A DNA stretch of 63,575 nucleotides, counting the filler, from Vannella sp. (taxonomy: Eukaryota), in the NCBI GenBank assembly GCA_023345925.1. It is 5 parts of 5 records of this genome, joined end to end, with 100 filler letters (N's around TTAATTAATTAA, not from the genome) between each part and the next. Parts side by side here need not be neighbours in the genome. Positions count along the whole stretch, not along the records: positions 19,327 to 38,101 come from JAJQQN010000363.1; 4 more parts are not named here. One strand, given 5' to 3'. Position numbers and translations under genes: made by a program. Shown here one piece after another: positions 1 to 63,575 of this stretch. Every line of letters starts with the position of its first letter. Position 1 is the first letter of the stretch. Below the pieces are notes generated by a model, which saw only the letters and a list, made by a program, of their open reading frames with translations, searched no databases and was not told the DNA's origin.

Positions 1-2205
1 AGCTGATGCTTGGCGTTGAGGTCGACGTTTCGCTTTGCGTTTCCGAAGAGCTGGCACTTTCAGAGACCGTGGAAGAAAAAGACGTAGATGGTGACTGCGA
101 CGCCGAGTGCGAGAAGCTGGAAGTATACGACGGAGACTCACTCTGTGTGGCTGATAATGACGACGACGCGCTGGAGGAACTCGATGGCGAGGATGTTCCA
201 GAATTTGATCGAGAAGATGTGAGCGTTGATGTTCTGGAAGCGGAATTGGTCTCCGAGGATGTGACCGAAGGCGATTCTGTGGTGCTCACGCTTGTTGACG
301 GCGTTGCCGTTTCAGTGTTCGAAGAAGACGGAGTCATTGATCCAGAAGGAGAACTTGAGGGCGACCAGGAAGGAGTTGGTGATGCTGAACCAGTTGGAGA
401 AGCAGAATTGGTTTCTGTGGTCGATGGAGTCCCAGAAACTGAACTGGAAGAACTACTTGAGGGAGAAGCGGAAGTTGTCCTGGTTGCGGTTGCTGTTGGA
501 GAAAGAGATGGCGAAGTAGAAGGACTCGGCGACAATGTTCTCGAAGATGTCTCTGTCACTGTGTTTGTCCCACTGTTCGATGAGGTTGCAGTCCAACTCG
601 GGGTTATGGACAAAGTTGTGCTCTCTGAGGCTGTTCTTGAAGGTGATACAGTACTACTCGCCGTGATAGAGCTTGATGGGCTTCCAGTTGGAGTCGAACT
701 GATAGATGAGAAACAATGTTCGAGTAAGCGCTGGGATGGCATGATTGCCACTGGATTCTCGAGTTGTCCAGGAGAAGCGACCCTCATGCTGGGTGGTACC
801 AATGCTCCGCCAACTCCAGCAACTCCAGGATTCACATCCACATCCGCATCAGTTACAAAGTTGCTCAAGATGTAGCCGCCTCCACCACCACCTCCTCCTC
901 CTCCATCCCGTTCCCCGGGAGAGTTACCGTATCCTCCGTTTACCTGGATTGACACATTGATGCCAAGTGTGGGTGGACTTTGCGACAGGTAGACCACTGT
1001 TCCCCCGGCACCTCCTATATCGCAATATCAGCTTTGGAAACCAAAGATTGGGGTCAACAAACCTCCTCCTCCTCCATTAGCTTCAGTTGTCCCAACAAGA
1101 ACAAGAGGCTGGCCAGCGTTAGCAGTCACAATGATCCCATTTTCAGATGTGCTGAGGCTGATGACAGTTTGGATGTAAATCATTCCGCCCCCCGAGTTCC
1201 CAACAGAAATTCCATTAGTGAAGCTCGTGCTTCTCCATCCTGACCCTCCTCCTCCTCCTTTTCGATGGTAAGTGGTTTCATTTGAGATGTTGCAAGCTTA
1301 CCCAGAAAGATCCTCCCGTCCAAAGGTACTGGGCCGGCTCCAATTCCTGGAGCTCCATCTTCATTCTCAGGAAGAAGGCCATCTCCCCCATTTCCCTTGT
1401 TGGAGCCTCCTCCCCCTCCAGTCCTTCTGGCATTGCCCCCTCCTCCAGCACTACCTGGAGCTCCACAACCAAACTCCTTTTTTGACGGATAAGAAGTGCT
1501 CTGGAACAAGAAGTTGTACTCTCCAGCTCCGATGAATCCTTCTCCTTTTCTGCTGTTCCTGCTACCTCCACCTTTCGCATACTCGCTATTGTCTGCAGTC
1601 ACCCTATAATCTTGGATTTCGTCCCTTCCACCACGGAAACCTTGACCATCTGCATTGAACGAACCTCCTGTGGCAAACTCCAGTAGGTTCGTTACCAACG
1701 CCAAAACACCTCCTGTGTTCCCATCCCAGGCTGGTGGCGTGATGATGCTGGCTACCTGTGTAACTTGACACGCGGGAAAGGTAATCACTTGGAATCGCGC
1801 GGAGTCGTCTCTAACGTACTCGTGTTCGAGATCCAAGTCCATTCTGAGAGTTACAGTGGATCTGTCTGAAACAGTAATTGCCGCAATGTGATTAAACTCG
1901 TACATTCCGACCTCTCCCAGTTCATCAGCCAAGAAGCCAAATCCCCCACCAGATACACCGTCGCCATACTTATCCGAGTCTGAGTTATCAATGTCTCCTC
2001 CCTGCATCTGCACGATCATCACTGGACCCACCCGGAGTGGCCGAAAGGAGTTAAAGATCTTCACCTCCTTTCCCGAACTGGAGCGTCCGGTATAGTACCC
2101 AAAGGAGTCGTTTGTGAGAACGCACGAAGCTTGAGGGACACACACTCCATTCACAAAGGCAACATGTAGGCTCAAAGCCAACAGAAAGGCAAGCATCGAG
2201 CTCAT
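1..2205 (-). CDS. Secreted or surface protein: signal peptide, glycine-rich bacterial-type domain, Ser/Thr-rich mucin-like stalk (3' partial, runs off the window start)
   Basis: ATG at 2205 with hydrophobic leader MSSMLAFLLALSLHVAFVNG. Motifs PAWDGNTGGVLAL, NADGQGFRGG, KGEG, GAPGSAGGGG, RIFLG. Removing GT-AG intron 1258-1301 and a second intron near 1015-1060 continues the frame as GGGGGSG...SGGGMIYI...GGAGGTVV...NGGYG...GGGGGGGGYI, then S/T/P-rich sequence to base 1. Confidence 0.8.
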
Positions 2206-2398
2206 TCGCCTTCCAGACAGGCCAGAATAGAATAACCGATTTTGGCGATTGGCCTATTTTCGGAATCCATTCTAGGACGCTTCCCTGAACATCCTTCCAG
2301 ATCAGGCTTCTGGTGTCGGTGTGTTCGGCCGACTCCGACTTGTTCATTCCTTTCAGTCAGAGAAGAAATGAATTGGCAGCAACTTTATGTTGAGAGGA

Positions 2399-5300
2399 TT
2401 AAAGTTGCTGGAGGCGGCGATCCTTGTGGAGCAACTCGACAAAGCGGACAAGGTCAGAATAGATGATAGCGACTGAGCGCGCGTTTTTGCGTTCAGAAGG
2501 GAAAATGATCTTTTCTGAGGTGGATTTTTGGAGCATTTTCGCTTTGTTCTTCACCTTGAGATAGACAATGATGTACTTTTCTGTCTGCTGCAGCCCTCGG
2601 ATGATAGAGATGGGTGCAGCCCATTCAATCTTGTTCGTATCATTCAACAGAAGCAAATGAAGATTGGAGGTAAGAAGGATCCCATCTTTCACGCAGTCCT
2701 GAGAGTGGAACCACTCCTGTGAGAAACGGCCATTCTCGATGGAGCGTAAAAGTTGCTGTCCTTGAGCATCAGCCTCGTTGTAAGCTTGAATAGACTTGTC
2801 TGGGCCGATAAAGCGAGGGAGGCGAGTGCGGTGCTTCTTTTCTTCATCCCACAGAGTAGCTGTGTTCTTGATGCCTTCTGTAACGCGAGAGATTGAGTCG
2901 ATGGCTCCCACAGTTGGTTTAATAACAGCACCCGCAGCTCCTCGAGCTAGGCCTTTTACAGCCCCAGAGAATCCGTCTTCAACTGCCCCTTGAATAGGAG
3001 AGGAAACAATTCCAGTCAAGCCAGAGAACAGTCCCTTGCCAAATGCTTTGGCACCAAAACGAAGCCCTTCTCCAGCGTGTTTGGGCTTCTCTCTTACTCG
3101 TGCCTTGTCTCTTTCAAGCTGATACTTTTCGTCGAAGGATAGCGCAGCTGCTCCTGATGCTACTGCACCCGTAAATTTGCTGGTCGTATTGAAGACACCG
3201 ACGGTTGCATTCTTCACAAGTGAAGTTGTTCCACGTGCCAGACCAGCACCAAATTCAGCAGGAGATCGGGTGAATCCTTGAGCAGGCTCTGTGATAAAGT
3301 CTTTCACTCCGGTGCCAATATTGGAGACAAGAGAGATAGGACTGCCTAAGATATCAGCCCCAAAGATGAATTTGGCGACTTGCGTCATCGCAGCTCGGGT
3401 GTAGTGAGTGGAAAGACGGCTCACTATTTCATCAGCAGTCACACACATATTCTCACTGAGCAATCCGGATAGGGTGAAGCTTGCCCCATCAATGTTGCAG
3501 AACGCTCGACCGAACCCAACGAGGCGATTGAGATCCTCTCGGTCCACACCATCCATGTTCATTGTCAGAACAATCGAGATAGGATTCAGCTGGAATGTCT
3601 GGAAGTACCAAGGTGTCAGTTTGGTGTGCTCGACCTTCTTCAGAGCAGCTTTCTCGTCCGCGTCGTCTCCATCTTCCAACTTTGTGATCTTTTCCGATTC
3701 AGTTTTGGCCATAAAATCACTGAAGGAGAGATTCGGTTAGTAGACCTTCCAACAGCAGTCGCAAGGACTCTTACGTGATTAACGAGGCAAAATCCAAGCA
3801 TTCAGTGATGAATGACTCATCTAAAGCCAAATCCATTGCTCCAATGGACAAATTGAAGTCGCGAATGAAAGTAACAGAAGTTACCTGCCATGATATGAGA
3901 CACAGTCGAGATCATGATGTGATTTCTTACCATCTTATTGCGGATAGCTGCCATGTGGAAGAACTTAGCCTTGGAACCGTCAATACCCGTGGGGGTGATT
4001 GGCCAAAGCGCCACTGGGAAGGGAGTATCTGGCAGCTGATTGTCTATTTGGTAGCCACCAACCGTGACTTCGATGGATTGATCAGTTTGGGAGTCTTGAA
4101 TAACAATCTGGACGTCAGAAATTGCTGCAAACATGATCTCTCTCGGTCTGCTATCGACAACGGAGACCCCAATAAAGTCAACCACAATAGAAGCCTTCAA
4201 TTGAAGGGTATCCCAGATAGCAGCTTGAGATGTTAGATCCAGGGACTGACGAAGCTTCCCTCCTCCTTTCAAGGAGAATTCCAAAACCTTAACGGCTCCG
4301 TTTGGCATAACAGACGCAATCACTTCGGGATAGCCTGGCTGCATCAGCGATGTAGATCCGAAAATATCTAAATTCAAGTGTTCTTCAGCATTGCACTGAT
4401 CAATCTTGACTGAAAGGAGCAGATTGTCTCCTTCATACTCGTCCCAGGCATATTGGACTTCTGCTCCGGGAGCAATGATGTCCTTTGTCATAAAGTCTTT
4501 CTGTCTCACAGTGAGAGGGAGAGAAGTGCTGTTCTTGATGATGTAGTCCGGCTCTTCACATTCTGTGACCGCGATTATGGTTGAGCCTGTGGTCGAGTCA
4601 AGCTGGAAGCTCAAGCGAAGGATACGGTAACCTTCTCCCACTCGTTTTCGTAGCTTGATTGAACGCTCTCCTACCTGAATCCCAGTCAGAATGCAGCTAA
4701 TCAACAAACAGAAGACTTACCATTCCAAGAGGGATAGCCCCACTCCAAAGCCAATCTTCTGGACCAATCGAGAGGCGGAAGATTGGTGGTCCTTTGGGAT
4801 CTCTTGTCAAGTAGAACGGGACAAACTTGCCTGCTGCCAATTCAAAAGGTGGACACTTGTTTTTGGTATCCTTTTGCATGTAGAAGAGCACCTCTGAAGT
4901 GTTGTTCCAAATGCTGTACCGAGGAGTGACAATCACCTTCTTGGTTCTCCAGAACTGGGCTGGACCAGCTTGAACTGTTATCGCCAGTGGGAAGCACCCA
5001 ACAACTGGTTTCTCCTTGAGACCGTGAGGCGCCGTCTTGATGACGACTTCACCCTGAGAGCCCTCAGCACCGATTGCGACACCTTCACTCCAAAGAGAGT
5101 CTGCAATTCGGAGGTGAATCTTTGTAGCGGAGAACATTCCTTGGCTTGCAGTATACATATGCCTCTCGAGGGGATACTCTTCGGCAAACCAGTTGTTGTT
5201 GACAATCCCCTGATACTTGCTCATTCGTCCTTCCACTTCAGAAAGTCCACCAGTAATCTCATCACGTGAATCTGGGCCAAAGAGAAGAGGCAATTTGGTC

Positions 5301-8300
5301 TTATTGACAATCCACAGATCGCAATAGAACGTGACAGTGATGATTTTGATTGCGCTCAGAGAAGCTTGCATTTTGACTTCAATCTTCCTTCCCTTGCCAT
5401 CTCTGAACTCCAATAAGCGTTCCTACATTGAGTTAGAAGTGTTTGATTAGCACAAAGAACGACCTACAGTGCCATAGGTCAATTCGACTGCTTTACCAGA
5501 ACGCCCGAAGTCCTCCAAATCCATGGAGAGAAGGAATTGCTGTTGAATATTGAGCGTCAGAATTCCTTTCTTCGTCCCCTTCAGCATTGTATCCTTGAAA
5601 AGGAGTTGGCGCTTAGGATCGAGGAACAAGAACTCCACATTCTTTGGTAAATAGTTCTCAATAACCATCGGAGAGGAAATGGTTACTACAATGTCTTGCG
5701 ATTGCCTCTTCACGTGGACATTGAAGTAGTACGTTGTATCAGACTGGACACAAGTCACCAAAGAAAACTTCTCTTCGTTCATGATACTTCGCTCGAACTT
5801 CTTCTGGGAACTAGAGACTGTCAATTTGATGCCAGATTTTGCGATTGAAGTTACTCACATAGCTCCATTGAACATGATTCGAACGAATCCCTTTTGCGTG
5901 AACATAATGGGAGCAGATAAAGTTTGTTTGGACGAAACAGTTCTCAAATGGTCCCTTCCTTCGGGGTTAATCTGGCTAAAGAGAAGATCAATGTCCTCGT
6001 CCGTGTTGTTAACGAAAAGAACATTGGAGCGGACGGTGATGACTTTGTCCCCGCCTTTTGATTGAATCTCATAAGTGGCAGCATTCACTAGAATACCTTC
6101 TTCGCGGCGAGAGGTCAATCTGAGCTTGTACTTTCCAATACGATCGATTGGAAGGCCGCGGTCAGGCTTTTCAAAGAGGTGCGCGGGATCCTCGAGTCTC
6201 ACGGTTAAGGTTTTACTCACAGAGTCAAGGTGTCCCTCCCATTGCGCTGCCGAAGCTTTTGCCCGATCAGAGAAGTTAATTGGGGCGCTGTCATAATGGC
6301 TAAGCCGATGGGGGACAGCGTTGACCTCGGAAGTGAGATAGGTCAATGGCAAGCCTGTCTCATTGACGATAGTGAAGGGAGATTGCTTCTTTTCTTCAAT
6401 TTGAGTTTCAGTCTCTCCCAGTGTGAGACTCTTTTCTTCTTCTTCTGTAATGGAAGAAAGAGTCAATAGAACGGCTTCAACAAAGGATTTGCTGATATTA
6501 ATGTTGATCGGCTTGTTGCGAATGAGCACAGAGGACACTCCGTCTTCAATTGAATAACTCATTTCAGTAGCCCAAGGCTCCAGCATCGGCTCCCATAATT
6601 CCAGCTGATTGTTGTAGTTATTAATTGAGACGACGCTCTCCACGCTTGCCGTCATATCGTAAGACCAGTCTTGGACATTTGACACTGAAGAGAGAAAAGG
6701 ACTGTTAGAAAACGAGAGCGTAAGTGAGAAATCACTCACGTAAGCTCTCCAGTTGGATTCGAAGTAGAGGACGATGAGATGAATCAATCTTTGAGTCATC
6801 CACAATCACCAACCGAGCTCCTCTGGTTGACAATGAGAGGATCTGGGTGACTTGAGGCTTAGCAGCTAACTCTGCCTTTGCCTTGGCAGCTTTCTCTTTC
6901 GCCACAGCTTCTTTCTCTTCAACAGTGGCGCCATCAAGGAGAGCATCATCCTTGGTTAGGAATCTGTTCACTTCAGGGAGCCAACTCATGGCGATCTTTT
7001 GAATGACCATCACATCCTGATAAGTGAATGTGGATTGCACGTATTCCACCCCAATGATGATTGTGTTGTTGTTATACATCCGATTGTCAGTGTACTGGAA
7101 GGTGCATGTGAAAGGAGATACAAGAGGGACGTAGTTTTCCAAATTGTTCATCTTGCTGCGCGTTGTTTCAATGCGCCGGCCCGAGAACTAACGCCCAAGT
7201 CAGTAAGAGAGGTAAATACTGCCTTGTAACGCCTACAAAGATGATGTCCTTCTCCTCATCACCTGAAGAGGAGTAAATAATATCCAAATCAGATCTGACT
7301 ATGAGAGCGTTGGAGTCTTCTCGTTTGCTGTCTTCCAGAATGCACATTTGTGCGTCCACCATAAACAGGGAAACTCGCATTGAGTTGACAAGATCCTAAT
7401 CAAGTAAGCTGACTATTTCTAAAGTGGCAATTGGAGGTGTTACCTTGGTTGGCTTCTTTTCAGCTGGACTCTGACCAGGCGAGAGCTTTGGAGAGAAATC
7501 TGCCCAGAACAAGGTGAATGCATTGATAGAACCTAAAAGGAGTTCGTTGAATGGAAGCATGAAGATGAGAAGATCAATCCAAATGTCGGGAACACAGATC
7601 ACTGCTGGACGGTAGATGTTAATGGTGATGTCCTGAGAGTTATTCGACTCTTGAATGTAAGTCAGTTGGAAGTAAGGTTTCGCCATTAAGAGCTGCTTCT
7701 TCAGCCGAGTGGTAAAGATGTCCCGGAACTTGCTTGGATTATCAATAACGCGCGCGTCACGGACAAACAGATCTTGAATGGAGAGCTCCACATTCATGCT
7801 GGCGTCACTCTTCATCTCCACTGCGATATTGAGAGAGCGAAGATCACTGGATAGCAAGCTGGTACGTGAAACGTCACGATTGAGAGGTTTTGGAGTTTCT
7901 CCAAGCGGCGACAATTGTGCTAAAGCATCATAGCCATCCCCTTTAAGGAGCTCTGCTTGAATAGCCTCCACTTGAATGGCAACGCGGATGTCGGTTGAAA
8001 TCCTTGATTCAAGGATTGTCTTCGCTTCCTCTTCCGGATCTCCTTCTCGCAAGAAAGCCTCCGCATCGATAAGATTAGAGGATCGCTTCGCCTCCACAGC
8101 CCCATTTGGCACATCAGAAGGTTTCCTAACCACTCCTAAAGAGCAGTTATCTTCCAGGATGCTGCGAAGAAGCTTCAATTGATATTCTGAGAGCTGTAGC
8201 CCAATCGAGGGAATATTCATTGTCACTTCCATTCCAGGGAAAGCGCGATCAGTATCTTTCTTGGTTTGGATTACCTCTAAGCGCAAATCAGTATTTTGGA

Positions 8301-11300
8301 GAATGGCTTGATCATTTGCGGTTGATCCTAACACGCAGCTGAGAAGGGTACATTCTGACACTTCGATCCTCATTGTCTCTCTGACAAGTTGGATGTTGGA
8401 ATCGCTCGTCGCCATTAATAAGTGATTAGAGAGTCGGATCTTTCCAAGATCTGCTTTTAAGCCTTCTGGACTGTTCAGTGACCGAGGCAAGAAAACGATT
8501 GGATTGTTGATTGTCACTTCGAAACCAAAGTTGGTCTCATTTGCTGCTACAACAGTGGCCTTTTGGAGCTGTTCAGCACGTACTGTGAGAGCTTTGTTTG
8601 TAACTGCCTTTTGACCCAGCTCTGGTGGTGGCAAGAAGTAGGCAACTACGTCCTCAATGAAGACTTGCACGTAATTAAACTGGACTGAGCTCATGTTCAG
8701 CTTAATGACAGCATTGAATGGAACAGTACCGGGAGCGGCATCAGGAGATAACGGCAAAGTCAACCCAGCACCCAATTGGTAATCCAAGGTGAAGTGAATC
8801 AAGTTCTCCCCATCAATATTCATGATATGGGGGTAAAGCTTCTTGACAGCATCATTGTTGTAGTCGACTGTCATTGCACCAAGTTTTCCTTGCACTCGCA
8901 AATAGCTTGAGTCAGTCATGTTCACATCAAACGCACTTTCACGCATGAAGACTTCCATCATCATTCCGTTTTGCTTGGGGAAGCTGACACCAAAGGACTT
9001 GAAGACTGCCTTGAACTGCACGAGAGTAAAAGCTTTCTTTTCAGTCTTCTTCTCCACAACACGCGCCTTTTCAAGCGCAAGAGCTTTGGTTTGTCCTACT
9101 GGGGCTTTCGCAGGAGTTGGAGCAACCTTTTGGAGGTCGTAGTTGTCAAAAGCTCGATTAAGAAGGGACGTGATGCGATCGAAAGAGTCCAAATGACACA
9201 TAAGATGGAACATTCCGAATTCCATAGCAAAGTCGTGCGCTAGTCCCTGGAAGAGAGGAGAAGAGTTGGGGATTCCCCGATATTGGATCATCACACTTTG
9301 CTCGCTTCTGGAGGATGCCAGAGATTGAGACATGCCAGTACTGATGCCCCTTCCCTGAATCTCAGATGTTGCCAGATACCGGTACTCCTCTCCTTTTCCT
9401 TGCAAATAGTCCACAGCATCTAAGTCAGTGTGAGATAACGATAGCTGAGGCTTCCAAGATCTAAATGGCACCTACTGATAGCGTCCAGAGTGAGAACCAA
9501 ACCCATGTCGTGGCTGTTCAACTCAAAGGAGCCCTCTGTCTTAGAGAGTTGTAGATCAAGCACAGCAATGAAAGGGTTTGTGGAGTCGTCCTCTAAAAGG
9601 ATTCTGGCCTTGGGAATGGAGAACGCCACTTTCAGGAGCTTCTCGTTCAAGTTAAGGCGAGTATGGTCTTCGCTTTTCTCGCTCTCTTTCTGTCCGTTTT
9701 GTTAACTTCTCACAGAGGAGGCAGAGAGGGCAACAAACCTGTGCAACTTGCTGAAGGATCTGGTCAAGACTCATCTCTTCCTCACTTGGAGGAGGAGCAT
9801 CACTTGCAGTGATCGCGTCGAGAATAAGAAGAATGTTTGTCACTTTCCCACTGCTAAGATAACCATTCAGCTCTGGTAGACAAGCCTCAAGCTTGAGTAA
9901 AGCCCGCTTCTCTGAATGAGCTCGGCACAATCCAAGAGAGAGGTCTACGTCAAACTTATCGATCAATTTCACCCCACGAGGGAGCTCTTGCTGTCGGCGC
10001 GCATTGAAATCATCAATAGAGGATATCATTGCGTGGACTTCCTTCAAATCAAGCTTGTAGCGCTTGTACAAAAGAATCTCTGATGCGTCCTCCTCAGTAA
10101 TCCCTTCTTGGGCTTGCTTCATTGCCTGATAAGTCGAGTCCAGATCCGAACTCATCGTAAGATGACCAAGAACCAGGATAAGTAAGGGTGACTGACGGTC
10201 ACTTGGCTTGTGAGGAATAATGATGTTTGGAGCAGCAATATCAACATTGACTTCAATGGCCTTTTGGTCTCCAATCATCTCCTTGAACTGAACCTGAGTC
10301 TGCTGCTTCAGCTGCTGGAACTTGATTGTAGCCGCCAATTCCAGGTCTTTGAAAGAGTTCTTGGCTATCAGGGGACGACTAAAGAACGAAACAACTCGGT
10401 CTAGTAGTTGCTTTGGGAGTACCACGTTAATAGGCTCCATTCCAATGGCCACTCGATAGTCCAAGTTTTTGTTGTCAATCGGTTTGATGTCGAAAAGCCC
10501 GCTAAGCATATCTTCACCCGGATTGATTTGCTCAACAATGTTTGGGAAGCTGGTGTTTGGAGTAAAGTGGTCAACAACCTTGACTGTGCCCAAAGAGTAC
10601 TTGACAGTGAGGCTTTGATTTCGCTTATCAACACGAAGAGTTAATCCGCGGAAGCCTCCCTCAGCTAATGGCTTGAATTCGGAGTCTTTGAGAGTAAAAG
10701 AGCCAGCAGAGAGACAAAAAGTGATCTTTTGCTGCACAAAGTCATCAGATGTTTGGGGTAGCGTTGGCTTGAGATCCTCTTGAGACAAGTTATCCTGCAG
10801 CTCTCGAAGGAGGCTGGGAGTTATCGCCAGAGACTCCACTTTGATAGCCGGGCCAGAAGTGAACATCTTGGAAAAGAAACCCTGGTCCTTCTTCAGCTCC
10901 TGCTCTTTCTTGAGCTTCATCTTTTGGATGTGAGCTTTGTTGCGCTTAAAATAAGCGTTGGAAATGACTCGGAACAAGGCCACATCCTCATAAGTGTGTT
11001 TCCACTCCAACTCCGTCAACTCTTCTATCTCAGCATCCGTCTATTACCAGGTTAGGTTGCCCTCCATCCTATGGAACAACTTACAATAGTCACTGACTTG
11101 TCAAACGCTGCCAGCTTCTTCTGAGCATCCAAATAGATGTAGCGATTGCGGTCTTTGATGAAACTAAGAATGTCAGGCCAGTTCTTGAACTTGCTCCTCT
11201 CCCGATGGTCCTTCCTCATTCCCCTGATGGCATACTTCCACCAATCCATCGGATTCTTCGACGGTTTGCTCACGGGACGGAACCCAATGTACTGCGTTTG

Positions 11301-12358
11301 TGTGAGAACAACGTGTCCCAGCGTGCTGGCCCCCTTCTTACCGAGATAGAGTTGGAATAGTTACGGAAGAACTCAACCAAGTTAATGACTTGGCCGTATT
11401 GGTTCTCGTCCAAGCACAATGCGAGCTTCTTGCACTGGCAATCGATGACAATCTTCCCTTCGTTGTCTTCTGAAGCTTCTTCCTGGCTCATTCGGACCTT
11501 CAGATCAAAGTTAATCGGCTCCAAGACATAGCGTAGCTCAGGGAGTGGCTTTTTGGTGGTGTAGATCTATTCCAGAGTGTGTCAGGTAGTGTCAAACAGT
11601 ACCTTCTACTCACCAAAGCGTTGAGAGCCTTCCCAATCTGCTCGTTTGTGCCGGTAGACACATGCTTGGCTTGAGAGTCCCAGTAAAACGCAAAGTTCTT
11701 CATCTGTACGAGCTTGTAGAGCAGCTTGCTAGTCTGGGGATCAACAAACTGAGTCTCCCAATGGCTGTTCGTGCTGCGAGCAGTGAACTGCTCGATGGTG
11801 AAGCCAAACGCGAAGGGTTTGCCGTCCTTATCGAAGTCCTGGTAGCGAATGTGCACGTTGCTGATCTCCACTTGAAGGTTGTTTACAACAGAGGCTTGCA
11901 GGTTGTCGAAATAGCCCGCTTGTTTGTCCTTCTGCTGCTCCTCTTCCTCCCCTGCGAGAAGATCGGTCAACTGGAGCAGTCGTTGCTTGCTGGTTTGAAC
12001 GCGAGACTCCTGCTCCTGCTCATCCTTCTCCCAGTCACTACAGAAGAGCCATGCAAGAAGGAGGCAAACGAACCTGCTGCTTTCGAGGGCCCACAAGCGC
12101 GTACAAGTCTTGGATTTGAATCACAGCGGGCTGGCTGGTCAGAGACTTCCATGGGAGCTTGAACTTGAGTAGACCGAGGAACCCCGCCTCCACAGTGATA
12201 GGGAGCTCAAGGGAGTCCAGAGCATCCGCCCTCAGCGCGGGGTTCTTCATCGCAAACTCTCCAGAGAGGATGGAGATCTTCACAGTATCTTGACTGATGC
12301 CCTCTACGAACTCTCCCAGCTTGCTGGCCAAGATAGACGACACAAGGCGCTCAATCAT
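2399..12358 (-). CDS. VPS13: VPS13-family bridge-like lipid transfer protein (multi-exon, roughly 3100 aa)
   Basis: Chorein N-terminus MIERLVSSILASKLGEFVEG...LPWKSLTSQPAVIQIQDLYALVGP; NNLQVEISNVHIRYQD; WWKYAI; LELWEPMLEPW; VAB/SHR-BD-like repeats (TKKVIVTPRYSIWNNT); YQIDNQL; ATG2_C-like GADILGSPISLVSNIGTGVKDFITEPAQG; PH-like tail. Exons are linked by short GT-AG introns such as 12038-12073. Confidence 0.95.
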
Positions 12359-12479
12359 TCACTCTTCCCAACTCCTCGAGGTGCCCGACTCCAAAAAATG
12401 GTCCTTTACGACCCTCTTTGAGAGGTTTGGGAGGCTCTACGTGTGTCCTAGGAGACGCAGAAGACCCTCATTCTTCTTC

Positions 12480-15196
12480 ATGCGGTCGGGGTGGGCTGCC
12501 GGTGGACTTGTTTTGGGTCTTTTGGTTTGGACCGTGGCTGGTTGTGGAGTGACGCAGCATAACTTGATTGCACACAAAGCCTTTGGTTGGCTGGACCCTG
12601 TTGCCAACGGAGACCCGATCTTTGCTCCGTTTGCGGCTATCTTGAAAGAGAACCAAGACGCCTTCCAGAATGGCGCTGCTTTCCCTGACTGGGGGTGAGT
12701 TGTGCCTTCTCTGTCAATTGTATCGCGTGTATGACATGTTGTTAGATACTCTACCGGCTATAGCAACGCATCGGAGCAAGCGCACTGGGTAGAATCTCTT
12801 CCGCTCCTCCTTCCCAACCCTCCTTCTCACCGTTTGTAGCCTCCTTTCACCTTAGCATACACCGAGCACGTTCATAAGACATGTGGGACGGATATACTCC
12901 AATGGGATAGCCCCTGTAAGAAGGTACGAGACTTCGTAGAAGATTCCGGTCAACGCCAACGCAACGCACTCAAACTCGCCAGCTCGTTGCTTTCCTCTTT
13001 GGAATCGTCTCGCACCAAGTGGCAGACGTGTTGTGGCATGACTTGACTCAGGTGCATGATAGCCAGCAAGGCTTCATTCAAGCGATGGCCAATATTGACT
13101 TCGAAGGCCACTACGGAGATGCTCACACTGTGGCCGACTTTGGCGGTGAATTCGTTATCTCGCATGAGTTTGATCTCTCTTTTATTGAGGTAGGGCCCCT
13201 GGGAAGGCTCCCTACCATCTGAAGGAAAGCGTCTGAGTGACTTTCTAGTTGGAATGGTACATTCCGGCGGACGATTTGGCGGAGATCTACCGCCATATTG
13301 GACAGAATGTGACGACAGATGAGTTGCATCGTTGTAATGACTTGCTTTATGCTGAGGTCCAAGCGGTTCGAGAGTTTGGTGAGTTAGCGTATCCTTATGC
13401 AGCACGAGAATCTGTTTTCCTGGCGGACCGACTTCGAGACTACTTTATGGGAGGTATCGATGACAACGCAGTGTGGACTTTGTGGTGCTGGTACGACTAT
13501 CTAGTAGGCTGGCTCACTTCTCCTGGTACTGGACCAAGTCAGTATCCTTTGTGCCTTGTTCAACAGAAGCTATTTAGTCAGTGCCCTTTTGTGTGCATTC
13601 CTGCTCCTGTCCAGTCCCCTCTTATGAAGCGCATGGTAACGTCCCTTGCAAGTCATGTTGAGAATGAAGTCACCCCAACCGGAATCATCACAAGAGCCAC
13701 CAAGACCTTCAAAGCAGAAGCGAGAAAGCTTTTTGCGGAAGAGCAACGCGTTGAACTTCCCTCCCGGGTAACTGATTCATGTGTTGTTCCTCAAGAACAG
13801 TTGCCTTTTGTCAGTCACAATGCTTCCTCGGCCTATGTGGGAACCAGCTTTAGCTCCGGGGACATTAACAATGATGGACTGACTGATGTCATTATTGGTG
13901 CGCCTGGTTGGAGCAAACCTGATGCCGCCCAATGCGGAGGAATCTTCGTCATTTATGGGAGCGTGAATAATCAGCCAAATACTCCTCCAACCCTAACGCA
14001 CCCGCTTCTAGAAGGTGGAATGAGCCATGATCGATTTGGAAGTGTGACAGCAGTCCTTGATATCAACCTGGATGGTTTCTCTGACCTGATTGTCTCTTCC
14101 CCAACTCATGGTGCCGCTAATCTCACTTACCAAGGCAAAGTAGATGTCTTCTTTGGGTCATCTAAGGGGATTGCGGTGCGGTCTCGGCCGAGTGTCTCAT
14201 TCACAAGCAACTTGAATTACACCAACTTGGGGAGCTTCCTTCAAACTGCAGATTGTAATGGAGACGGCCTCCTTGACCTCCTTATTGGTGCACCCTTTGC
14301 AGGAAGTGGAGGAGCTTCTCCTCAACAACTGGGACGAGTCTTCGCTCTCGTCAGCTCCAAATCATTCGCAAGTCAAGGCACAGTAATCATTGAAAAGGTA
14401 GCCACTTGGACACTTGTAGGGGATGAAGGAAACAGCCTTTTCGGAAGCTACATCCGAGTATCTTTGAATTCAACATCAGGACAAGACACTCTCCTGGTGG
14501 GTGCTCCTGGTTATGGAAGTACTGGCTCGCATAATGAGAAAGGGGCTGTGTATGGCTATGATATGCGGTTGCTTTCTCAGGGCAAATCTCAGTCCAAGTC
14601 ACTTCTCTTCAGCCTTTCTGGCACGGAGCGTTGGGAACAAGTTGGTGCCAGCTTTGATGTTGGCTCCTTCGGTACCCACTCTTCAGTGCTAGCAGTGAGT
14701 GCGCCTTCAAAGCAAACAGGACCTATTGCAGAGCAATACGGAGCTGTCTACTTCTATGACTTAGCCCAATTGAGTGGCGAACTCACTCTCGACAAGGCCA
14801 AGTATCTTCTTGTCCTTGAAGGGGACGACCACTTTGCTCGGTTTGGCCACAAGGTTCTGTTTGACACTTATTCGTCCTCTTGGTGGATCTCTCAGCCCCG
14901 CCGAGCCTCCAATGGGCCCGAGTCCGGTGCTCTCTTCCAGTGGGACAGGTGAGTGCCAGCCACAGCCACGTGCGTTCCATCTCACCCTTGATAGTACTTC
15001 CTTCCCTTCACACGATAGCAACCCTGAGAAGAGCGCGTCCCAGTGCTGGATGTCCTCCCAAGAGCGAGAACGGTTCGGAGAAACCTTCCACTTCGCTGAC
15101 CTCAACGGAGACGGCGTCCCAGAGCTTCTGATCGGTGCTCCTCGACAGGGGAACAACGAAGAAGGAGGCTTCTTCATCCTATCCCTTGCCAAGTGA
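12480..15196 (+). CDS. GPLD1: GPI-specific phospholipase D (Zn-dependent N-terminal domain plus FG-GAP propeller), multi-exon
   Basis: Signal peptide then CGVTQHNLIAHKA, FQNGAAFPDWG, SHQVADVLWH, AHTVADFGGE, FMGGIDDNAVW; several FG-GAP repeats (GDINNDGLTDVIIGAPG, DINLDGFSDLIVSSP, DCNGDGLLDLLIGAP, DLNGDGVPELLIGAP). Confidence 0.92.
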
Positions 15197-15304
15197 TCTT
15201 CTGAGCCTTCCTCCCTTCACCAGCTCCCTTCCTTCTCCTCCAGCTTTCAAGGGAAGTGACTCACACTCGTCTCTCCCTCTCTAAACGAGGTTTCCACTCA
15301 TTTG

Positions 15305-16797
15305 ATGGCGTCCACGTGGGTGAAGCGGGAGGTGGAGGCGGCGACGCGGGTTCTGACCTGAAGGGAAGGGTAGGAGAGGGCCTGACTGGTGACAGGACGT
15401 TGTACATCTCTGCCAACTTGATTGTGGGTCCTTCCCAGTGCCGGTGCGCTCTTCGCTGACGAGGGGAAAGGGTCAAAGTGTGCTTGTCCAGGTTCGGGAT
15501 GGTTCGTGGTACCACGGCCTCTTCCATACCTCCCGCTTAGCCTCTGGATTCGGGGTGGTGCTCAAATGTGCCAAGAGAGTGGAATCCCGCGACAACAAAG
15601 TGCTCTCGCTCTCCTCAGAGGTCACTAGCAAGCTTGCCATCTCTGCTGAGGACCTGGTACAGGTACTAGCAGAAGAGATCACCTTCGTCGAGGACCTGGG
15701 CTTCTTAGGGCAGACAGGCAGTGAGTCCCCTCGAAGTGGAAGCACTTTCGCCTCTGACCTTGAGGGACAGGTGGATTCAAGACAGACACAGCCATCAGCA
15801 AGGCGGTCAACATCAAAGAGAGAGAGCTGAAGCCTTGGTGTCCCGACTCAAGCGCTCCAACAGCGCCAATCACCTCCACAGACGGAAACTGGGACCAGTT
15901 CTCCACCAACGAGAAGCTCTTCGGTGTGACCACGTCCTTCAATGAAGACGTGTATACTACAAAGCTGGACAAGAGCTCAGCCTTGTACAAGCAGAACGAG
16001 ACCCGAGCAGCTCGCCTGGCTCAAGAGATCACGAAAGAGACTAGTTCCAACGTCCACATTGCTTCAGATCGTGGTCTTGACCTTGAAGTGGATGAAGAGA
16101 CTCTGTATGGAGCTGTTATACGCTCGGCAGAGCCTACCACGTACGTTCCCCCTGGGAAACGAAGCAAAGGGCGGAAAGCATCAACCAGGGCGCCTTCCCC
16201 GGTGCCCTCTCCCGCTGCAAAAGAGGCGCCCATCAAGTCACAATCTCCAGCTAAGTCGAGGACTGCAACAAAGCCGCCACCTCAAGCAAACCCGAGCCCC
16301 GACCCGTCTCCTGCTCCCGTTAAGGAGGTTGAAGAGGCCAAGCCAGCTCCTGTTGATCCTCTCACAGTGAGCCAGTCTTCTTCCAGTACTCTTGACGCGC
16401 AGAAGATGATCGGAGACCTGTATTGTGCCGCAATGGAGCGAAGAATGCGCGTGGACCCGAGCAAAGCCAGTACGTTGAGCCCTTCCTCGCATGACCAGGA
16501 CCTAACAGCTAGTACAGACACTGCATGGAAGGGAGTAGAGACTCGTGGGTCCTACTTGATTGTGGAGCAATCCCCGAGAAGCCCTCAAAGTTTCAACCCT
16601 TACGCGGCTCCTGCCTCTCCTGTGATGTACAATCCTTACCAGCCTGTACATGTTCCCTACGGGTATCCTCCTCCTATGGTCCCAGTGTCCCCATATGGCT
16701 TCGCACCAATGATGGTAAGTTTCCCCTGCTGAGGGCGCGCTTTCTGACCTCCTTTGTGCAGCCTATGGGCTACAATCCCTACCAGAGACATCAATAA
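15305..16797 (+). CDS. ATXN2: Ataxin-2/Pbp1 homolog (LSm plus LsmAD, Pro/Tyr-rich tail), multi-exon; start inferred
   Basis: RTLYISANLI/GQSVLVQVRDGSWYHGLFH (LSm); WDQFSTNEKLFGVTTSFNEDVYTTKLDKSS...RAARLAQEI...HIASDRG...DEETLYGAV (LsmAD); PAM2-like SFNPYAAP. Confidence 0.85.
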
Positions 16798-16817
16798 AGC
16801 ACTTGAGACGTCATCCT

Positions 16818-17721
16818 TTAGCTTCGGAAGACCCCACGGGACTCAATGAGCGCCTCCGTCCGCTCTTTGACCGCTTCCAAGAGCAAGGAGTGGAGCTTCA
16901 CACACCCTGACACAGCCAGTGTCATGACCTGCTCGAACTCCTCCATTCTGAGCTTCGAGTTCATCTGGAGCATCGTCACTTTGCCACTTTGAGGAAGAAA
17001 CGCTACGGGAATGTCTGGTCCCGAAGAGTCCTCGAGGTAGTTCAGGTCTGGATGGGTTTGTGGTGAGTGATATGGGAGATGAAGAGGAGAGGACGAACCA
17101 AGGATGGCTGTACCGTTCACAAAGCCAGCAGCACACGAGCAGACAAACTCTCTCATCGGAACTCCTGCGTCGATCAGCGCCAAGGTGACGGCATTGATCG
17201 CAGCGCTTCGAGTGCCACCATCAGCTTGAAGGACACTCACAAAGATGTCAATCTGAGAACGAGGCGCCAGCTCCGTCAAGACAACGGCTTCGAAGGTCTG
17301 CTTGATCATCAAAGAGATCTCCAGTGCCCTCCTGTTCAGTATGAGAGGCGGCTCTAGCGCAGAGAGGTAAGTGAGCGTACCGATCACCCTTCTGGGAGGA
17401 GTTCTTCCGCTCAGAGACGACAGTCTTGCTGAAAGGAGCCATCGAGTACTCGCAGTTGATGACTGCTCGGTCGTCCAGAGCGTCTCTTCTGCTTTGAATC
17501 TCCCTCGGTCCATAGACTGTGGCAATGACTTCTGTGTGTCCCTGTTGGTAGAAGGAGGAACCATCAGCATCAGGAACCACTCCCAGTTTGCAAGTTACAC
17601 GCCGCAGCTCTGTTGCTCTCCTCCCATCTACTCGCAGTCCCTCTTCCGAGATCAAATCCTCTTTCTATCCACAAAACGTCAACAGGGAACTTGAAGAGGT
17701 GGATCCTTCAACACCCACCAT
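16818..17721 (-). CDS. RRP41: Exosome complex component RRP41 (RNase PH-like), multi-exon
   Basis: EGLRVDGRRATELR, ADGSSFYQQGHTEVIATVYGPRE, PRSQIDIFVSVLQADGGTRSAAINAVTLALIDAGVPM. The start ATG at 17721 is followed directly by an intron. Confidence 0.95.
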
Positions 17722-17897
17722 CACCACCCAGCTTCAAATGAAAATTGGCCACAGAATTGAATCATTGATCACCACAGCCCAAAACCAGGGTTTCCTGATA
17801 CAATTTTTCTTGGAGTTTTCGAACAATTTGATCCAACATAATCAAATGGGTGGAAAGTAATGGCTGATGAAGGGTATTACTTTGCCGTCACACGAAG

Positions 17898-18374
17898 ATG
17901 GCTTCCTTCGAGGACCAAATGCTGTTTGACAACTTTGAGGGTGGCGAGGTGAGAAAGGAAGGGAGAGAGGTGGCTTCAAGTTAACTTGGCGGTGAGGCAT
18001 GTGCACACATCAACATCGGGAAGAAAGAGCGAATCACGAGGGCAATCAGCGGGGGAGTGACGCTTGTCATTGCGCTCGCCTTTTCCTTCGCTCTTGTACT
18101 GACGAACACTTCTCGTTGGTGGCGCCTGATTGTGTGGTTCTTCTTGATGGCGACGACCATCAACCTACTTCAAGCCACGTTGCGTACTTGTGTTACTTTG
18201 GCCATCCGCAAGAAGTCCATCATTGATGGCTTTGTGGAGGACATTCAGTCCGAGTTTCGCCTCAAAGCGATTGCCAAACGTTGTTTCATGATCATTGGGG
18301 GAGCCCTCATCGTTTCTACTCTTCTTACCTTCCTTCTCCTTCTCCTTCCGCAACATCTGGCCAGTAAGTTCTGA
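17898..18374 (+). CDS. Small multi-TM membrane protein resembling bacterial NIGxxERxxR proteins
   Basis: MASFEDQMLFDNFEGGE, intron 17949-17996, then ACAHINIGKKERITRAISGGVTLVIALAF...RWWRLIVWFFL...LQATLRTCVTLAIRK with three hydrophobic segments. Confidence 0.6.
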
Positions 18375-18490
18375 TCCAGCTGCCCTACAGCCCCTGTACA
18401 ATAGAACCGTGGCACCTGCCTTACTTGAGAGGTGCTTTATACTCATACACTCGCCAATGTCTTCTCAGAGGTCAGCCAAACGCTGCTTCT

Positions 18491-19226
18491 TTAAGAGGGT
18501 GGCGCTCCGCGGCCTCCAGGTGGCATCATCATGCCTGGTGGGGGCATTCCCATACCTGGCATCCCTCGGCCCATGCCCATCATGGGTGGAGGCATCATAC
18601 CTCCCACTGGAGCGGGTTAGAAGGTAGTCTGGGCTAAGGGGAGGTCTCCTTACTTCCAGGTGGAGGCATCATACCCACAGGCATGCCTCGTCCCATTCCA
18701 GGGGGCGGCATCATACCTGGAGGGGGCATTCCATAGGCAACGGGACCTGCTTGGGAGACTGTAGCAGTTGGATCAGAACGGCCCCGTTCAAACGACAAAT
18801 AGAACGAACCTTGGGGCTGCATCATGCCTGGACCACCCATTCCTCTAACAGGGCCAGCTAAGCCATAAGGACGAGCGTCTGGAGGAGCCATCGCCATCCC
18901 ACGAGCGACTGCGCGGCCAGCTCCCGGTCCAGGGGCCATTGCTGATCCACTTCCCCGTGATTCCTGGTGCCCAAACGGATCTAGTGAGATCACTTGTGAA
19001 GTTAGAGATGAAGGGGCTGCTTACATCCGTTGGAGGAGGGCCTTCCACGGACATGCTGATGATCTCCTCTCCCCGGAGGACAAGAAGGCCTAGAACTCGC
19101 TTCTGTTCCTTCTCCTCCTTGGTTGTTTTGCTCTTCACTACTCGGTACTCCTCTGCATCGCCTAGAACAATGTTCATGTGCTTATCAAACGCCATGAACT
19201 TGCCAACAATCTGTCGGCCATCCTGG
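18491..19226 (-). CDS. SNRPB: Small nuclear ribonucleoprotein SmB/B' (5' truncated at linker)
   Basis: [28 protein letters not shown]...[24 protein letters not shown], followed by PPPGM/GRG-rich tail across short introns. Confidence 0.95.
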
Positions 19227-19326
19227 NNNNNNNNNNNNNNNNNNNNNNNNNNNNNNNNNNNNNNNNNNNNTTAATTAATTAANNNNNNNNNNNNNNNNNN
19301 NNNNNNNNNNNNNNNNNNNNNNNNNN
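19227..19326. other. Artificial gap/contig linker
   Basis: 44 N + TTAATTAATTAA (stops in all six frames) + 44 N; identical at four places. Confidence 0.97.
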
Positions 19327-19460
19327 CGGGAGCAAGTGGGTATCGTTTAGTACTTGAATTAAACTCTTGCACGCGTGGAGCAAAGCGGAGACTTCCTCTT
19401 CTCCACAAACCGAGTGAGCATCCTTTAACTTACGATAACCGCCGAAAGTCGTTTGTCCAA

Positions 19461-21236
19461 TTATTCCTTTTTGAGATGTTTGGGTGCCAGACCTTGGGGG
19501 AGTTGGGAGAGAAGAAGAGAGTGGAGAGATTCTGTAGTGTTGTCCCACCAAAAGGGGATGACGGCGAGGTGGACGTGATGTTGAAGACAAAGAGACTTTT
19601 TCTCTTCGTCTCGTTTTTGATAGAGATCGATGGACCCGAAGCTTGGAATCTCCCGATAATGATGTTCTCCTTGATATTCAAAGGCTATTGAATGGTCTGG
19701 AATGAAAACATCGAACTCCACGTGGATTCCAGAAACACGCGAGAGATGCTCATGAATGTAATCTTCGATGACTTCACAATGCGGGAAGAGATTGCGGATC
19801 TGGAGGTAGAGGAATCTTTGAGAGGCCCGTTTGTCTCTCCCATTAAGATGGAATTGGTCCCAAGCTTCCTCAGGGAAGGCTCTTTCAAGGACTTTGTGAA
19901 GTGTCCCGAACTTCTGAATGAGCCCTCCTCCACCCAGATGGGCGATTTGAGAAAGAGATACTCTCTCCCAGTCCTTTGGAGCTTTGATTTGGAGCCTATC
20001 TTCCACACGGCGAAGAAACTCAACAAGGTTGGCGCGCTCATCCCAAAAGTTGCGAGGAACTACATTGCGGTCCTCAAAGATGTTCCATTTCATCTCCGGA
20101 TAGAGGAATTTAAGCATCTCAGAGAAGGAGGAATATCTAGAGAGAATACTCACTCCCCCTGCCAAGTGAATATCGCGACTAGTCACCCCTTTCCAGCCTT
20201 CTGGAACATTCGGGATTCCTCTCTGTTCCACAAATCGATCCAAAAACCGTCTTTGCAAACGAGGATCATCCCAAAAGCGCTTGGGGAACGGCTTAAACTC
20301 AAAGACATCCCAACTGAGTTCGGGGTAAATACTGCCAAGTGCTTCGAAGAGCGTCGGATAGTAGGTGAATAACGATCGCCCTCCAGCCAGTAAGATCTTC
20401 TTCTTTCCTATTTTCGCTAACTGCAAGGGAGAGTCAAGTTCCAGTTGTTGGACGATTCGGTCCATCAGAAGGCGGTGATTCTTCTGGTCCTTCCAAAACT
20501 CCTCGCGCGGTAGAACTGAGCGATCTAAAGGGTTCCAATCGTGTTCAGGATAGATGGTTTTGAGGGCTTGATGAAAGGTCTTGTAGCATCGGAGGATGGG
20601 AGCGCCTCCTCTCTCCATGACTTCTCTTTTCTTCACCGCATTCCACTGACTTAGGCATTGGAAGCCCCATTCTTGTGCCAACTGATCAAAGAACTCTCTT
20701 TGATGGGTGAGATCCTTCCAATAGTCCTTTGGCTTCCGGCTAGGAGGACTTTGTTGACTCTGTGATGTTGTTTTGTCGTACCAGAGAGCCCAAGGATGCT
20801 CAGGATAGTGCGTTTCTACAATGCTACGTACTGAAGAGTACGTTAAGAGCAAGCTACTGGCGTTGTGATGGACCAGCGTCTGATAAGAGACTCTCGTCCA
20901 GTCTTTGGGGTGGAGAATGCCAAGCTCCCTCGCTAGATCGCTTAAGAAGCGCAACCTATTGGATTCACTGATCCAAAAGTGACGAGGAAGCCGTTCAAAC
21001 TTGCACAGGCTCCACTGGCGCTCTGGGTAAACCGCCGAGAGAAGCTCTACGACATCCTTGTACCGCCCTGGCCCAAGCAGACGCGCTGCCCCTGCCTTCT
21101 TCACATGCTCCCTCCTTATCCAATACATCCAATCCTCCTTCTCACCCGTTGGATCGACCAGAGAGCGCAGAGCCTCCACCATCGCCCTCTCATCCACCAC
21201 CGGAGAGTTGGCGCGTCTCACCGCTCTCCCAAACAT
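19461..21236 (-). CDS. Tandem ~75-aa helical-repeat protein with C-terminal Vsr/DUF559/RAP-like (PD-(D/E)xK fold) nuclease domain; possible mitochondrial targeting
   Basis: Single 591-aa ORF. Five full repeats plus one partial, consensus (F/Y)W...R.F.D.....L.....W..V........GG..LL..Y......L...YPE..W. C-terminus EFDVFIPDHSIAFEYQGEHHY...RDEEKKSLC...LAVIPFWWD. Arg-rich N-terminus MFGRAVRRANS. Confidence 0.85.
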   Translation of the reverse strand: MFGRAVRRANSPVVDERAMVEALRSLVDPTGEKEDWMYWIRREHVKKAGAARLLGPGRYKDVVELLSAVYPERQWSLCKFERLPRHFWISESNRLRFLSDLARELGILHPKDWTRVSYQTLVHHNASSLLLTYSSVRSIVETHYPEHPWALWYDKTTSQSQQSPPSRKPKDYWKDLTHQREFFDQLAQEWGFQCLSQWNAVKKREVMERGGAPILRCYKTFHQALKTIYPEHDWNPLDRSVLPREEFWKDQKNHRLLMDRIVQQLELDSPLQLAKIGKKKILLAGGRSLFTYYPTLFEALGSIYPELSWDVFEFKPFPKRFWDDPRLQRRFLDRFVEQRGIPNVPEGWKGVTSRDIHLAGGVSILSRYSSFSEMLKFLYPEMKWNIFEDRNVVPRNFWDERANLVEFLRRVEDRLQIKAPKDWERVSLSQIAHLGGGGLIQKFGTLHKVLERAFPEEAWDQFHLNGRDKRASQRFLYLQIRNLFPHCEVIEDYIHEHLSRVSGIHVEFDVFIPDHSIAFEYQGEHHYREIPSFGSIDLYQKRDEEKKSLCLQHHVHLAVIPFWWDNTTESLHSLLLSQLPQGLAPKHLKKE

Positions 21237-21242
21237 GTGAAA

Positions 21243-21924
21243 ATGACTCCTTCAGCCTCTGTGAACGAGCCAGCTCTGGGAGGGAGTCATAGTGACAAGT
21301 GTTTGTTGGGATGGCGTTGTTTGGATGGTTAGACGCCGCAGCTCGTACCAGACGAGTGTGAAGAAGAAGGTGCTTACTGTTGTTGCTGAGGTGGTGATTC
21401 TCTTCGTTGTTTGGAAGCTCTTTGGGGGAGGTATGTGGAAGGGGGGCGGCTTTTGGTGGTGTTCTCGGCCTGGCTGTCTTTTTTGGGTTCAGTTGTGCAA
21501 CAAGGTCCTATCTTTGTGTCTGTTGACTCTACTATGGTTGATCAGTACCACCAGGGATCAGTGGAACTGCTGAAATGGAGTCTTCCTTCCTGTGTGACTG
21601 AACACTCTTCCTGACGAAGCGGCAATGAGCAACAGATGTTCGTACCTTTCACTTGAGAGAAAACAAAGTCCATCGCCGTTCGGATTGATGCGGAGATCCT
21701 GTCCTCGAGCGGCAATAGACGCTTTTCTCAGAGTGGGCGAAGTTCGTTCTCCGCCGCTTCCCCGAGTGGAAGTGGGGGTCTCTGCAAGTAACGGAGACGC
21801 CATCCTCGACGAAAGAAACCCATCCTTCGTCAATCACAGTTCTTCAAGATTCTTTGAGGAGCGATTCCACACGGGAACGCTGTGGGAGCTCCTGCTCTCT
21901 CTTTTCTATTTGGGCTCTTTTTGA
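21243..21924 (+). CDS. Putative small spliced membrane protein (exon structure uncertain)
   Basis: ATG at 21243; plausible GT-AG introns flank an exon encoding KKKVLTVVAEVVILFVVWKLFGG (type II TM-like). Downstream exons not resolved. Confidence 0.35.
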
Positions 21925-21952
21925 GGGACATTATTACTTTAAGTATTCATGT

Positions 21953-43351: not shown

Positions 43352-46300
43352 TCAAAGAGTGGCTTTTTCGCCCAACTTTTGAAGTTTGCGGTTTTCCTTT
43401 TGGATTCTTACTCTGACCCAGATTTCCACGGCAATCCCACTTAGAATCACTAAGATGATGGCCCCAGCAACGAATCCCACAGAGATCCAAGAGAGAGTCT
43501 TTTCGACGGCCGGATTGCAAGGATCGCCTCCTTTCAAGTTACCAGTTAAAAGGAGTGCAAAGTTGGTGAGATGGTCTGTTTGGCCACACAGGAGGCTTTT
43601 GGAGTCTTTGTTTGTGAGACAGGGATCCTCACACTTCCACCGGGACTGGCGTTCGTCGTAGAATCCCAAGCAGATGTCCTTTCTCGCCAGTTCTGGGGGT
43701 CTTGGTAAGCAAATGGACAGTGGATCGTCCAACTTTGTCACAAGATTACCATTCCTATCGAGTAATGTAATGTCAAGAATCAGGCCTCCGAGTTGGCGGG
43801 AAAAGTCCGCCGGAATTCCGGACACTACAACGATATTGAGTGTAGACAGGGACCTCTGGCTGAGTCCGGACGGGATTGAAAGCGTTCCGATCAAAACACC
43901 AGAAGGAGGTATCATTTCTACATCAATACGATCCCGTGTCCGATTGCTCAAGTCAATGGAAAGCCTGAAGAACTCGCAGGTGGTGCAATTGGCTCTCAGT
44001 TGTTCCTGAAGCGTGTTCAGTGCCGCAGTAGAACTTGGCGCAAGAGTTGCGGAAGGGAACTTCAAAATAGTACTCTCAGCAGACCTTGAAGGACTCAGAA
44101 GGATTGAACGGAAAGGGCTTGTTCCACCGGCCCCAGGAGACACAGAACTGCTGACTGGATTATTGAGACTCGCCGTTCTGATGGGAGTGGGATTAATCGA
44201 AAGGAATGGACTTTGGGCCCCGCTGGAAGTTGGGGTGGAAGTATCAGTGAAGAAGACAGTGGCACTCTTAATAGAGCTTGCGAAAGAATTCTGACTAATG
44301 CTAGCAAGCAAAGTCTGTGTGGGGCTCTGAGAGGAAGGACTTTCCGATGTGGTACCTTCAGTAGTGAGGGTACTGGAAGCACTGCGAGTCGAAGAAAAGG
44401 CAGCGCTGGCACTGGAGCTAAGATTAGGTGAAGGGCTTATCAGATCGCTGGCACTGCCAGAATCGCTGGCACTTAATGTTGGAGAAGCGCTCAAACTTGC
44501 ACTTTGAGAAGGATTTGCCGATTTGATTTCGGACTGGGAAGGAGTGATGGAAGAGCTGTCACTCTCAGATGAAGTGGCGCTGTTGCTTGCAATGGGACTT
44601 AAGCTGGTATTCTGGGAAGGGCTTTCAGATGCAGTATCAGGCGCTGAGGAGGAATCAGAGCTACTGGTGCTAGCAGTCAGAGTTGAACTGCTGCTGGAGC
44701 TAGAGCTGGGAGTGATGAAAGGTCTTCTCGTGCCACTGGTACTGGGAGAATTGGTGGCGCTCGGACTCGAGGACAAGCTCATGCTGGCACTTTGAGAAGG
44801 GCTCTCTGAGGCAGTATAAGGCACTGAAGAAGAACCAGAGCTACTGGTGCTGGCAGTTGCAGTCAAACTGCTGCTGGGGCTGATGCTAGGAGTGATGGAA
44901 GGACTTGTCGTTTCACTGGTACTGCGAGAATTAGTGACGCTAGGACTCGAGGACAAGCTCATGCTGGTACTTTGAGAAGGGCTTTCCGAGGTAGAGTCAG
45001 ACGATGAAGAAGAACCAGAAGTACTGATGCTAGCACTTGAAGTAAAACTGCTGCTGGAGCTAGATGTGGGAGTGATGGAAGGACTTGTCGTTCCACTAGT
45101 ACTGGGAGAATCGGTGGCGCTGGGACTCGAGGACAAGCTCATGCTGGCACTTTGAGAAGGGCTTTCTGAGGCAGTGTCAGATGATGTAGAAGAACCAGAA
45201 GTACTGATGCTAGCAGTCGCAGTAAAACTACTGCTGGAGCTGAAGCTGGGAGTGATGGACGGACTTGTCGTTCCACTGGTACTCGGAGAATTGGTGATAC
45301 TTGGACTCGAGGACGGAGTAAAACTGTTACTTTGAGAAGGGCTTTCTGAGGCAGTGTCAGACGGTGTGAGAGAGGCAGAGGCACTGATGCTGACTGATGA
45401 GGTTGTACTGCTGCTGGGACTAGGAACGAAGCTTTCGGAGTTGCTGATGGAGACTGAAGAGCTGACGGTTGGGGTCATTGAAGACGTTTCGGTGGCGCTA
45501 AAGCTGCCAGAAGAGCTTGGACTTGACGTTGAAGTGGAACTCCAAGTGACGGAAGGACTTTCACTTTCACTTGAGGAAGAGCTTCCGCTACCAGAAGCAG
45601 AAGAACTGGGAGAGGGCGAAGACGTCGGTGTGACTGAGATGCCGTTCGTACAGTTGGAAGCAGTTGGCCCATTGCAAGTGATACAACTTGGATGGCATTC
45701 TTGGCAAGTCCGGCTTCTCTTCAATACGCGGGAATAAGTCCCATCGGGGCAAGTCAACCGGCATTCTCCCACAGAGGATGAAAAGTTCAAATCTTTTGGC
45801 AGGAGAAACCGAGGATAGGGGCAAGAGAGGCATTCAGTAACGCCTACTCGATCGCAAGATTGACAGTATGGGCTGCAATCGAAACATTCTGAGACATTTA
45901 AGAATGTCTTTGCCGGACATGGACTGATGCATTCTCTTTGATACCAGTATTCTCCGGCCCCACATGCACTGGTGCAGAATCCGCTTTGATTAAAGAATGG
46001 AGAAGGACCATTGGGATCGCATTCAGCTGCGAGAGACTTGTGAACAGCGAACCATCCGTCTGTTGTCGTGAAGTTATCAGGATCGATGGATACTAGAGCG
46101 TTCTTCGTCCAAAGAGGATAATCAGTAGATCCAGCAATCACAAAGGTACCGTTCTTGATGTAGCTTACGGCTCGGGCGCCAGCACCCCGTGTTACACGAG
46201 TCGTGAGTAGTCTCTGAGAGAAGTCAGATGGATAGACGACATAAAGAGATCCTCCAAGATACTCTCCTCCAAGATACTCCAAGTTGATAGGAGCTCCATA

Positions 46301-48451
46301 CGCGGAAAACAGAGCCAAAGTCACTTTTCCAAAAACATCAACGGCAATATTCCCGCTAGTAGGACTGATCGTATTAGTATTGCCATTAGGAAGACGTCCA
46401 CAAAGTTGTGTTCCAAGAATATAAGCTCCAGAATCTGGCTCATATCGGGCAAAGAAGGTCTTCGACTCTCCGCCAGAATTGAAGAAATTGGAGAAAACGT
46501 CTTTGATAACGATTGGCACCAATCGAGTGATATTGAATGGATCATAACGTAGAACGTGGTTACCTCCGCCTACATGGTACATAATGTAAAGCAGATTGTC
46601 GCCTCCAAATGTGCAGCGAACTCCGCGGGCGAAGCCCATGTTGCTTTCAGGAGTGTTTAACCATCGCGGATCACTGCTATTACTAGACCAGTCATACCCT
46701 TGGTACTTCAGAGTCCCGTTGAAATAGGTTCCTTTGTAAGACGCTAGATCTACATTCGCTGGTGAACTAAGAAGATTTGGTTTGGTGCTGAAAGTGCGGT
46801 GTCCCACCGTAACTACAGTTTCAGTAATCTCATCGATGCACACGTCCTTGTTATACTGACTAGCGCCAGAAAAATTGCCGATTTGAGTCCCGCTTTCGTC
46901 AAAAACGAAGACAGAAGCGGAGGTAATTCTGGGATCGTCATAACCATTTGGTGGGGGGGGCTGGGGTGCGTTAAGAATGGTGACGAATCCAGAAGGCGAC
47001 GCATCAACTCGTTGCACGTGATTGGTAAAGTTCTTTCTCCAAACGACTGAGAGTGTGGTGGTAGCTGCATTCAGTTTCAAAAGACCACGGGGACCACATG
47101 CTACGTATATGTTGTCTCCCCCATCAACAGAGATGTCAAGAGTTATCGAAGCAACTACTGAGACGGACAAGATGACGGTTCCTTCTTGATTAAGGCGGAG
47201 AATGAGGCCAGTGTCATTGACTGTTGCCCCATTCAGGTACACTGGTGAACCAAAGGCGGGCATGTTGACTGCCATCACAATCTCATTGGTCGATAGAACA
47301 GCCACACCGCGAATGTCGTCCGTGGTATTAGAAGAACCGAGATAAGTTGAGGTGATGAGAAGGTCTTTCTTCACCGTGGCTTCATAAGGAGAACTCTTTC
47401 CTATCACTCCTTCGTTATCAGTTCCTTCCACAACGATAGAATAAGATCCCACGGCAGGCGGGCTCCAAAAGGCGGTGTAGGGGGTGGTGGTAGATTGAGA
47501 GATCAGAGAATTATTCGCTTTGAAGCTGACGGAAACGACAGACCCATCTGCGTCCTTACAAGTGGCAGGAAGATTGACAAACGCTCCCACTGCATACACC
47601 GAAGGAGCTTCTCGAGGGAAGGAGATGGTTGGAATGGGTACAAGATTATTCTGTCCAATCAAGCGAACTTCATCAACGTAGATCTTCTGAGACCCACCAA
47701 CATCGGGACTTAGAAAAGTGATGTAATACACTTGGCTGATGGGGACGGTGAAGTCAGCCGCAATGACGAATTGGAAGTTGTCAGTGGGTTTCACAAGTAT
47801 TTCAGTCAAGTTGACGCCTGGCGTACTCGGGGAGTCTCTCAGCTCTGCGCGTAGCAACACAGGAGAACCACCAGCTCTTGTTTCGCGAAACTCTAAACGA
47901 TAGAGAGTGTTTGCAGTCAAGTAAATGGGAGGAGACGCTGCAAAGTTGATTCCAGGATCCAAGTTCAAGCCGTACAAGGTGGCATTCCCAGAATTGGAGG
48001 CGTTGGCGTACCCAGGAAGACTGGGAGGATTGGTATTCCACTGATTAAACGTCCAATCATCAACGTCTTCCATGTCCCAATGAACGTACTCGCTCAGGTT
48101 GCCGTTTGCGAAGGTGACTTCCAGTTGTCGTGTGGGTAAGGTTGTAGTAATACCATCGTTATCAGTAATGACCGCAGTGAGGTTGTAGAGTCCAGGTAGC
48201 ATCTTCGACCAGGTGGTGTTGTAAGGGGCAACCGTATCATTGAAGAACCTCTTCCCATCAATGTCGAATGTGACTCTCGTAACCGTTCCATCAGGGTCAG
48301 AAGCATTAACCACCATGGTGATGGATTGCGCTCCATCTTCTCTCAAAGTTGTGAACGCAGCAAGAGGAGAAAGCCAGTTCCCCACGGGAGGTATAAACAA
48401 ACACTCAACGGTGCAGGACATCAAGAGCAGGATCAACACCCGAGAAAGCAT
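43352..48451 (-). CDS. Intronless single-pass surface receptor/adhesin: signal peptide, two bacterial Ig-like domains, beta-sandwich, beta-propeller, furin-like Cys repeats, S/T stalk, GPS-like motif, TM
   Basis: 1699-aa ORF. ASDPDGTVTRVTFDIDG and KDADGSVVSVSFKAN (Big-type); CxxC repeats (CFDCSPYCQSC, CQECHPSCITC); CLGFYDERQSRWKCEDPCL...CGQTDHLTNFALLL; TM WISVGFVAGAIILVILSGIAV; short basic tail. Confidence 0.88.
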   Translation of the reverse strand: MLSRVLILLLMSCTVECLFIPPVGNWLSPLAAFTTLREDGAQSITMVVNASDPDGTVTRVTFDIDGKRFFNDTVAPYNTTWSKMLPGLYNLTAVITDNDGITTTLPTRQLEVTFANGNLSEYVHWDMEDVDDWTFNQWNTNPPSLPGYANASNSGNATLYGLNLDPGINFAASPPIYLTANTLYRLEFRETRAGGSPVLLRAELRDSPSTPGVNLTEILVKPTDNFQFVIAADFTVPISQVYYITFLSPDVGGSQKIYVDEVRLIGQNNLVPIPTISFPREAPSVYAVGAFVNLPATCKDADGSVVSVSFKANNSLISQSTTTPYTAFWSPPAVGSYSIVVEGTDNEGVIGKSSPYEATVKKDLLITSTYLGSSNTTDDIRGVAVLSTNEIVMAVNMPAFGSPVYLNGATVNDTGLILRLNQEGTVILSVSVVASITLDISVDGGDNIYVACGPRGLLKLNAATTTLSVVWRKNFTNHVQRVDASPSGFVTILNAPQPPPPNGYDDPRITSASVFVFDESGTQIGNFSGASQYNKDVCIDEITETVVTVGHRTFSTKPNLLSSPANVDLASYKGTYFNGTLKYQGYDWSSNSSDPRWLNTPESNMGFARGVRCTFGGDNLLYIMYHVGGGNHVLRYDPFNITRLVPIVIKDVFSNFFNSGGESKTFFARYEPDSGAYILGTQLCGRLPNGNTNTISPTSGNIAVDVFGKVTLALFSAYGAPINLEYLGGEYLGGSLYVVYPSDFSQRLLTTRVTRGAGARAVSYIKNGTFVIAGSTDYPLWTKNALVSIDPDNFTTTDGWFAVHKSLAAECDPNGPSPFFNQSGFCTSACGAGEYWYQRECISPCPAKTFLNVSECFDCSPYCQSCDRVGVTECLSCPYPRFLLPKDLNFSSSVGECRLTCPDGTYSRVLKRSRTCQECHPSCITCNGPTASNCTNGISVTPTSSPSPSSSASGSGSSSSSESESPSVTWSSTSTSSPSSSGSFSATETSSMTPTVSSSVSISNSESFVPSPSSSTTSSVSISASASLTPSDTASESPSQSNSFTPSSSPSITNSPSTSGTTSPSITPSFSSSSSFTATASISTSGSSTSSDTASESPSQSASMSLSSSPSATDSPSTSGTTSPSITPTSSSSSSFTSSASISTSGSSSSSDSTSESPSQSTSMSLSSSPSVTNSRSTSETTSPSITPSISPSSSLTATASTSSSGSSSVPYTASESPSQSASMSLSSSPSATNSPSTSGTRRPFITPSSSSSSSSTLTASTSSSDSSSAPDTASESPSQNTSLSPIASNSATSSESDSSSITPSQSEIKSANPSQSASLSASPTLSASDSGSASDLISPSPNLSSSASAAFSSTRSASSTLTTEGTTSESPSSQSPTQTLLASISQNSFASSIKSATVFFTDTSTPTSSGAQSPFLSINPTPIRTASLNNPVSSSVSPGAGGTSPFRSILLSPSRSAESTILKFPSATLAPSSTAALNTLQEQLRANCTTCEFFRLSIDLSNRTRDRIDVEMIPPSGVLIGTLSIPSGLSQRSLSTLNIVVVSGIPADFSRQLGGLILDITLLDRNGNLVTKLDDPLSICLPRPPELARKDICLGFYDERQSRWKCEDPCLTNKDSKSLLCGQTDHLTNFALLLTGNLKGGDPCNPAVEKTLSWISVGFVAGAIILVILSGIAVEIWVRVRIQKENRKLQKLGEKATL
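44611..45360. repeat. 180-bp (60-aa) tandem repeat in the mucin-like stalk, about 4 copies
   Basis: The anchor g(a/g)gaagggct(t/c)tc..ag recurs in blocks starting 44611, 44791, 44971, 45151 and 45331, an exact 180-bp period. Confidence 0.9.
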
Positions 48452-48890
48452 CGTGTAGCAAAGGGAGAACCAAAAATAACCGCCTTTCTATTGATGGAAA
48501 ACTTCGAATGATCGAACAACACAATCCCTTTTTAAGAAAATCTATTTTAAGAGCACCAAATATGGGAGTTACTCTCGACTCTTTCTGGATTTCCCCCTGT
48601 CAACCTCTGAATAAAATGGCCTTGCATTATTTACACGCAATAGTCTATGAAGACTTATTCGAAAAAAAGTGGGAAACAGTTTTTGGCCAAAAGAGGAACT
48701 TTCTCCCAAGCGGCCGAGCGTCTGGTCACGCCCTTGCAAGTTGCAGAGCTAGTTGAGGGAAGAAAAGAATTGGAATGTCGTGGAAACCTCTCGACTTCTT
48801 GAATGCACTTTTGAACCAAGTGCGAAACGGGGACCAGAAAAGCGTGGAAATCATGTCCGGAGGAAGTCAATTTTGTTCGGGTGCGCTTGA

Positions 48891-51800
48891 ATGGTGAGAG
48901 AAGTGGTTTGCCTGCTGTTGATAATGCTGTGTGAGCAGTCTTTGAGCGCTCTCACTGCGAATTGGGTGTCCCCACCAGCCTTAGTGAGTTTGAGAGAGGA
49001 TGGAGGAGCCCAGAGCGTTCTCATGGTGATTAATGCGTCGGATCCTGCCTCGATGCTACTTACTGTCGAGTTCCGCATCAATGCAACAAGCTTCTACACT
49101 GACACGTCATCTCCATACGAAGCCACGTGGTCTAAAATGCTTCCTGGCGTGTACACCATCTCTGCCCTCATTTCGAACGATCAAGGCTCCAACTTGACGC
49201 TCGGGGATCGAATCGTAATGGTTACATTCTCTGATGGTACCTTAACTGAGTACCTTCACTACGATATGAAGAACCTCGCGGACTGGACACTCAACAAGTG
49301 GACAAGCTCTTCCCTCGGCTTTCAGAACGCATCCGATGGAGGAACAGCTTCTTTGTATTGTTTCGGAGTGAATGGATACGCAGCTTCTCCGCCCATTGCC
49401 CTGTTTCCAAGCGTCCTGTATCGTCTGGAGTTCCGTATGAACGCAAACCGGACTGTTGTTGGAGGAATGACAATCAAAGTAGAGTTGCGACAGACCCTTA
49501 CCTCCTCGGGGACCACTTTGGGTACGTTCTCTGTCTCAGGAGAGGCGTTTGAATTCAACGTAACTTCATTCAACGTCAACGCTGCAAGCATCTTCTTCCT
49601 GACTTTCATCTCTTCTCATTCGAATGTCTTTTTGGATGAAGTGCGTCTCATTGGACCCGCCAATCTGGCCCCCATAACGAAAATCGCGTTCTCGCCAGAT
49701 TCCCCAAGAACCTACGCAAAGGGAGCTTTGGTGGATATTCCTGCAACATGCACAGATTCTGATGGTTTTGTGAACTCTGTCTCATTCACCATCAATGGAC
49801 TGCTCCTTGCAACTACTAATGTAGCTCCTTATACCGTACGCTGGATTCCAACCACGTTAGGAGTGTTCAATATTGTTGCTGAAGGAAAGGATAACGAAGG
49901 AATTTCAACCGTTTCTGCTCCTTACATAATCAATGTCGTGGAGGATTACGTAATCAGTTCCAGTTATCTTGGTTCTTTCAACAGTTCTGATGCTATCAGA
50001 GGAGTTGCCATCCTATCAACTGGCGAGATTGTCATGGCCGCGAACATGCCCGCATTTGGAGGCTCAGAATACCTTTTTGGTACTTCAAGCTCTGACAAGG
50101 GCCTCGTCATACGCTTGAATTCGAATGGAACCATGATTTCGTCTGTCTCTGTGGTAGCAGCGACTGTTGTTGATATTTCAGTCGATGAAAGCAACTCTAT
50201 TTACGTCGCTCTTGGTCGGAATGGTCTGTACAAACTCAGGGTCTCTCTAACAGGAAAGCTAGAGCTCATTTGGAAGAGAGAATTCTCGAGTCAAGTTCAT
50301 CGTGTGGACGTGACGCCTTCTGGTTATGTTGCGATTCTTACGACAAACTCTTCACAATATGACGAACCAGAATCCACTTCCTCCACAATCTACGTTCTTG
50401 ATTCTACTGGCAATCAAATTGGTGAATTTATCCGGTCGGACAGCGTTACCAAAGATGTTTGCATTGACGAGATCTCCTTGACGGTTGTGACTCTGGGATA
50501 CTCAATGAGGAAGACCTATCCAAACTACTCTTCGACTGATCTTTCTGATATCGAGATTCCTTTCTACATGGGAACATCATTCGATGGAACAGTGAAGTAT
50601 TTGGGCTATGATTGGTCCTCAGATAGAAACGACCCTCGATGGCTGAACCAATTTGAGAATAACATGGGTGCAACAAGAGGAGCCCGCTGCACCTTTGGTG
50701 AGGACGGATTGCTCTACATGTTGTTCTCTGTGGCAGGAGGAAACACTCCTTTGCGCTACGATCCTTTCAATATCTCAAAATCAACAAGAACCGTTGGAGG
50801 GGACAAATACTCCGCCTTTTACAGCGTTGGAAGAGAAATCAAACTCATGTTCACAAGATCTCATCCTGCCAACGGCTCGTACATTCTCGGCCAGCAGCTT
50901 TGCGGACGACTCCCAAATAACAGAGGCTCCTCAATCTCTCCGCTCGTTGGCAACCTGGCCGTCGACGTTTTCGGCAAAGTACATTTGGCCGTCACAGCGG
51001 CCACTGGCACCCCCATCAACAAGGAATATCTAGGTGGCGGGTTCCTGGGAGGTTCTCTGTTCGTGGTGTATTCATCTGACTTCTCTCAACGTCTCCTGAC
51101 AACTCGCCTAACTGAGGGAGGGGACTCTCGAGCAATTGCAGTGGCCCGAAATGGATCTTTCGTTGTTGCTGGATCAACCGACAAGGTCCTTTGGACCAAG
51201 AATGCTGCTTTCGCTGGGGATCCTGATAACCTCTCTCATGATGGCTGGTTCGCTGTTCACGAGCGCCTCTCAGCGGGTTGTGACCCAAACGCGGCTCCCT
51301 TCTTGAACCGTTCTGGCGTCTGTGTGAAGTCTTGTGCTGTTGGAGAAGTTACCTTGAATAATGAGTGTCTGAGATTCTGTCCTCCAGGAACTTGCCAGAT
51401 TGGATTGATTTGTTACTTTTGCTCCAAATCACCTTCAGTCACTTTGAGTGTCTCTCCCACTCCGTCTCTCACTTCCTCGGTATCTGCTTCAGATTCTTTC
51501 TCCTCCAGCTTCTCTTCTAGTGAGAGTTGGAGTGGTTCTTCCAGTGTCAGCCCCACCTTCTCTCTCACCCACTCAGTCTCTGGCTCAAAATCGTGTTCCA
51601 CAAGTCCTTCTCCTAGTGACAGTCCTACCACCTCTTCCAGTGTCAGTTCCACTCCTTCGGTTACCTCCTCAGTATCTGCCGCAAATTCATCCTCCTCCAG
51701 CTTCTCTTCGAGTGACAGTTTGAGTGGCTCATTAAGTCAGTCTCCAAGCGCCCTCCCTTCTACTATGCCTTCTGACAGTGAAAGCTCGTCCGGTTCTGTT

Positions 51801-53084
51801 AGGTATTCAGAAACAGCCCGTCTCTCTTCTTCTGGCCTCACAGTTTCGGAAATCTCTTCTGCCAGCTCGTCCTCTTCTCAATCGCTCAGCCATTCACTTT
51901 CCAAGACAGGACCTTCATCGATTGGCCCTGTCAGAGACTCTGAATCAGCCACCAGTTCAGTAAGCCTCTCCGAAACTTCAAGTTTTCGCTTTTCGGGTAA
52001 AGAATCTGGGATCAGCGAGTCACTGGCAGAATCAGCATTAATGAGCCTTTCTCCTGGCCCCTCAGAAAGACCAAACGAGGTTCAATCTTCATCGGAGTCT
52101 ATTTCGGCGAGAAGCATCTTCACGAATAAGTCTCCTTCAGTGTCCCTCGAAGGAAGATCCGTTTCCGAAACAGAGAGCCAGTCGAGTTCAATGGAGATTG
52201 CAAGTTCTACCATAACTCTGTCGGTTTCAGAGCCGCCATCTCAGTCCATCACTCCCTCTTTCAGCAACATTTCCGCCATCAAGTCACTCTCCAGTGCTCC
52301 TCTTCCCGAAAGCAATCAAATTGAAAGTCCACTGGAATCAGCAAGATCATCAGAGTCACCTTCTCCACTAGTCCTCCAGATCTCAAGTTTGAGCACAACA
52401 CCAGAGACAGCTTCACCCATTCCTCTTAGTTCTAGTCCAAGTGTATCCACTTTAGTCATCAAGACTACTGATTCAATACCACAGAGTGACCAGATACTGT
52501 CAACTTCGTCTGCAATCATCAGAGAGATCGAAATATCTCTTCCTAGCGGCGAGAACGTTTTGGTTCTTGTGAATAACTTAAGCCCCGAATCGAGTCTCCA
52601 AGTGCAACCAGGAGACCCACTTGCAGAGTCCTTAGGAGGAAATATTCTGGTGTCATCCGTTGTCAGCATTGTGCTGACAAGTGACAGTGGCCAGTCCATC
52701 CAACCAGTGGATCCAATCACTATTTGCTTCCAGAGCGGGAAAAATCAGACCAATACCAACAAGGGACTATGCTTGGGATCCTTCAATGAAGCTAAGGCTA
52801 AGTGGGTGTGTGACGACTACTGTTTGAAAGTAAGAAACGATACTTTGTGTGGAACTGTGGACCATTTGACCAACTTTGCCATCTTACTGGGGGGCAAAGG
52901 CAGTAACAATGGAAATCCTTGTGAAAGTGTGTCACAAAGCTATGTCCTATCCTATCTTTCATTAGCTTTCGTAGCGGCAGCCATACTTTTCGTGATTATT
53001 GGAATCTTATTCGCCGAAGCTCGGGTCAGGAGTATGCACCGAAAGGACGGAATTGTCAGATTCACCGTTGAGATTACCGATTAA
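48891..53084 (+). CDS. Divergently transcribed paralog of the 43352-48451 receptor (1397 aa, intronless)
   Basis: Collinear similarity (LREDG.AQS..MV.NASDP, TWSKMLPG.Y, GYDWSS...DPRWLN..E.NMG, QLCGRLPN, SDFSQRLLTTR); CLGSFNEAKAKWVCDDYCL...CGTVDHLTNFAILL; TM YLSLAFVAAAILFVIIGILFA. Confidence 0.88.
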   Translation: MVREVVCLLLIMLCEQSLSALTANWVSPPALVSLREDGGAQSVLMVINASDPASMLLTVEFRINATSFYTDTSSPYEATWSKMLPGVYTISALISNDQGSNLTLGDRIVMVTFSDGTLTEYLHYDMKNLADWTLNKWTSSSLGFQNASDGGTASLYCFGVNGYAASPPIALFPSVLYRLEFRMNANRTVVGGMTIKVELRQTLTSSGTTLGTFSVSGEAFEFNVTSFNVNAASIFFLTFISSHSNVFLDEVRLIGPANLAPITKIAFSPDSPRTYAKGALVDIPATCTDSDGFVNSVSFTINGLLLATTNVAPYTVRWIPTTLGVFNIVAEGKDNEGISTVSAPYIINVVEDYVISSSYLGSFNSSDAIRGVAILSTGEIVMAANMPAFGGSEYLFGTSSSDKGLVIRLNSNGTMISSVSVVAATVVDISVDESNSIYVALGRNGLYKLRVSLTGKLELIWKREFSSQVHRVDVTPSGYVAILTTNSSQYDEPESTSSTIYVLDSTGNQIGEFIRSDSVTKDVCIDEISLTVVTLGYSMRKTYPNYSSTDLSDIEIPFYMGTSFDGTVKYLGYDWSSDRNDPRWLNQFENNMGATRGARCTFGEDGLLYMLFSVAGGNTPLRYDPFNISKSTRTVGGDKYSAFYSVGREIKLMFTRSHPANGSYILGQQLCGRLPNNRGSSISPLVGNLAVDVFGKVHLAVTAATGTPINKEYLGGGFLGGSLFVVYSSDFSQRLLTTRLTEGGDSRAIAVARNGSFVVAGSTDKVLWTKNAAFAGDPDNLSHDGWFAVHERLSAGCDPNAAPFLNRSGVCVKSCAVGEVTLNNECLRFCPPGTCQIGLICYFCSKSPSVTLSVSPTPSLTSSVSASDSFSSSFSSSESWSGSSSVSPTFSLTHSVSGSKSCSTSPSPSDSPTTSSSVSSTPSVTSSVSAANSSSSSFSSSDSLSGSLSQSPSALPSTMPSDSESSSGSVRYSETARLSSSGLTVSEISSASSSSSQSLSHSLSKTGPSSIGPVRDSESATSSVSLSETSSFRFSGKESGISESLAESALMSLSPGPSERPNEVQSSSESISARSIFTNKSPSVSLEGRSVSETESQSSSMEIASSTITLSVSEPPSQSITPSFSNISAIKSLSSAPLPESNQIESPLESARSSESPSPLVLQISSLSTTPETASPIPLSSSPSVSTLVIKTTDSIPQSDQILSTSSAIIREIEISLPSGENVLVLVNNLSPESSLQVQPGDPLAESLGGNILVSSVVSIVLTSDSGQSIQPVDPITICFQSGKNQTNTNKGLCLGSFNEAKAKWVCDDYCLKVRNDTLCGTVDHLTNFAILLGGKGSNNGNPCESVSQSYVLSYLSLAFVAAAILFVIIGILFAEARVRSMHRKDGIVRFTVEITD

Positions 53085-53275
53085 AGCGAAGCTCTCAAAT
53101 GCTTTAAGTTCCTGCTGGAGCAGCTTGAGAAGGGAGACCTCTCTTATGGTCGTCAACGCATTAACAAATAAAGGTCCAATAGCCACTAGCGAACCATTAC
53201 CACATCTATGAAAGTAGGAAACCCTTGCTCCAGTGAAAGCTATTGTAGTACTTGCTTGGAAGGCTCCTTTGTTCA

Positions 53276-53375
53276 NNNNNNNNNNNNNNNNNNNNNNNNN
53301 NNNNNNNNNNNNNNNNNNNTTAATTAATTAANNNNNNNNNNNNNNNNNNNNNNNNNNNNNNNNNNNNNNNNNNNN
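53276..53375. other. Artificial gap/contig linker
   Basis: N44-TTAATTAATTAA-N44. Confidence 0.97.
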
Positions 53376-53822
53376 GAAGCCAAGACGGTTCACTTTCCCA
53401 ATCCCTTGGCCAGACATGAGACTGGGGACGATAAGATCACTCTTCGGTGGAATGAGAATCCAAGAGATTTGGATCTTCACGTCATCTCTTCTAGTGGCGA
53501 TCATGTTTACTACAGTCACAAGAAATCTGGTTCATTTGAGCTGGACATTGATGTGACTTCTGGGCATGGTCCAGAGACTCTAACTATCAAAGAAGGTGCT
53601 CCTAACTACTTGATTTTCGTAAACCTCTACAGTGGCAAGGGCCAACTGAACGAATCTGGGGCCACTTTGAGAGCGCACCTTCCTGGGAAGGGCTCCTTCG
53701 AGCTTTCAATCCCTCGGGCTCCCGTCCCCGGCAATCCCAAGTACTGGAAAGCCTTCAGCGTGGTAAACGGGCAAATCATCAAGATGAACGAACTGACATT
53801 GGAGGAGCCCACACAAATCTGA
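53376..53822 (+). CDS. C-terminal YfaP/DUF2135-like domain protein (5' truncated at linker)
   Basis: ITLRWNENPRDLDLHVISSSGDHVYYSHK...LDIDVTSGHGPETLTI...YLIFVNLYSG. Confidence 0.75.
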   Translation, partial: EAKTVHFPNPLARHETGDDKITLRWNENPRDLDLHVISSSGDHVYYSHKKSGSFELDIDVTSGHGPETLTIKEGAPNYLIFVNLYSGKGQLNESGATLRAHLPGKGSFELSIPRAPVPGNPKYWKAFSVVNGQIIKMNELTLEEPTQI

Positions 53823-53900
53823 GCGGGAAACCTATTGGTCTCCTGCGTTGCCGTCCAGCGAATTAAGTGTGAATGCAAATAAAGGCATTGTTTGTTCGTC

Positions 53901-55147
53901 ATGTCCTTCTTGAAGAAGGTGTCGACCAACGTTGCTCGCGCCAAGCAAATGGTGAGTTCCGTGCCATGATGGGAGTGCGGGTGGTAACTAGGAGGAACAG
54001 GCGATGGCCAAGATTGGGCAGGCAGAGGCCACAGTGGACGCTCAGTTCAACCAACTGGAGGAGCAGTTCCGCGAGCAATACACCAAGATGAGGAAGCTCA
54101 CCAAGTTCGTGCAAAGCTACCAAGCTGCCATTGCCGACCTTGGCAATGCTCAGCAAGGCATGGCGCAGATGATTATCGACCAATACGAGCCCACCGACAA
54201 CATGTTCGTCGTCGCCAGCCGTCTCAAGGAAGAAGCTTCGGTTAAGATCGAGCAGCTTCGTGATCGCATGGTTCGTCCACCTCCTTGAAGCGCCTGCATG
54301 TCCTCATGGAAGCAACAGGAGCACTATTACAGCGAGAACTTCTACCAGCCCATTGAGCGCTACCTGGTCCAGTACAAGCTACTAGAAGAGCGCATCGCTG
54401 AGCGAAACACACGTCTGGTGGACATGGATCGCTACTCTGCAGAGGTGAAGACGCTGATGACTCGCCCGGATACGGTTCCCACAAGACTTCAAGTTGCCAA
54501 GGACAAGGCAGAGGCTAAGCGCGTCGAATACACAGAACTCAATGAGGAGCTCATCAGAGATGTCCAAGCGCTCATCCTCGATCGCTCACGCTTCTTTGAC
54601 GCCCTTTTCGCCAATGTAAGGACGTTCTCCCCTTTCATTACTGCTCTGGTCTCACGCGAGCATCGATTAGCTGGTGCAAGGACAAACAGAGTACCTCGCA
54701 GGATCTGCAGAGAGTCTTGGAGCCATCGGAACGAACTTTAGCGGGGTCGACCGAACTGCCGTCCGCACTTGGCCTCGAACAATCACGGATCCTGCTCAAT
54801 CCGCTTTCCGTGGAGCCATGGCAACAGACGTCATCGCCCAAGGGAGTGCTCCCCACAGCCAGAGCGTCGGTCCTGCTCACAGCGCCGACTTTAACCCCAA
54901 CATGGGAGGGTCCGCTGCCCCTTCTCCTTCTGGCATCCCTCTGTCAAAGGGCCCCTCTGCTCCTCCCGCAGCCCCTGCAGAGATCAAAGCCAAAGCTCTC
55001 TACCCCTTCCAAGGCCAGGATACGAGCGAGCTGACCTTCCAGTTCAACGATGAGATCACCGTCATCCGCCAAGGCGGTGAATGGTGGGAGGGAGAGCTTA
55101 TGGGCCGTCGTGGACTCTTCCCATCGAACTACGTTCAACTCATCTAG
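53901..55147 (+). CDS. BAR + SH3 protein (amphiphysin/Rvs167-like), multi-exon
   Basis: N-terminal amphipathic helix MSFLKKVSTNVARAKQM; KIGQAEATVDAQFNQLE; ERNTRLVDMDRY; YTELNEELIRDV; SH3 AKALYPFQGQDTSELTFQFNDEITV...WWEGELMGRRGLFPSNYV. Confidence 0.92.
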
Positions 55148-55217
55148 CTTTCAACGACGTAAAGCCCTTCTCTCCTGACACACAGAGTCCATTTCTTCTC
55201 TCCTCAGCGGGAGGGTC

Positions 55218-57082
55218 ATGCGGAGGCGGCAAAAGGCGGCGCCAAAGGCTGCCAGTGGTGCGCCTATCGATCAGACCGCCACAGAGGTCTTTGAGGAGGG
55301 CTCTTGGTGGCAGAGAATGGTCTGCTACGCGTTTGAAGAGGAAGACGCATCCTACCTTGCTGTCTTTCGAGTGATGTGGGGGCTCATCATGGCGCTAGAG
55401 TGTTACCAACACATCGTTCATGACTTTGCCAAGACCAGAACGTCCTTCTACCAGAACCCTTACTTCCAATTCAAGTTCTGGGGCTTGGAGTGGGTTAAAC
55501 CACCGGCTGACGAGCTGTACATGAAGATCTTCGTGTGTGTTATGCTCGTACTTGCTCTATGCGTGACTGTGGGCTTCTTCTACCGCCTCACGTGCGTGCT
55601 ATTCAGCTTTGGCTTCCTCTACTTGTACGCATTAGAGGCCGCTTGGTACCTCAACCACTTCTACCTGGTCATTGTCATGTCCTTTATGTTGTGCTTCCTT
55701 CCCTGCAACGTCTACTTCTCGCTTGACGCTCTCCTCTTCCCAAAGATTGCCCGAAAGACCGTCCCCAAGTGAGTTCCAGCTACCAACTCCTCCCCACGTG
55801 CTCAGAAGGTGATAGATGGTGTTTGTGGGTCATCAGAGCGGAGCTTTGGATCGTCTACACCTACGCAGGAGTGGCGAAGATCAACTACGACTGGATACGA
55901 GCGGAGCCTCTCCGTCACTGGCTGATCAAGCGCATGCGCTTCCCATTGATCGGCTGGCTGATGCAGTATGAGCTGCCAGTGTACTTCTTCAGTTGGTTCG
56001 GTCTGATCTACGATCTGGTCGTGGGCACGCTTCTGATCCATCCGTGGACGTTCCACCTCGGCCTGGTGTTGACGCTGATGTTCCATATGACTAACAAGTA
56101 CATCTTCAACATCGGTATCTTCCCCTGGCTGATGATCGCCACCACTTGCATGTACTTTGAGCCACACTGGCCCCGCCGCTTTATCCACTTCCTTGGCGAG
56201 CTGCCAAAGCGCACGCCACAGCCATTCGTTGACTTTAAGAAGCCAACATGGCGTGGTACAAAGCTGAGGCGTCTGACAGCCAAAGAGAAGCTGGTGGTTG
56301 TCCTTTGCTTCGTCTTCTTGGCGCAACAGTTCCTCACGCCCCTGCGCCACCATCTCTACCCTGGTAGTGTCTTCTGGAACGAACATGGCCATCGTTACTC
56401 ATGGCGTATGAAGCTACGCGACAAGCAATGCGAGGCAGAGGTTTACACGTACATGCCTAACACTCGAGAGTGGTTTGAGTTCCCCTTGACTCACGCGCTG
56501 GTCCCCTACCAGTACCAGAAGCTTGCTTCTCACCCAGAGTTCACTATGCAGGCGATAGCCTTCATCCGTGATCTTGTGAAAGAGCGCAACGGTGGAGTTA
56601 CCCCCGAACTCTACGCTTACACGGCTTGTCGTGTCAACTACCGTGCAGTGGCGATGATGTCGGATCCCAGAGTGAACCTTAGCGAGGAGGACGTCTGGGA
56701 TTGGCCATACAAGTGGCTGCAGGAGATGCCAGGTCTCACGGAGGCAGAAGAAGCAGAGTTGCCCTGGAACTTTGAATGGGTAAGAGCTTCCTTCATGCTA
56801 GACCTCTCTTCATCGCTCACGCACTCCCTTCAGAACTTCAAGTGGCTCCTGGAGCCTTGGGAGAGCAACCTCGACCGCCTTAGGAAGGAACAAGACGCCA
56901 ACCAAAGGGAGATGATTCACCTGGCGAGCAGTTGGAAGGAGGACTTCCGAGACTTCATCGTCCGTGAGAAGTTCGGAGGCGATAGCGCAGCTGCAGAAGT
57001 GTTCTACAGGCAGATCGTCGACCAAGAGCGGAAGGAGGCCAACCGTGAAAGGGCCCTTCGAGGACTCCTCATCAACGTGTAA
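55218..57082 (+). CDS. Vitamin K-dependent gamma-glutamyl carboxylase-like (HTTM) membrane protein, multi-exon
   Basis: LAVFRVMWGLIM, FQFKFWGLEWVKP, YLNHFYL, VYTYAGVAKINYDWIRAEP, FHMTNKYIFNIGIFPWLM, PLRHHLYPGSVFWNEHGHRYSWRMKLRDK. Confidence 0.9.
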
Positions 57083-57130
57083 AAATAGGCTTTAGACTTA
57101 GTCTTAATAGTGTACAGGGTCCTGAGGACC

Positions 57131-57865
57131 TCACGAAGATCGCCTGAGGTCGTCTGTGAGTCGAGAGAAGGCGGGCAAACAGTTGTAGCGTTCCACACTC
57201 TCATTGTTCAGAGGGGCAAGCTTGTTGAGCGAGTTGCCCTCTGGAGGAAGGTAATGGTCGTATATGGATGGTTGGCGTGGTGCTTTGGGCCCTCTCATGT
57301 CGAGGAGATCCTGAGCTGTCTGGGAATCATCAGGGGAAGATGGGTCTGATCCACTCGACCCGCTTGATCCATCTGACGAAGGAGAGGGGTTGCTGTCTGA
57401 AGAACCGGAGCTGGAAGACGGCAGGTTGATAGCCCCACTGGAAGACGAAGCAGTGGAAGTCCACATGGCCGAATTAGAACTCTCGAGGTTACTGAAATCG
57501 GAGGCAGAGAAGCCAAAGTGCGAGCAAAAAAAGTGTTGGGGGTCGCTGATTGTCACAACAGGGTGGGGATTGCCTTCCTGCGTTTGAATAATGGTGGCAT
57601 AGCGTTGTGGAAGCGGTCCATAGTAAAGAGGTCCTTCTCCCTTGTCGGGAGCGGTACGCAGGCTCTGCATGCCAGAGGAGGGAGGAATAGTGGAACAATG
57701 TGCTGGAGCGTCGCAGTAAAGTGGTGCTTCCAAATGGAGCTGAGAGTTCACAGAAGGGAAAGCGAGATTGCCATAGATGTCCGCTACTGCTTGGCGGAAT
57801 CGTGGGATTGGTGGGAATGCGGAACATTTCCTCTGGAGTGTGATTGGCTCAGGGAGATTTTGCAC
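57131..57865 (-). CDS. Possible hypothetical Ser/Pro-rich protein (no ATG at ORF start)
   Basis: 244-codon open frame converging on the carboxylase gene; no recognisable domain. Confidence 0.3.
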   Translation of the reverse strand: MQNLPEPITLQRKCSAFPPIPRFRQAVADIYGNLAFPSVNSQLHLEAPLYCDAPAHCSTIPPSSGMQSLRTAPDKGEGPLYYGPLPQRYATIIQTQEGNPHPVVTISDPQHFFCSHFGFSASDFSNLESSNSAMWTSTASSSSGAINLPSSSSGSSDSNPSPSSDGSSGSSGSDPSSPDDSQTAQDLLDMRGPKAPRQPSIYDHYLPPEGNSLNKLAPLNNESVERYNCLPAFSRLTDDLRRSS

Positions 57866-58212
57866 AAAGTATTTTGGGTTTCGAGAAAGTGAGTGTATAA
57901 TTTTCTAATCCGACGTAGAAGATGGCAACAAGTCAAAATGCTTCTGGATTCCCAGCTTCAGTAGTCGATTTTTTCTACGCCCGCTTCCTGATTGGCCGTG
58001 CCCAGTTCTATCCGGAATGTTCCCTGTCGGGTTAGAATGACGTAATAATAATGGGCCTTTGTCGAAACTTCAATTCAGGCAGAGACTTTCGATGGAGACA
58101 CGATGAAGTATCTCAAACTGGTCTCGTTTGAAGGCATCTCAGGAAACTTCTCTTGAAAACATATAAAAACTTCATTTGGATCGGTGCCAGTCGAATTTAG
58201 AAGCACTTTCAA

Positions 58213-58312
58213 NNNNNNNNNNNNNNNNNNNNNNNNNNNNNNNNNNNNNNNNNNNNTTAATTAATTAANNNNNNNNNNNNNNNNNNNNNNNNNNNNNNNN
58301 NNNNNNNNNNNN
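58213..58312. other. Artificial gap/contig linker
   Basis: N44-TTAATTAATTAA-N44. Confidence 0.97.
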
Positions 58313-58858
58313 GGTTTCAAAGAATGAGATCGAGAAAAGTGCAGCCCAGTCGGGCTGCACTTTTTGACATCGAATTCAAGAATAAGATCGGAGGCACGAC
58401 GTACGGAAAAATAAACGAAACGTGCGTACAAGATCGGTACGTACGATTCACTTTCAGGGAAATGGTCCTCTATGATGATTGGTTGATTTCCTGCGGGAAG
58501 ATGTTTTTCCATCTTCAAGGTGGAGAAAGGTAAACTGCTGTCATTTTTTAGAAACTTGAATTGCACCCGTAAAATGATGATTTGATATGTTTAAGAGGGC
58601 TACTGTTCCATCTTTTGAGAAATGTTCACAATAACCCAAAAAGTACCTCAACCAAAACACATAAACAGCTCATTGGTCAAGCTCCCGATCGAATAAGTCA
58701 GACAGTATAATGTGGGCCAGTTGAAAAAGGAACGCTGCCAGGCACCGTCTGCTCCCTGTCATATAAAGGAAGATTAAAGCTAAAAAGAGTAATATGTCTG
58801 AGATGATGTTTAACCAATGCAAAAGAAATCTTGGACGACGAGACACGGGGACTGCGGC

Positions 58859-61414
58859 CTACTCACTGGGGCGGACATAAGCATGTGATCCCTCAGAATA
58901 CACTTCCGGCTTTTCGTGCCATTCAGCATATTGGTCGCTTATCTCTCGGAAAGCGCGGGTCCACCAGGAGTTCTTAGGGCGCCTAAAGTTCATATCCATT
59001 GTTTCCGAGATCTGTTCGGGAGCACTGTAAGTCACTTCGCCATTAGAAAGTCCCACCACTTCAAAGAAACCGGGACCTTCAGATGGTGTCTTGATGAGCT
59101 CTTCGATGCGGTCCAACATGTCTCCGACCAACTCTGTTCCCAAGAATCGGTCCATCGGAGTTGGAGAACCTCCTTGTTGCAGGTGGCCCAGGATGGACAC
59201 TCGCACATCGTATTGATTGCCACTGTCAATCTTGAAGAGCTTGGAGAGGAACTTGGTTCCGAAAACTTTGCTCGTTTTCTCCGTTGTGAAGAAGATCGCC
59301 ATGGACTTGTTGTTCTCGAAGCTCTCCTGGGTGTCCCTGAGATCCTTCTGCAGTGAAGCGAGGGTTGGAGGATCTTCAGGCACAAAAGCTTTCTCAGCTC
59401 CTGTAGCGAAGGCTGCCATCGAGCAGAGGAAGCCACAGTAGGCTCCCATCACTTCAATCACGAAGATACGACGATGGGCGATGGCAGATTCCTTGATCTT
59501 GTCGACAGCACTTACAATAGAGTTCAGGGCTGTATCAGCACCGATAGAGTACTCCGTGCATGGCAAATTGTTCGAGATAGTGCAAGGAACAAGCATGATG
59601 TTGATGGAAGCCAGGTAAGGATACTTATGAGCCTTCCTCTTGAGATGCATCATGCAAACGTATCCATCCCAACCGCCCATCATGATCAATGTCTGAATGT
59701 TGAACTTTTGCAATTGCATTGCGATTCTCCCAATGTCCATCTTATCAGGTGCATATCGGGAGGTTCCAAGCTTTGCCCCTCCAATTGGAGCCCAACCGTT
59801 CACATCCATCCAAGACATCTAATCCTTCGGTGAGACAAGCCTTAGTTCCTTCGATTGTGGGATCCTTACAAGGTGGAAGTCCCCCTCCTCCAGTCCATTG
59901 ATTCCGTTGCGAATACCGTAAGAAGAGATCTTCTTCGTTATTCCCAGGCGGACACAAGCCCGGACAACCGCGTTCATGCCAGGGGAGCAAGCACCAATGT
60001 GGAGCAACCCCACGTTGTGAATAGACTTGGAGATCACTGTAGTGGCCTCTCCTCTGGACCTTGTGAGTTTCCACATCACCTGGTGCGCACGAATAAAGCC
60101 TCCTCCGCGTAACTCCATAGCCCGCTTGAAATTGTTCTCTTCGATACTCTTCGTGATGTTCTGAGACTGAGAGTGGATGGTGTGAGGTTCTATCCAGCAT
60201 TTAAAATCACACTTACAGCCTCCAAACACTCTTGAAGTGGCCGGGCACACGCGTGGAAGAGACCATCAACACAAATCATCTGTGGTTCAGTTTTTGCGGA
60301 GTCTTTCACCATCTCCTGCACCGCTGCATGTCCTAGAAGCATGCTCTGCAACAGTTTTAGAATGAATATGTGCCAAGAGCCTTAGACATACGTGCGCTCT
60401 GTCGTAGAAGGTCGGTGCACCTCCTCGTTGAACATGTCCAAGAATAGTGATACGAGCCTCAGCTCCCCCATCTTGGAGAGTTTTGCGAACCATCTCAGCT
60501 GTGATTGGGTTCATGTTACGATCCTGAGCACCTTCTGCCACTATCACAATGGACGATCGCTTGGCAAAAGAAGCGCTCTTAGGGCAAATGACGCTCACAA
60601 GCTTCTCAGGCCAATCCAGGTCAGCAGGGCTTTCAGGAACAAAGACCCAATCAGCAGCACAAGCAACGGCAGCCTTTAGAGCCAACCAACCGCACTTGCG
60701 GCCCATCACTTCGACCACAAAGACTCGTTGATGGGAGGCAGCCGTCGAACTGAGAATGTCCACAGCACTGCAGATACGGTTGAGTGCGCTATCACATCCA
60801 ATGGTCATCGAAGTCATGCCCATGTCGTTGTCGATGCTTCCGACAAGACCAACGATGTGGAGGTTGTGGATGTCGCTCTCCCTTCCACGCCAGTGCTTTC
60901 CGTACCAAGACTCGGGAGATGACTTCTCCTCTTTGCTCAAAGCTGCCAGGATCTCGTCGGTGAAGATGGGCCAGTTCGCATGAAGCTTCTGTGCTCCAGT
61001 AAGGGAACCGTCTCCACCTACGATGATGAGGCGATTGATTCCACGAGAGAGCAAGTTAAAGACCACCTTTTTGCGTCCTTCTTCGGTGCGGAACTCCTCG
61101 CTACGAGCGGTTCCAAGGAAAGTACCACCGATGTGGATGATACCGCTTACATCCACCCAGTTCATCTCCACAATGTCATCCACAGCGCCTCGACACAATC
61201 CCAAGTATCCATCACGCACAGCATACACTCTGTAGCCTTGGTTGAGAGCTCCTCGTACGATCGCTCGAACAGCAGGGTTCATGCCAGGAGCATCTCCACC
61301 ACTTGTTATGACAGCCACACAAGGAGGAGCCTTCTCTGCATACTCCTTCACCAAAGTAGGAGGCAAAAGGAACTGGGAGCTGAAGTCTCGTTGAAAGAAG
61401 TGCTTCGTGGACAT
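58859..61414 (-). CDS. PFK: ATP-dependent 6-phosphofructokinase, eukaryotic tandem two-half type, multi-exon
   Basis: Catalytic half VITSGGDAPGMNPAVR, GGTFLGTAR, VGGDGSLTGA, GSIDND, EVMGRKCGWL, LGHVQRGG; regulatory half GACSPGMNAVVR, TISNNLP, EVMGAYCGFL, LGHLQQGGSPTPMDR. Confidence 0.96.
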
Positions 61415-61547
61415 GAGAACAACAAAAAGTGATTTTCAGCACCAACTTGTGAATCAGGATGCCCAACCTCCAATTCCTTTCATTTGATGATTTTTTAAAG
61501 CAATTTGACCTGGTGATGGGGAGGGGGGAAAGTCATTTGCTGTTGGG

Positions 61548-61989
61548 ATGGTCTTTCAGGTGGTGCGACGCACTCCACACTCCATTCGTGTGTGCCGGTT
61601 GTATCGCCGCATATTGAAGGAGCAGGATAGCTGGTTGGGCCATAGAGGGCAATGGAACGAGATTGCACTGGATACGCGCCGAGCCTTTGATGCCAACAAG
61701 AACGCTCCCATGGGCCATGCTTTGGCTTTAGTTGAAGATGCTGAGGCACAGCTTCAGTACTGGAAGCACCCTAACCCTTACATTAGTGAGTCCTTGAAGT
61801 TACTACCTCAAGGGCGCGTTTAACCTGCTTTACTAGATCCCCACGCTGAAGGCGGAGTTTGCTGGCAACGTAACGCACCTCCTCCCTATGATGTAAGCAG
61901 GATCATGGCACAGATGATAGGGATAAGTCTAATCACGAGGGAACACCCCACAGACTACCATGACCGAAGCTTTCGTCGAGTGGAAGTAA
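61548..61989 (+). CDS. NDUFB9: Complex I subunit B22 (LYR family), 3 exons; last exon uncertain
   Basis: HSIRVCRLYRRILKEQDSW...RRAFDANKN...HPNPYI/NPHAEGGVCWQRNAPPP. Confidence 0.85.
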
Positions 61990-62041
61990 TCGACCTTCCC
62001 AAGCCACCATAAATGCTACAACACAAGAGATACCCATGCAA

Positions 62042-63125
62042 CTACGCTTTAGGAAGTATGCGGGTCTCAAGAGAGGCTATGTGCGTGTCCAACCGATGCG
62101 TGTGCTGAGGAAGGATTCGGTAGTCGCCATCCTCCGAGGTCCGCTTGTGTTTAGCCAGGGTGATCTGTCTTTCGACACGCTTCCAGAACTCAAGGATCTC
62201 TGGAGGCTGATAGCCCTGCTGCTCTAATATCTGGGATCTGCGACGAGTCAGAGAGGGTTTGGGCAAAGAGAGGAGCTCACGCAAAGAGGTCTGCTTCTTC
62301 CTCCTCAATGTCGCTGAAGGGTAAAAGTAGGAACTCATCGAAAGTATTACGGGGTCGTGCACCTCCCGTAGGGAAGACCTTTAGGGGATGTCGCAACTTT
62401 CGATAACACTCTCTTGTGTACTTGGCCTCCCAGTGCTTGCCATGGATATGCCCTAGCTCGTGAGATAGTAGTGCTGCGATGGATTGCGGTCCCCCAAGCT
62501 TAACAAGCAGTCCTTTCTCTATGAAGATGTTCCCATCTAGCTCGAACAGTCAAGAACACGCAGCAGGCGGATCATGAAGAGTCCTACCAGGTAAGATGGT
62601 AAGCTTAAGAGTAGGTTCATCTATAATGTGGATCCGCCACGCAATGTCTGCCAACTCTGTCGCCCCCAAAGATACCGCGGACGATACGAGCTTCTGCAAG
62701 AGCAACGAGAGCGCTTGGTGAGTTTGAAGAGAAGGCGAAATGATCTTTCCTGCTGCTAAGTACTTAGAATACAGCGTTAAGGACTTCTCGATCGAATCAC
62801 GGTGGACAGCCTCGCTCGCGTTTGGCAATGAAGCGTATTCTCTACCAAACGCGTTCTTGTGGGTCCAGAAGAAGCGAGAGACAAGGTACACATTGAGTCC
62901 ACCGAAAGCAAGGAAGCCCACTACCTTCAGGTAGAAGTAGGAAGCACTCTCCAACACGTACTCGTTGTACTCCACATTATCGTATTCGATCTCCTCCTCC
63001 TCGTCCTTCCTCTTTGGAGGAGTAGCAGGACGGTATTGATCTCTCTGCGCCTGTTTTGCTTTCCCTGCAGTTGCCAAACGTATCAATCGAGCCTGCGAAG
63101 GTCCCAACCTGAAGGCCCTCAGCAT
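62042..63125 (-). CDS. Peptidase M48, OMA1-like mitochondrial metalloprotease, 3 exons
   Basis: Presequence-like MLRAFRLG; one TM; WRIHIIDEP...ILP/DGNIFIEKGLL...AALLSHELGHIHGKH (HExxH); FSDIEEEEADLFA; GYQPPEILEFWKR. Confidence 0.8.
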
Positions 63126-63173
63126 CCCTTTGGAGGACCAATAAGAATGCCCTGCTCGTATCAAGCATACGTA

Positions 63174-63575
63174 TCAAGCATATTCTATCTGAGATCTGGA
63201 GGCTCTCTTTCTTCGGGAGGAGACGTTCCTGATGCCTGTCACTAATTCTGCTCTTTGGTTCTCATCCAACCCGGTCATCTCTTGCAGCAATACCGCTACA
63301 ATGGAGTAGAAACGGGATGGAGAATAGTTCCACCCACCAAAACAAGGGAAAACGGCTTTGTGTCTCTTCAAAGACCGGTTCATGAGCTCCCGATAGGCCC
63401 CAAAGTTATCCAGAGGGCTGAAGAGACTTTCTGCGTTTTCAAAACTTGCTCGATCTAATGCAGGAACAAGCTGTCCGGGGATGAGTCACTTTTTCGCAGA
63501 GCTTAGACGATTGTACCTGCCAGGCCCCTCCCAGACGTTGCACAGAAACCTTCCCAAGTCCAGCAAGAACACTGT
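63174..63575 (-). CDS. RasGEF (CDC25-type) domain C-terminal fragment (5' partial)
   Basis: After splicing: VLAGLGKVSVQRLGGAWQ/LV...FENAESLFSPLDNFGAYRELM...FPCF/AVLLQEMTGLDENQ...GIRNVSSRRK. Confidence 0.75.

Follow-up and report, generated by a model that had tools for sequence, protein, structure and literature searches.

A repeat-nuclease gene of Vannella with DUF4046-related modules and a predicted Vsr/EDxHD-type domain, a candidate for site-specific action on mitochondrial DNA

The stretch of Vannella sp. DNA analyzed here (the window; 63,575 nucleotides, filler included) contains, at 19461..21236 on the minus strand, an ORF encoding a 591-residue protein comprised of a leader, six helical repeats, and a C-terminal Vsr/EDxHD-like nuclease domain. 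The explanation that best accounts for the observations, which is favored tentatively and at slightly less than an even chance, is that of a domesticated nickase or endonuclease, targeted to mitochondria, that binds DNA at specific sites.

Gene structure and genomic setting

The minus-strand ORF (21236..19461) contains no internal stops, and its reading frame is unbroken among surrounding genes that are broken by introns; further long stop-free frames are also present in the window. The ORF is free-standing and nuclear, located between the LSM and Pol A genes and not within an intron or intein, and the genes around it (LSM, RNase PH, Pol A, and VPS13) are eukaryotic or eukaryote-type. The original prediction described the gene as intronless, which is correct for the 1.77-kb frame, whereas an exon may lie upstream of its 5′ end, and the leader is ~19 residues shorter than in both orthologs. 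No second family member was found in the window, and no ligase is present in the window's protein.

Two orthologs, P0158 (52% identity) and P0005 (45%), are collinear with the protein repeat by repeat, with repeat identities to P0005 of 43–57% on the diagonal and 20–38% off the diagonal, and the seven collinear repeat pairs are too few for a column-wise comparison of specificity. No convincing terminal repeats were found at the gene, nor was an empty-site joint across it found in four runs of low-depth contigs. Eight of the 13 scored sequence variants in the gene are synonymous, a count that leaves out eight variants at 20108–20265 (two synonymous and six not), as the loose ends at 20157 and 20302 hint at a contig from another organism, and that does not include 10 further differences. 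Because the two orthologs match repeat by repeat, the gene is, as judged from sequence, a stable cellular gene with a conserved repeat array. The DNA read sets that best match the sequence are biofilm metagenomes, and no RNA sequencing runs carrying the gene were found among the matches listed.

An AlphaFold2 model of the 591-residue protein, built on a 115-sequence alignment (mean pLDDT 92.2, pTM 0.72), consists of helical repeats and an α/β domain, and both the model and the repeat HMM described below bear out the predicted architecture of a repeat array joined to a nuclease.

The repeat array and the nuclease domain

The repeat was described by an HMM of 73 positions, built from a seed of five repeats and refined by iteration over 150 proteins (the query and its 149 top homologs). 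On the minus strand, the array opens with a partial, degenerate first repeat (aa 31–77, 21006..21146; 23.5 bits), with the helices of the model beginning at aa 16. This is followed by full repeat 1 (aa 80–151, 20784..20999), a low-confidence Ser/Gln/Pro linker (aa 152–165, 20742..20783) found at the same place in both orthologs, and full repeats 2 (aa 166–235, 20532..20741), 3 (aa 243–311, 20304..20510), 4 (aa 314–386, 20079..20297), and 5 (aa 391–461, 19854..20066). The five full repeats score 59–79 bits, and the Y/F-P-E-x-x-W anchors at residues 70, 144, 229, 304, 379, and 454 are spaced 74, 85, 75, 75, and 75 residues apart, in agreement with the earlier count of five full repeats and one partial in a 591-residue ORF. 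Repeat 4, modeled alone, gave a five-helix unit (pLDDT 89.3); the period of ~75 residues and the compact five-helix unit of the model accord with the view that the repeat is longer than those of PPR, OPR, or TALE proteins.

The search for hypervariable positions by HMM that had been proposed was fruitful: 1,080 repeats were identified in the 150 proteins, with 3–25 per protein at a commonest spacing of 73–78 residues, and ~40 of the 73 columns are highly variable. Few columns are fixed (W9, N14, W34, G46–G47, Y54, P67, and W71, with the hydrophobic helix cores), and 70% of the 735 full repeats are net basic. The scaffold, previously called near-constant, is so in about a dozen columns only and not overall, the five full repeats of the protein being 18–36% identical in pairwise comparison. 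A pair of repeats with >70% identity was found in only eight proteins of the best 150 set.

It had also been stated that the repeat matches no named family, which does not hold at the profile level. A profile of 68 repeats matched one gene among 401 genomes (the phylum of a Blautia genome), encoding a protein of 211 residues that scores above the DUF4046 (PF13255) cut-off (26 versus 22.8 bits), and hhalign comparison of the repeat profile with DUF4046, for which one DUF4046 sequence served as the template, gave a probability of 95% and an E-value of 2.7e-8 over 73 columns. PF13255 is present in 11% and 55% of the members of Atlas neighbors. The Pfam gathering score for DUF4046 was reached neither by the 591-residue protein nor by any of the 68 repeats scanned, in which no PPR, HPR, or OPR Pfam families were found either; the PF13255 profile itself had matches in 0 of 4 and 0 of 301 genomes, and Pfam identified no nuclease in the 211-residue bacterial protein. 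At the level of profile and model, the repeat is distantly related to bacterial DUF4046 and amounts to a compact unit with five predicted helices.

When a single repeat was compared with known structures (VIA), the best Z-score was 4.2 and none reached 5. Among the 50 matches listed, 17 have TetR/AcrR titles, four are LOTUS-type, and none is PPR, TPR, or TALE; these weak neighbors are mostly nucleic acid-binding domains of the HTH type. Foldseek with one repeat produced no viral matches at E ≤ 0.001. Homology to HNH_repeat (PF18780; Atlas lead 0.82) or TetR_N, suspected by eye, was not supported, with hhalign probabilities of 2.6–3% (against a 10-sequence alignment) and 1.8%, respectively, short alignments, and scores just above those of 40 column shuffles. 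The modeled repeat is, at most, HTH-like by weak resemblance.

The nuclease domain (aa 467–578, 19503..19838, minus strand) contains the C-terminal motifs quoted in the original prediction. The best structural match of the predicted domain (aa ~467–584; VIA) was I-Bth0305I (3r3p; Z 9.7, rmsd 3.5, 98 aligned), followed by DNA-bound Vsr (Z 9.5, rmsd 2.9, 105 aligned), the Toxoplasma mitoribosome chain 9g6k_Li (Z 9.2), the endonuclease-like ngo0050 (Z 8.9), and FASTKD4 (9gek; Z 8.8). On the predicted model these five top matches (Z 8.8–9.7) are tied, and with I-Bth0305I, Vsr, and RAP proteins among them they are in line with the Vsr/DUF559/RAP-type fold that had been proposed. The whole model gave no Foldseek match in the PDB at E ≤ 0.001, the best, non-significant rows being Toxoplasma and Tetrahymena mitoribosome chains, and the viral Foldseek matches were homing, restriction-like, DUF559, and Vsr endonucleases. 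In sequence searches the domain matched PHROG 559 (E 2.6e-11) and 9084 (E 8.1e-9), annotated as HNH, homing, or intron-encoded nuclease, as are several of the 15 phage records that match the domain, whereas the RAP signature PF08373 was absent from the 591-residue protein (E ≤ 1), from 35 proteins (E ≤ 0.01), and from nine homologs (E ≤ 1). The nuclease is closest in sequence to homing-type endonucleases of phage and bacteria and not to RAP, which had been suggested as its kin.

The EDxHD motif has been defined, with the equivalences D196/D51, H213/H69, and D222/D97 between I-Bth0305I and Vsr (excerpt of PMC3239194). By motif order relative to this scheme, Asp509 (19710..19712), a predicted metal ligand, would be the equivalent of I-Bth0305I D196 and Vsr D51, His526 (19659..19661), a predicted general base, that of H213 and H69, and Asp543, at the start of the D543 to K546 segment (19599..19610), that of D222 and D97 (all on the minus strand). 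Asp509, Glu520, Gly523, His526, Asp543, and Lys546 are all kept in 143 of 148 homolog domains, in a set of best scorers from 6,868 clusters whose selection favors intact nuclease domains. The position of the first motif Glu is occupied by Gln (Gln473, 19818..19820, minus strand) in 142 of 143 aligned family rows; repeat-less bacterial relatives carry Glu in this column (41 of 42 aligned rows from prokaryote genome loci), and viral domains carry Gln in 11 of 26 aligned. The Vsr counterpart of Gln473, by alignment range offsets, is residue 25, which we take to be Glu. The replacement may lower or change activity, but it is no proof of lost activity because Gln is also found in the viral domains.

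Leaders, ligase fusions, and prokaryote-like relatives in the family

Word-index searches for homologs returned merely 1, 2, and 2 proteins, whereas an exhaustive HMMER search (phmmer over 1.84 billion representatives) returned 6,868 clusters at E ≤ 0.001, 985 of them at E ≤ 1e-30; the homolog analyses cover the best 150 of these 6,868. The 591-residue protein itself had no match in Pfam and no real match in PDB sequence searches, and the C-terminal domain is present in 148 of the 150 homologs. Among 30 members looked up, five are named by organism, all of them amoebae: four, which come from one transcriptome, belong to Cavostelium apophysatum and the fifth to Heterolobosea sp. BB2. Atlas neighbors are mostly eukaryotic, with Tubulinea the commonest and some giant-virus members. 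The family is very large, unnamed, and without a Pfam entry.

The array is preceded by a short basic leader (aa 1–14, 21195..21236, minus strand), which contains three Arg residues and is free of Asp and Glu over these 14 residues, making it a possible mitochondrial presequence. A leader of at least 15 residues is found in 79 of the 150 homologs, and a presequence-like composition, defined as no more than one Asp/Glu together with two or more Arg at aa 2–21, was observed in 51 of these 79 compared with 22 of 163 prokaryotic N termini. The mean number of Asp/Glu at aa 2–21 is 0.59 in the leaders, 2.26 in the 163 prokaryotic N termini, and 2.48 in interior windows. A presequence-cleavage-like motif occurs in 15 of the 79 leaders against a background of 2.5%. 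Both orthologs have leaders of presequence-like composition, and aa 2–21 of the window's protein (four Arg, three Asp/Glu) fall outside it. Mitochondrial targeting, as originally suggested for this protein, is supported by leader composition at the level of the family, the protein's own leader being short; on the family-level composition, import of the protein into mitochondria is likely.

An ATP-dependent DNA ligase tail was found in eight of the 150 homologs, five full-length and three truncated. The KxDG motif is altered in four of the five full-length tails; it is intact in P0092, the tail of which scores 35.5 bits with PF01068 (cut-off 26.2) and matches PHROG 114 with an E-value of 6.3e-22, and it is kept at the intron-containing loci L101 and L105 (34 bits for L105). 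Because cutting and joining would be combined in one chain, the fusions point to DNA as the substrate of this ligase-fused part of the family. Three other sequences (P0066, P0128, and L094) have a common Cys-rich C-terminal tail, which we take to resemble a PARP-type zinc finger; Pfam gave no support for such a finger in these tails.

Using the nuclease motif, 240 loci were fetched, 80 each from metagenomes, viruses, and prokaryote genomes, and among the best loci listed repeats were found beside the nuclease in 20 of 80, 1 of 80, and 0 of 80, respectively. Over two sets of 80 viral loci, only one contig had repeats, and a degenerate repeat pattern gave none. On the viral contig L001, the gene is located just upstream of a DnaB-like helicase (E 1e-68). 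Nine metagenome loci (L087–L089, L091–L093, L095, L096, and L110) were judged prokaryote-like from their compact, intron-free layout; clear bacterial-type neighbors are found only at L091, where the repeat-nuclease gene lies between UvrC and a PLP enzyme, and L093, where a Schlafen-type helicase and an HNH gene precede it; L088 and L095 are fragmentary. Of six prokaryote-like or phage members checked, five are leaderless and start at the first repeat, and L091 has a different N-terminal region. Searches for the repeat in prokaryotic genomes gave 0 of 251, 0 of 5, and 1 of 401, the last being the DUF4046 gene, and a single repeat match in 301 prokaryotic genomes (E 7e-4) was judged to be chance. 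Repeat-nuclease genes are rare in prokaryotes. A quick unrooted tree of 139 nuclease domains places the 59 domains without repeats together on one side of a branch (SH-aLRT 93), with the prokaryote-like repeat members adjoining and one long eukaryotic branch intruding. We infer a transfer of the repeat-nuclease from prokaryotes or phage to protists.

Candidate functions and comparison with known systems

According to the favored explanation, a nuclear gene would supply six ~75-residue DUF4046-related modules and a predicted Vsr/EDxHD-type nuclease in one protein, which would enter mitochondria; the modules would bind a long site in mitochondrial DNA (mtDNA), and the nuclease domain would nick or cut beside the bound site. 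A ligase would seal the break, acting in cis where a member carries one and in trans for the window's protein, and the role would be to maintain mtDNA by initiating repair, recombination, or replication. Its origin would be a rare prokaryotic or phage repeat-endonuclease that later gained a presequence, and the family expansion would have produced paralogs with different targets, with DNA as the presumed substrate. RNA is the less probable substrate in view of the DNA-ligase fusions and the prokaryotic relatives. Against a DNA nickase, RAP proteins have the same fold with tied VIA scores, and many paralogs per genome sit uneasily with active DNases and a small genome; in addition, the first Glu is Gln, most full-length ligase tails are degenerate, the window's protein is without a ligase, the HTH likeness is weak, and its leader departs from the presequence composition.

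The main rival, a strong one although less likely than not, is that the protein is instead a mitochondrial RNA-processing factor convergent on OPR-RAP/FASTK, with repeats that read RNA sequence or structure and a Vsr-like domain that cleaves or protects the transcript. The common RAP fold with its tied Z-scores, the mitoribosome chains that head the non-significant Foldseek rows, the presequence-like leaders, a large paralog expansion such as is found in organellar RNA-binding repeat families, and the LOTUS domains among the weak single-repeat neighbors are all consistent with such a factor, for which FASTKD5, described as cleaving mitochondrial RNA and pre-mRNA (excerpt of PMC12242768), provides a precedent. 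FASTKD4 is Vsr-like yet apparently inactive and has Asn at the His position (excerpt of PMC11879112). RAP proteins were not detected in Amoebozoa according to an excerpt of PMC8190603, and therefore the repeat-nuclease family could fill their role there. RNA processing is opposed by the absence of Pfam RAP, PPR, and OPR matches from the proteins and repeats scanned, by DNA endonucleases being the closest sequence relatives, by the DNA type of the ligase fusions, and by the absence of PPR, TPR, and TALE among the 50 single-repeat matches listed.

An improbable alternative is that the paralogs are mostly non-cutting, DNA-bound site markers that steer transcription on mtDNA, for example at co-transcriptional insertion editing sites. 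The replacement of the motif Glu by Gln and the degenerate ligases would fit, as would the one named member from amoeba BB2, an insertional-editing organism with 475 such sites and a recognition mechanism given as unknown (excerpt of PMC5421314), and Physarum editing is described as requiring a DNA-bound factor and ~18 bp of template (excerpt of PMC5192504), a need that such a marker would answer. However, the other six nuclease residues are unchanged in 143 of 148 domains, one BB2 sequence is no correlation, and the literature search found no editing data on Cavostelium or Arcellinida. A broader proposal, which we consider quite improbable, is that amoeboid protists domesticated a prokaryotic repeat-endonuclease as a protein-programmed mtDNA system in which each module would read a few base pairs, arrays would address long sites, some members would combine cutting and re-ligation in a single chain, and attenuated paralogs would be the DNA-bound factors specifying co-transcriptional insertion editing in amoeba BB2 and Physarum. 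That the gene is a still-selfish homing-type endonuclease spreading in nuclear genomes is very improbable: the EDxHD-like nuclease, the free-standing phage copy, the frame unbroken among intron-broken neighbors, and clusters in the thousands are what such an element might show, but the orthologs are collinear at 45% and 52% identity, members L094, L101, and L105 have introns, the leaders are presequence-like, neither convincing terminal repeats nor an empty-site joint was found (four runs of contigs), 8 of 13 scored variants are synonymous, and there are other long stop-free frames in the window.

A search of literature outside subscription journals, by title and the opening of the abstract, turned up no paper on the family. 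Within that literature no description was found of the repeat, of its expansion among amoebae, or of the ligase fusions, the design of repeats plus nuclease being already known. The family appears to be a major unrecognized part of protist mitochondrial genetics and an independent second origin of the "presequence, repeats, Vsr-like nuclease" design of FASTK and OPR-RAP. Its domestication is traceable because prokaryote-like relatives still exist, DUF4046 gains a testable role, and the family supplies concrete candidates for the factors that specify sites in insertional RNA editing. Should each module read one DNA site, the modules would constitute a natural modular nuclease scaffold for organelles; if the programmed mtDNA system were true, they would offer a new DNA-reading scaffold that can be re-ordered and that reaches mitochondria naturally.

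Like I-Bth0305I and Vsr, the protein has a C-terminal Vsr-like domain with equivalents of the Asp/His/Asp residues and repeated small modules before it, which are ~75-residue DUF4046-like units here and NUMOD motifs in I-Bth0305I. It differs from EDxHD homing endonucleases in the Gln that replaces the first Glu, in its location outside any intron, intein, or mobile insertion, and in being a nuclear eukaryotic gene with conserved orthologs and presequence-like leaders. With RAP proteins (FASTK/FASTKD, OPR-RAP, and HPR-RAP) it has in common a possible presequence, a repeat array, a C-terminal Vsr-like domain, and paralog expansion; however, PF08373 is unmatched, the repeat, modeled as a five-helix unit, is about twice as long as the 35–40-residue helix pairs of PPR, HPR, and OPR proteins, and the family keeps the His that FASTKD4 lacks and has prokaryotic relatives and DNA-ligase fusions. 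The likeness is one of convergent design and not of membership. DUF4046 (PF13255), a family without known function for which no paper was found in the literature searched, is homologous at the profile level over 73 repeat columns, whereas the repeats here are below Pfam detection and the 211-residue bacterial protein is without a Pfam nuclease. TALE/TALEN proteins likewise combine tandem modules and a nuclease in one chain, and a TALEN-like build had been proposed, but TALE repeats are 33–35 residues long and nearly identical with two variable residues, whereas the repeats described here are of ~75 residues, 18–36% identical, and variable in ~40 columns, with their order in the array conserved in the orthologs.

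The 5′ end and flanks of the repeat-nuclease gene

An intron-like GT..AG stretch was observed upstream of the start codon of the repeat-nuclease gene, at 21276–21348 on the minus strand of the window. Joining the sequence across this stretch places an in-frame stop five codons ahead of the ATG and, consequently, the sequence would point either to an intron in the 5′ UTR or to the existence of an upstream exon. Farther upstream, 331 bases (21434–21766) are skipped in one contig of sequencing run X2, possibly reflecting a strain deletion or an artefact. Both ends of the ORF carry an imperfect inverted repeat of 16 nucleotides (19469–19484 and 21228–21243), which is one of nine such pairs detected and is probably due to chance.

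The window contains four N gaps (19227–19326, 38102–38201, 53276–53375, and 58213–58312), each with a 12-base spacer, which reads TTAATTAATTAA in the one gap that was read. As the first of these gaps lies 135 bases beyond the stop codon of the repeat-nuclease gene, the left and right neighborhoods of the gene may not be truly adjacent.

Other long stop-free frames

Two long stop-free frames, of 1,711 amino acids (43355–48487, minus strand) and 1,397 amino acids (48891–53081, plus strand), form a divergent pair, and both contain bacterial Ig-like Big_7 domains scoring above the Pfam cut-off. The pair could possibly encode surface proteins acquired horizontally by the eukaryote. A third frame, of 1,911 amino acids (32240–37972, minus strand), comprises many TPRs with a ZZ zinc finger at its C terminus.

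Homologue architectures and bacterial or prokaryote-like neighborhoods

Among the protein homologues, P0091, P0133, P0146, P0011, and P0139 have either two nuclease domains or repeats located C-terminal to the nuclease, layouts that suggest either that genes were fused in tandem or that the gene calls read through from one gene into the next.

In the bacterial locus L255, an ORF that we take to resemble SIR2 sits immediately ahead of the DUF4046 gene, the two being found at 310–1107 and 1147–1782. In the prokaryote-like metagenome locus L093, a Schlafen group 3 helicase, an HNH gene, and the repeat-nuclease gene lie in one row (3–3956), which resembles a defence island in its arrangement.
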